This document shows positions 1 to 64,000 of a stretch of DNA of 64,000 nt, piece by piece. The notes below the pieces were generated by a model that worked only from the letters and a program-made list of their open reading frames with translations, ran no database searches and was not told the origin of the DNA. Numbering within the stretch: position 1 is the stretch's first letter; each line of letters begins with the position of its first letter. Both the position numbers and the translations under genes were made by a program. The stretch lies in NCBI RefSeq assembly GCF_004010195.1, contig NC_057754.1, forward strand, positions 3,725,728 through 3,789,727, read 5' to 3'. Source of the stretch: Chiloscyllium plagiosum. Lineage: Eukaryota.

Positions 1-2235
1 GGGGGGGGTGGTCTGAGGCTTTCTCTGCTACAGGAAGCAATTGAAATCAAAGCACTGAAGATTTGTGAGAAGGAGTTAGATATAGTTCTGAGGGCTAAAG
101 GAAGAAAGGAGAACAGGGGACTGAGTTGGATGGTTAGCCATGATCCTGATGAATGGCACACCAGGTTTGAAGGGCCGGTTCTTGTTTTCAGTGTTTAATC
201 TCTCCCGATCATAGATCTCCTCTGTTTCCCCAGTGGATCGCTGCCAGTCTCAGGCCCACAGCTGGGAAAATTGAATCAGCCACGATCCTATTGTATGCCT
301 GGGAGGGCTTACCACAACTAGACACAGGAGGGGTGGACCTGAGAGAAGTCATTTCCCCTTGACCCTTGACCCTGCCTTCTCCACCCTCTGATCATCAGCT
401 CTCACGCTGATTGGTGGAGCAATCGATCACTGGGCATCCCTTGACGACATTTCATTGGCTCACCCCTAGCCAGCATTGAGGGTCCACCAGCCTTCCCTGA
501 TTGGATAGTGGACCTGTTCCCTGGCCTTGGATTGACTGAGATGTTGTAAAGAGACCAGAGGCACCTGCAGTATTTGGCTTTCACTCCCACCCCTCTGGGG
601 CTCACGTTCCACCTCTCCATGGCGTTGGCTGTTTCTTGGGTATATTTTTAATCTCTAAGCCACCTCATCCTCCCACCCGGTTTAATGCCGTCTGCAAGCT
701 CAGATAGCTGGGCTCCAAGCACTGAGCGCTGTGCTAAGATCACCAAAGTCCCACTCCCTCATTAGAGAGAGGGGTAACTGTTTAAACCTGGGGCTCACCA
801 CACCTTAGGGAAGGGGTGAGGTTGAGATGACAGGATGTTCACAGCCACCCCAGCAGACATGGGCATTGAACCTATGCTGTCAGAGTCACTTTGACCATCA
901 CAATCCAGTCATCCAGCCAACTGAGCTAACCGATCAATCACTGCCCATCGCTCACAAAAAGGCCTGTTTATTTCTAAGCCTCGTTTCCTTGTCTATCTCT
1001 AACCATGAGTAAGAGAAAGACTAAAGATAAGAATTCAAAAGCATTCGATCTCTTTATTTGGTTGGTTGTTATTCTGTTTAACATCGGTTTAGTTATTAAC
1101 ACTGCCTTTTTATTTATCTCCCGCGTCTCTCTACTGACCAGTTTCACCAGGCGTTACCCGAGCACCTGGTCTGTAACCTGATTCAACCGACAGAGAGGAT
1201 TGACCCTGATGAGAGAGAGGATATCCGGATATCAGGTAGGTGCTCCATCAGGGAGAGGCACTGTCCGCCTAGTTACAGAGCTCGCGAATCAAGGGCTGCT
1301 ATTGACAGGGACAAGAGGCATTCCATCCACTGAGCTAACCATTAACACTGGGCAAAGGTGAAACACATCAGTCCTCCATCTTCAGGAGGAGTGGCACAGT
1401 TACCATCAGAAATGGGAACAGGATGAGGCCATTCAGCCCCTCAGGCCTGCTCTGCCATTCAATAGGATCACCGCTGATCGTGCCCTTTCCCTGGAACCCT
1501 GGATTCCCTGAATGGTCAGGAATCTATCTCATCCTTAAATATACAGAAGGGCTCTGCCCCCACCGCTCCCTGTGGCAAGGTGTTCCAAAGTCTCCCAGCC
1601 CTCAGAGAGAAGATGTTCCTCCTCAGCTCAGGCTTACATTGGTGCCCCGTGATTCTGAGACTGTGCCCCAATCCGTGACTCTCCCTATCACTGTCACCTC
1701 CTCCAGCCCCTACACCCCCTCCCTATCTCTGTAAACCTCCTACAGCCCCTACACCACACTGAAGTCTCTGTGCTTCAATTCTGAACATTCAGACAGTCCC
1801 GATTCCAATTCCTCCACCAACTGCACCACAAGTTCTCGAATTTCCTGTCGTCATCTCTCTCTCTCTCCTCCTTTAAGAGGTTCTTTAACCTGACCTCTCA
1901 GCAAGCATACAGACATCTGTTCCTAATATCCCCTTGCGTGGCTGATGATCAAACTTTATCCCCTGGATCGACTGCCTCAGAACATTTTTTGATGCAAACT
2001 CTGCTATACAAGTGCATTTTGTTGTGTTGAAACCCTGTAGGGGCATTCAGCTGAAAACCCTGCATCACCCTGCTGTCATTTTGTACAGAGTTGCGCGGAT
2101 CACTGTGTCTCCTTCTTTGACTTGTTACTCCTCAGGAACAAGCCATTCTTGAGGGTCTGCTCACTACCTCCCTCGGTTCCCCCTTCACCCAACTCCCTCC
2201 CCTTTCCCGGACGGGAGTGGGGGAGTTGCACTGAC

Positions 2236-2353
2236 CGAGGGCAGATCCCGGAGATTATGTATGCCTTGCGAAGGGCCCACGTGCACCAAGTGGTTGAAGT
2301 TGGTTGGACTGGAGATTAAGTTGGACCTTCTCTGGGGGTCTTTCAGCATCTCC
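2236..2353 (-). CDS. CDC42BPG: CDC42BPG (MRCK-gamma) exon encoding the CRIB domain
   Basis: Encodes [31 protein letters not shown] (CRIB consensus ISxPxxFxHxxHVG). Canonical tgtag acceptor and gtcagt donor; phase is compatible with the exon at 5901-6021. EMLKDP and NHLVHVGP favour the gamma paralog. Confidence 0.9.
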
Positions 2354-2586
2354 CTACAGAAGAGGAATAACAAAGGGTATGAGTTATTGAATGGTATCAG
2401 GGTGAACATCAGTTATCATAACCCCGGCCTCTTAAGACAGAGGGCAGAAGCTGACAATTTTTAAAAATATTAGAACACCGAACAGTACAGCACAGGAACA
2501 GGCCCTTCAGCCCACAGTGTTGTGCAGAACATGACGCCAAATTAAACTAATCCCTCTGCCAGTCCTTGGTCCTTATCCCTTGCATA

Positions 2587-2880
2587 TTAGATTAGATTAC
2601 TTACAGTGTGGAAACAGGCCCTTCGTCCCAACAAGTCCACACCGACCCTCCAAAAAGCAACCCACCCAGACTTTACATAACACTATGGACAATTTAACAT
2701 GGCCAGTTCACCTGACCTGCACATTTTTGGACTGTGGGAGGAAACCGGAGTACCTGGAGGAAACCCACGCAGACACGGGGAGAATGTGCAAACTCTACAC
2801 AGACAGTTGCCTGAGCCGGGAATTGAACCCGGGTCCTTGGCTCTGTGAGGCAACAGTGCTAACCACTGTGCCACCGTGCT
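2587..2880 (-). mobile_element. tRNA-derived V-SINE (HE1-like)
   Basis: On the minus strand: head GCACGGTGGCACAGTGGTTAGCAC with A/B boxes, V-SINE core, and (TCTAA)n tail. Confidence 0.85.
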
Positions 2881-2924
2881 GCATATTCATGCACATATTC
2901 ATGTGCTTATCTCAAGTCCCTTAT

Positions 2925-3640
2925 CATATCTGCCTCCACCCCCACCCCAGGAAGTGCGTTCCACACTCCTACCACACTCTGTGTAAAAACAACTTGCCCC
3001 TCACATCTCCTTTGACCTTTCCCCCTCTCACCTTAAATGCAAGGCCCCTAGTTTAACTCTGGGAAAAAGATCCTGACCATCAACCCTCTCTCTGCATCTC
3101 ATAATTTGATAGAATTCTCTCAAGTCTCCCCTCAGCCTCCAGAGAAAACAATCTGAGTTTTTCCAGCCTCTCCTTACAGTTCATACCCTCCAATCCAGGC
3201 AGCTTCCTGGTAAACCTCTTCTGTACCCTCTCCAAAGCCTGCACGCCCTTCCTGTAATGTGAACACAATACCCTAAGTGGCCAAATCAAAGTCATATAAA
3301 GCTGCAACATGACACCCTGACTCTAGTACTCAATTCCCTGACCAATAAAGGCAAACATGTCATACCACCCTATCTACTCACCTGGCCACTTTCAGAGAGC
3401 TATGGACTTGAACCAAAAGATCACTCTGTACATCAATGCTGCTCAGGGCCCTGCCATTAACCATATACTTTCCCAAACATTTGATCTCTGAAAGTGCAAC
3501 ACCTCACACTTACCCAGATTAAACTCCATCTGCCATTTCTCTGCCCATTGTCTGCAACTGATCTGTATCCAAATGTGTCCTTTGACAATCTTCTATACTA
3601 TCCACAACTCCACCAATCTTGGTATCGTCTGCAAATGTAT
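2925..3640 (-). mobile_element. Decayed CR1/HER1-type LINE 3' fragment
   Basis: Minus-strand translation ALERVQKRFTRKLPGLEG resembles the CR1 ORF2 C-terminus; frameshifted. Confidence 0.8.
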
Positions 3641-4789
3641 TCTGTCCTGAGGGAACAACTTGCCTTGAATAAATTAGGGAATGGCGATGACTTAGTGATA
3701 TTAAGTTTTGTTTTATTCATTTGTGAGATGTGGGTGTTGCTGGTTAGGCCAGCATTTATTGTCTGTCCCTAGTTGCCCCTTGAGCAGGTAGGGGTGAGTT
3801 GCCTTCTTGAACTGCTACAGTCCACCTGCTGCGGGTTGACCCGCAATGTCACAGGGGAGGGAATTCCAGGATTTTGTCCCAGTGACAGTGAAGGAACAGC
3901 GATATATTCCCAGGTCAGGATGGTGAGTAGCGCAAAGGACAACTCGCAGGGAGTGTATCTGCTGCCCTTGTCCTTCTAGATAAAAGTGGCCGTGGGTTTG
4001 GAAGGTGCTGTCTGAGGATCTTTGGTGAGTTTCTGCAGTGCATCTTGTAGACGGTACACACTGCTGCTACTGAGCTTCGGTGGGTGGAGGAAGTGGATTC
4101 TTGTGGATGTGGTGCCAGTCAAGTGGGGGATGCTTTGTCCTGGATTGCAGGATTGTTAATCCTAAGACCCAGGTAGTGTTCTGAAGACCTGGGTTTGAAT
4201 CCCACCACCTGGTTCACTAATATTCTTTACAGAAGGAAACTGCCATCTTTACCTGGTCTGGCCTACACATGATTCCAGACCCACAGCAATGTGGTTGACT
4301 CTTAACTGCCCTCTGGGCAATTAGGGATGGGCAATAAATGCAGGCAAAGGCAGTGACGCCCTCATCCCGTGAACGAATATACAGTAAATAAAGAAACGAC
4401 TTGCCCGGCCTTTCAGAAGGCAGTTAAGAGTCAACCCCATTGCCTTGAGTCTGGAGTCACATGTAGGCCAGACTGGGTAAGGATGCTTTTGCCTTCCTGA
4501 AATTAGTGAACCAAACAGTGCTTTATAGAAGATAGTTTCATGGTTACTCTGACAATTACAGATGGTATTTAGCAATTATCTGATGTCATTACCTTTATTT
4601 TTTTTTAAAAATTCTAACTGCAATGAGTCATGAGAGAGAGAGTGACACACACAAACATTGTCAATGTTGCCAGGAATTAGTTCAATGCAAGTAGCAGAGG
4701 AATAAGCCAGTTTCCGTTGTTATGAGACTATTTATGACTAATGTGGGTGGCTGTTTCAGAATCAGGATGTCAGACACAAGGACACCTCA

Positions 4790-5612
4790 GTATCCAGTAC
4801 AGGAGTTGGGAGATCATGTTGCGGCTGTACAAAATGTTGGTTAGGCCACTTTTGGAATACAGTGTTCAATTCTGGTCTCCCTGCTACAGATGTTGTGGAA
4901 CTTGAAAGAGTTCAGAAAAGATTTACAAGGATGTTGCCAGGGTTGGAGGGTTTGAGCTATTAGAGAGAGGCTGAATAGGCTGGGGCTGTTTTCCCTGGAG
5001 TGTTGGAGGCTGAGGGGTAACCTTATAGAAGTTTATAAAATCATGAGGGGACATGGATTGGGTGAATAGCCAAGGGTAGGGGAGTCAAAAACTGGAGGAC
5101 ATCGGTTTAAGGTGAGAAGGGAAAGATTTTAAAGGGACCTAAGGGGCAACTTGTTCATGCAGAGGGTGGTACGTGTGTGGAATGAACTGCCAGAATGGCC
5201 AAACAAATATCCTGTATAGCCGCATCATGGCCTCCCAACTCCTGTACTCAATGCACTGGCCAATAAAGGAAAGCATACCAAATGCCTTCTTCACTATCCT
5301 ATCTACCTGTGACTCCACTTTCAAAGGGCTATGAACCTGCACTCCAAGATCTCTTTGTTCAGCAATACTCCCTAGGACCTTACCATTAAGTGTATAAGTC
5401 CTGCCCTGGTTTGCATTTCCCAAAATGCAGCACCTCGCATTTATCTGAATTGAACTCCATCTGCCACTCCTCGGCCCATTGACCCATCTGATCAAGGTAT
5501 ATCTTCACTGCCCACTGTACCACCAATGTTGGTGTCATCTGCAAACTTACTAACTGTATCTCCTGTGTTCGCATCCAAATCATTTATATAAATGACAAAA
5601 AGCAGCGGACCC
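4790..5612. mobile_element. Two CR1-type LINE fragments in opposite orientations
   Basis: + strand 4790-5195 (EYSVQFWSP ... HRFKVR) abuts - strand 5198-5612 (WAEEWQMEFNSDKCEVLHFG). Confidence 0.8.
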
Positions 5613-5900
5613 TGAAAACCTTGAGGTATTTGATAGCATCAGTGGGATTGCCCCTATCTGAGAGGGCAGGTGGGGATGGGGGTGGGGTTTTTGCTTTGAC
5701 AGTTCATGGCCAAAAGATGATACCGCTGACAGCGCAACACTCCTTCACAATCAACGCTTCGGGCTCTAGGCTGTGGACCACCTAGCTCATAATGTCTCAG
5801 CCTTGGAGCCTCACCTCTGGGCCTTTGTTATTGGGTTCAGGATCCAGTTGCCCCCAAGATTCAACCCCTAATGCATTCCCTCCTCACCCTGTCCTCTCAC

Positions 5901-6021
5901 CTTAACTGCTGGAATCGTTCCTCCTCGGAGATTCGGAAAGCAAACCGTCTTTTACTCTTGGTGCGGTGCATTTGCCGCCTGATATTCCCAGTCTTCTCCG
6001 GGATGAGGAAATCATCGGTCC
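5901..6021 (-). CDS. CDC42BPG: CDC42BPG exon, CNH-CRIB linker
   Basis: Encodes GTDDFLIPEKTGNIRRQMHRTKSKRRFAFRISEEERFQQLR. ctag acceptor and gtgag donor; 121 nt with phases matching both neighbours. Not in the ORF track. Confidence 0.9.
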
Positions 6022-6282
6022 CTAGCCAGGTCATTAAGGAGAAAGAGAAACCATTACACATGCAATATAGGAGTTGGGGCGTAAGTTGAGATTGTACAGG
6101 ACGTTGGTGAGGCCAGTTCTGGAGTACTGTGCCCAGTTCTGGTCACCCTACTAGAGGATGGATATTATCACACTGGAGAGGTTTCAGAAGAGGTTTACCA
6201 GGATGGTCCCAGGAGTGGAGGGTTTGAATTATAAGGAGAGGCTGGGTAGGCTGAGACTTTTTTCACTGGAGCATAGGAGGTT

Positions 6283-8494
6283 ACTACAGCTGTTATGGGG
6301 GATTTCAACATGCAAGTAGACTGGGAGAATCAGGGTGGTATTGGACCTCAAGAAAGAGACTTTGTGCCTCCGAGATGGATTCTTAGATAAGCTGGTGCTG
6401 CAGCCTACCAGGGAGAAGGCAATGCTGGATCTGGTATTGTGCAACGAACCAGAATTGATCAGGGACCTCGAAGTGAAGGAGCCATTGGGAAGTAGTGNNN
6501 NNNNNNNNNNNNNNNNNNNNNNNNNNNNNNNNNNNNNNNNNNNNNNNNNNAACTATGGAGCTATGAGGGAGGAGCTGGCTAAAGTGCAATGGTGCAATAC
6601 CTTAGTAGGGATGACAATGGAGGAACAATGGCAGATGTTTCTGTGTATAATACAAAAGATGCAGGATCAGTTCATTCCAAAAAGGAAGAAAGATCCTAGG
6701 AGGAGGCATGGGTGGCCGTGGCTGACGAGGGAAGTTAAGAAACACATAAAGTTAAAAGAGAAAAAGTATAANNNNNNNNNNNNNNNNNNNNNNNNNNNNN
6801 NNNNNNNNNNNNNNNNNNNNNNNNNNNNNNNNNNNNNNNNNNNNNNNNNNNNNNNNNNNNNNNNNNNNNNNNNNNNNNNNNNNNNNNNNNNNNNNNNNNN
6901 NNNNNNNNNNNNNNNNNNNNNNNNNNNNNNNNNNNNNNNNNNNNNNNNNNNNNNNNNNNNNNNNNNNNNNNNNNNNNNNNNNNNNNNNNNNNNNNNNNNN
7001 NNNNNNNNNNNNNNNNNNNNNNNNNNNNNNNNNNNNNNNNNNNNNNNNNNNNNNNNNNNNNNNNNNNNNNNNNNNNNNNNNNNNNNNNNNNNNNNNNNNN
7101 NNNNNNNNNNNNNNNNNNNNNNNNNNNNNNNNNNNNNNNNNNNNNNNNNNNNNNNNNNNNNNNNNNNNNNNNNNNNNNNNNNNNNNNNNNNNNNNNNNNN
7201 NNNNNNNNNNNNNNNNNNNNNNNNNNNNNNNNNNNNNNNNNNNNNNNNNNNNNNNNNNNNNNNNNNNNNNNNNNNNNNNNNNNNNNNNNNNNNNNNNNNN
7301 NNNNNNNNNNNNNNNNNNNNNNNNNNNNNNNNNNNNNNNNNNNNNNNNNNNNNNNNNNNNNNNNNNNNNNNNNNNNNNNNNNNNNNNNNNNNNNNNNNNN
7401 NNNNNNNNNNNNNNNNNNNNNNNNNNNNNNNNNNNNNNNNNNNNNNNNNNNNNNNNNNNNNNNNNNNNNNNNNATTTTGGAATGGCAGGCAGTGACCAGT
7501 GGGGTACCGCAGGGATCAGTACTGGGACCGCAGCTTTTTACAATCTATCTTCATGATATACAAGATGGTATTAGCAATAACATTCGCAAATTTCATCAGC
7601 TGGGTGGCAGGGTGAAATGTGATGAGGATGTTAGGAGATTACAGGGTGACCTGGACAGGTTAGGTGAGTGGACAGATGCATGGCAGCTGCAGTTTAATGT
7701 GGGTAAATGTATGGTAATCCACTTTGGTGGCAAGGACAGGGAGGCAGATTACTACCTAAATGGAATCACTTTAGGTAAAGGGGCAGTACAGAGAGATCTG
7801 GGTGTTCTTGTACACCAGTCAATGAAGGTAAGCATGCAGGTACAGCAGGTAGTGAAGAAGGCTAATAGCATGCTGGCCTTCATAACAAGAGGGATTGAGT
7901 ATATAAGCAAAGAGGCTCTTCTGCAGCAGGACAGGGCCTTGGTGAGACCACACCTGGAGTATTGTGTGCAGTTCTGGTCTCCAAATTTGAGGAAAGACAT
8001 TCTGGCTATTGAGGGAGTGCAGTGTAGGTTCACGAGGTCAATTCCTGGAATGGCGGGACTACCTTACACTGAAAGACTGGAGAGGCTGGGCTTGTATACC
8101 ATTGAGTTTGGAATGAGAGGGGATCTGATTGAGACATATAAGATTATTAAAGGATTGGACACTCTGGAGGCAGGAAACATGTTTCCACTGATGGGTGAGT
8201 GCCGAACCAGAGGACACAGCTTAAAAATACGGGGTAGACCATTTAGGATAGAGATGAGGAGAAACTTCTTCACCCAGAGAGTGGTGGCTGTGTGGAAAAC
8301 TCTGCCCCAGAGGGCAGTGGAGGCCCAGTCTCTGGATTCATTTAAGAAAGAGTTGGATAGAGCGCTCAAGGATAGTGGAATCAAGGATTATGGAGATAAG
8401 GCAGGAACAGGATACTGATTAAGGATGATCAGCCATTGAATGGTGGTGCAGGCTTGAAGGGCAGAATGCCTACTCCTGCACCTATTGTCTATTG
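6283..8494 (+). mobile_element. Younger CR1 LINE ORF2 (endonuclease end plus RT, partly N), nested in an older CR1 fragment (6061-6282 / 8495-8865)
   Basis: GDFN, QPTREKAMLDLVL and SGVPQGSVLGP motifs; open 313-aa C-terminal ORF at 7477-8418; CTATTGT-repeat tail. The catalytic FADD is missing (KFHQLGG instead of KFADDTKLGG). Confidence 0.9.
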
Positions 8495-9126
8495 TTGAGA
8501 GGCGACCTTATAGAGGTTTATAAAATCATGAGGGGTATAGATAAGGTGAGTGGCAGGTATCTTTTCCCTAGGGTGGGGGATTTCAAAACTAGGGAGCTCC
8601 TTTTTAAGGTGAAAGGAGAAAGATTTAAAAAGGACATGTGAGGTAATTTTTATTTACACAGAGAGTGGTTCGTGTGTGGAATGAACTTCCTGAGGAAGTG
8701 GTGGATGCCGGCACAGTTACAACATTTAAAAGACATTTGGATAAGGACATGGATAGGAAAGGGTTCAGAGGGATATGGGCCAGGAGTAGGCACGTGGGAC
8801 TAGTTTAATTTGGGATTATGGTCGGCAAGAACTAGTTGGATTGAAGGGTCTGTTTCTGTGCTCTTGTCTTAAATGGGAGATCCCTTATTGAATGCTGTGA
8901 CCTGTAGTTCTAGTCTTACACAAATAAAATACTACATGTCACCTCAAAATCTTATATGTTTTAATGCAATCATCCCTCCATTCCAACAGAATGATACCCA
9001 ATCAGTCCAACCATTCCTCCTAAATGAGGCCCCACATCCCAGGTATCAGTTGAATGAGAAAAGAGACAGAGTGAGAGAGAGAGAGAGAGAGAGAGAGGAC
9101 TCTCTCTAAGAGGTTAGAATCTTTCA

Positions 9127-9725
9127 CGCACAGCACAGTGGTGCAGTGGTTAGCACTGCTGCCCCATGTTCAATTCCACCCTCAGGCAACTGCCTATGTA
9201 GAGTTTGCACATTCTCCCTGTGTCTGTCTGCAGTTTCCTCCCACAGTCCAAAGATGTGCAGGTTGGGGTGGATTGGCAATGCTAAGTTGCCCACAGTGTC
9301 CAGGGATGTGCAGGCTACGTGGGTTAGCCACGGGAGGTGCAGGATTACGGGTCTGAATGGGATGCTCTTCAGAATGTTGGTGTGAACTCGAGGGGCCAAA
9401 TGGCCTACTCCCATGCTGTAGGGAGCTTAGATTTAGATTCGATTCCCTACAGGGTGGAAACAGGCCATTTGGCCCAACAAGTCCACACCGACTCTTTGAA
9501 GAGTATCCCACCCAGACCCATATCCCTCTGACTACCTCACACTATGGGCAATTCACCTGGCCTGCACATCTTTGGTTTGTGGGATGAAACCGGAGCATCC
9601 GGAGGAAACCCACGCAGACACAGGGAGAACGTGCAAACTCCAAACAGATAGTTGCCCGAGGGCGGAATCGAACCCTGTGGCGCTATGAGGCAGCAGTGCT
9701 AACCACTGAGCCATCGTGCCGCCCA
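9127..9725. mobile_element. Tail-to-tail pair of HE1-like SINEs
   Basis: + copy at ~9127-9435 and - copy at ~9430-9725, each with tRNA-like head and core. Confidence 0.8.
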
Positions 9726-9806
9726 TTCTATTCTATGACATACAAAGAACCTCATCTGAATGAGTCACAACAATGTCCTCAAGTCAACAAACATGTCGTT
9801 TCTGAC

Positions 9807-9891
9807 CTGCTTCCTTCATGCGTAGGTAGATTAGCCGGAAGGGCTCACTTGCTGAGAGATTCAGGGATCCATTTGAGTTCAGGGGCCGAAC
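9807..9891 (-). CDS. CDC42BPG: CDC42BPG exon, end of CNH domain
   Basis: Encodes VRPLNSNGSLNLSASEPFRLIYLRMKEA. ttgcag acceptor and gtcag donor; 85 nt. Confidence 0.88.
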
Positions 9892-10115
9892 CTGCAAGAG
9901 TTCAAACCCGTGAATTAATTCAGCATGGTGTATGTATCATCACAGGACCAAACCAGGCCTGGTAATCACCAAGAGGCCTCTAAATGGGAACCAGTTAGCG
10001 TTGTGACTCTGGGATTAGAAGGCCTGTGGTTTTACGCCCCGCTCTCGGCCCTTCTCCTGCCCCCTCACCCACCCCATCCACATCCATCTCGTTTCTCAGC
10101 CCTCTGCCTCCTTAC

Positions 10116-10213
10116 TTTCTTCAGGGGAATAGTCTGGATCCACTCGCCGGTCCTCACTTCAAATATATTCATTGCATTCTCGCTGTACACGGTCAGGTAC
10201 GGTCCGTGACAAG
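10116..10213 (-). CDS. CDC42BPG: CDC42BPG exon, CNH domain
   Basis: Encodes CHGPYLTVYSENAMNIFEVRTGEWIQTIPLKK, typical of the MRCK CNH domain. tttccctgcag acceptor and gtaag donor. Confidence 0.9.
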
Positions 10214-10569
10214 CTGCAGGGAAACAAAAACCACAAGTATTAACCCATACTCCACAAGAGCTGACCAATTCCCCCACCCTAGTCTACAATGATCTCTTCC
10301 CCCCATCCCAAAACCTCAGGGTTAGACAGATGAGAGTGTTGTGACGGTTGAGAAATTAGCTGGGCTCTTTGATGCATCGAGTGAGTGAGCGTTTATGGGT
10401 GCCCTCCATTGTTGAGTAGACCTCCTCAGTTGAATCGCGATGGACACACAGTAACGTCACTGGGAACACAAACTACCAATAGGTTCCTCTTCAAGTGAAT
10501 TGCCCAATCCAGAAACAGGCCACTTGGCACATCTGCTCCCTGCCACCCCACTCTCCACCTCTTTTTCAA

Positions 10570-11225
10570 CCTATCCCATGAACACTTGAAAGTGGAGTCG
10601 CAGGGAGGCAGGGTGGTGAAGGACACATTTGGCATGCTTGCCTTCAGTGCTCATTGCATTAAGCATAGGAGTTGGGAGGTCATGTTGCGTCTGTACAGGA
10701 CATTAGTGAGGTCACCTTTGGAATACTGTGTTCAATTCTGGTCTCCCTGCTGTAGGAAAGATGTTGTGAAACTTGGAACGGTGCAGAAAAGACTTACAAC
10801 GATATTGCCAGGGTTGGAGGGTTTGAGCTATAGGGAGAGGCTGAATAGGCTGGGGCAGTGTAAGAAACTAAGGGGTTTATAGTGGTTCATAAAATCATGA
10901 GGGGCATCGATAGGGAGAATAATCAAGGTCTTTTTCCTGGGGTAGGGGAGGCATTGGTTTAAGGTGAGAGGGGAAAGATTTGAAAGGGATCTGAGGGGCA
11001 ACTTTTTCACACAAAAGGTGGTGTGTGTATGGAATGAGCTGCAGGAGGAAGTGGTGGAGGCTGGTACAATGACAGCATTCAAAAACATCTAGATGGGTAT
11101 ACGAATAGGAAAGGTTTGGAGGGACATGGGAGGCAAATGGGACTAGATGAATTTAGGATATCTAGTCAGAATGGACAAGTTGGACTGAAGGGCCGTTTCC
11201 ACGCTGTACAGCTCTGTGACACTAT
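10570..11225 (+). mobile_element. CR1/HER1 LINE 3' fragment
   Basis: Translates to LYRTLVRSPLEYCVQFWSP ... RERLNRLG, followed by the typical 3' tail. Confidence 0.8.
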
Positions 11226-11621
11226 AACACCTCTTCCTTTGCCCTAGTGTTTATCTAGCTTTCCCTTGAATACGTCCAGGCAATTCAATGGACCTTCTCT
11301 TTGTGGTAGTGAGTTCCACATTCTCCCTGGGTAAGGAGGTTTATCCTCAGTTCTCCAATTGGATTTCTAAGTGACTGTTTGACATAGATTACACCAAGTT
11401 ATTGTCTCACAGAGAAGTAGACATGTTGTCTCTACAACTGCTGGAGCAAACCTTTAATGACTTCTTTAAGGATCATGTCTTCTCCATTTCAGGGTAAAGA
11501 CATCCAGCCTAAACAATCACTACTGATGGGTGGGACCTCTCAGCTGTGGGATCGTTCAAGTAGATTTGTTTTGCACGTTCCCCAATGCTTCTTTTAATAA
11601 TGCAGTGACCAGGCTCATCAC

Positions 11622-12121
11622 NNNNNNNNNNNNNNNNNNNNNNNNNNNNNNNNNNNNNNNNNNNNNNNNNNNNNNNNNNNNNNNNNNNNNNNNNNNNNNN
11701 NNNNNNNNNNNNNNNNNNNNNNNNNNNNNNNNNNNNNNNNNNNNNNNNNNNNNNNNNNNNNNNNNNNNNNNNNNNNNNNNNNNNNNNNNNNNNNNNNNNN
11801 NNNNNNNNNNNNNNNNNNNNNNNNNNNNNNNNNNNNNNNNNNNNNNNNNNNNNNNNNNNNNNNNNNNNNNNNNNNNNNNNNNNNNNNNNNNNNNNNNNNN
11901 NNNNNNNNNNNNNNNNNNNNNNNNNNNNNNNNNNNNNNNNNNNNNNNNNNNNNNNNNNNNNNNNNNNNNNNNNNNNNNNNNNNNNNNNNNNNNNNNNNNN
12001 NNNNNNNNNNNNNNNNNNNNNNNNNNNNNNNNNNNNNNNNNNNNNNNNNNNNNNNNNNNNNNNNNNNNNNNNNNNNNNNNNNNNNNNNNNNNNNNNNNNN
12101 NNNNNNNNNNNNNNNNNNNNN
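11622..12121. other. 500-N scaffold gap
   Basis: Exactly 500 N. The genes on both sides are truncated at it. Confidence 0.95.
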
Positions 12122-12192
12122 CTCGCAGACAGTTGTCAGGAGTGTGGAGTGAGTGTTGGCCACAATGCTGAATAATCATTGTGTTTCAGTAT

Positions 12193-12830
12193 GAGTGACC
12201 CTTACCCTGCTGAATAAACCCTGACTCTGTACGGTTACACAGTGAGTGACCTTTCCCTGCTGAATAAACACGCACTCTGTACAGTTACACAGCGAGTGGC
12301 CCTTACCCTGCTGAATAAACCCTGACTCTGTACGGTTACACAGTGAGTGACCCTTACCCTGCTGAATAAACACTGACTCTGTACATTTACACAGCGAGTG
12401 ACCCTTGCGCTGCTGAATAGACACTGACTCTGTACGGTTACACAGTGAGTGACCCTTACCCTGCTGAATAAACACGCACTCTGTACAGTTACACAGTGAG
12501 TGACCCTTACCCTGCTGATTAAACCCTGACTCTGTACGGTTACACAGTCAGTGACCCTTACCCTGCTGAATAAACCCTGACTCTGTACGGTTACACAGTG
12601 AGTGACCCTTACCCTGCTGAATAAACACTGACCCTGTACGGTTACACAGTGACCCTTACCCTGCTGAATAAACACTGACTCTGTACAGTTACACAGTGAG
12701 TGACCCTTACCCTGCTGAATAAACCCTGACTCTGTACGGTTACACAGTGAGTGACCCTTACCCTGCTGAATAAACCCTGACTCTGTACGGTTACACAGTG
12801 AGTGACCCTTATCCTGCTGAATAAACACTG
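12193..12830. repeat. 51-bp minisatellite (~12 copies)
   Basis: Unit GAGTGACCCTTACCCTGCTGAATAAACCCTGACTCTGTACGGTTACACAGT; it produces the 17-aa periodic ORFs in the track. Confidence 0.95.
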
Positions 12831-12831
12831 A

Positions 12832-12861
12832 CCCTAACCCTAACCCTAACCCTAACCCTGA
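12832..12861. repeat. Short interstitial telomeric tract (CCCTAA)4 CCCTGA
   Basis: Directly visible at the end of the minisatellite. Confidence 0.85.
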
Positions 12862-13075
12862 GCACAGGAAGTCTCACATCTAAGACCAGCACCCCACCCC
12901 CATACAAGCAGTAAATAATTTTTGGTGACCCAGCCGGCATGATGTTGTAAGGGCAGGGTTGTTGTGGTATTTGCAGAGATGTGGGCAAGGAGGTGGCTTT
13001 TCTTTCTATGTCGGGAGGGCTCAGTAGCTCATCAGGCTGGCGGGTTGACCTCCCATCCGTTGTTCTCCCTGACAG

Positions 13076-13160
13076 ACTGTCCTCCTTCAAGACAAGAAGC
13101 AGAAGAACTACTGCGTCGCATGTCAGGAGCTGGATTCCGATGTGGACAAAGATAACCCAG
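13076..13160 (+). CDS. ZNRD2: ZNRD2/SSSCA1 penultimate exon (second half of zinc ribbon)
   Basis: Encodes TVLLQDKKQKNYCVACQELDSDVDKDNP, near-identical to human SSSCA1 as recalled. ctgacag acceptor and gtaaaa donor; phase 1 matches the next exon. Not in the ORF track. Confidence 0.93.
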
Positions 13161-13564
13161 GTAAAAGGACCCAAGTGTCAGAGGAGCCAGAATGGTGCTT
13201 TAATTTTAAAATCGCCTCCTTTGCTTAGGCTGTGACTGTTTCGCTCTGTAACACCACGATTAGGGAGGAGTGTCACATCCCTCTAGTTAAAAGATTGTAG
13301 GCTCAAGGTTCACTCCGGGAGCAAACGATTCAAGGCTACCACAACACTCCCGGTGCCAATACTCAGGGAGTGTGGCATTGTCACAGGGGCCCTACTTTCC
13401 AATGACGTGTACCTGTAGCTTTAGTATAGGGGTTGGTCAGACAACATCTGGAGTGCTCTGAGAAGCCCTGTTCTCCTTACTTTAGCAGAGGTATGATTGC
13501 CTTACAGGGAGTGTGTGCAGGTTCATCAGACTTGTTCCCAGGGTGGAGAGACTGTGCTATGAAG

Positions 13565-14603
13565 TGTTACAACACAAAGTAACCCTCCTGCTTAATTTAA
13601 ACCAGCAACACAGAAAAGATTTATCCCGTGCAGTAATCTGTGAACATTCGAGAGTCTAAGAGCTATTTGAAGTAAAAATTTACAACTTTATTTTTTGAAG
13701 TATAACAGAGAATAATTAACGAACAACAATTTATAAATCCTTCCTCTTACCTATCTTTTACTTTCTCCGCTACGTTACTGGCCCGATAAAAATCCCAATT
13801 AAGATTTACAAAACAAAACTTCTTATCTCAAAACCAGGCAACTTTTGGTTCTTCTCTGTATTCCTGTTGTCTTTTCGTCGTCTTGGGTTTCTGCTTCACA
13901 GGTTACTGGTTGATAAAGGTACCTTTAAGAGAGCTATTTTTTTGAGCAGTCTTTACATGCAGATGGCTTGGCAGTTCTCCTCTCAACTGTTCAATTTTCC
14001 ACAGTCTTATACATCCCCCCCAGAGCATCGAATGGTGTCATCAGCTTTTTAAGATTGTCAATATACTAAATTCAAACTGGATTGGAGTTTGTTTTTTTTT
14101 GGGGGGGTATAATTTAAACTAATTGTGGGCGGCACGGTGGCACAGTGGTTAGCACTGCTGCCTCACAGCGCCGGAGACCCGGGTTCAGTTCCCGCCTCAG
14201 GCGACTGACTGTGTGGAGTTTGCACGTTCTCCCCGTGTATGCGTGGGTTTCCTCCGGGTGCTCCGGTTTCCTCCCACAGTCCAAAGATGTGCAGGTCAGG
14301 GTGAATTGGTCATGCTAAATTGTCCGTAGTGTTAGGTAAGGCGTAAATGTAAGGGTATGGGTGGGTTGCGCTTCGGCGGGTCGGTGTGGACTTGTTAGGC
14401 CGAAGGGCCTGTTTCCACACTGTAAGTTATCTAATCTAATCTAATCTAATTGGCCAAATTCAAATCTCTTTTTGTCTCCAGGCAACTAGCTACCCCAACT
14501 GCTGGACTAAAAGGTTGCATTATATCTTTTTTTCAGAACACTTGTCAGGTAGTTGTGTTACTTTTAACTCTTAAAGGTATTGTACACCCATGTCTTCATG
14601 ACA
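13565..14603. mobile_element. Solo LTR with a nested SINE
   Basis: Termini TGTTACA...CATGACA, with 4-bp TSD GAAG at 13561-13564 and 14604-14607. It interrupts a CR1 fragment. Confidence 0.75.
14126..14450 (+). mobile_element. Full-length young HE1-like SINE
   Basis: Starts GGGCGGCACGGTGGCACAGTGG, has B-box GGTTCAGTTCC and a (TCTAA)n tail; CpGs retained. Confidence 0.9.
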
Positions 14604-15640
14604 GAAGAGAGCTCGAGACTGTGCTCTCAAGGGTTTTGAAGAATGAGGTTTCATTGAAACTTGAATATTGAAAGGGATATAAAGTGGGTAGATGTAAGTG
14701 CGACAGTTGAGGAGTCTAGAGGGACACAATTCAATAGTAAGTAGGATGCCACTGAAGTCTGAGAAGGAAACATAGAAAACAGTAACAAGGATAGGCCGTT
14801 TGGCCCTTCAGGTTTTCTCTGCTGTTCATTATGATCATGGTTGATATCCAACTCAGTAACCTGTTCCTGCTTTCCCCTTTAGCCTCAAAGTGCTATATCC
14901 AAATCCTCCTCGAAATCAATACAGCATTTTGGCCTCCACTACCTTCTGAGGTACTGACCTCTATTCTCTGGATGAGGAGAAATTACGGGTAAAAGGCATG
15001 ATTGTATTGAGTGGAGGAACGGATTCGATGGGCTGAATGGCCTACTCCAACTCTTGTGTTTCTAGAATCAAGGACGCAGGTGAAACCGAAAGATTAGCAG
15101 GGCCACTTTTTGGAAAGGACGGGGCCCGGAAGGGTTCTGCCTATTTATTTATCCCTCTTGATGCTGTTTGTTGGGGGATACTTGTGTCAAATTTAATTGC
15201 TGTCCTTCAGACATAACTGCACGTTCATAATGCGTCTTTAAATGTAAATAGTTGTAAAGTGCATTTGGGGGCACCCCGGGGTTGTGAAAGGCGTTATATA
15301 AATGCCCAACTCCCTGTGAAGATAGTATGGTGGTTATCATGACTGCTTGACATGCAACAGGGCCCTGGTTCTAAAACAGGCAAAAAAAAAAAATTAGGGA
15401 CCCTCTTGTGGCACGATGGTAGTGACCCTAACCCTGGAACTGGAGGCCCGAGTTCAAGTCCCCCTTCAATAACATCCCTGCCCAGGTTGATTAGAAAAAT
15501 AGGTTTATTTTTATTGTTTTTATTTTTATTATTACAATGTATTTTATACATTTATCGGCCTCTGAGATGTGGGAGGTGTTTGTGTGTCTTTTGCAAAACC
15601 CCTTGCCCTGATTTGATCTTTGCCTTTTTCGCTCTCGCAG

Positions 15641-16008
15641 CTTTGAACCCGCAAGCGGCCCTGTCTCAGGTTCGGGAGCGACAGCGCGTCCTCAACGGGC
15701 AGGAGGAGCCACTGTGTTCCCGCTCCACTCCGGAACTCTCGCTCGAAGCCAGGTCTCTGCCCGCCCCTTGCCAGGAGCCCCCCGAGCTGGTCCCCCCCCG
15801 GGCCGAAGGCGACGCGCCCTTGGGGCCAACCCACCCGGGAGCCCCTCGTGCCGGTGCCCGCCGGGAGGCCGAGCGGGTACTCCTGCAGAGGCTGACGTGG
15901 GCCTGCGGTGAGCTGGAGCGGGCCTGCTCAGTGGAGTACAGCTCTCAGCTCTGCCTCTTGATCAGGAACTGCGCTGACGCGCTGCACAGCTTGAAGCGGC
16001 TGGCCTAG
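15641..16008 (+). CDS. ZNRD2: ZNRD2/SSSCA1 last coding exon
   Basis: Encodes ALNPQAALSQVRE ... LLQRLTWACGELERACSVEYSSQLCLLIRNCADALHSLKRLA*, matching the SSSCA1 C-terminal helical domain. Polypyrimidine/cgcag acceptor. Confidence 0.92.
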
Positions 16009-16363
16009 TCACCCTCTGGGACTCCAGGGGGTGGCACTCTCTGTCAGAGGTCCGTGCCCTGAATCCGCCAGTGGCACACCAGGGTTTCGGGGGAGGGTGC
16101 TAATCTCTGTTTCATTGGCTCCGGGTGCACCCTCCAAGCCACAGAAATGTCCTGCTTTGACCTCCAGCCATATTTAACTTTGCACTTCTGGGGAGCAATG
16201 ATGTCTAGATTGTCCATGTGACATTTAGCAATTAGCTGTGGTGAAATTTGGAGTATATTCTAGTCTGCCTCCCTCATAGTGTTGGAGACAACATCATTTA
16301 AACAGTCTCCTAACCCAGTCTATTAGCCTTTCACGTTATCCCTTGTCCGATATCTCTCGAACT

Positions 16364-16369
16364 AATAAA
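16364..16369 (+). terminator. Putative ZNRD2 poly(A) signal
   Basis: First AATAAA, ~355 nt after the stop codon. Confidence 0.55.
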
Positions 16370-16649
16370 CAGAACCGTCAGAGCCCCCCACCATGGTCGT
16401 TCATTTTGAAAACTGTTTAATCTTTAGTGTTTTGGAGCCTGTAGGATATTTCCTGGAGGTTTGACATTCCTCCTGTGGTCCCGGAGTGTTATGGGAAATC
16501 CTGTCTGGAATTGAATAGAGGTTTTGAAAGTTTGCACAGTTGTTGTGGGGGGAGGGGGTGTTCAAAGGTCAATAAGACACATTAACCTTTGGGTCTGGAG
16601 ATCAACACTTGCCCACCCAGAGGATGAAAATTCTTGCTGATTATGGGAC

Positions 16650-17000
16650 CTTTACTCTGTATCTAACCCCCTGCTGTCCCTGTCCTGGGAGTGTTTGATG
16701 GACAGTGTAGAGGGATCTTTATTCTGTATCTAACCCTGTGCTATCCCTGTCCTGGGGAGTGTTTGATGGGGACAGTGCAGAGAGAGCTTTACTCTATTTA
16801 ACTCTGTGCTGTCCCTCTCCTGGGAGTGTTTGATGGGGACAGTGTGGAGGGAGCTTTACTCTATCTAATCTCACAATGTACCTCACCTAGGGGTGTTTGA
16901 GTGGGTCACTGTAGAGGTGGCTGTACTTTCAGTTTAAAAGAGTAGAGGGACTGTTTACTCTGTATCCAGCCCTGTGCTGTACCGACTTTGGGAGTGTTTG
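16650..17000. repeat. Degenerate ~67-bp tandem repeat
   Basis: Unit like CTTTACTCTGTATCTAACCCTGTGCTGTCCCTGTCCTGGGAGTGTTTGATGGGGACAGTGTAGAGGGA, ~5 copies. The same family occurs inverted at 35650-36130. Confidence 0.85.
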
Positions 17001-18178
17001 CCTAACAGAATTGGTCAGTGCTGGAATTTTTGACCTCTCGTTCCATCTGAATCATTCCAAGGAGTAGAGAGATGGAATTGTAGAGGGGAGTTGGATTACA
17101 TTTTAAAATGATTTGGGTCAAACTGATGGCTAAGGTTGTGACTCGAGTCCATTGCTAGTACCATAAGGATTCCCCTTTGGAATCTACATCTCAGTTAGAT
17201 GTTGCACTGTGTGGAGATACCTTTTGGATCCCTAAGCTGTTCCACAGCACACTGAGCCCATGCTGGGATTGATGGGACTCTGTATGGTCACCAGAGATTG
17301 TTCCCTCTTCCCTACACTTCCAACCAACCCCACTGGAAATGTTTTGTTTTTGTATTTTGGTTTAAATTAATAAAGTATTTGCGTTTCTCTTGCGGTGCTG
17401 CTGGTTTCTTGGGCCCTGTGGGTCTCCAGGGTCGGGCACAGTCGGGGGCATGAGGTGGTGCCAATTCCAAAAAGCACAACCTTTGTCTCTCTGGGAGCAG
17501 CACCCCTGGACAGGACGTGAGAGACCTCAGGAGGGGCAATGGTACGGGTTAAAGAAGGAAGGGTCCCAAGGTGGGCTAATAGTTCACCGTGGAGATAAAG
17601 GATTTGAGCAGTATCCCAGTTAAACCCTGCCATATTAATCATTCATCCTGTCTTTAAGTCTCCCTTCTCCATAAGAGACATACAGCACAGAAACAGATCC
17701 TTCGGTCTAACAAATTCATGCTGACCAAGCTTACTGAAACTCAACTAGTCCCACTTGCCTGTGTTTGGCCTCTCTCCCTCTAAACCTTTCCTATCAATGT
17801 ACATTCAAATGTCTTTTAAGTGTTGTAACTGTACGTACATCCACCATTTCCTCTGGCAGCTCATTCCACATATGAACCACCACCACCACGGTGGGTGGCA
17901 CAGTGGTTAGCACTGCTGCCTCCTCCCACAGTCCAAAGATGTGCAGGGTCAGGTGAAGTGGCCATGCTAAATTGTCCGTAGTGTTAGGTAAGGGGTAAAT
18001 GTAGGGGTATGGGTGGGTTGCGCTTCGGCAGGTCGGTGTGGACTTGTTGGGCCGGAGGGCCTGTTTCCACACTGTAAAGTAATCTAGTCTTGTCTAATAC
18101 AGCACCACTACCCCCCGTTTGAAAGAGTTGCTTCCCAGGTCCCTTTTAAATCTTTCTCCTCTCACCTACAAAATGTGC

Positions 18179-18376
18179 CAGGCGAAAGTGAGGACTGCAG
18201 ATGCTGGAGATCAGAATCTAGATTAGAGTGGTGCTGGAAAAGCACAGCAGGTCAGGCAGCATCCGAGGAGCAGGAGAATCGACGTCCCGATGAAAGGCTT
18301 TTGCCCGAAACGTCGATCTTCCTGCTCCTCGGTGCTGCCTGACCTGCTGTGCTTTTCCAGCATCACTCTAATCTAA
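18179..18376. mobile_element. Penelope-derived foldback insertion
   Basis: Inverted arms (GCTGGAAAAGCACAGCAGGTCAGGCAGC and its complement), degenerate hammerhead core, 9-bp TSD AAAATGTGC. Confidence 0.75.
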
Positions 18377-21300
18377 AAAATGTGCTCTCTAGTTTTGAAC
18401 TCCCCTACCCTCGGGAAAAGACCCTTGCAATCGCCTTATCTATACCTGTCATGATTTTCTAAACTATTATAAGGTCAACCTCCTAAAAATCCCAGCCTCT
18501 CTTTATAGCTCAAATCCTCCATTCCTGGTAACACCCTTGTACATCTTTCCTGCGCCCTTTCCAATTTAATATCCTTCCTATAGCAGGGCGACCAGAACTG
18601 TACACTTACTCCAAACGTAGCCTCACCAATATTCTGTACAACTGCAACATGACATACCAACTCCTATACTCAATGGTCTGAGCAATAAAGGCAAATGTGC
18701 CAAATACCACTACTATCCCTGTCGACCTGTGATGCAACATTCAAGAACTATGTACAGGAACCCTCCAAGGCCCCAGGTTCAATTCCAGCCTCAGGCGACT
18801 GTCTCTGTTGAGTTTGCACATTCTCCCCGTGAATGCATGGGGTTTCCTCCGGGTGCTCCGGTTTCCTCCCACAATCCAAAGACACAGGTCAGGTGAATTG
18901 GCCGTGCTAAATTGCCCGTAGTGTTAGGGAAATGGGTCTGGGTGTGTTACTCTTCAGAGGGTTGGTGTGGACTGTTTGGGCTGAAGGGCCTGTTTCACAC
19001 TGTGGGTAATCTAATCTAATCACCCAAATCATTTACATAAATGACAGACAACAGTGGACCTGTTACCAATCCCTCTAGAGCACACCTAGTCCTAGGCCTC
19101 ATACTGTCAAGCCAATGTTGTATTCTATTTGCAAGCTGTTTTTGAATCCCATGTGATCGAACTTTACTGACCATTCTACCATGCAGAACCCTGTCAAAGG
19201 CGTTACTAGTCTATGTAGATAATGTCTACATCATTTATCTTCTTGGTCACATCCTCAAAAAACTGAATCAAATTAGTGAGACACTATTCCCCACACACAC
19301 ACACACACACAAAGCCATGCTGACTATCCCTAAACACTCTTTGCCCCTTCAGATGCATGTGAATCCTATCTCTCAGAATCCCCTCCAACAACTTAGCCAG
19401 TATTGATGTCAGACTTTGCTACTCTATACTTCCAGGGCTTGTAATAGAGATGTACAGCATGGAAACAGACCCTTCGGTCCAACCCGTCCACGCCGACCAG
19501 ATTTCCCAACCCAATCTAGTCCCACCTACCAGCACCCAGCCCATATCCCTCCAAACCCTTCCTATTCATATACCCATCCAGATGCCTCTTAAAATGTTTG
19601 CAATTGTACCAGCCTCCACCACATCCTCTGGCAGCTCATTCCATACACGTACCACCGTCTGCATGAAAGGGTTACCCCTTAGGTCTCTTTTGTATCTTTC
19701 CCCTCTCACCCTAAACCTATGCCCTCTAGTTCTGGACTCGCAGCCTTTCTTAAATAAAGGCACAACATTGGCCACCCTCCAGCTCCTTGCTCTGCTAGGG
19801 GCCCAACAACCTCCAGCTTTCTGCAACGTGCTGGGATAAACTTGATCAGAGTTCTCCACCTTTATGTTGTTTAGGATGTGGAAGTGCTGGTGTTGTACTT
19901 GGGATGGACAAGGTCAGAAGGTACAAGACACCAGGTTACAGTCCAAACAGGTTTATTTGAAATCACAAGCTTTCCGAGCGCAACACTGAAGGTGACAGGA
20001 CATATTGCACAAGCAACTAATAAAGCATCCTAGGCTTTATTTTTAAGGCCACGAAATACAAAGGCAAACAGGTTATGTTGAATTTACATTGACACTGGTT
20101 TGGCTGTGGCTGGACTATTGACTCCAGTTCAAATCTACGCTGGTCCCACTTTCCAGCACTTGGCCCTTAGCATCCCTACAGTGTGGGAGCAGGGCATTTG
20201 GCCCTCAGAAGAGGACCCCCACCCCATCCCTGTAACCCTGCAGTTGCCATGGGTAATCCACCTAGCCTGCACTCTATGGGGCAATTTAGCCTGGCCAATC
20301 CACCCTAACCTGCACATCTTTGGACTGCGGGAGGAAACCCACAGAGAGGACACCAAGGTGGAATTGAACTCAAGTCCTTGGTGTTGTGAGGCAGCAGTGC
20401 CAACCACTGAGCCATCATGCTTTGAATATTATGATGTGGAGATACCAGTGTTGGACTGGAGTGGACAGATTAAAAGTCACACAATACCAGGCTAAGGTCC
20501 AACACGTTTATTTTAATTTTGCTAGTTCTTTTCAGGTATGGAAGAAAAGTTGTTCTCTTACAGACAATCGTAAACTTAATTCAACTGGCCTCTCAGAGTT
20601 GGGAAATGCTCTGTGTGCTGCACTTTGTTGGTGTAGGAGATATTGTAAGTTACATAGCCGCTCCAACAGGTAGCTCGCTATAATCTGGTGTTGTGTGATT
20701 TTTAAACTTTGAATATTATGATGCTCCAACTGCTCATTTAAGTACTTTTTAAAGATTGCCTCCGTTACCCGGCCAGGCAGTGCATTAGTGATTCCCACCA
20801 TCCTCTGGGTGAAGAATGTTTTCCTCAAATTCCCCTCTGATCCTCCTGCCTTTCATCTTAAAATTATGGCCCCTTATTATTGACCCTTCAACTAAGGGGA
20901 ATAGCTGCTTTGTATCCAGTCTCATCATGCCCCTTATAACCTTATCCACCTCGTATTAGCCTCCTCCCTGCTAAAACATGGGTCGATTGCTAACTTGACC
21001 AAACAGCAAGGGATGCTGTGTATATTGGCCAAGTAAAACTCTGAAATCACAAAACCCACACACACATGTGCAAACACAGCAGCCAGAGCCTAATGATACG
21101 AGCATAATGTAAAAGGCAACAGTTATCCTGGACAGACATACCCCCAACAACTTAACGACTAAACAAAGGAGAGCCCAGATCAGTGTGGTGCTGGAAATGC
21201 ACAGCAGGTCAGGCAGCATCCGAGGAGCAGGAAGGTCCACGTTTCGGGCAAACGCCTTTCATCAGCAGGGCCCAGACAGAAAGGCAATGGGCCCTGCTAC

Positions 21301-24300
21301 ATGAACAAACACACAAACAAACAAACAAACAGTAGCAAGCCATCCAAATGACAGACATGGATTCAAGCTATTAAGTGAGTCTCCCTGATTGGCCGGAACT
21401 ATAGCAATTTCCAGGAAACCATCTAAAAGGCATTAAAAACAGGATTCACCTGCAGACCGGACTTTCGGAACCTCTGGGATCATATAAGACCTTCCAAGGA
21501 GATCAGCAATGGCAGAGACCAGCTGACGAGCCAGAGCCAGAGAGAGAGAGGAAAGAGAAGGCAACTTTGCAGACCCAGAAACAGAGCCAAAGAGTGACTG
21601 CATAAATCTACAAGAGACTCAGGAATTATTGTAACTTTTAAGTTACAATGGAGTAGAGACAATATGGTTAAAGGTTATTGTAACTTTGTTCCTAATAAAG
21701 TTGGGACTGCTTTGCCTTGGTACCAGCTTGTGTTCATATTGATTGGACTGCTTCAGTATTGTGGATCACCTGAACAAATTCATTCGTAGCAATCTGGTCA
21801 CAGTTGTTTTAAGTAGTGACATTTACTTCTTAACAGGTTCTATATGTGGGTGTGAAAGCATTGGAGAGTGCAGAAGATATTCACAAGAATAATTCGAGAG
21901 ATGAACGTGATTGATGTTGTGGCTGAAGGATATTTGATTGTCACATCCTTACAGATCTGCACACAGTAACTGGGAAAATGTTCTCACTTGTGAATGGAGA
22001 GCGATGGCATTAAGGTATTTGGGAAAAGAAGTAAAACAGATCAAGAAAATGTCTTTCCTGCAGGAAGCGACTTGCATCTGGAATGTGCTGCATGAGGGTG
22101 TAGCGGAAGCAGATTTGTTCAAGAGAATTTTAAGAGGGAATTTGATGCTTCTTTGAATAGGAAGAATGTGTAGGATTACAGTGAGCAGGTGAGGCACTGG
22201 ATGAGATGCTCATTCAGAGCTGGCACAGATGTGAAAGTCCTACGCTGTAACAATTGAATTTGGCATAAGCATCAATCTACTTCAGATAAGGGGTGGTTAT
22301 TCATGGTAGAGAATGTCCATTGACATAAATGGACAGGGGCCTGTGCAGTGTGAAGTGACCTACACTGGCAGCGCAAGGGACTTCCTGAAGACACTCAAAC
22401 AGAACCGCTCCCAAACTTCCACCCATTATTTATTACATGCCTAAAGACAATGGCACAGTGGCTCAGTGGTTAGCATTGCTGCCTCACAGCGGCAGGGACC
22501 TTGGTCAAATTCCAGCCTTGGGTGGCTGTGTGGAGTTTGCATGTTCTCCCTGTATCTGCGTGGGTTCCCGCCGGGTTCACCGATTTCCTCCCACACTCCC
22601 AAGATGTGTACGTTAAGGTGGATTGGCCATGCTAAGTTGCCCTTGGTGTGCAGGCTAGGTATGTTAGCCATGGGAAATGAAGGGTCTGGATAGGGTGATC
22701 TTTAGGGGGTTGGTGTGCACTCAGATGGGCTGAATAGCCTGCTTCCACACTGAAGGGATCCTTTGAAGTGATTCTTCTGGCTACCCTCTCTTTAATCACT
22801 AGAACATTAAAGATTAGGAGCACTCATAGGTCATTGAGTCTGCTCCACCTTTCGATATGATCACGGCTGATCTCACCTCAGCTTCAATTCCACTTTCCTG
22901 CCCACTCTCCATAACCCTTCAACCCATCGCTAACTAAAAACCTATCTTTTCCTCAAATTTATTCAGTGTCCCAGTGCCCACCTCACAGATTCAAAACCCT
23001 TTGGGAGAAGTAATTTCTCCTCATCTCTTATTTTAAACCTGTCACCCCTTTTCCTAAAACTATGACATCTCATCCTAATAGCCCCCTCAAGGGGAAAACG
23101 TCTGCTCTATGTCTACTTTGTCAATCCCCTTAGTATCTGGAATAGGTACATAGAAATCGGAGGAGACCATTCAGCCCCTCAAGCCTGCTTCACAATTCAA
23201 TGAGAAAATCCCTCGAGGTAAAAGCTACATGACCATATGAGTTACGGAATAGACATTGCTGATCTGTGGCCTAATGCTATATATCTACCTATGATTTATA
23301 CGTGGCCCTCATGATTTTATAAACCTCTTTAAGAATAGAATAGAATCCCTACAGTGTGGAAACAGGCCATTTGGCCCAACAGGTCCACACCGACCCTCTG
23401 AAGAGTATCCCACCCAGACCCATTCCCATTCCCATTCCCCAACCCTATTATCCTATTACCCCTGACTAATGCACAGAACCTACAAACCCCTGAACACTAT
23501 GGGGCAATGGCCAATTCCCCTGACCTGCACATCTTTGGATTGTTGGAGGAAACCCGAGCACCCAGAGGAAACCCACTCAGACACGGGGAGAACGGGCAAA
23601 CTCCACGCAGACATTTGCCAGAGTCTGGAATCAAAGCCAGGTCCCTTGGTGCTGTTAGGCAGCAGTGTAAATCACTGAGCCACCATGCCACCCCTCAGCC
23701 TCCGACACTCCAGGGTAAACAGCCCCAGTCTATTCAGCCTCTCCCTATAGCTCAAACCCTCCAAGCCCGGAAACATTCTTGTAAATCTTTTATGAACCCT
23801 TTCAAGTTTCACAACATCCTTCTTATAGCAGGGAGACCAGAACTGAACACAGTATTCCATAAGTGACCTAATCAATATCCTTATAAAATCCACGATGTGG
23901 AGGTGCCAGTGTTGGACTCGGGTGGACAAAGTTAAAAATCACACAACACCAAGTTATAGTCCAACAGGTTTATTTGGATGCACAAGCTTTTGGAGCGCTG
24001 TGTATGAATAGGAAAGGGGTTGGAGGGATATGGGCCAGGAGCAGGCAAAGTGGGACTAGTTTAATTTGGGATTATGGTTGGCATGGACTGGTTGGACCGA
24101 AGGGTCTGTTTCCATGCTGTATGACCCTATGACTCTATATGGCAACCCTCTCAACTCCAGAATCACGTCCTTTCTCAATAAAGGGATCAAGACTGTCGTG
24201 GTCCTGATGCAAAGTTATCCTCCAGGTGAGGTTTGCCCCTAACGTTGATAAGACCTTTCGGTCCATCACCCCAGGGAAATTACCTTGTCTATTTATCCTA

Positions 24301-24408
24301 TCCAGCAGTGCTAACCACTGAGCCACAGTGACTAGCACTGCAGCCCACACTGATTTAAAAGGCATCTGGATGGCAATATCAGTAGGAAAGGTTTAGAGGG
24401 ATATGGGC

Positions 24409-24611
24409 TGAAAATGTGTTGCTGGAAAAGCGCAGCAGGTCAGGCAGCATCCAAGGAGCAGGAGAATCGACGTTTCGGGCATAAGCCCTTCTTCAGGAAT
24501 CTGCCCAAAACGTCGATTCTCCTGCTCCTTGGATGCTGCCTGACCTGCTGCGCTTTTCCAGCAACACATTTTCAGCTCTGATCTCCAGCATCTGCAGTCC
24601 TCACTTTCTCC
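24409..24611. mobile_element. Penelope-derived foldback insertion with a hammerhead core (minus strand, 24469-24496)
   Basis: Inverted arms; CTGAAGA-A-GGGC-TTAT-GCCC-GAAAC-GTC on the minus strand; 16-bp TSD TTAGAGGGAT(A/G)TGGGC. Confidence 0.78.
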
Positions 24612-25650
24612 TTAGAGGGATGTGGGCCAAGTGCCGGCAAATGGGACTAGATTCATTTAGGATATCTGGGTCAGCACGGGCAAGTTGGACAGAAGGGTCT
24701 GTTTCCGTCCTGTACATCGCTATGATTATTTATCCCCGTGCTTGTGGGATCTTGCTGTGCGCGACGAGAGGCCTCTTTATTGCCAGCACCTCAGCACAGA
24801 GGTGGAAGAGAGTGTGAGAGGATCGTGGCTAATCTCAGAAATTATTAGCGAAAGCTGGGAGGGGAGTAAAAGATCGTGCAGAAATTACCAGTGGGATTTA
24901 ATACACATACACAAAAAAAATCCTTTTTTTTGTGGAAACAAAACTCAGATGCGGAAATAGCATGAATTTTTAGTCTGGGCTTTGGAGGCCAAATTATTAT
25001 GGGGCCGGACTAGAAGGTGTCGCAAAGAAATTAAAAGTTTGAAAGGAAATAGCCCTCACGCCTTGACGTTGCGTTGGGTCAGTCTTAGGGCGTGTCGGTG
25101 TGTAAACAAAGAAAAGGATCTGTACAAGAGGGGAAACCAGTCCCTTTTTAAACAACAACTCAGAGGATGAAAGATTTGCTCTTTGTGTGTGCGCGGCTGG
25201 AAGAGAGCGAGAGGTTTAGCTTTTAACAAAAAGGAAAGAATTGGAAGTAAAGGGTGAGAGAGAGAGAGAGTGTGAGTGCAAGACTGGTTTCGAACTTGTG
25301 TTCATAGGTTTCCTGGGGCGAGGAGAAGAGAGAGGGGGAGGAAGGGAGGGNNNNNNNNNNNNNNNNNNNNNNNNNNNNNNNNNNNNNNNNNNNNNNNNNN
25401 NNNNNNNNNNNNNNNNNNNNNNNNNNNAGAGGGGGGGAGGAAGGGAGAGAGAGGGGGAGGAAGGGAGAGAGAGGGAGGAAGGGAGAGAGAGAGAGAAGGG
25501 GAGGAAGGGAGAGGGAGAAAGAGGGGGGGAGAGAGAGGAAGAGATTCCTGCAACAAAGAGGAAACTTTGACTGAGATACCAGGCGAAGACACTGCTTGGG
25601 GAAAGACCTTGCTGCATGCACCAGGTAGACAGCTGAGAGAAGGAGAGGGT

Positions 25651-25899
25651 ATGAATGGGAGTCAGGAGGACTCCTCTGGGAGCCTGGTTTCTGGCATTGA
25701 GGGGCTTCCCCCCTTGCCCAAGGGTCTGAGCGGGATCCTCAATTCCAGCGGCGGTTCCTGGAGGGACGTGGAGAGGCTCTACGCCAAGAAGACTATGATC
25801 CAGGATGAGCTGAGCCGGCCCCACTTGGCCACCGAGAAGTTCCTGAGGAACAAGCCGGCCAATCTGGACGCAGCCCTGGCCTTATTGAGGAAGGAGATG
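25651..25899 (+). CDS. FAM89B: FAM89B (LRAP25) exon 1
   Basis: Encodes MNG ... GLPPLPKGLSGILNSSGGSWRDVERLY ... NLDAALALLRKEM, then a gtaag donor. Lies directly downstream of ZNRD2 on the same strand, as in mammals. Confidence 0.93.
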
Positions 25900-26220
25900 G
25901 TAAGCCAAGGCACCTACTGTACACCCCTCCATCCTCCCTCCCTCTCCCTAACCCAACCCAACCCATTGGCAAAGAAAAGTCATAGAGCACCGGGAAGAGA
26001 GGACCGTCGGCCCATCAAGCCCTGCTTTTTTTTTTAGATTACATTCCCTTACAGTGTGGAAACAGGCCCTTAGGCCCAACAAGTCTTTCCTACCCTCCGA
26101 AGAGTAACCCACCCAGACCCATTTCCCTCTGACAAATCCACCTGACACTACAGACAATTTAATAACCATGGGGCAGGAAAATCGACATTTCGGGCAAAAG
26201 CCCTTCAACAGGCTTCATTC

Positions 26221-26248
26221 CTGATGAAGGGCTTTTGCCCGAAACGTC
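26221..26248 (+). ncRNA. Minimal type-I hammerhead ribozyme core within foldback element 26171-26349
   Basis: CTGATGA-A-GGGC-TTTT-GCCC-GAAAC-GTC with a palindromic ACGT stem III. The element is flanked by a 16-bp TSD CAATTTAA(T/C)AACCATG. Confidence 0.7.
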
Positions 26249-27314
26249 GATTTTCTTGCTCCTTGGATGCTGCCTGACCTGCTGTGCTTTTCCAGCACCA
26301 CTCTAATCTAGACTCTGATCTCCAGCATCTACAGTCCTCACTTTTTGCCCAATTTAACAACCATGTCCCAGGCCTTGCGTGCCTTGCAAGTGCACAGGGT
26401 CATACAGCAGGGAAACAGACCCTTCAGTCCAACTGTGAGGCTTGCCATTACTGGTCAGTGTGTGGAGTACAGGAGTGGGGATCTCATGTTGGTGGCTGTA
26501 CAGGACATTGGTGAGGCCACTTTTGGAACACTGCGTTTAATTCTGGTCTCCCTGCTATAGCAAAGATGTTGTTAAACTTGAAAGGGTTCAGAAAGGATTT
26601 GCAAGGATGTTGCCAGGGGTTTGAGCTATAGGGAGACGGTGAATAGGTTGGGTTATTCTCCCTGGAGTGTTGGAGGCTGTCTGTGCTGACAAGATATTCT
26701 AAATTAATCTAGTCCCATTTGCCAGCATTTGGCACACATCCCTCTTAAACCCTTCCTATTCATATACCCATCCAAATGCCTTTTAAATGTTAATTGTACC
26801 AGCCTCCACCACCTCCTCTGGCAGCTCATTCCATACACGTACCACCCTCTGTGGAAAAAGTTGCCCCTTAGGTCCCTTTTATATCTTTTCCCTCTCACCT
26901 TAAACCTATGCCCCTCTAGTTTTGGACTCCCCTACACTGTGGAAAAGACCTTGCCTATTCACCCTATCCATGCCCCCTCATGATTTTATAAAGCTCTATA
27001 AGGTCACCCCTCAGCCTCCGATGCTCCAGGGAAAACAGCCCCAGCCTGTTCAGCCTCTCCCTATAGCTCAAACCCTCCAACCCTGACGACACCCTTACAA
27101 ACCTTTTCTGAACTCTTTCAAGTTTCACAATATCTGTGCTAAAGCGGTCCAGTGTTGTTGCCACTACAGCCATTGTCTCCTGGCATTTACCACCTTGTAT
27201 CTTCAGGGTACCCTGACCACACAATGCAGACCCATGACTCTGGGTTGATGGTGCTGTATTGCCATCCATAGCGGACGATCGTTCCAGGGATGAGGAACGT
27301 TGGTCACGTGGATA

Positions 27315-27969
27315 GATTGGGGCTGCTTTCCTCGGAGGAGGTGATTTGATAGAGATTTTAAAAATTCTGAAGGGTCTCGGGCAGGATAAGGAGAAACCAT
27401 TTCCCCCTCCGATCAAAGATTTGAGAATGAGGGGATGTGGATTTATGGTAATGAGGGATAAAGCAAAGTTAAGACAAGGAAAATCTATTTTTTTTCCCCA
27501 CAGCAAGTGGTTAGGTTCTGGGATGTATTGCCTGAGATTGTGATGGAATCATAGAGATGTACGAGATGGAAATGTGTTGCTGGAAAAGCGCAGCAGGTCA
27601 GGCAGCATCTAGGGAACAGGAGAATCGACGTTTCGGGCATTAGCCCTTCTTCAGGAATGAGGAAGAGCTAATGCCCGAAACATCGATTCTCCTGTTCCCT
27701 AGATGCTGCCTGATTGGGGCTGCTTTCCTCGGAGGAGGTGATTTGATAGAGATTTTAAAAATTCTGAAGGGTCTCGGGCAGGATAAGGAGAAACCATTTC
27801 CCCCTCCGATCAAAGATTTGAGAATGAGGGGATGTGGATTTATGGTAATTAGGGATAAAGCAAAGTTAAGACAAGGAAAATCTATTTTTCTTCCCCACAG
27901 CAAGTGGTTAGGTTCTGGGATGTATTGCCTGAGATTGTGATGGAATCATAGTGATGTACAGCATGGAAA
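27315..27969. repeat. ~250-bp near-identical direct duplication flanking a Penelope foldback element
   Basis: Copies at ~27315-27570 and ~27712-27969 differ at only a few positions. The insert between them has a hammerhead core on the minus strand (27627-27654). Confidence 0.9.
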
Positions 27970-30195
27970 CAGACCCTTCGGTCCAACTTGTCCATGCTGA
28001 CCTGATATCCCAACCCAATCTAGTCCCAGGTGCCAGCACCCGGCCCATATCCCTCCAAACTCTTCCTATTCATATACCCATCCAGATGCCTTTTAAATGT
28101 TGCAATTGTACCAGCCTCCACCACATACTCTGGCAACTCATTCCATACACGTACCACCCTCATGTGATCTACTTGAAACTTGCAGAGAGGGGGCTAGATA
28201 GTGTGGACATGGAGAAGATGTTTCCACTATTAGCAGAGGTCAGGGGCACAGCCTCAGAGGGAAAGGATGACCCTTGAGAATGGAGATGAAGGGAAACTTC
28301 TTCAGCCGGAGGGTAGTGAATCTGTGGAACTCATTGTCACAGAGGGCTGTGGAAGCCTAGTGACTGAGTGTCAGAGCTAGGGGTTCTTGATTGGTATGGG
28401 GATCAAGGGTTACGGGGAGAAGGCAGGAGAATGGGGCTGAGGAACGCAGAAGCTATGATCAAACGTCAGAGCAGACTTGGTGGACCGAATGACCTAATTC
28501 TGCTCCTATATCTAATGGATATGGTCAGGCTAAGCGAACTGGCAATAACTTGCCAGGTATATGGGAACATTCAAGGCTATGCACTTTGGCAGGAACAAGA
28601 GCTGAATATTACTTAAATGGGAAAAGAGTGCAAAATGCTACAACGCAGAGGGAATTGGATGTCCTTGCGATGAATTACATAAAAGCTAGCATTCAAATTC
28701 CGAGGTAATAGGGAAGGCAAATGGAATGTTGGCCTTTATTTCAAAGGAAATGCAGGCATAAAAACAGGGAGTACTTACTAAAACCATACAAGGCATTGGT
28801 CAGACTACAGCAGGAGTGTTGTGTAAATTTTGGGTTGCCTTATCTAAAGCATTGGAGGCAGTCCAGGTAAGGATGACTTGACTGATCCTGGTTATGGAGG
28901 GATTTTCTTTTTAATGAGGAGAGGTTGAGGAAGTTGGGTCTGTGCTCATTGGAGCTTAGAAGAATGAGAGGCAACCTTATTAAAACATGCAAGATTTGTA
29001 GACGGCTTGAGAGAGTAGATATGCAGAGGTTACAGAGTCATACAGCACGGAAACAGACCCTTTGGCCCAACCGGCCCATGCCGACCACAATCCCAAGCTA
29101 AACTAGTCCCACCTGCCTGCTCCTGGCCCATATCCCTCCAAACCCTTTCCCATTCATGTCCTTATCCAAATGTCTTTCAAACATTGTAACTGTACTCTCA
29201 TCCAATACTTCCTCTTGAAATTCATTTCACACATGAACCACTCTCTGTTTAAAAAAAATTGCCCCTCATGTCTTTATTAAATCTTTCTCCTCTCACCTTT
29301 TTAAAAAAAAATGTGACCCCTAGTCTTGAAATCCCTCACCCTGAGGAAAAGACACCTGTCATTCAGCTTACGTATACCCCTCATGATTTTATAAACCTCT
29401 ATAAGGTCACCCCTCAACCTCCTACGCTGCAGAGAAAGAAGTCCCGGCCTCCTTATAACTCAAACCTTGTATTCCCATCCAGGTAAAGCTCTTCTGAACC
29501 CTCTCCAGCTTAAAATATCCTTTGTTGTTCCTTCTTGTGGGAGTGTCCAGGGCTGATGGCATAATTTCAGAATAAGGGGTCACACATTTAAGATGGAGAT
29601 GAGGAGGAATTTCTTCTCACATAAGATAGGGAAACTGAGGAATTCTTTACTGCAGAGAGCTTTCAGTACTGGGTTATTAGGTAGATTCAGAGCTAACAAA
29701 GACTGATTCCTAATCAGTTCGGGGAAAAGGCAGGAAAGTGGAGTTGAAGATGATCAGATCAGCCATGGTCTCATTGAATGCTGGAGTAGACCTAATGGGC
29801 CGAATGGCCTACTTCTGTTCCTACGTCTACTGGATCTTTTTATACGTCCATGTGAGAAGGTAGAGTTTAACGCCCCACTTGAAAAAAGGCTCATCTGAGA
29901 GGTTAACACTCCCTCACTACTGCAAGGCCAATGTCAGCCTGCATTGTGTGCTCAAGTCTTTGTCAGACTGGAATCCAGTTCACACACAGGTTTCCATAGG
30001 CCAGTTTTTAGCTGATGTTCGTATTGGGATCCATTTGCAGGCACGCTGACTCTAACTGGGGTACGGCTCCCACATACGCACACTCACTCTTACTGGAGTA
30101 CATTATCTCTCTCTCTCACTCTCTCTCTCTCTTACTCACGCCTCTCACTCTCTCTTTCTCTCTTCTCTCTCACTCACGCTCTCCTTTCTCTCCCT

Positions 30196-32510
30196 GAGGT
30201 ACGGGATCCCACCCACACACTCTCTCACTGACACTAACTGGGGCATGGGATCCCACACACACACTCTGACACTAACTGGGGCATGGGATCCCACACACAC
30301 ACTCTGACACTAACTGGGGCACGGGATCCCTCACACACACTCTGACACTAACTGGGGCACGGGATCCCTCACACACACTCTGACACTAACTGGGGCACGG
30401 GATCCCTCACACACACTCTGACACTAACTGGGGCACGGGATCCCTCACACACACTCTGACACTAACTGGGGCACGGGATCCCTCACACACACTCTGACAC
30501 TAACTGGGGCACGGGATCCCTCACACACACTCTGACACTAACTGGGGCACGGGATCCCTCACACACACTCTGACACTAACTGGGGCACGGGATCCCTCAC
30601 ACACACTCTGACACTAACTGGGGCACGGGATCCCTCACACACACTCTGACACTAACTGGGGCACGGGATCCCTCACACACACTCTGACACTAACTGGGGC
30701 ACGGGATCCCTCACACACACTCTGACACTAACTGGGGCACGGGATCCCTCACACACACTCTGACACTAACTGGGGCACGGGATCCCTCACACACACTCTG
30801 ACACTAACTGGGGCACGGGATCCCTCACATACACTCTGACACTAACTGGGGCACGGGATCCCTCACACACACTCTGACACTAACTGGGGCACGGGATCTC
30901 TCACACACACACTCTGACTAACTGGGGCGCACGGGATCCCACACACACACTCTGACTCTAACTGGGGCACGGGATCCCACACACACACTCTGACACTAAC
31001 TGGGGCACGGGATCCCACACACACACTCTGACTCTAACTGGGGCACGGGATCCCTCACACACACTCTGACACTAACTGGGGCACGGGATCCCTCACACAC
31101 ACTCTGACTCTAACTGGGGCACGGGATCCCTCACACATACACTCTGACACTAACTGGGGCACGGGATCCCTCACATACACTCTGACACTAACTGGGGCAC
31201 GGGATCCCTCACACACACTCTGACACTAACTGGGGCACGGGATCTCTCACACACACTCTGACACTAACTGGGGCACGGGATCCCACACACACACTCTGAC
31301 ACTAACTGGGGCACAGGATCTCTCACACACACACTGACACTAACTGGGGCACGGGATCCCTCACACACACACTGACTCTGAAACTGGGGCACGGGATCCC
31401 TCACACACACTCTGACACTAACTGGGGCACGGGATCCCACACACACTCTGACACTAACTGGGGCACAGGATCTCTCACACACACTCTGACACTAACTGGG
31501 GCACGGGATCCCACACACACACTCTGACACTAACTGGGATACGGGATCCCTCAAACACACTCTGACACTAACTGGGGCACGGGATCCCTCACACACACTG
31601 ACTCTGAAACTGGGGCACGGGATCTCTCACACACACTCTGACACTAACTGGGGCAAGGGATCCCACACACACACTCTGACACTAACTGGGGCACGGGATC
31701 CCTCACACACACTGACTCTGAAACTGGGGAACGGGATCCCTCACACACACTCTGACACTAACTGGGGCACGGGATCCCTCACACACACTGACTCTGAAAC
31801 CGGGGCACGGGATCTCTCACACACACTCTGACACTAACTGGGGCACGGGATCCCACACACACACTGACTCTGACACTAACTGGGGTATGGGATCCCTCAC
31901 ACACACTCTGACACTAACTGGGGCACGGGATCCCTCACACACACTCTGACACTAACTGGGGAACGGGATCCCACACACACACTCTGACACTAACTGGGGT
32001 ATGGGATCCCACCCACACACTCTGACACTAACTGGGGCACGGGATCCCACACACACACTCTGACACTAACTGGGGTATGGGATCCCATACACACACTCTG
32101 ACACTAACTGGGGCACGGGATCCCTCACACACACTCTGACACTAACTGGGGCACGAGGGCTCTCACACACACACTCTGACACTAACTGGGGTAGGGGATC
32201 CCACACACACACTCTGACTCTAACTGGGGCACGGGATCTCTCACACACACTCTGACACTAACTGGGGTATGGGATCCCACACACACACACTCTGACTCTA
32301 ACTGGGGCACGGGATCTCTCACACACACTCTCTCTCTGAATCTCACTGGGGCACGGGATCCCACACACACACTCTGACTCTAACTGGGGCACGGGATCCC
32401 TCACACAGTCACACACACACTCTCCCTCTGACTCTAGCTGGGGCACGGGATCACACACACTTATTTGGGTACGGGCTACACACACATTCTGACTCTCACT
32501 GGGGCACGGA
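30196..32510. repeat. 38-bp minisatellite (~60 copies) in the FAM89B intron
   Basis: Unit CTGACACTAACTGGGGCACGGGATCCCTCACACACACT; homogeneous at 30320-30890 and more variable distally. Confidence 0.97.
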
Positions 32511-33614
32511 ATTGATCTCTCTCTCACACATATACCACGAGAGTTAGAGTGTGTATGGGGTCCTCCCCACCTAACACAGACACACACAGACTCTCACTGG
32601 GGTGGGCTTGGGGGCGCGCGGATCATGATACTGTACAAACTACAGCTGAACTATTTTCCTTTCCTGTGCATGTACGTATTGGCCTGGAGCTGAGCTCAGC
32701 ACAGGGAGTGCTCTGGACAAGCTGTGCCTGTCCTGGCCTTGTGTGAACAATGTCTTCCCAGTTTGCTTTTGCTCATGCTGTGCCTGAAAGGGCACTTTGT
32801 TTCTTTCTGTCAGATTCAGCACCTGCTGGTGGAAGGCGAGGATTGTGTTTAAGGCCCAGTGGACCTGCAGTCACATCTGCTCCTGTTTATTCAGGCTGTC
32901 CAGCCTGTCCTTGCATCTGGCTCACAGGACATCCTGAATAACCCGCTTACCAGCGGTATAGTTAGTCAGGACAGTTCCCTAAGCCCCCTACCCTTTCCTT
33001 CTAACTTCCATCAGGCAAACTCTCCAGCTGAAAGGTTCTGCATGGACTAACTCCCTGCACTTGCCAAGCTCCTGTGTAGAAGGAACAGCCACGAGGGGCT
33101 TTATGACCCCCCTGCCCCTACCCCCGGGCTCCACCCCATCCCACCTTGACAGTCCAGCCCTTGCTACACCCTCCCTAGCCCAAGCACTCCATTCTGTGCT
33201 TCTGCTGAGCACAGTTTAATCAAGAGCGTTTGAAGACATGGGGTTTGGATAAGCAGGCATCCAGACTGATGCACCCTTCCCTTCCCTCTCCCCTAACCCT
33301 GGGGTCTCCCACCCACAATCGGGAGTGGGACGCCTGGCTGATTTCTCAGGGAGGGGTGGAGATGACCCCTGGCTGATTACCTCTGACCCTGGGGAGAGTG
33401 ATTGGCAGCAGAGGAATCATGGCTAATTCTCCCCTGGGGTCACCGGACAACCGTCGGGAAGACTTCTCCCCGAGAGCCTTGAAAACCAGCTGTGGTCTTC
33501 TGTCGTTGGTGCCAAGGTGGAGGAGGGGGCAGCTCACAATTGTTCCCCCACACCCCTTGGTACGCCAGGTGTGTTTCCCCGCCTCTGCCCGATCTTGTCT
33601 CTCCTCCTCTACAG

Positions 33615-33890
33615 GTAGGCCTGCGACAGCTCGACATGTCCCTCCTCTGCCAACTGTGGTCGCTGCACGAGTCCATTCAGGACTACAAGGGCCTGTACCA
33701 GGACATGACCTCGTCCATGCACTCCTATGCCTCGGAAAATCCCGACTATGATGACGAGGATGAGTTGGAAGCCGACGAGGACGGCTCGGACCGCTGCAAG
33801 GACGACGTGGCGCACAAGAGTCTGAAAGTCCCCCCGACGCAGAACTCCCGGGACAAGTGGCTGCAGGATTCTTTCCACATTACAATATAA
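33615..33890 (+). CDS. FAM89B: FAM89B exon 2 (174-aa protein in total)
   Basis: Encodes VGLRQLDMSLLCQLWSLHESIQDYKG ... RDKWLQDSFHITI*, with a FAM89B-type C-terminus. ctctacag acceptor. Confidence 0.93.
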   Translation, partial: VGLRQLDMSLLCQLWSLHESIQDYKGLYQDMTSSMHSYASENPDYDDEDELEADEDGSDRCKDDVAHKSLKVPPTQNSRDKWLQDSFHITI

Positions 33891-34436
33891 TTATATCGCT
33901 TCCAGGTTCTGCCTTTCCTTTTGTAAAAAAAAAAATTCATTCCTGCGATGTGTTTTTCACCGGCAGGGACGAGCATTGTCATCCCTCGTGGAAGTGGTGG
34001 TGAGCTGAGAGACTGGGCTCCCGTTACCTAAATGGGGCGGTTAGGGGGTCAGGAAGGCAGATTTCTTTTCCCGTAGCGATGTTAGGGGACTTAGAGCAGC
34101 CTCATGACCGCACAGATTCCCGAGCGGGGCAGGCAGGGTCTGGGATGAGAGGGTGGGATTGGTAAAGTGGGAGGGAGGAGAGAACACACAGCAGCATTGC
34201 ATCTGGTCACTTTTGGAGCTCCCCTTCTCACACCGTCTTGGTTTCCTGATGCATTCCGAATTCCAGTCGACAGGCATGCAGCGGCCTCAGCTCTCCTGTC
34301 GACTCAATCCACTGCTCGGGAATTCTTAGCAAGGGATTGTTTCTTCATTCTGACGCAGTCTGCCATAGTCAATTTTCTTTTATCTGCGATCGTAGCAAAA
34401 TCAGGGCAAACTCTCCCTGTTCAGAATCAGATTTCA

Positions 34437-34592
34437 TACCCCCAGTGAGACTGTGTGTGTGTGAGCCCGTACCCCAGTGAGAGTCTGTGTGTGGGTGTGT
34501 GTGTCTGTGTCCATACCCCAGTGAGAGTGTGTGTGTGTCCATGTCCATGTGTGTCCATACCCCAGTGAGAGTATGTGTCAGTGTCCATACCC

Positions 34593-34625
<33 letters not shown>

Positions 34626-34900
34626 TCCATACCCCAGTGAGAGTCTCTGTGTCCCTACCCCAGTGAGTGTGTGTGTGTGAGTCCATACCCCAGTGAGAGT
34701 GTGTGTGTGTCTGTGTCCATGTGTGTCCATACCCCAGTGAGAGTGTGTGTGTGTGTGTGGCAGCCTGTACCCCAGTGAGAGTCTGTGTGTGTGAGGCAGC
34801 CTGTACCCCAGTGAGAGTCTGTATGTGTGCATGTGTGTGGCCCAAACCCTGATAAGGGTGAGTGTGTGTGTCAGAGCCATACCCAAGTAAGAGTCAGTAT
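34437..34900. repeat. CCATACCCCAGTGAGAG(TG)n minisatellite in the probable FAM89B 3' UTR
   Basis: ~13 variable units; reverse-complement relative of the intronic 38-bp array. Confidence 0.85.
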
Positions 34901-35156
34901 GTGATCCAGGATTTCTGTCCTGTTCATCTCTTGTAGCTGGCAATGTAATTTGCTGACAATGAAATTGAGATGTTTGTTACTTTGAAACAAAATGCATGTT
35001 CATGTTATAAAGTTAGAATTCTGAAATCTATGTTAGAAGACAGGAGTTTTTGTATAATTTATATTTAGCATTGCTTTATTTTTCAGTTGAGCAGCAGACA
35101 CACGTTAAGTTATACACTATATGGTTTTATCACATGACATGTAACCATTAATTATA

Positions 35157-35162
35157 AATAAA
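35157..35162 (+). terminator. Putative FAM89B poly(A) signal
   Basis: AATAAA at the end of an AU-rich segment, followed by a T-rich tract. Confidence 0.55.
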
Positions 35163-35649
35163 TGAATTTGACTTACCTTTTTTTTTGGATATGCGTTATG
35201 CTGCCTGATATTTATGTTCCATCTCAGTGGGGGATTTTGGTGTTCAGAATGGACCATTTTCTACTTTACATCCCCATCAAACACTCCGAGACGGGGAAAG
35301 CATGGTGGTTCAGTGATCAGCACTACTGCCTCACAGTGCCAGGGATTTGATGCCACTCTCGGGCGACTGACTGCGTGGAGTTTGCTCATTTTCCATCTAT
35401 CTGTGTGGGTTTCCTCTGGGTGCTCAGTTACCTCCAACAGTCCAAAGATGTGCAGGTTAGGTGGACTGACTATGCTAAATTGCCCATAGTGTGCAGACTA
35501 GGTGGACTGCAGTCATGGGAAATGCAGTCACAGGAATAGGCTAGAGAAGGTGTGTCTGGGTGGGATGTCCTGTGAAGGGGTATTGTGGGCATGATGGGCT
35601 GAATGACCTGCTTCCATAATATAGGGATTCTATGATTCATATGTCTACA

Positions 35650-36130
35650 GACACAGTAAAGCTCTCTCTACTTTTTAAAATTCAAAACAAAGTTCCCTTG
35701 ACATTGCCCCTATCAAACACTCAAAGCTTAGGAATACCGTGGGGTTAGATACAGTGTAAAACTCCCTCTACTCTTTTTGAATTGAATGTAACCAGAAAGT
35801 AAAGCTTCCTCAACATTTTCCCCATCAGGTATTCCTAGGACAGGGACAGCACAGGGTTAGAAACAGAGTAAAGCTCCCTCTACACTGTCCCCCTATCAAA
35901 CACTCCCAGGACAGGGACAGCACAGGGTTAGATATAGAGTAAAGCTCCTGCTACTAAACAGAATGTAAAGCTCTCTCTACACTTCTGAACTGAAAGTAAA
36001 GTGCCCCCATCAGACACTTCCTGGGATAGCATAGAGTTAGATTCAGAGTAATCTCCCCAACTCTCAAACTGGAGTAAAAGTCCCTAGACTCTGCCCCCAT
36101 CAGACACTCCTAAGACAGGTAAAGCACAGG
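35650..36130. repeat. Degenerate ~67-bp tandem repeat (inverse of 16650-17000)
   Basis: Units CCCCTATCAAACACTCCCAGGACAGGGACAGCACAGGGTTAGATATAGAGTAAAGCTC. Confidence 0.8.
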
Positions 36131-39100
36131 AACTTGTGCCAATATTGCCAGCCATTGGCAGTGGAATGTGATGCCAATGAAATATGCTTTGTCCTGGATG
36201 GTGTCGAGATTCTTGAGTGTTGATGAAGCTGCATTCATCCATCCAGGTAAGTGGGGGAGTATTCCATCACACTCCCGACTTGTGCCTTGGTTGATGGCGG
36301 ACAGGTTTTAGGGAGTAAGAAAATCGTTGTAGAACTCCCAAGGGTTTCTGAGATTGACAAACATCCCATTCAAAGCGATAGAGCAGATATTTTTGAATCT
36401 GTTTGATCAGAGACAGTATCGCCACTCCCTGGAGCAGGTGGGACTTGAACCCGCGTCCACGGACTCAGAGCAGGAACACAACTCCCAGCTTCCCTCTGGT
36501 ATAAATGGTTTCTCACAGAGCCACCGGGAAGCTGTTAATGGAGGCGATACCCTGGACACCGTCCACAAGGCCAGCATTTACTGCTCCGTGAAATGAGTGC
36601 CTTGCTCATTTCAGGAGGCAGTTAAGCGTCTTAAGAACATAGGAACTAGAAGCAAAAGCAGGCCATTCGGCCCCTCGAGCCTGCTCTACTATTCAATAAG
36701 ATGGTGGCTGAGTCTTTTCATGAGCTGAGCTCCACTTACCCGCCCTCTCACCATAACCCTTTATTCCTTTACTGTTCAAAAACATATCTTTCTTTGCCTT
36801 ATAAACATTCAGCGACATAGCCTCATTGCGCAGAGAATTCCACAGATTCACATCCCTTTGGGGTGAATAAATTCCTCCTGGGCTCTGTCCGAAATCTGCT
36901 CCCTCTTATTTTGAGGCTGAGTCGAACAGGTGGTTGTGGAGAGTAAATGTGGAAGGTGTTGGGGCGTGGTTTCAAGTTTCTGGAGGGTTGTTGGGACTGC
37001 ACTCCCCCAGACAAGCGGACAGTATTCCATCACACTCCTAACATGTGTCTTGTCAACGGTGGACAAGTTTCTGGGGTTGAGTGGGAGGGTGTTAGGAGGC
37101 ACATTAATTACTGCAGAATTCCTTAGCCTCTGAGCTGCCCTTTTATCTGGTTCAGTTTCTGGTCAACGGTGGCTCCCAGGATATTGATCATGAGGAATAT
37201 AGCAATACCAACAAATGTCCAGTGGACAGGTTAAGGGAATACAAGGAGAATCTCATCTTCTCCCACGTTAACGGGTGCAGACTTGACGAGAAAAGACTGT
37301 ACAGGGCAGCAAGTTGGGGATTGCCCAATCTAAAAAAAACTGTGCAGCTTTCAACTCTTTCCACAGGGGAACCTCAATGCCATTTCCAGCTTTGAGAAAG
37401 AAGAAAGAATTGCATTTCTGTAGCACCTTTCACAATGCCCTAATGTCTTTTACACTGCTTTTGAAACATAAAGTACGAAACAGGGCAGGCGATTTATACA
37501 CAGCACAGTTCCATGGATGGCTCTGTGTATGTCACCTGTGGCCAGGTTAGAATCGATAGACTCAAGTCTAACTTCAAGGCTATGCCGTGAAAAAGAACGA
37601 GGCTGAAGCTCCAGTGTCACACAGAGGAGGTGCTGCACTGTCACAGGTGACATCTCTCAATGAGAGGTGAAACCAAAGTCTACGCAGGTAGCTTTAAAAG
37701 TTGCCACGGCAATATAGAGTCATAGAGCACGGAAACAGACCCTTCAGCCCAACCAGTCCATAATCCCAAACTAGACTAGTCCCACCTGCCTGCTCCTGAC
37801 CCATATCCCTCCAAACCCTTTCCTATTCACGTCCTTATCCAAATGTCTTTTAAACATTGTTACCATACCCACATCCCCCACTTCCTCAGGATGTTCATTC
37901 TACACACCACCCTCTGTGTTTAGTATGCTGTCGAAGATCTGGTTAGTTATCCCCTATATCCTGGTCAGTACTGATTTACCTAAAGGACGTTTCTCCTTGT
38001 GGGGAGACTAAAATTAGGGCACATCATTTAATGTTTAAGTCAGAGGTTGAGGAGAAATATTTTCTCGATGAGGATGTGGAATGTTCATCCCCAGATGGTA
38101 GTGGAGTCTGTGTGAAATATCATTTAATATTTTAAAAGAATATATATACTTTTAAGAACAATGTCTAGAGTCACAGTCATGGAAACAGACCCTTCGGTCC
38201 AACCAGTCCATACTGACCACAATTTTAAACTAAACTAAACCTTCCTGCCCATTCCCCAGCTGATTGCCTGAGAGTCCAATCTAACCCCCTCCATAAAGTC
38301 ATACAGCACAGAAACAGACCCTTCAGCCCAACCAGTCCAAACTAGACCCACCTGCCTGCTCCTGGCCCATATCCTTTCCTATTCATGCACTTATCCAATG
38401 TCTTTTAAGCCCATATCCACTACTTCCTCAGTAAGTTCATTCCAAACACAAACCACCATCTGTGTAAAACATTCACCCCTCGTGTCTTTTTCAAATCCCT
38501 CTCCTCACCTTAAAAATGTGTCCCCTGTTTTTGAAATTCCCCATCCCAGGGGAAAGACAACTATCATTAACTCTGTCTATACCCTTCATTATTTTATAAG
38601 CTTCTGTCAGGTCGCCTCTCAGGCTCCAGGGAAAGGAGTCCCATTTACAAGAAAGTTGCCAGTGCTTGAAAATTGTAACTGCAGGGAAAAGGTGGTGGGA
38701 CTAGGATTGTTTTCCCTAGAACAGAGGCAGCAGTGGGGTGATTTAATTGAGTTGTGCAGAATCATGAGGGATTTGAGGAGAGTACACAAGAAAAACAGGT
38801 TTTCCCTCGGGGAAAAGTCAACTCCCAGGGGGCACAGATTTAAGGTGATCGGTCGAAGGGTTGGAGAAGCTTTGAGGAGACTATTTTTTTATTCCAGAGG
38901 AAGGTACGTGTCTGGAATTCACTGCCCAGTTGGCAATTGAGGTGGAAATCCTCAATTCATGTGAGACGAATCTGGATCTATACCTGCTGTAACCTACAAG
39001 GCTCCAGGTCAAGTGCTGTAGAGTAGGATTAGAATGGGCGGTTTGTTTATTTGGCCGGCTGAATGGCCATTTTTTGGACTGTAACTTTTTTATGGTTCTG

Positions 39101-40324
39101 CAGGTCTTTTAAGTTTATTCCAGGCCGAATTAGATATCTGCTTGACGGATAACAGAACTGAGGATTATGGGGTGCAAACAGACATAGAGACCACAACCAG
39201 ATCAGACATGATTTTACTGATCACAAGTACTGAGTCGTGGAGCAGGGTTAAAGGACCAAGCAGTCTACTGTCATCCTGCTCGTAGGATTTTGAGACTAGG
39301 GGGCACCTTTTTAAGGTGGGAGGAGAGAGATTTAAAAAAGGACACGAGGGCCAATGCTTTTACAGAGGGTGGTTCACGTGTGAAATGAACTTCCTGAGGA
39401 AGTGGTGGACTGTGGGTACAGTTACAACATTTAAAAGACATTTGGATAAGATTAGATTACATTAGATTAATTACAGTGTGCAAACAGGCCCTTTGGCCCA
39501 ACAAGTCCACACCGACCCTCCGAAGAGCAACCCACCCAGACCCATTCCCCTACATTTACCCCTTCACCTAACACTTCGGGTAATTTAGCCTGGCCAATTC
39601 ACCCAACCTGCACATCTTTGGACTGTGAGAAGAAACCGGAGCACCCGGAGGAAACCCATGCAGACATGGGGAGAATGTGCAAACTCCACACAGACAATTA
39701 TAGGAAAGGGTTTGGAGGGATATGGGCCAGGAACAGACAAGTGGGACTCATTTACTTTGGGGGTTAGATTTGGCATGGGCTGGCTTTGATACACAACTGT
39801 TTTTTGAAAAAAAGCCACATTATCTGGTCAATATCACATTGCTCTTTGTAGATTATTGATTGCAAACCAACCGCCACATTAAAACAATCACTACACTTCA
39901 AATTCGTTTTTAACAAATGCAAGGCACTTTGGTGGTTGTGAAAGGCGCTATACAAATGCAAGTTTTTTTTATTATTCTCCACTTCTTCCATTCGCTCAGA
40001 ACCTATCGATAGCATTTCTGTCTCTTCCCCCATGCTGACGAAAAACCATCTACCTGAAATCTTAACTCCCACTTACTTAACTCTTAACTCTCCACTTACA
40101 CTGCCTAACCAACCGAGTATATCATGTAATTCTGTTTCGATACTGCTGAGTAAATCTGGATGCAAAGTTTGGTCTGGTCTGGTTTGAATTGTTTGGCCAG
40201 TGATTCTGCAGATCAGAAAATATCTCAATTTTCAACTGCAGGTCAACATTTGAATCTTTAAAAATGGGATTGCTGTGTGTTGGAATATTCCTGCTTAATA
40301 AATCTTCCATATATACTTTTTTTT

Positions 40325-43300
40325 AAACAATAATGTTAAGTTTGAACTTTACATTTCGTGTGTAAAGGTGGTGGGGGTGAGGCATGGTTTTTAGTTTGAT
40401 TCCATACAGTTGGTTTGTGCCCAGTACCGAGGAGTCTGGAGATTTGGATGTGTGTGTGCATTTTAATGATGCTTCAGTGCTGTTAAAGTGGAGGCGGGAG
40501 CTAACAGTGCAGTGAAATAGAGAATTGTTGAAGAACTCACTGTCAGAGGAGCAAATCCATATATCTGGTGTGTGTGTGTGCGTGCTAGAGAGGAGGTTGC
40601 TGCAGTAAAGCAAGAAATGTGGCAGAAAACTGCTGAGCTTAGGGAACTCGTGTTTGCTCTGAAGTAAGTGTTTAATTCGCCGTCTGCTTTAGGTATCTCA
40701 AGGACAGATACTAGCTGAAGAAAGACAGCATCTGGTAAACGTACAGAAATTTGCCAAAAGGAAGCCAGTTACAGCTGTGCCAGCCTGACCAAGAAGCCTT
40801 AGTATGGAGATGGTTGCTGAGGCTTGAGTGTTTTTTTTTTAAGATTAGATTAGACTTGTTGCTTCGGCCCAACAAGTCCACACCGACCCGCCGAAGCGCA
40901 ACCCACCCATACCCCTACATTTACCCCTTACCTAACACTATGGGCAATTTAGCATGGCCAATTCACCTGACCTGCACATCTTTGGACTGTGGGAGGAAAC
41001 CGGAGCACCCGGAGGAAACCCACGCAGACACAGGGAGAATGTGCAAACTCCACACAGTCGATCGCCTGAGGCGGGAATTGAACCCGGGTCTCTGGCGCTC
41101 TGGCGTTTGTAAGGATATTGCTGAGATAAAAAGGGGTACAGATAGACAACAATGTGTAAATACCATAATCGATCGTGAATTGAAATAGAAAACGGGACTG
41201 CTCTCAAAAACTGAGGATTGTGGAAGGATTTGCTGCATTTTGAAAAGCAACTTATTGAAGCCCGATCTAAGTGGTGTTTACACTAGTTAGTTGCAGATGA
41301 GCTGTCACCAGGGCATGGGTGCAAAGTGAGAGTCAACTGGCAACACGTAGCAGATTGGTTTATGGAGTGGTGTCCAACTGATGACAAAGGGTACTTGCCT
41401 GCTAACTGCTAGGCGATTGGTTCCTAGGCAACTTGTAGGGGTAAACACTAACGCCAGAAGCTTCCCGACCTCCAGAGAGGGAAGTGGTGTGTGTTTCTCA
41501 GTGAATAAAAGATATCTGCAGCTGGAGAAAGGCAACATTCTTCTCCCACCAGTGGCTATAATCAGCTGCTTTTAACTGATGTATAATTTGTGAACCAGTC
41601 ACTGTGTCTCATGCAAAGGTGGGAAAAGTATTTGCAGCAGACAGACTGAAAAAACTAGTGAGTAAAGAATGGTCTTAGTGAACCCTGCAGACAGGAACCA
41701 TTGACCTTCCTTACTAGCTTTTGTATCCACTGATCTTGACACTGATTTTTTTTTGTCTGTCTGCGTGTGTCTGTATATGTTTGTGCAAGGGTAATTTTCT
41801 AAAGATAGTTTCAACTGGTACAGGCTATATCGACAGCTCATTGTTGTTTATCTGTGGTTGGGATCTATTCATTTGTAATAAATTGTCATTCTTGTTAAGT
41901 GCAGAAACTTAGTCCCTGTTTCCTGTCTACAAAAAGGCAGGTAATACAGGGGTTCTGTGCATGTTGAGCTTAGCTTTTAGTTTTGAGATGACTTCAGGAC
42001 TCGTTTTCCAGCACACAGCCCCCATGAGGTGACATATAAGCATAAGCAATCCTTTTTATTCGTTACAATGCTAAAAGACATTTGGATAAGTCCATGAATG
42101 GGAAAGATTTGACACAGGCAGGTGGGACTAGATTGGTTTGGGAACATGGTTGGCATGGACTAGTTGCATTGATTCCTGTGCTGTATGTCTCTATGACAGA
42201 GAAAATTGATTTATGTGACTGCTCCACAAGCATGGGATCAGACGGGGAGGCACACCAACATGAACTGCTAGAGTCGGTACAGGGTCTGAACCTGTGTTTA
42301 CTGACCTTGATTCTGCACCACTTTCAATTCACCAAGCCAACTAAACTAACCAGACCAATGGATAAAAGAGGTAGTAGAATTTTGAATCGTTTTCTGCAAT
42401 CTATAGTGGAATTCTTCCAACCTTTTTGACTAACACACAAACAAATCAAGACTGGGAGTAGACTTTTCAGGTCCTGGAGCATATCTCGTCAATCAATGAG
42501 GTTGTGACAGCTGATTGTAACCTTAAAACCACATCCTTGCCTTACCCCAATAATCTTTCATTCCCTTGTTTAAGAGGGATCTACCTAACTCTGAATATTT
42601 TAGGACTCTACTTCCACCATCTTTTCAGGGGAAGAGTTTAAAAGATGCATGACTCCTGAGATTTTGTTTTGCCCAATCTCTATCTTAAACTCTGCTTTTT
42701 GAAAAGTCTAGTGTGACGTAGTTTATGTTTTATTATTCTTGTTTAATAGTTATTTGTGTTAAAAGCATAGTAGTGGATTCTTGTAAATTTATTACTGACC
42801 TCCATGCTTATTAAAAAAAAAGAATCTCTGTTCCAGACAGGTTCTCGTTCGGAGATCTGAATCATCCACAATTCACATTGACTGGGATCAAAACAACGTG
42901 GCCTCAAACTTAAAGACATCTGTGAATTCTTAAAGGAACAAGGGTGCAGAGAACATTTACCAGGACGGTGCCTGGTCTAGAAGATTTAACGTATGAAAAG
43001 AGATTGAATAACCTCGGATTGTTTTCACTTGAAAGACAAAGGCTGAAGGGCGATCTGACAGAAGTCTACAAACTTATGAGGGTGGATAATCAGAAGCGGT
43101 TTCCCAGAGTGGAAAGGTCAACTGCAAGAGGGCACAGGTTTAAGGTGGAAGGTTTACAGGACAAGTACAGGGATCATTTTTCACACAGTGGTGACAGGTG
43201 CCAGTGGGGGTGGAGGAAGCAAACACATTCGCAATTTTAAGGCATATCTTGATAAGATGCAGAGGGATAGAAACAGTGTGTGGGCAATAAGTAGCAGGTC

Positions 43301-46300
43301 TAAACAAGAATTAGGAATTGGTGCAGACCTGGTGGGCCAAAGAGCCTGTTCCTACGCTGTATTGTTCTTTGATTGTTATCAAGACTTCTCTGGGCGTAGA
43401 AGATGTAATAGAAGACCATTTGAAATTGAAGGATAAACTGGGAGTTTGTGGAATATTTGAAAGTAGAAATATAAGGAGGATCTTGTGAGGATGATGTGTT
43501 TAAAGTGATTACCCAGCATTTAGAATTAAATGGAGAGAAACCTGAAACTGATCTAAGACTAGCTGAGATTCAGATCGGAATGAGAAAACTTGAATTGGAG
43601 GAAACAGGAACAACAAAAAGCTGGGGGAAAAAAAGAGAAATGGATTGAAAAACTGAAATAAAAGGCTGAACCGTCAGGAGAGGAGAAAGAAATGAGCGAT
43701 GGAAAGGGAAGTGAAAAACCTAGAACTCCAGAGAGAGAGAGTGAGAGATCAGACATGAGTCATCTGAAGAAAAGCTGAAAGGAAGAAAGACAATAGCTCA
43801 AAGGATTATTTTGATTCCATGGACGATTTTAACTAAAAATCTTCAACTTTGTGCCTAAATTTAGAGGATACACCTGAAAAATGTTACCTTATTTGAAGAG
43901 ATAGCTGTGAAAAATTGAAGTGGGCTGAAAGACCTCAGTTATACAATGTCCTGACAGATACAGCTATGAATGTATATACAGCAGCCTGTCAGAACATCCA
44001 TCTACTTATTATTAGGAGGATCACATTGTTTTATTTTCTTTACTTCCAAGGATGCAGAAGGAATGACTGCGCTTTTGAAAACCAGTTTCTGGAACTCATT
44101 GAGAGTTGTGTTTACATCGTTGCTTTGTAGGGGTCGCACAACTGAGGTTTGGCCAGCAACAGTTCATTGGCTGGTTTGTGCACTTGTGACCCATTGTGAA
44201 TACCAGAGATTATCAGCCCAGACAATAGCTCTGTGACTAGCTCCTGGACAGGAGTCAACGTGGGCGTTTCCAATAGAAGGGGAGAAGCCTCTGGATTGCT
44301 GAAAGAGCAGATTCTGTGTCTCTCTCTGTCCGCAGTAAAAGTACCTGAAGCCTGAAAAAAGCCAGTTATCTTCTCCCACCAGCTGCTGTAGGCTGCTGCC
44401 TTCAAGCAGCAATGAAGAGACTTTGTAATTAATGTACCAATCACTCTGTGCCATCTGCAAAGAAGTGAAAGAACCTGACAGAGATTGAAGAACAGGAAGT
44501 CTTGGGAAGTAAAGGGAACATCTCATTGAACTCATTGTCCCAGCCATAACACCAATGTAAATGTGGGTTTGAGGGTTTAAAAACAGGGTTTATGTTTTAC
44601 CTAATAATTATATGTTGATAGTTCATAGCCTGTTTACCTGTATCTGAAACTTATTTATTTGTACAAGAAAAGTAGCCATTGTTAAGCACAGGAACCTGTT
44701 GAGTGTTTTCTGTTAACTTGATTCCATCCGACAGGGTAAATGGGGGACTTTTCAAAGTGTGAGATGACCAAAAAGCATTTGAAAACTGCCAAACAAACTG
44801 TGAAAGCAAGATTGCATGGAAGTGCCCACACTGGAAATTTTGTTGCTCGGGATAAGGTATTAAACAATGCCAGCTGTTTCTGGTGAAAGCAAAGTTCACT
44901 GGACCTTAACAAATCATAAGGGAAGTTAACGTCATGAATGAAGCAGTTGGGAATTATGTAGTGAGTACTGGAAGAAAAATTGAAGTTAATCTGTTAAAGT
45001 TACATGGGAGGATAGTCAGGAGAGTCCTGTGTTTATGGTGAAAGAAGTAGGGAGTAAAATATAATGATCAGAGCGATTTGAGAAAGGATCGGATTTTGAA
45101 AATTCTAAATTTGACCCTCCAAAATGGATTGCACAGAGGTGCTTACAAAGTCAAGAGATAAGATAATGCTGTCTCTCTCAGAAGACTTTCAAGGTGACTG
45201 CTGGAAGCAATTTCAGACTCAAACATGTGTGTATGTAAGTTAGTCAGGAAAAATATTTCAGTATCATAAGAATCACTGCTGTGTTGGTGTTAATGTAGGG
45301 GATGCATCAGACAAAGTAACATCCTTACGGGCTTAATCAGGTAAGTTATCTTAAGTGAGAGAGGAGATCAAGTATATGTGAAAATGTAAATCAGAATAGC
45401 TAGAGCTCACCTATTGTTATGGTACTGAAGCCAGCGAGGTCACAAGACTCTGTATAGATCATCGTCAAGTCAATGCAGAAATACATATTCAATTCCAGGT
45501 TTGGAGGATTACATTGAAAGGAATGGACAAGCAAGGTTATTACAGTGATTATTTATTAAAGGGAGATCGGCAAGTTCCATTGACCAATATGACCGAAGCA
45601 ATGTCAGCTTTTGTAAGTTCAGATGGACTTTATCAATGTGATGTAATGCCCGTTCAGGATGATAAATGCATCAGCAACATTCCATAGGTTAACCAACAAG
45701 GTTACTGAAGGATTACAGAACTGTGGTTGTAGATATTGATATATTTGGATTGTGTTCAGCCAAACCTGGGAAGAATACTTCAGCAAATGGTTTGATCGGC
45801 TACAAAGGGCCAATTTGGTCATCTTCAAATTGAATTCAAAGACGAACTTGCCAAAGCAGAAGTAACTTACAGTGTTTGGGCAACACTGAGAGACATGACC
45901 AAGTAGCAAATAAAAACTATCCTGGAATTTTCTGCACCTGAGACAAAACAACAAATTAATGATATGGGAGTGTGAGTGTGTTCTATCAGAAATTGGATCC
46001 AAATTTCAGCACTGGGTGTGATTCACTTGATAATCTTGATAAGAAAGGGCCAATAAATTTCAATGGACAGTGCAATATCAAGAATTGCTTTTGACAGGTT
46101 GAAAACTTGTAGTGAGTACTGCCACCAAATTATGTTAAACTTGCTATTGTTGCCAGTTTACATGAATGTTAGTGCAGTTTTATTACAGCAGGATGAGATG
46201 GGGAATGAACAGCCAGTCAGTTACTTTTCAGAAAAATTGATCTGTTGCCATCAGAAATAACTGTGGGGAAAAAAAAAGGGTGACTTTGAATTCGATGTTG

Positions 46301-47474
46301 GCTCTGAAACACTTTGCAGTCTACACGTAACTCTGCAGGCTACTATTTCAACAGAACATAGTCCTTTAACTTTCCTTACAAAATTTCATAACAAGAATCA
46401 GAAACTGTTTTGTTGGAGTTTAATGCTGAAACCATACAATTTTAAATCCATTCATGTCACAGGAAGAGACAATATCAAAGCAGATGTTTTATCAAGAGCA
46501 AATATGGAGGAAAACAAAATGGAGGAGTCAAAATAGACTTGTGCAGAATGTGATTTTTTTTTATGAAGAGTCCTTGTATATTTGAAGTAAATGCATTGTT
46601 ATTGCGAGTAAAAACTGGAGAAGTGTAATAGAAATAACGATGACACAAATAGAAAATGAAAATGTCTCTTACAGATAGCTTTCCATTTTTGTTTTGACAG
46701 GTGTTGTCAAGAACAATGCATAATTTAAGTTAAATTTATATTATATTTTACATTTTGTGTGTTAAGAAGTGGGGGATGGAGATGGATTTTAGTTTTGTTC
46801 CGTAGATTTGTTTTGTATATGGTCACTCAGATGTATTTAATGAGGATTTCTAACCTTAAAGCAGAGGAAGGGGTTAACAGTGCAATACATTATAAAATGG
46901 CAGAAGAAAGAAGCTGTGCTGTTGCCTACTGGGTCTAGGCACATACACAGAGAAGAACAATCCAGAAAGCAGTAAGTTAGGTGCTTGGATGGATGGGTAA
47001 ACATATTAAACTCTCCGCCCCGGGTAAGAAATTTTGGAAAGTGACTTGAGGGACCTTGTATTTCCCCTGAAGTTAAAGTAACAGCAAGTTTAGCTTGCAG
47101 TTTGTTTTAGGTTTCTCTGGGAGTACCAACTGAAGAAAAGTAGCCTCTAGAAATTTTCCAAAAGGAAATCTGTTGCAGCTGTGCCAGCCCGACTAAGACG
47201 TTTTAGAATGGAGATGGTGATGACTCTTCGGTGAGTTTTGGGTGTGTAAGGATATTATTCCGATAAAAGGGGGACTGCGATTTTGAACGTTTTTCTGATG
47301 TCTGCAGTTAAATCTTATCTAATGTAACGTAGCCCTTGTTTAATTGTGTTAAAAGCAAATTGGAGTATTCTTGTGAATGTGTTTAACGAATGAAAAAAGA
47401 TGTTTAACAAAACAAGATTTGTCTCTATCTGGGATACGACTTGTCCAATACTAACATCAGTTGGGATCATAACA
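40325..47474 (+). mobile_element. Ancient Gmr1-like Ty3/gypsy LTR retrotransposon (dead)
   Basis: Diverged LTR pair (~40325-42895, interrupted by insertions, and ~46705-47474), both ending GGGATCA(A/T)AACA. Gag remnant at ~43400-43990. Integrase C-terminus KAKFTGP* at ~44885. RT at 45300-45870 (SSPIVMVLKP, LCIDHRQVN, DGLYQCDVMP). RNase H at 46150-46500 (AVLLQ..PVSYFSEKL, DNIKADVLSR). Confidence 0.85.
40843..41100 (-). mobile_element. Young HE1-like SINE inserted in the 5' LTR
   Basis: SINE core and tail interrupt sequence that is contiguous in the 3' LTR (47220-47250). Confidence 0.85.
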
Positions 47475-48771
47475 GAACACATACTTAACAAATATTCAAC
47501 GGCATTGTTCAAACAAATCAAATCAGGAGCATTATATCATGTGATGCAGAATTCACTTTTCTATAGATAAAAATGGGAACACATCTGCTTAAGCCTAACA
47601 TTGTTGAGTAAATTCAGATGCAAGTCAGTCAGAGTCAGAATTGCAGATTGAAATGTGATCAAATTTTGGTTCCAGCTACTAACCACAGCTCGCTTCAAAA
47701 TGATTGCGTGCCTGTAACAAACAGCAACAACTCACAAGCATATGCAATAATTCTAATTAGTATTTTGACATGGATGCCTCAAAATAATAGAGGATTAATA
47801 CAACTTTGCTGGAAAACGGGGATGTGGAGGTGCTGGCCGAGGGGTGGTGTCATTGATCTAACCATTCCTGGCCGCTTGAGTTTTCAGAATTGTGGAGGAA
47901 GCCAGAAGAAATGGATGGGATCATTGTACCAGAGGCAGTACAGTTTATATGGTGAATGGGGCTTGATGTAATTTGCTTTCGTACAAATTTTGCGCATTGT
48001 TTCTGCTTTCAGAAAGGGGACACATTACTGATAGCCACTGCTGATTAGGATGACAAGGATACCCTTTCTTTAGATGCAAGCTCTGCTACATCCAATTAAG
48101 CTCACAAAGCATTTACGCACAATTGAATAACTGGGACAACATCGGTTTGGTGTTGTAACTGCACCATATAAATGTCACCTTGCTGTAAGTAGGTAGGTGG
48201 GGGTGCTGGAAGGTATGCATAATTTAAGATCGAGCCAAAAATGCAATGCAGCGATGTGGGGGGGAAAGGTAACTCACTGAAGAATGTCAGAGGAGATGTG
48301 CAGGGAAGCAGTTGTACACATCCACTGCCTTCATGTCAGAACAGGGACACTTCTCGTCACAGGACTTTTTGTTTTTAATCCCTACAGTGTGGAAACAAGC
48401 CCTTCGGCCCAACAAGTCCACACCGATGAGCCATGCCGAGACAGCGAGGCAGTGCTTTGTTCTGCTGAAGTCTAGAAAAGGGCTCTAGCCAATGATGAAT
48501 GTTAGGGCAGAGGGACCAGAAATGAGCAAGAAAGTAAGGTGCCAACAGAAGGTCCAGATGTTGCCGTCGTGAGGCAGACTTGTGGGAGGCAGGGGAGTAG
48601 GTGTGGACTAAAATCGTATCTATACTTCTGACCAGGATCAGTTTCTTTGCAGTCTACAATAAATGTTAACAATTCAGGATGTGATGCAATTACAGCAGAA
48701 ACTCAGCACGTATCTCTGAAGAGACTGCTGGCTGGGATTAGTTTGACACCACAGAGGTGCAGAAACTGACA

Positions 48772-49962
48772 TCACTTGGGAGGTGCAAAATGACGTGGAG
48801 CAAGACTGAGCAAGTGCTTTTTCAGGTTCGCTTTTGGATGAGCGGGGGCAGACACAGAGGACACATGCCTCAGACCGGATTCAGCACTCTCCCCCAGGGC
48901 AGGGGCATTTGAGAGGCCCGATCGTACAATCTCTCTCAGGGTAGGGGCGTTTAGCAGGCCGGATTTAGCATTCTTTCGGAGGCTGGGGGTATTTAGCAGG
49001 CCAGATTCAGCACTCTCTCTCGGGGCAGGAGCATCTAGCAGGCCAAATTCAGCACTCCTTCTCAGCAAGGGATCATTCAACAAGCCAGATTCAGCACTCT
49101 TCCTTGGTGAGGGGGATCTCAATAGACCAGCTCGTTGGCTCTGATCCCTGGCAGGGGCACTTGACTGACTAGATTGGGCACGCATTCCCTTAATGAGGGT
49201 ATTTAATAATTTCGATTGGGCGCTTTCTCCCAAGGTGGGGGTATTCAACAGGCCAGGTTGAGGACTCTCTTTAAGCACGGCTGCATTAACTCTGGATTGG
49301 CCCTGCATTCCCAAGGCGAGGGAATTTAACAGGCTGGATTGGTTACTCTCTGCAAAGGCAGGGGTGTTTAACAGACCGGATTGAAACCTCCCTCCAAGGA
49401 TGGGAGCACCTAACTGTTTCGGTTGGGAACTTTCTCCCAGCTCAGAGGTATTTAAGTGAAGGCTCTGTCCTTGGGCAGGAGTATTGATAAGTGAGGGGCG
49501 GGACCTTTTGGCGAAGGCAGGCTTATCCTCCTGAGGCATTTTCCTCTTTGTGGGTTTTCGGTTTTCCAGCTTTGGTGCAGGGGCCGGAGGCAGGCGGAAG
49601 CGGTGGTACAGGGAATTGTTCTTTGAGAGGCTTGGAGGGACAGGATACTGGAGCCGATTGCCCCCACGCACACGATGGGCAGCTTGAGACCCAAGCTGAG
49701 GGCTGGGCGGAACATACTCGCGATAATCGACAGATTGCTGGGTAACACCGTCTGGGCGGTAACGAGTGTAGAGCGACTTTTGCTGGCCGTACCTATCTAG
49801 GGAATCACATGGTGCCCTGGAGCATTCTGCTTCCTGGTGGCTTGATCTTCCAAGCGGTCGAAACTTTTCCACCACACCGCAGACAGATTGTGTCTTGGAT
49901 GGCCGAACCTTAGTCTTAATTCCCTTAAAGTCAGCGAGATCCATCTTGTTAATGGCTTTCAT
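48772..49962 (-). CDS. 396-aa derived RBM14/RBM4-family paralog lacking intact RRMs, with C-terminal 14-aa tandem repeats
   Basis: Long uninterrupted non-TE ORF in an exon with a strong polypyrimidine/cag acceptor (exon starts at 49991). Colinear similarity to exon 2 of the neighbouring RBM gene; basic NLS-like segment RKPTKRK...AKRSRP. Confidence 0.72.
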   Translation of the reverse strand: MKAINKMDLADFKGIKTKVRPSKTQSVCGVVEKFRPLGRSSHQEAECSRAPCDSLDRYGQQKSLYTRYRPDGVTQQSVDYREYVPPSPQLGSQAAHRVRGGNRLQYPVPPSLSKNNSLYHRFRLPPAPAPKLENRKPTKRKMPQEDKPAFAKRSRPSLINTPAQGQSLHLNTSELGESSQPKQLGAPILGGRFQSGLLNTPAFAESNQSSLLNSLALGMQGQSRVNAAVLKESPQPGLLNTPTLGESAQSKLLNTLIKGMRAQSSQSSAPARDQSQRAGLLRSPSPRKSAESGLLNDPLLRRSAEFGLLDAPAPRESAESGLLNTPSLRKNAKSGLLNAPTLREIVRSGLSNAPALGESAESGLRHVSSVSAPAHPKANLKKHLLSLAPRHFAPPK

Positions 49963-51921
49963 TACTTCCTCTTTTGTGTTCTAGGTGCAATCTGAGAGTT
50001 GGGTGGAGTGGGGGTGGGGGGGGGGGGGGAAAGAGAGAGAGATTAATTAATTTCTGGGAAGAGAGCAGATGGCGCTGAGGCAAGGTTGGATCCTAGATCT
50101 TTGTTTGGTTTATGAAAATCTCGTAATGAATCTCTGTAAAACACTGGATGGGTCTCAGCTGGAGCTGCATCAAATTGTGTGCAATCACATCTCAAGGGGG
50201 AACAAGACTGTGGCATTCAACAAGGCTCCTCATGCTAGACTGGTTAGCAAGATTAGATCACATGGAATACAGGGAACATAGTAGAACAGAGCATGACAGC
50301 GCAGTACAGGCCTTTTGGCCCTCGATGTTGCGCTGACCTATGAAATCAATCTAAAGTCAATCTAACGTACACTATTCCATTATCATCAATGTGTTCATCC
50401 GATGCCATTTCAATGCCCTTAGTGTTGGCGAGTCTATGACTGTTGCAGGTAGGGCATTCCACGTCTTTGAGTAAAGAACCTAATTCTGACATCTGTCCTA
50501 TATCTATCACTCCTCAATTCAAAGTTATGTCCCCTTGTGCAAGCCATCACCATCTGGGGAAAAAGGCTCTCACTGTCCACCCTACCTAATCCTCTGAACA
50601 TCTTGTGTGCTTCTACTGAGTTCCCTCTTAACCTTCTTCTAACGAAAATAGCTTCAAAGGTCCCTCAGCCTTCCCTCATAAGACCTCCATACCAGGCAAC
50701 ATCCTGGTAAATCTCCTCTGCACCTTTTCCAATGGTTCCACACCATAATTGCCACTTTTAGAATGCTGCATTCAATTCTGGTCTCCTTGCTATAGGAAAG
50801 AGGTTGTGAAACTTGAAAGAGTTCATAAAAGATTTAAAAGGCTGTTGGCAGGGAGAAGCTGAATCGACAGGGGCTATTTTTCCTGGAGCATTGGAGGCTG
50901 AGGGGTGACCTTATGGTCGTTTATAAAATCACGAGGGACATGGATAGGGTCAATAGACAAGGTCTTTTCCCTTGGGTGGAGAGTCCAAAATGAGGGCAGG
51001 GGTTTAAGGTGAGAGGGGAAAGATTTAAAAGGGACCTAGGGGCAACTTTTTCACACAGCTACATGTATGGAATGAGCTACCACATGAAATGTTGGAGGCT
51101 AGTACAATTACAACATTGAAAACGCATCTGGATGGGTATAATGGTTAGGAAGGATTTAGAGAGATATGGGCCAAATTCTGGCAAATGGGACTGGATTTAT
51201 TACAGTTATCTAGTCAGCATGGATGAATTGGACCGAAGGATCTGGTTCTGTGCTGTACATCTCTATGACTGAGGAAGGATCACTTGACCTGAAACGTTAA
51301 CTTATTTCCCACAGGCAGATGCTGCCAGACCTGCTGAGCTTTTCCAGCAATCTCTACTTATGAAACCCATCTGGTTCACGAATGTCCTTCAGGGACACTT
51401 AACTTCAGACCCACCTCAAAATGGTTGACAGGCGGGCAATTTGGGTCGGTCCAATTATTCAAAGGATGCGTTCATCCACCACCACCTCCAGGGGCAAATA
51501 AGCAAAATGGGGGAGAAATGTTGGGCCTACTCCAAGAGACCCGAGGAAATGGAGAAAGTGAAGATTGCAGACGCTCGAGGTCAGAGGCGAAAAGCGTGAC
51601 GCTGGAAAAACACAGCGGGTCAGGCAGCATCCGAGGAGCAGGACGCTTCGGGCATAAGACCTTAACCAGCAATGCCAGGGTGGGGAAGGAGGGGACTGAG
51701 AAATAGATAGGAATGTTGGGAGGGTGGTAAGGAACCTGGGAAGGCAGATGCACGTTGGGGGAGGGTTTGGAAACTCAGATTTGGGAGACCCGAGGAAGCG
51801 ACAGACAGGCGCCTTCCACAGGAGCAATGGCGACGGGGTCACTGCTGCAGTGACGTCACCGTGAAAGCCCCCTATCTGCCCCAACGGTGGTGTGGGGGAG
51901 GGGAGCAGCGCGACCTCTCAC

Positions 51922-52190
51922 CTCCGACTCAACAAACCGATTCCTTGCGGTCCCTCAGCGGCAGCACGGGGCAAGGGAGGGGGGAGAAAAAGAGGGGTGC
52001 ACTGGAAGAAGAGGTCGTTCACGGCGAGGAACCGAATCCCGGTCTCAATCACGACACCTCTCCCACCCAAAAATGATGCCGCTCCGATCACAACATCATC
52101 CCCGACAGAGAGGAAAACACACGACCCGCTGCAAAGACGACTCAAAATGGCCGCCATTGCCAACCCCACCTTTTAAAAACACGCCATAGA
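51922..52190 (-). other. Putative non-coding first exon of the 396-aa gene
   Basis: Lies in the CpG island, has a YY1-type motif GGCGGCCATTTTG near its start and a donor GAG|GTGAGA at 51922/51921. The TSS is approximate. Confidence 0.5.
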
Positions 52191-53185
52191 CCCGGCCTCC
52201 TCGGTTGAGGGACAGCCCGCGGCACCAATCGATGCGCGGGTACTGGCCAATTAGATTGACGTACCGACATCACTGGCTCGTGGTTGGATTTAATGGCCAT
52301 CAGTCAGGACGAAAAGGCGGGCCGCAATCTCTCGTCGGCAGCCAAGGGGGGAGTATATGTGTGGCAGAAAGCTGGCTATGATTGGACAGCTGGTCTGTCG
52401 GTCAGGAAAGTGGGCGGTATCTGCGTGGGTGTAGGTCGGTCGAGGACTTGACATTCTGATTGGATAGCCGCCATGTCGTTCAAGTGAAGAGGCGAACTCT
52501 TACCACGCAAATACATGTGGAGGAGGGCAAGTTCTTGGCTATTGATTGGGTAAACGGGCTGTCAGCCACAAAAGATAGGCGGTTTTAGCTGCGATTGGGC
52601 TGGAAGATTGTCGGTCACAAGTGGTAGGCGGGTGTGCGCGGGTCGGCGCAGCGTGATTGGTCGCGTCTCCACCCTTTCCGGCTTGTCAGCGTGTGACGAC
52701 GGCCGCGATTGGACAAGCACGGGCCAGCCCTGAGAAGGAACGCGTGTGACTGGCGGGGCGGGAGGAGGCGCCGCCTGATTGGTCGCACCCACCCACCCAC
52801 CCACCCCCCTCCGGATGTCGGCGCGTGCCGACATTTCGCGATTGGACAGCTGGCACCGTCCCTTTTTCGCGGGGCGGGGCGGGGCGGGGTGGCGGTGGAG
52901 ACGGTACGGCCGGATTGGCCGCCTCTCCAGGATAACGGCCGCGATTGGACAGCTGGGGCCGTCACTCAAGACGAGCGCGAGCGGCCGGCCTGGTGGGAGA
53001 AGGCGCTCGGAGGGACGGTTGGAGCGGCCGCCATTTTGTTCGAGATCCCGCCATTCGATCGGGGGGTTAAAAATAAAAAGCCTTTATATCTGAGGCGATT
53101 GGCGTGGGGACTAGGGAGGGGGAGTTATCGATTCGAATCGAGGCGCGTTTTAAAAGATAAAGTGGGTTTGGGGGGGGGGGGAAAA
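52140..53185. promoter_or_regulatory. CpG-island bidirectional promoter
   Basis: High CpG density, about 13 CCAAT/ATTGG boxes, tandem GC boxes at 52871-52890, and outward-facing YY1-type motifs at ~52143 (-) and ~53027 (+). Confidence 0.8.
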
Positions 53186-53516
53186 ATGAAGATCTTCGTG
53201 GGTAATATCCCGAGCGAAGGGACGGTGGACGAGCTGAAGACGCTGTTCGGTTACTACGGCACGGTGCGGGAGTGCGACATCATCCGGCATTACGGCTTCG
53301 TGCACATGGACAGCGCCGAGGAGGCGAACCAGGCCATCGCCGCGCTCAACCAGTACGAGCTGCACGGCCAGAAGCTCAACGTGGCCGAGTCGCGGCCCCG
53401 GCCCGCCGCCGTCACCAAGGTCTACGTCGGGAACCTGGCGGGCGGCTGCAGCAACCAGGAGCTCCGGGCCAAGTTCGAGGAGTACGGCCGGGTGGTGGAG
53501 TGCGACATCGTCAAAG
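53186..53516 (+). CDS. RBM14/RBM4-like RNA-binding protein, exon 1 (RRM1 plus first half of RRM2)
   Basis: Encodes MKIFVGNIP ... YGFVHM ... SRPRP ... KVYVGNL ... ELRAKFEEYGRVVECDIVK; phase-1 donor AAAG|GTAC. Confidence 0.95.
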
Positions 53517-53847
53517 GTACCGCCGGTCTCGGGTGGAGCTCGTTTGTGGGGGGTGGGTGGGGGAAGAGAGAGAGAGAGGGTTTTCCCGCCGCCATGACGC
53601 CTCACAGACCGTTCGGCCCATCGACAGAGCTCACCCCCTTTTTTTCGGGGGGGGCGGGCAATAGTAGGTGATGGTTTAGGAGCAAATTGCTGGAATTCCC
53701 CCAACTGAAAACAAAACATGCTGGAGATCCCACACCCACAGAAAGAGAGAGAGAGAGAGCATGCTCTGTGGTAGGGTCTGCAAGAGGCGCTACAGCAATT
53801 CACCAAGGGTCCTTCCAAACCCACCACTGCCTCCGTGCAGAGAGGTT

Positions 53848-54168
53848 TAGATTAGATTACTTACAATGTGGAAACAGGCCCTTCGGCCCAACAAGTCCAC
53901 ACCGCCCCGCCGAAGCGCAACCCACCCAGACCCATTCCCCTGCATTTAACCCTTCACCTAACACTACGGGCAATTTACCATGGCCAATTCACCCTAACCT
54001 GCACATCTTTGGACTGTGGGAGGAAACCGGAGCACCCGGAGGAAACCCCACGCAGACACGGGGAGAACGTGCAAACTCCACACAGTCAGTCGCCTGAGGC
54101 GGGAATTGAACCCGGGTCTCTGGCGCTGTGAGGCAGCAGTGCTAACCACTGTGCCACCGTGCCGCCCA
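53848..54168 (-). mobile_element. Full-length young HE1-like SINE in RBM intron 1
   Basis: Complete head, core and (TCTAA)n tail on the minus strand. Confidence 0.9.
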
Positions 54169-54418
54169 CTACCACCGTGCCGCCCAGGTGAACATGGGCT
54201 CACCGAAGCATTGAGTACAGTAGGTGAATGGGGAGGGGGGGGTGGGGATGGAGGTGATAGGTCAGAGAGGAGGGTGGGGGGAAGGTAGCAAAGAGTACAG
54301 TGGGGAATGGGGCTGCCTTGAAGAAGTTTTCATTCTCTTGCTCCAAGAATCGCAGGGAGTCTCTACTCTCTGCTACTTTCTCCCCACCCCCACCCTCCTC
54401 TCATTTATCTCTCGATCC

Positions 54419-54446
54419 CTGATGAAGGGCTTTTGCCCGAAACGTC
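54419..54446 (+). ncRNA. Minimal hammerhead core in a Penelope pLTR remnant (~54200-54545)
   Basis: CTGATGAAGGGCTTTTGCCCGAAACGTC, identical to the 26221 copy; in the sense orientation within RBM intron 1. Confidence 0.68.
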
Positions 54447-57050
54447 GATTTTTCCTGCTCCTCGGATGCTGCCTGACCAGTTGTGCTTTTTCCAGCGTTG
54501 CTCTAATCTAGACTCTGGTTTCCAGCATTTGCAGTCATTGTTTTCACCCCTTTGGCCCAAACTGTGCTGACCAAAACGCCCATCCACGCTAACCCCGTTA
54601 CCATGCACTTGGCTCATATCCTTCCCGACCTTTCCTAATGTCACCAGTTCCTTCGGTGTCGCTGGGTCAAAATCCTGGATTCCTCTCCTTTAATGGAGGG
54701 GGGGGGTGTTGTTGTTGGACTGGGGTGGTCAAAGTCAGAAATCCCACAGCACAAGGTTGTAGTCCAACAGGTTTATTTGAATTCACAAGTTTTCAGAGCG
54801 TAGCTTGTTCACCCGATGAAGCGGCTATGATCCAAAAGCTTGTACCTTCAGAGCAATTTGTTGGACGATAATCTGGTGTTGTGTGATTTCTGATTTTGAC
54901 CCTCCCTAGTGGGATGTGGGCTGCACTGGTTCAAGAAAGCAGTTCACCACAACCTTCTCGAGGACAACTAAGTACGGGAAATAAATGTGTGGCTCAGCCA
55001 GCAACTTCCATGTCTCTTAAGTGAATTTTTTAAAAAAGTGTCTGATTCTGATGGGTTGCTTCATATGCTTGCCTTTATTGGTCAGTGCATTGAATATAGG
55101 GGTTGGACGGTCCTGTTGCAGCTCTACAGGGCATCAGTGAGGCCACTTTTGAAATACTGTGTTCAGTTCTGGCCCCTCCTCCACGGGAAGAGTGTGGTGA
55201 AACTTGAAATAGTTCAGAAACGATTTACAAGGATGTTGCTCGGATTGGAGGGTTTGCGCTTCAGGGAAATACTGAACAGATAGGATGTGTTTTCCCTGGA
55301 GTGTTGGGGGCAGAGGGTAACCTTATTATAGAACTTTATAAAGTGGCATGGCGGTTTGGTGGATAGCACTGCTGCATCAGCACTGGGGATCTGGATTCAG
55401 TTCCACCCTTGCTACAACTGTTCTGTGTGGAGTTTGTGTGTTCTCCCTGGGTCAAAATCCTGGATTCCTCTCCTTAATGGGGGTGCTCCAGTTTCCTTCT
55501 ACAGTCCAAAGCTGTGCAGGTTTGGTGGATTGACCATGCTGACATAGTGTCTAGGAATATGCAGGTGAGGTGGGTTGGTCATGGGAAATGGAGGGTTAGA
55601 GGGATAGGGTAAGCATTGGGATGCTCTTCAGGGAGTCTGTGTGGACTCGATGGGCCGAATGGCCTGCTTCAACACTGGGGATTCTAAAATCATGAGGGGC
55701 ATAGATAGGATGAATAGTCAAGGTCCTTCTTTCAGGATAGGAGAGTCCAAAACTAGAGGGCATAGGTTTAAGGAGAGGGGAAAGATTTAAAAGAGACTTA
55801 AGGGGCAATTTTTTCATGTAGCGGATGGTGTCTGTATGGAGGCTGATACAATTACACCATTAAAAGGCATCTGTATGTGTTCATGAATGGAAGGGTTTTG
55901 ATGTATATGGGCCAAATGCTTGCAAATGGGAATTGATTGATTTAGGATATCTGGTCAGAATGAGCAAATTGGACCAAATGATTTGTTTCTATGCTGGACA
56001 GCTTTAGGACTCTTAAGAGTCATCTAAACTCAACATTAGGTTGCTCTCTCTCAGTGGATGCTTCGTGACCCACACTTTTTTTTAATTTTCACCCAGAGGT
56101 TTGTTTGATGTCTGCAAAGTAACAAATCAAACTCACTGCAAGGCTTGCTGAGGGTTTATTCATATTGCGAAATTACCCAAAATAACTGCTGATGCTATAA
56201 ATCAGCAACAAAAACAGACATTGCTGGAAAAGCTCAGTATCTGTGGAGAGCAATCAGAGTTAACAGTTCTGAGGAAGGGTCGCTCAACCTATAAATGTTA
56301 ACTGATGCTGCCAGACCTGCTTAGCTTTTCCAGCAACTTTTTTTGTCCTGAATTGTTTTTGTGGACAACTTTGCAGCACAAATACAGACTGTTCTGACAA
56401 TGTGTTCATGCAATATCTAGTGCTGTTCAGAATGTACTTCATTTTGTTCTTCCTTGGCCTGATTTTTTTTAAAAAAAATTATATATTTAAAAGTAAATTT
56501 ACATTTATTCATAAATCTCTACATATACACTGTCACAAATGTAGTTTGGTTCTGTATAGTAGCATATTATGTCAACAAACATTTTGAGATTAACTCTCTC
56601 CCAAAAAAACCAAAGGCATCTCTTAATCGGACAAGACTATATTTATACGCACTGGGCATGCCCGATAACTGAGTGCCCCCCCCCCAATTAACTTTGGCAT
56701 GAAGACCTCAAACAGTGATCTTTCAACACTGCACCTTGGTGAATCTGCCCCAAGCTTTAGAATGTCCCTCAGCAGTTAGTCTTGGACATCGGAATGTACC
56801 TGTTTGCAGCACTCGATTGAGGTCAGTTTCTTGTTCTGGAACTCCAACATGTTTTCAGAAGACCACGTTTTGGGCAGACCAAAGAGCATCTTTCACCGAG
56901 TTGATGGTCCCCCAGGTGCAGACAGGCCTGGTAGCGATGGGTATCTGGTTGGTGTAGCAACAGCTGTTGGGTGTGAGGCCCTTCTCTTTGCTAGTTGCAG
57001 TAATGAAAAGACTTTACTAACATCTAAGATGTTGTCTTTTTACTTTTTAG

Positions 57051-57540
57051 ACTATGCTTTTGTGCACATGGAGAAGGAGGAAGATGCAATGCAAGCTATT
57101 GCCAGTCTGGATAATCAAGAATTCAATGGGAACAAGCTTCGGGTACAGCTCTCCCGGTCAACCTATGGGAAGTCTGGTGGGCAACGGGATGTGTGCCAAC
57201 GTTGTGGGAGGCAGGGTCACCAGGCCCGAGATTGCCATTCAGCACGCTATAATCAGTATAGCCAGTACCAGTACCAGGCTCAATATTACCCCTCTTACTA
57301 TTCATACTACGATTACGATTATGGCCAAGGTTCCTATTACGATTATTACGAAGATTATCAGACCGCAAGTGCCGCTGCAGCTTACACACCACTTGAATAC
57401 GTGAGGGAGAGGAGCCCCAACCGGTTGGGCACATCCGTAGTAGGGGCCAACAACTGCACCCTATACGAACGTACCCGCCTGTCACCACTCACCGTGCCAA
57501 AATATCAAACTGAGAAATTCATAGACGATAGCATCAGCAG
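57051..57540 (+). CDS. RBM14/RBM4-like exon 2 (rest of RRM2, CCHC knuckle, Tyr-rich region)
   Basis: Encodes DYAFVHMEKEEDAMQAI ... VQLS, CQRCGRQGHQARDC, a YQYQAQYYPSYYSYYDYDY tract, RERSP and YERTRLSP. ttttag acceptor and CAG|GTATGT donor. Confidence 0.95.
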
Positions 57541-59317
57541 GTATGTATCTGCTCCAGACCAAAAACCCAGGGAGTCAAAGGGGGACTTCGAGGCTTCTCA
57601 ACTGGGGGTTGATGGTTTTAGTGGTGGGGTGGGCAGTTCAGCCTAACCTGTTGTTAATTTTTACATGTCTCTCCATTTCCTCAGGGAATTACTAGCTGTC
57701 CCTTGAACATTCTTACTTGGGCAGTGCCCTGTTTTTGGAGGGATAGTGTCAGCTTGGACATCTTGCAGGCTCTGCACTAAGTAATGCAGTTGCCAAGCAC
57801 TGCCACAGAACTATGTATGCAGTGTTGATAGGCGTGGAGGCCACCTTCCTGCTAACCATGGATGCTTTTTCCTCTTTTGGACATAAAATGGCAAAATACT
57901 TCTGTGTTGACTGTGCAGTTCAGGGGAATTTGGGGGAATAACTGTAGAAAAAATTGTATCCTTCATTTTAAACCATGCAAACTAGAGTGAGACAGCTGGC
58001 AGCTTTGCAGCTTCCAGAATCTTTGTGGCTGTGGTTGTGCCTGGTGCGTGTGTTGTGAGCTGTGTTAAGATAAGGATGGTGATATTGTGGGATGAGTGCA
58101 CAACTGTTGCTCTTCCAGAGAGCTAGAAGCTGCTGGACTGTGCAAGGTTATAGTCCATGGAGTTAATACCCTGTGCGTAACCCTATGCAGTACACCTAAA
58201 AATTGTTGGCTCATTGGAACAATCAGTCTGTCAAGTCAAGACCCCTTCATGTTGAAAATCCTTCCCTATTCCAAGGTCTTAGAGATAAAACAGATTTGTT
58301 TACATGGTACCAAGGATAAAGTTATTTCTGGTCAGAACAGCAAAGCTGCTGAGATTATTCTCCATTGAGCAGAGAACTTCAAATCCACCCTACTCCCCCT
58401 TAATCAAGATTTGATAAGTGAGGTGAGACTTGTTTGGAGAATTGACATAGACATGAGCAGCAGAGTGGCCTCCTCCTGGATTTAAAAAACAGCAGCATGA
58501 TAATTGAAACAAGGCTGCTGAGTGAATGTTGGTGAATGGAGAAAGATTTTGCTGTCTGACTGCACATTGTCACTCAGACCACTGCTCAGTTTTATCAAAA
58601 GTATCTCTCTTATTCCACAAGCGCAAATGAGATTTGGATGGAGCTGCCAATGTTAATGATTTCAGGGACTTTTGCTGATTTTACCCCCTTCGTCACCACC
58701 ACCGCATACCTGTTCCTCTGAAAAAGTAATGACTATCTCCAATAAGAGACAATCTAGCCACTGCCCCATGATATTCAATAGTGTTGCCATCGCTGAATCT
58801 CCCACTGTCAACATTCTGGGGGTTACCATTGACCAGGAACTCAGTTGGACTTGTCATATAAATGGTAGTTACAAGAGCATTTCAGAGGCTATGAATCCTG
58901 CACCAAGTAACTTACCGTCTGCCCACTATCTATAAGGCACAAGTCATGTGTGATGGAATACTCCCCACTTGCCTGGATGAGTGCAGCTTCAAAATACTGA
59001 GGAAGCTTGACACCACCATTCAAGACAAAGCAGCCTCACTTGATTGGCACCGCATCCACTCCCTCCACCATCAGTGTTCATTAGTAGTGTGTATTACCTG
59101 CAAGGTATGCTGCTGAAATTCAATAAAAATCTTTTAGACAACACCTTCCAAACCCACACCCTGTACCATCTAAAGGACAAGGGCAGCAGAAACATGAGAA
59201 TGCTATGATCTGCAAGTTTCCCTCCAAGACACTCAACATTCTGATTAGAATATATATCACAATTCCTTCAGTATCACTGGTTCAAAATCCTGGAACCATT
59301 GTTTATCTGCCTATAGG

Positions 59318-60835
59318 GAGAAAGTGAGGACTGGAGATCAGAGTCAAAATGTATAGTGCTGGAAAAGCGCAGCCGGTCAGGCAGCGTCTGAGGAGCGGGG
59401 CGATCGACATTTCAAGCATAAGCTCTTCATCAAGAGTATTGGAGGGGTGGGGGGAGGTGGCTAGGAATGCGATAGGTTGACGAAGGTGAGGGGTGATGAG
59501 TAGAGGTCAGAATGTAGGTTGGAGCTGATGGGTGGAAAGGAAGATGGACAGTTCAACAGGGCGGTGCCGAGTTGAAGGGTTGGATCTAGGATAAGGTGGG
59601 GGGAGGGGAGATCGGGAGACTGGTGAAATTGACATCGATCCCGTGTGTTTGGATATTCCCAAGGCAGAAGATGTGTTCCTCCTCCAGGCATAGGGTGGCT
59701 AGAATTTGGCAGTGAAGAAGGCCCAGGACTTGCATGACTGGCACAGTGGGAGGGGGAGTTGAAGTGTTCGACCACAGGGCAGTAAGGTTGATTGGTGCAC
59801 ATGTCCTGGATGTGTTCTCTGAAATCTTCTGCAAGTTGGTGTTCTGTCTCACCAGTGTAGAGGAGACCACATTTCTGTCAGATGTGAAAGGATCCTTTGG
59901 GGCCTTGGTAGGTGAGGGGGTAGATGTGGGTACTTGTAGTGGCAAGGGAAGGTGCCTGGTGTGTTGGTTGGCAGGCATGGACCTAATGGTGATGTCGCAG
60001 GAGGGAATGGTCTCTGCGCAACACAGCTTGGGTGGGATGGGAAATATATCTCACCCCTCTCCACCCCTATCTGTGTTCCAGAACTCTCTCTCTGACTCCC
60101 TCGTTATGTCGACGCCGCGCACGCCCCCCCACCCCCAACCAACCCAACTTGCACTCCCAGCACCTTCCCTGCTACTGCAAGAGGTGTAAAACCTGCTCCC
60201 ACACCTCCCCTGTCGCCTCCATCCAGGGCCCTGAAGGATCCTTACACATCTGACAGAGATTTTCCTGGATCTCCAAGCACCTCATCTACTATGTCCGTTG
60301 CTCTCAATGTGGTCCCCTCTACATTGGGGAGACAGAACACCAACTTGTGAAACATTTCAGAGAACATCTCCAGGACACGAGTCCCAATCAACTCCACTGC
60401 CCTGTGGCTGAACACTTCAACTCCCTCTCCCAGTCTGCCAAGGACATGCAAGTCCTGGGTCGCCTCCACTGCCAAATTCTAGCCACCCAACGCCTGGAGA
60501 AGAAACTGCCTCATTCTCGGTCTTGGGGCTGTACAACCACATGGCATCAATGTGGATTTCGCCAGTTTCCTTATTGCCCCTCTGCCCACCTTATCCCAGA
60601 TCCAACACTCTAATTTAGCACTGTCGTCCCTGTCCATCCTCTTTTCAATCTATGCAGTCCACCCTCCATTCCAACCTATCACCATCACCCCCCGCGCCCA
60701 CCTACCTTGATCTACCTATCACATTTCTCGGCTACCTCCCCAGCACCCTCCCGTTCGTCTCAGTCCCCCGTCCCCCCCCACACCCGATGAAGAGCTTATG
60801 CTCAAAACGTCGACTCTCCTTCTCGGATGCTGCCT
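59318..60835. mobile_element. Penelope-like element 3' end (GIY-YIG endonuclease plus pLTR) as an inverted pair
   Basis: + copy at ~60160-60835 (CKRCKTC, YYVRCSQCGPLYIGET, FREHL, PVAEHFN) and - copy at ~59318-59960; each ends in a degenerate hammerhead and the GATGCTGCCT-type tail. Confidence 0.85.
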
Positions 60836-62361
60836 ACAATTCATGGACTGCAGCAGTTCAAGAAGGTAGCTCACCAACACCATCTTAAGGGGCAACAAGG
60901 ATGTGCAATTAATGCTGGCCAGCCAGCAATACCCCATATCTCATGAGAGAATTTAAAGTTCAAAAATCTTGGCTTATCTTGAGTAAACCATAATGCTGTT
61001 GAATGTTAGCCTCATGAGAATTTACTTTTTTTTTTAAAAACCCTTCCACTTTCCCGATTTGTAGAAGTGTTAACTTTACGACTCCAAGATACTGAGGTGG
61101 GAATGGATTGGAGGGGTGTGTGTGTGTGTCGTGAGGTCCCTGTGGCTATATGCTATCGCTTCACCACCTTATAAGGAAGGTACAGTATTTATCACCGAGA
61201 CATTGGCAATTGATATTATGAACGGTTATGGCTTCCTTGGGCTTTGGAGGGTGAAGGTGTGTAATGTCAGTGAGCCTCTCTTTCTATTTAGTGCAGAGTT
61301 GGGCACCTCCTGGGCTAGTGTGTGAAGTTTATGGATCCAGTATTTAGGTAGTAGACTTTTGTTAGTGTCTCTTTCTGTCTGATTTCTGGGCCGGGGAGAG
61401 TCTGGCGTGTCAAAACTCTTTCACAATTGCACTTGACCATTGCAGCTTTGTGTTCTCTGAGATGCAACCCAGTCAGAAGGCTGCAAAACTGCTTGCTTTT
61501 GAGAATCCTCTTTTTTTTTTTACCCCCCCCAACACGTGTCACAATTACAATTCTGGGGTGTGTTCTTTCGGCATTCCTCTCCTTGTTTCCTTAAAATCTC
61601 CCTTAGGCAAGTGATGTTTTGCAGACTTGGGAGTAGGCAGGTAATTTGTACTCAGGCTTGTGCCTGAGACTGTTTCACTGGCCAGTGGTCATTCATCTCG
61701 GCCTCCCGATGATCTGTCTTGCATCCAAACAGGCTCAACGTGTCAAACATTTTGACCCCACTTCCATTGCCTCCAACATACAATTACACAGCTCTTTATA
61801 TTCGGTGAGACTGCAAAACATTTTAATAGTATTCTGCAGTAATATTGCCATCAGTCCAGTGTAATTCATAAATTCAAATTATTCATCATTACTTGCCATC
61901 TTGGGCAACAAGGGATTAAAAAAGCAAAGCAATCTTGAAATTTTACAGTTTAGGAGGTTTTGGACCACATCGCAGCCCATGAGATACTTTTAGGCTGTGA
62001 TTGCTTAATGCTTGGCAGGACATGGTCACTGGCTAACATGCAGCAAGCTCCCTGTTTTGGGTGTCTGGGCCCACACAGCACGGGAGAGCAGAAGGACGGC
62101 AAGATGTCCCATTCTGCTTTTTCTGAGGAAAAAACAATTGATCCTTTTCATTGTGGCAGGAAGGCACATTTGAAGACTAATGCATGAAAGCCCTGTCCTG
62201 CTTCTCTCCACATGTCCCATGTGAAAATAAAAACCCTATCCCTGGCCATCATCATTTGGAGCCCTGGCAGCCTGGAAATCCCCCCCTAACCTCGGTGAAT
62301 GCATGAGCAACTTTTCCTTTCCGGCCAACCCTGTATTGACATAATGTGCTTTCTCTCATAG

Positions 62362-62413
62362 GTATGATCAGTTTGACTACGATAATACTACCGACACCCG
62401 CTATGCCCAATGA
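62362..62413 (+). CDS. RBM14/RBM4-like exon 3, coding part (290-aa protein in total)
   Basis: tttctctcatag acceptor; phase 2 completes Arg, then YDQFDYDNTTDTRYAQ*; locally CpG-rich. Confidence 0.75.
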
Positions 62414-64000
62414 ACCGACGATATCCTCCTTCCTTCTCTTCCTCCTCCGCCGCCGCCGCTCTCCGAACAGAAGTTTGCTTTCTCGAGACGAATACACGAC
62501 CCCGCGATCGCAGCATGACAGCACCGTGGCATTTAAAAACAAAATTTATTTCTTTCTCAAAAACAAAAAGATACAATCGATGAGCCCTGCCTTGTGATCC
62601 ATAGGTTCTGTAAACACACTTTAACGCTCTCTTTCTCACTGATGATTGTGATCAGATATTACTTGTCAGTTTTGTTTTTGTTTTCTTCCAGCCCACCCAG
62701 TCACCATTTTCCCCTCCTCTTCCTAGACCCCTTCAAAACGAAACAAACCTCCCTTTATACAGGTCCTATCCTTACCGAACACGGGTGCATTTTCCCCTCC
62801 CCACGGTGAAGGCCACCTTCGCTTAATGCTCTTCCAGTCCAACACTGCCTTTTAAAGAAGTGGGGAGCCTGTTCTGCTGTTTTCCCTTCCCTTAAGGGAC
62901 TGATGGCTGTTGCAGTCAGTTCTGTGATCTCCAAGTACCATTTGTGATTTGACAGCAGGCTGCTGCTCTCGTGGGGAGCTGCTCTGGTTAGTGCCTGGTG
63001 TATGATCCACGATTCGGACAAGAAGGAAGCTTCTGTCAAGGCACTTTCCTGCTGCTGTGCCGCTTTTCCTTACCTCTGCAAACGCTTAGCCCTCGAGATG
63101 TAAATCTCAGTGGCTGTAGGTGCCTTGCAGAGATTGTGCTGTAAAGCTGAATGGGCTCCCCCCCACTTTAAATAATCTTCACACTTAATTAACTATACTA
63201 CCACTGTGAATCATCAACCACACAATTAAAAGCCGTGTTTCAGGCACTCTGTTTCAGACAGATGCTGCATTCCTGCACCTTGCCAACGCTGCTGGGATTC
63301 TTGCTGCCAAGGGATGCACAGGAGCAGACAGGCCGTCTCCTGCGTGGTTGTGCTTTCTTTCATTTTAGTGATTTATCCTTCTGCAGCCTCGAGTCCGCTC
63401 ACGGGCAGGGTGGCAGAGTGCGTGTCCTGTAATTCACCGGCTGGCTTTACAGGTAATGGTCCAATTTTGCTGAGTAACTGATCCCGCACCCCCCTTTTCC
63501 CCCACCAGAAAAAAAATTCTCACTGCTAAATTTCTCCACTGAAAGCAACGGGCATGCTGTCATTGGTACCATCGGATTCGTGTGAAGAGGAAGACAGGGT
63601 GGGGAGACTGCAGGCATCTGGGTAATTTCCAGTCTTTGACTTTTCGGATTGGCTGCTTGAGGACAGAATGTATGTTTCCAGGCAGAGTGAGTGTGTGTAT
63701 GTGTGTTTCTTATGATTGTCATGGCAACACTGCCAACATGGGTGACAATTGACTGAATTTCCTCTTGGGTAGTGTCAAGGTCCTGCAGAGTTAATGTCTG
63801 ATGGCTAGCTGAAGATTTCTTGAAATGGGTGCTTTTTTTTGGCATTGAGGATATGGTTCAGTCACAATGTCACCTATAGCTGAACATTAAATTTACCTGA
63901 GGTGTTACAAATGACCTTCCTGGATAATGACCATGGGGAGCTGCCACCTCAAAGGACAGACCCAGAGTGATCTGGTGTCTTAGCTGAGGGTGAATGGTGA

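Follow-up and report, generated by a model that had tools for sequence, protein, structure and literature searches.

A lineage-restricted carpet-shark gene of likely origin by inverted partial duplication of an adjoining RBM4-type gene

Introduction

Where does a 396-residue coding frame that stands head to head with an RBM4-type gene come from, and does it encode a protein in its own right? The question is raised by the window analysed here, a 64,000-nt stretch of Chiloscyllium plagiosum DNA (NC_057754.1, positions 3,725,728 to 3,789,727 of the forward strand; all coordinates below count from its first letter). RBM14/CoAA proteins carry two RRMs and a long Tyr/Gln-rich activation domain. According to PMC3602429, members of the RBM4/Lark family have two RRMs, a CCHC zinc knuckle and an RD/ERSP site, and that report and PMC4267627 state that the RBM4 C-terminal domain alone targets nuclear bodies. 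An earlier note on this DNA proposed that the frame is a hidden RBM14/RBM4 paralog without RNA-binding domains. We compared the frame with its neighbour, with annotated orthologs and with neutral simulations.

Results

The frame, whose product is called P0001, occupies 48772..49962 on the minus strand as one coding exon (ATG 49962, stop 48772). On the plus strand, the adjoining gene encodes RRM1 and the first half of RRM2 in the coding part of exon 1 (53186..53516; Pfam RRM_1, E 2.3e-25), and the rest of RRM2, the CCHC knuckle, a Tyr-rich part and RERSP in exon 2 (57051..57540; Pfam and orthologs). A read-through form of exon 2 stops at 57646, and the orthologs of this gene also possess read-through isoforms; its last coding exon (62362..62413, plus strand) agrees with the C-terminal end of the Mustelus X2 model P0006. 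These orthologs reach 75-86% in Mustelus and rays and are mostly named RBM4/4B-like, which, together with the retained zinc knuckle, sets the gene apart from RBM14, although its intron lies inside RRM2, a position that we take to be RBM14-like.

Residues 1-136 of P0001 (49555..49962, minus strand; protein and profile alignments) were colinear with exon 2 of this gene, as the earlier note had claimed, and ~30% identical to it. The local BLOSUM62 score was 101, whereas the shuffle maximum was 59 for the whole protein and 63 for the first 145 residues, and 0/2000 shuffles in each set reached 101. With a profile of parent orthologs built on 9 usable rows, the four paralogs scored 19.6-31.3 bits (top of 2000 shuffles, 5.5), and the DNA alignment, which spans the RNP1 remnant to beyond the parent's intron-2 donor, scored 156 (shuffle maximum 114; 0/300 reached it). 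Homology to the RBM4/RBM14 family was thus found by shuffle, profile and DNA tests alike. When five blocks were tested singly, three were significant (residues 1-30, 0/1000 shuffles; 29-55, 8/1000; 109-145, 0/1000) and the other two, taken alone, were not (930/1000 and 890/1000). Among the motif pairs quoted in the earlier note, one match is out of register: YREYVPP aligns with the parent's YYDYYEDY, and RVRGGNRL with RERSPNRL. Among the RBM4/14 loci of the regions tested, the duplicate matched only the neighbouring gene's exon 2, and it is present as a single copy in the genome. A copy of parent exon 3 was not found downstream of the paralog (16/60 shuffles reached the best match), and the other window frames compared with Pfam (two whole, part of a third) gave no match. 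These alignments support a reading of P0001 as a duplicated exon 2 of the neighbouring gene in inverted orientation.

In the profile alignment, what is left of RRM2 is its final helix and strand and nothing more. RRM1 and the RNP1 strand of RRM2 are absent, so the two RRMs of RBM4/Lark were not found. The CCHC knuckle is broken: its first two Cys, already noted as lost from the frame, are gone in 4/4 orthologs, and the His and last Cys are retained. The parent's RERSP phosphosite is missing at the aligned place in 4/4 paralogs, and the low-complexity part is Tyr-depleted (7 tyrosines in the paralog vs 22 in the parent); LYxRxRL is retained in residues 1-136. With no RRM and 7 Tyr in 396 residues, P0001 also lacks the make-up of RBM14/CoAA. 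It is basic (net charge +30) and matched no Pfam family at E<=1, no PDB entry at E<=10 in a profile search and nothing in an Atlas search with the whole protein. The N-terminus of the Stegostoma protein gave an RRM lead in Atlas at 0.79, below the Atlas bar. AlphaFold returned no confident fold (mean pLDDT 38.8), a value obtained with a four-row alignment and therefore no proof of disorder.

The 29 nt that separate the predicted acceptor from the ATG (49963..49991, minus strand; predicted 5' UTR) hold the remnant of the RNP1 strand. They contain, as had been described, an in-frame TAG at 49983-49981, and all four carpet-shark models begin at the same Met, in keeping with the proposed internal start. 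One nucleotide inserted before the ATG puts the remnant in a different frame, where it reads L-H-L-E (parent V-H-M-E). The predicted acceptor lies 10 nt nearer the common TGCAC than the parent's; the shared phase 1 that had been noted is therefore a coincidental by-product of -10 and +1 nt, and the two acceptors are out of register. At the other end, GA stands at ~49527 in the place of the GT that forms the parent's intron-2 donor, and the frame reads through this position into the repeats described below; loss of the donor would explain why it extends past parent exon 2. A predicted bipartite nuclear localisation signal (residues 139-155; 49498..49548, minus strand), found by motif scan, spans this site; it is absent from the parent, and the motif is present in 3/4 orthologs, not in Stegostoma. 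The proposal of an RRM-less nuclear protein accordingly stands as to the lost RNA-binding modules, while its nuclear half is a motif prediction that holds in those three orthologs.

Upstream, we predict an intron 1 (49992..51921, minus strand) with a C-rich pyrimidine tract before its acceptor and a non-coding exon 1 (51922..52190, minus strand) without detectable homology to parent exon 1, both from sequence only. The donor at 51922 (GAG/GTGAGA) was the top-scoring minus-strand donor in 49992-57000 under a frequency matrix. No RRM remnant was detected in the putative exon 1, in agreement with the earlier note, nor did any of the minus-strand frames across 49992-53000 show one (61-133/200 shuffles reached the score). 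An ATG at 52157 in strong context (GCAATGG; G at -3 and +4) lies inside a YY1-like element and opens a 92-codon out-of-frame ORF. Splicing to 49991 would make this upstream ORF overlap the main start, and it could repress translation of the main frame. None of three nearby acceptors tested joins this ATG to the main frame, and the exon-1 part of the ORF had no match in Pfam. A CpG island at 52190..53185 (o/e about 1.0-1.2) is the candidate bidirectional promoter, with 11 ATTGG boxes on the plus strand, 2 on the minus strand, GC boxes and no TATA. The island, the CCAAT boxes and the strong donor fit a bidirectional pair, in which two 5' ends on opposite strands would lie no more than ~1 kb apart over such an island, and the 5' ends here are predicted from sequence; splicing from 51922 to 49991, shared promoter use and co-expression with the parent are likewise predictions. 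By eye the two halves of the island suggest that the promoter was duplicated in mirror orientation, but their similarity was not significant (30-179/500 dinucleotide shuffles reached it).

The newest part of P0001, overlooked in the earlier note, is a tail of ~13 degenerate 42-nt (14-residue) repeats (residues 192-372; 48847..49389, minus strand; TRF and unit alignment) of the type S-A-x-S-G-L-L-N-x-P-x-L-R-E. TRF reported period 42, 5.5 copies and score 190, with the units in register; the youngest core lies at 48871-49100, and a second copy of the array was not found in the genome. The 42-nt units can vary in copy number without breaking the frame. Compared with parent intron 2, the tail gave no match above shuffles (82/300 reached it). 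LLxxP occurs seven times in P0001, including three LLNTP. Neither exact LLPTP nor [SG][IL]LGxxP, the latter a PRI pattern, was matched in the four orthologs, and near matches (LLNTP/LLDTP) numbered 1-3 per ortholog protein.

P0001 itself is already in NCBI/UniRef/nr, so the gene is not hidden as had been supposed, and annotated orthologs (95%, 93% and 70% to P0001) occur in Chiloscyllium punctatum, Hemiscyllium and Stegostoma, all three named 'uncharacterized'. A literature search returned no description of this gene and none for four identifiers, and subscription papers or supplements may list it. Word-based protein searches near query length (8000 and 137 candidates) gave only the same three clusters and, being so limited, argue weakly for absence outside carpet sharks. 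The protein searches cover annotated open frames, among which no whale-shark record was found and broken copies in other species are invisible.

The frame is open for at least 340 codons in 4/4 annotated species. Up to residue 340, all gaps keep to full codons, with lengths of 4, 3 and 1 aa and of one additional repeat unit. In neutral simulations to matching divergence, 50/5000 (d 0.14) and 22/5000 (d 0.16) runs, or ~1%, were stop-free, and with frameshifts allowed 0/2000 stayed intact (354 codons, assumed indel rate). The Stegostoma model leaves the frame after ~codon 340, its last ~20 residues matching another frame; this means either that the C-terminal ~55 residues can be spared or that the Stegostoma assembly is in error. 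A disabled, neutrally evolving frame, as in a pseudogene, was not found among the annotated frames, which include this late frameshift. Identity to Stegostoma is 74% overall, matching neutral drift of ~0.15 per site; residues 1-136 (110/136) are better conserved than the repeats (103/150; Fisher p 0.02). The median dS between whale and zebra sharks, a younger split, is already 0.06-0.11 (PMC13100897), so the ortholog dN/dS may be ~0.6-1. There is apparent selection for an open frame, yet constraint is weak.

This pattern bears on whether P0001 is a barely constrained translated by-product of the parent's bidirectional promoter, in which importance is confined to the intact frame or to the first ~140 residues, the repeats being a minisatellite that happens to stay in frame and lacks any docking role. 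Repeat identity to Stegostoma (103/150) fits neutral drift; the terminal frameshift, the change in unit number with the frame unbroken, and a unit pN/pS only marginally under neutral (52/1000 and 64/1000) point the same way. Yet 17/18 dyad leucines are retained in Stegostoma (reached by 8-189/1000 simulations, by assumed divergence), codons for Leu, Pro, Asn and Gly vary synonymously among the units, and across all 13 units only the coding frame, which also has the lowest pN/pS, is stop-free (4-12 stops in each of the other five). We consider the by-product explanation unlikely, though a serious one.

Comparison with the parent gave dS 1.1-1.4, so the frame stayed open through long divergence, and dN/dS 0.49-0.66 (95% ranges 0.17-0.99 and 0.27-1.07) with no sign that dN exceeds dS. 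The earlier note had named ortholog frameshifts and dN/dS near 1 as signs against a gene; the Stegostoma shift after ~codon 340 partly fits the first of these signs, and the parent-paralog values of 0.5-0.66 are a further qualification. In trees that omitted P0011, P0015, P0016, P0018 and P0019, the paralogs grouped with the parent gene of this window (support 87/86 and 89/86, unstarred); their start Met, too, is shared with that parent alone. The dS suggests an event much older than this placement implies.

Rapid change on the stem (~3 changes per column, vs ~0.25 in the crown and 0.1-0.2 between parent and ray orthologs) would be expected of a positively selected germline protein with a reproductive role, a burst after duplication and continued fast evolution. 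Testis-restricted young genes typically have a single coding exon and a basic, Ser-rich product, as here, and the ortholog dN/dS would reach or pass 1 if local dS is near 0.1. Against this stand the parent-paralog dN/dS and a promoter that resembles a housekeeping CpG island; moreover, divergence is just as great at synonymous sites, and the long stem can be put down to age or mutation rate. We regard a germline role of this kind as improbable.

A non-coding divergent transcript or silent pseudogene, whose 92-codon upstream ORF takes ribosomes and whose long frame survives by chance, would agree with the strong ATG 52157, out of frame with the three acceptors, and with the slow evolution of sharks (PMC13100897), but is very improbable given the ~1% of neutral runs left stop-free, none once frameshifts are allowed, and a frame open throughout a parent-paralog dS of 1.1-1.4.

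Discussion

The reading that we favour by a modest degree is that P0001 is a copy of parent exon 2 that lost its RNA-binding parts and became a basic, disordered nuclear protein acting via repeat protein contacts. As a class, it is likely a lineage-restricted new gene formed by partial duplication and domain loss, with a probably disordered nuclear product. The copy would have landed beside the parent's CpG-island promoter, whose divergent transcription may have been taken up via a new non-coding first exon; a Met within RRM2 would have turned into the start codon, loss of the intron-2 donor would have let the frame run on, and the 42-nt unit would then have expanded while the nuclear signal arose in the run-on part.

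New genes can arise by partial duplication capturing a bidirectional promoter, so the process as such is already known; constraint on the present case is weak, and expression and function are predictions. It resembles such genes in being an inverted partial copy with a putative new non-coding exon 1, an internal Met and read-through into a former intron, and in being lineage-restricted and fast evolving; it differs in discarding the parent's defining domains and retaining the diverged low-complexity half. The part that it shares with RBM4/Lark comes from the C-terminal domain to which PMC3602429 and PMC4267627 assign nuclear-body targeting, whereas RRM1, RNP1, two knuckle Cys and RERSP are gone and a basic signal and 14-residue repeats are added. 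RBM14/CoAA belongs to the same gene family, at a locus known for rearranged products of neighbouring paralogs (PMC4267627), among them CoAZ, a CoAA-RBM4 conjoined protein; unlike P0001, a separate inverted gene, CoAZ results from splicing of a read-through across tandem genes and still carries an RNA-binding domain.

The L-L-x-x-P repeats would work through protein contacts rather than by reading RNA. According to 10.1101/2021.05.22.445248, LL peptides bind hnRNP L and PTB on the back surface of their RRM2, the SETD2 SHI motif LLPTP binding hnRNP L/LL and RAVER1 PRI motifs binding PTB, and in SETD2 flanking residues decide binding. In P0001, too, LL dyads with a Pro after them recur along a chain predicted to be disordered, but they form a 14-residue periodic array with no exact LLPTP or PRI; RRM2 binding is conjectural. 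By analogy with SETD2 and RAVER1, other nuclear RNA-binding proteins might dock on the repeats in a multivalent manner; the product, throttled by the upstream ORF, might then be present at a low level in certain tissues and modulate splicing-factor assemblies there. The most specific form of this idea is highly doubtful: a copy of RBM4 exon 2 stripped of all RNA recognition, with ~13 Leu-Leu docking repeats from a former intron, would act as a promoter-coupled scaffold or decoy that binds proteins of the hnRNP L/PTB type in a multivalent way and so tunes the splicing network of the parent.

The results trace an 'uncharacterized' carpet-shark protein to its origin, and they make a gene birth readable beside the parent in a frameshifted RNP1, an internal start, a lost splice donor and a repeat expansion. 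Given the slow evolution of shark genomes, it is unusual for a gene to have moved such a distance from a parent that binds RNA. Docking of the repeats on other splicing factors, if real, would mean that an RNA-binding protein was converted into a protein-binding regulator.

Homology of the 396-codon frame to the neighbouring exon 2

The minus-strand frame of 396 codons at 49962 to 48772 (the paralog) was compared with exon 2 of the adjacent plus-strand RBM4-type gene (the parent). Residues 1–136 aligned colinearly with parent exon 2 with a score of 101, which none of 2000 shuffles reached. A profile of parent orthologs scored 19.6–31.3 bits against the paralogs (shuffles, 5.5), and the DNA alignment scored 156 compared to 114 for shuffles (0/300 reached). 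The colinearity proposed in an earlier note was therefore above shuffled controls at the protein, profile and DNA levels, and among the tested regions the paralog matched its neighbour only. Taken singly, three of the five alignment blocks were significant and both middle blocks were not. Details of that note required correction: its YREYVPP pairing was out of register, and the acceptor phase taken as conserved belongs to an acceptor (49991) lying 10 nt nearer the shared TGCAC than the parent's, with one inserted base before the ATG, so that equal phase is uninformative on intron conservation. The RNP1 remnant ahead of the ATG reads L-H-L-E, with its frame shifted.

Parent exon 1 (53186–53516, +; Pfam E 2.3e-25) encodes RRM1 plus half of RRM2. 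The remainder of RRM2 falls in exon 2 (from 57051, +), together with a zf-CCHC knuckle at 20.2 bits, slightly below the Pfam cut-off of 20.8, and the last exon (62362, +) matches the end of the Mustelus model. GC3 was 0.95 in exon 1 (53186–53515) and 0.52 in exon 2 (57051–57540). Parent orthologs from Mustelus and rays, 75–86% identical across the exon-2 region, are mostly named RBM4/4B-like; excerpts of the literature list two RRMs, the knuckle and RERSP as RBM4 features (PMC3602429). With the Mustelus ortholog as query, the best PDB match of RRM2 was 2dgt 'RNA-binding protein 30' (101 bits, compared to 89.5 for RBM14).

The parent exon-2 frame extends 35 codons into intron 2 (57541–57646, +). 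Mustelus and ray models include both spliced and read-through forms, the latter with tails longer than the window's, and a pair of C-terminal isoforms therefore looks conserved in the parent-type gene. The paralog–parent DNA alignment continues beyond the point where exon 2 ends in the spliced form; there, near 49527, the paralog has GA opposite the GT donor of the parent. From the two kinds of ortholog model, we infer that the paralog is the counterpart of the read-through form.

Domain losses and repeat tail of the paralog

Relative to the parent, the paralog has discarded its RNA-binding modules, as the earlier note had suggested: RRM1, RNP1 of RRM2 and two of the four zinc ligands are gone. 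RERSP is also absent, and there are 7 tyrosines compared to 22. Pfam and PDB searches with the paralog returned nothing, and AlphaFold, run on a four-row alignment, gave a pLDDT of 38.8 without a confident fold. By homology the paralog is a descendant of the RBM4/RBM14 family; judged on its sequence, it is not a functional RBM4 or RBM14, failing every defining feature tested.

The exon-2-derived part is followed by a basic stretch, with a bipartite nuclear signal motif in three of four orthologs, and then by a repeat tail, in which a 42-nt unit of the S-G-L-L-N-x-P type recurs ~13 times. This tail is single-copy in the genome, and DNA comparison detected no source of the unit in the parent's intron.

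Orthologs and selection

The gene had been described as hidden, and yet the exact protein is already in NCBI, UniRef and nr. Orthologs are annotated in Hemiscyllium ocellatum (XP_060711762.1, 93% identity), Chiloscyllium punctatum (GCC21275.1/XP_072407138.1, 95%) and Stegostoma tigrinum (XP_048380948.1, 70%), all named 'uncharacterized' or 'hypothetical' and all with an identical start Met. Judging by these identities, the window probably comes from a genome of bamboo-shark type. The protein search, which covers annotated open frames only, found no whale-shark record; a literature search, with supplements and subscription journals outside its scope, found no paper on the paralog.

Paralog and Stegostoma shared 251 of 340 residues (1–340), the expectation under neutral drift of ~0.15 per site. 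Neutral simulations stayed stop-free in 50/5000 (d 0.14) and 22/5000 (d 0.16) runs, and in 0/2000 when frameshifts were allowed. The last ~20 Stegostoma residues match the window DNA in frame +2 after codon ~340, which would mean either a frameshift late in the gene or a mistake in the assembly. Residues 1–136 were more conserved than the repeats (p 0.02). In the repeats, 17 of 18 dyad leucines were kept (reached in 8–189 of 1000 simulations, by assumed distance). The coding frame alone was stop-free across all 13 units and had the lowest pN/pS, marginally below the neutral null (52 and 64/1000).

Excerpts of published carpet-shark studies give a whale–zebra shark median dS of 0.06–0.11 with dN/dS of 0.17–0.33 (PMC13100897), and place the family splits, except the whale–zebra pair, before the K-Pg boundary (PMC8529718). 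On these dS values and split times, the paralog's rate of evolution is probably several-fold above the genome median, and outside its N-terminal part that rate may be close to neutral. A weakly constrained by-product would suit the near-neutral identity and sits less easily with the retention of the dyad leucines; we consider it unlikely. Less probable again is a germline protein under positive selection, to which the fast rate would be congenial; in the parent–paralog comparison (dS 1.1–1.4, dN 0.6–0.9), dN above dS was not seen. A silent or non-coding locus is the least probable, given how seldom neutral runs stayed open.

Age of the duplication and family context

At published shark rates, the parent–paralog dS would mean that the duplication is far older than the trees and the start Met suggest, or else that the local mutation rate is high; the safe bracket is that the duplication predates the Hemiscylliidae–Stegostoma split. 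In trees, the paralog stem carried ~3 changes per column compared to 0.25 in the crown. The paralog branched with the parent found in this window, a position that was not firmly supported, and placement outside elasmobranchs was borderline rejected (p-AU 0.044). The start Met is common to the paralog and the window's parent only, the other parent orthologs carrying Ile.

Further RBM4/14-like loci occur in the genome, among them a second divergent pair (L014–L015), head-to-head and ~13.5 kb apart (G000:C45:7643660–7644440, −, and 7657900–7658520, +); inverted duplication therefore recurs in the family. Both genes of this pair have two RRMs in one uninterrupted frame and similar Pro-rich ends, and no zinc knuckle was seen by eye. 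Three more RBM4-type loci (L018–L023; G000:C45:5.11 Mb, −; C37:20.26 Mb, +; C37:22.67 Mb, −) differ in how their introns are arranged; at the first two, the following exon carries a CCHC knuckle along with RDRSP.

Upstream region and other open stretches

The putative donor at 51922 was the best on the minus strand within 49992–57000. The paralog's predicted exon 1 showed no homology to parent exon 1, and mirror similarity between the promoter halves was not significant. The CpG island between the two genes contains many CCAAT boxes, and YY1-like elements lie close to both predicted 5' ends. The boxes are dense across 52225–53102, several with a common GATTGGACAGCTG core, and each reads ATTGG in the direction of the nearer gene. 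With 51922 joined to 49991, the ATG at 52157 (minus, 52157 to 51922), in strong context and within a palindromic YY1-like element, opens a 92-codon frame that crosses the L-H-L-E remnant, runs over the main start in another reading frame and stops shortly past the main ATG. Upstream ORFs of this kind lower translation, and this putative one, if part of the mRNA, would reduce paralog translation.

Elsewhere in the window, two open stretches (33483–33890, +, and ~25630–25930, +) resemble what we take to be FAM89-type exons, with no Pfam match at E<=0.01. A 221-codon stretch (15343–16008, +) with the hydrophobic segment FLLFLFLLLQCIL had no match in a Pfam search and is possibly a membrane-protein exon.

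Proposed origin of the paralog

In excerpts of two studies, the RBM4 C-terminal domain is sufficient to target nuclear bodies (PMC3602429, PMC4267627). A remnant that stands alone is in keeping with this, although the phosphosite and tyrosines of that domain are gone from the paralog. The repeated LLxxP motifs of the paralog are similar to LL peptides of SETD2 and RAVER1 that contact RRM2 in hnRNP L and PTB, where flanks matter, according to part of one report (10.1101/2021.05.22.445248); a motif scan found the exact SETD2/RAVER1-type motif absent. By this analogy, the repeats as candidate RRM2-docking motifs are a lead only. Genes are known to arise by partial duplication combined with loss of domains and expansion of repeats. 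We give somewhat better than an even chance to an origin in which a partial, inverted copy of exon 2 came to be transcribed divergently from the CpG island of the parent; its product would be nuclear, basic and disordered and would not bind RNA in a sequence-specific way.
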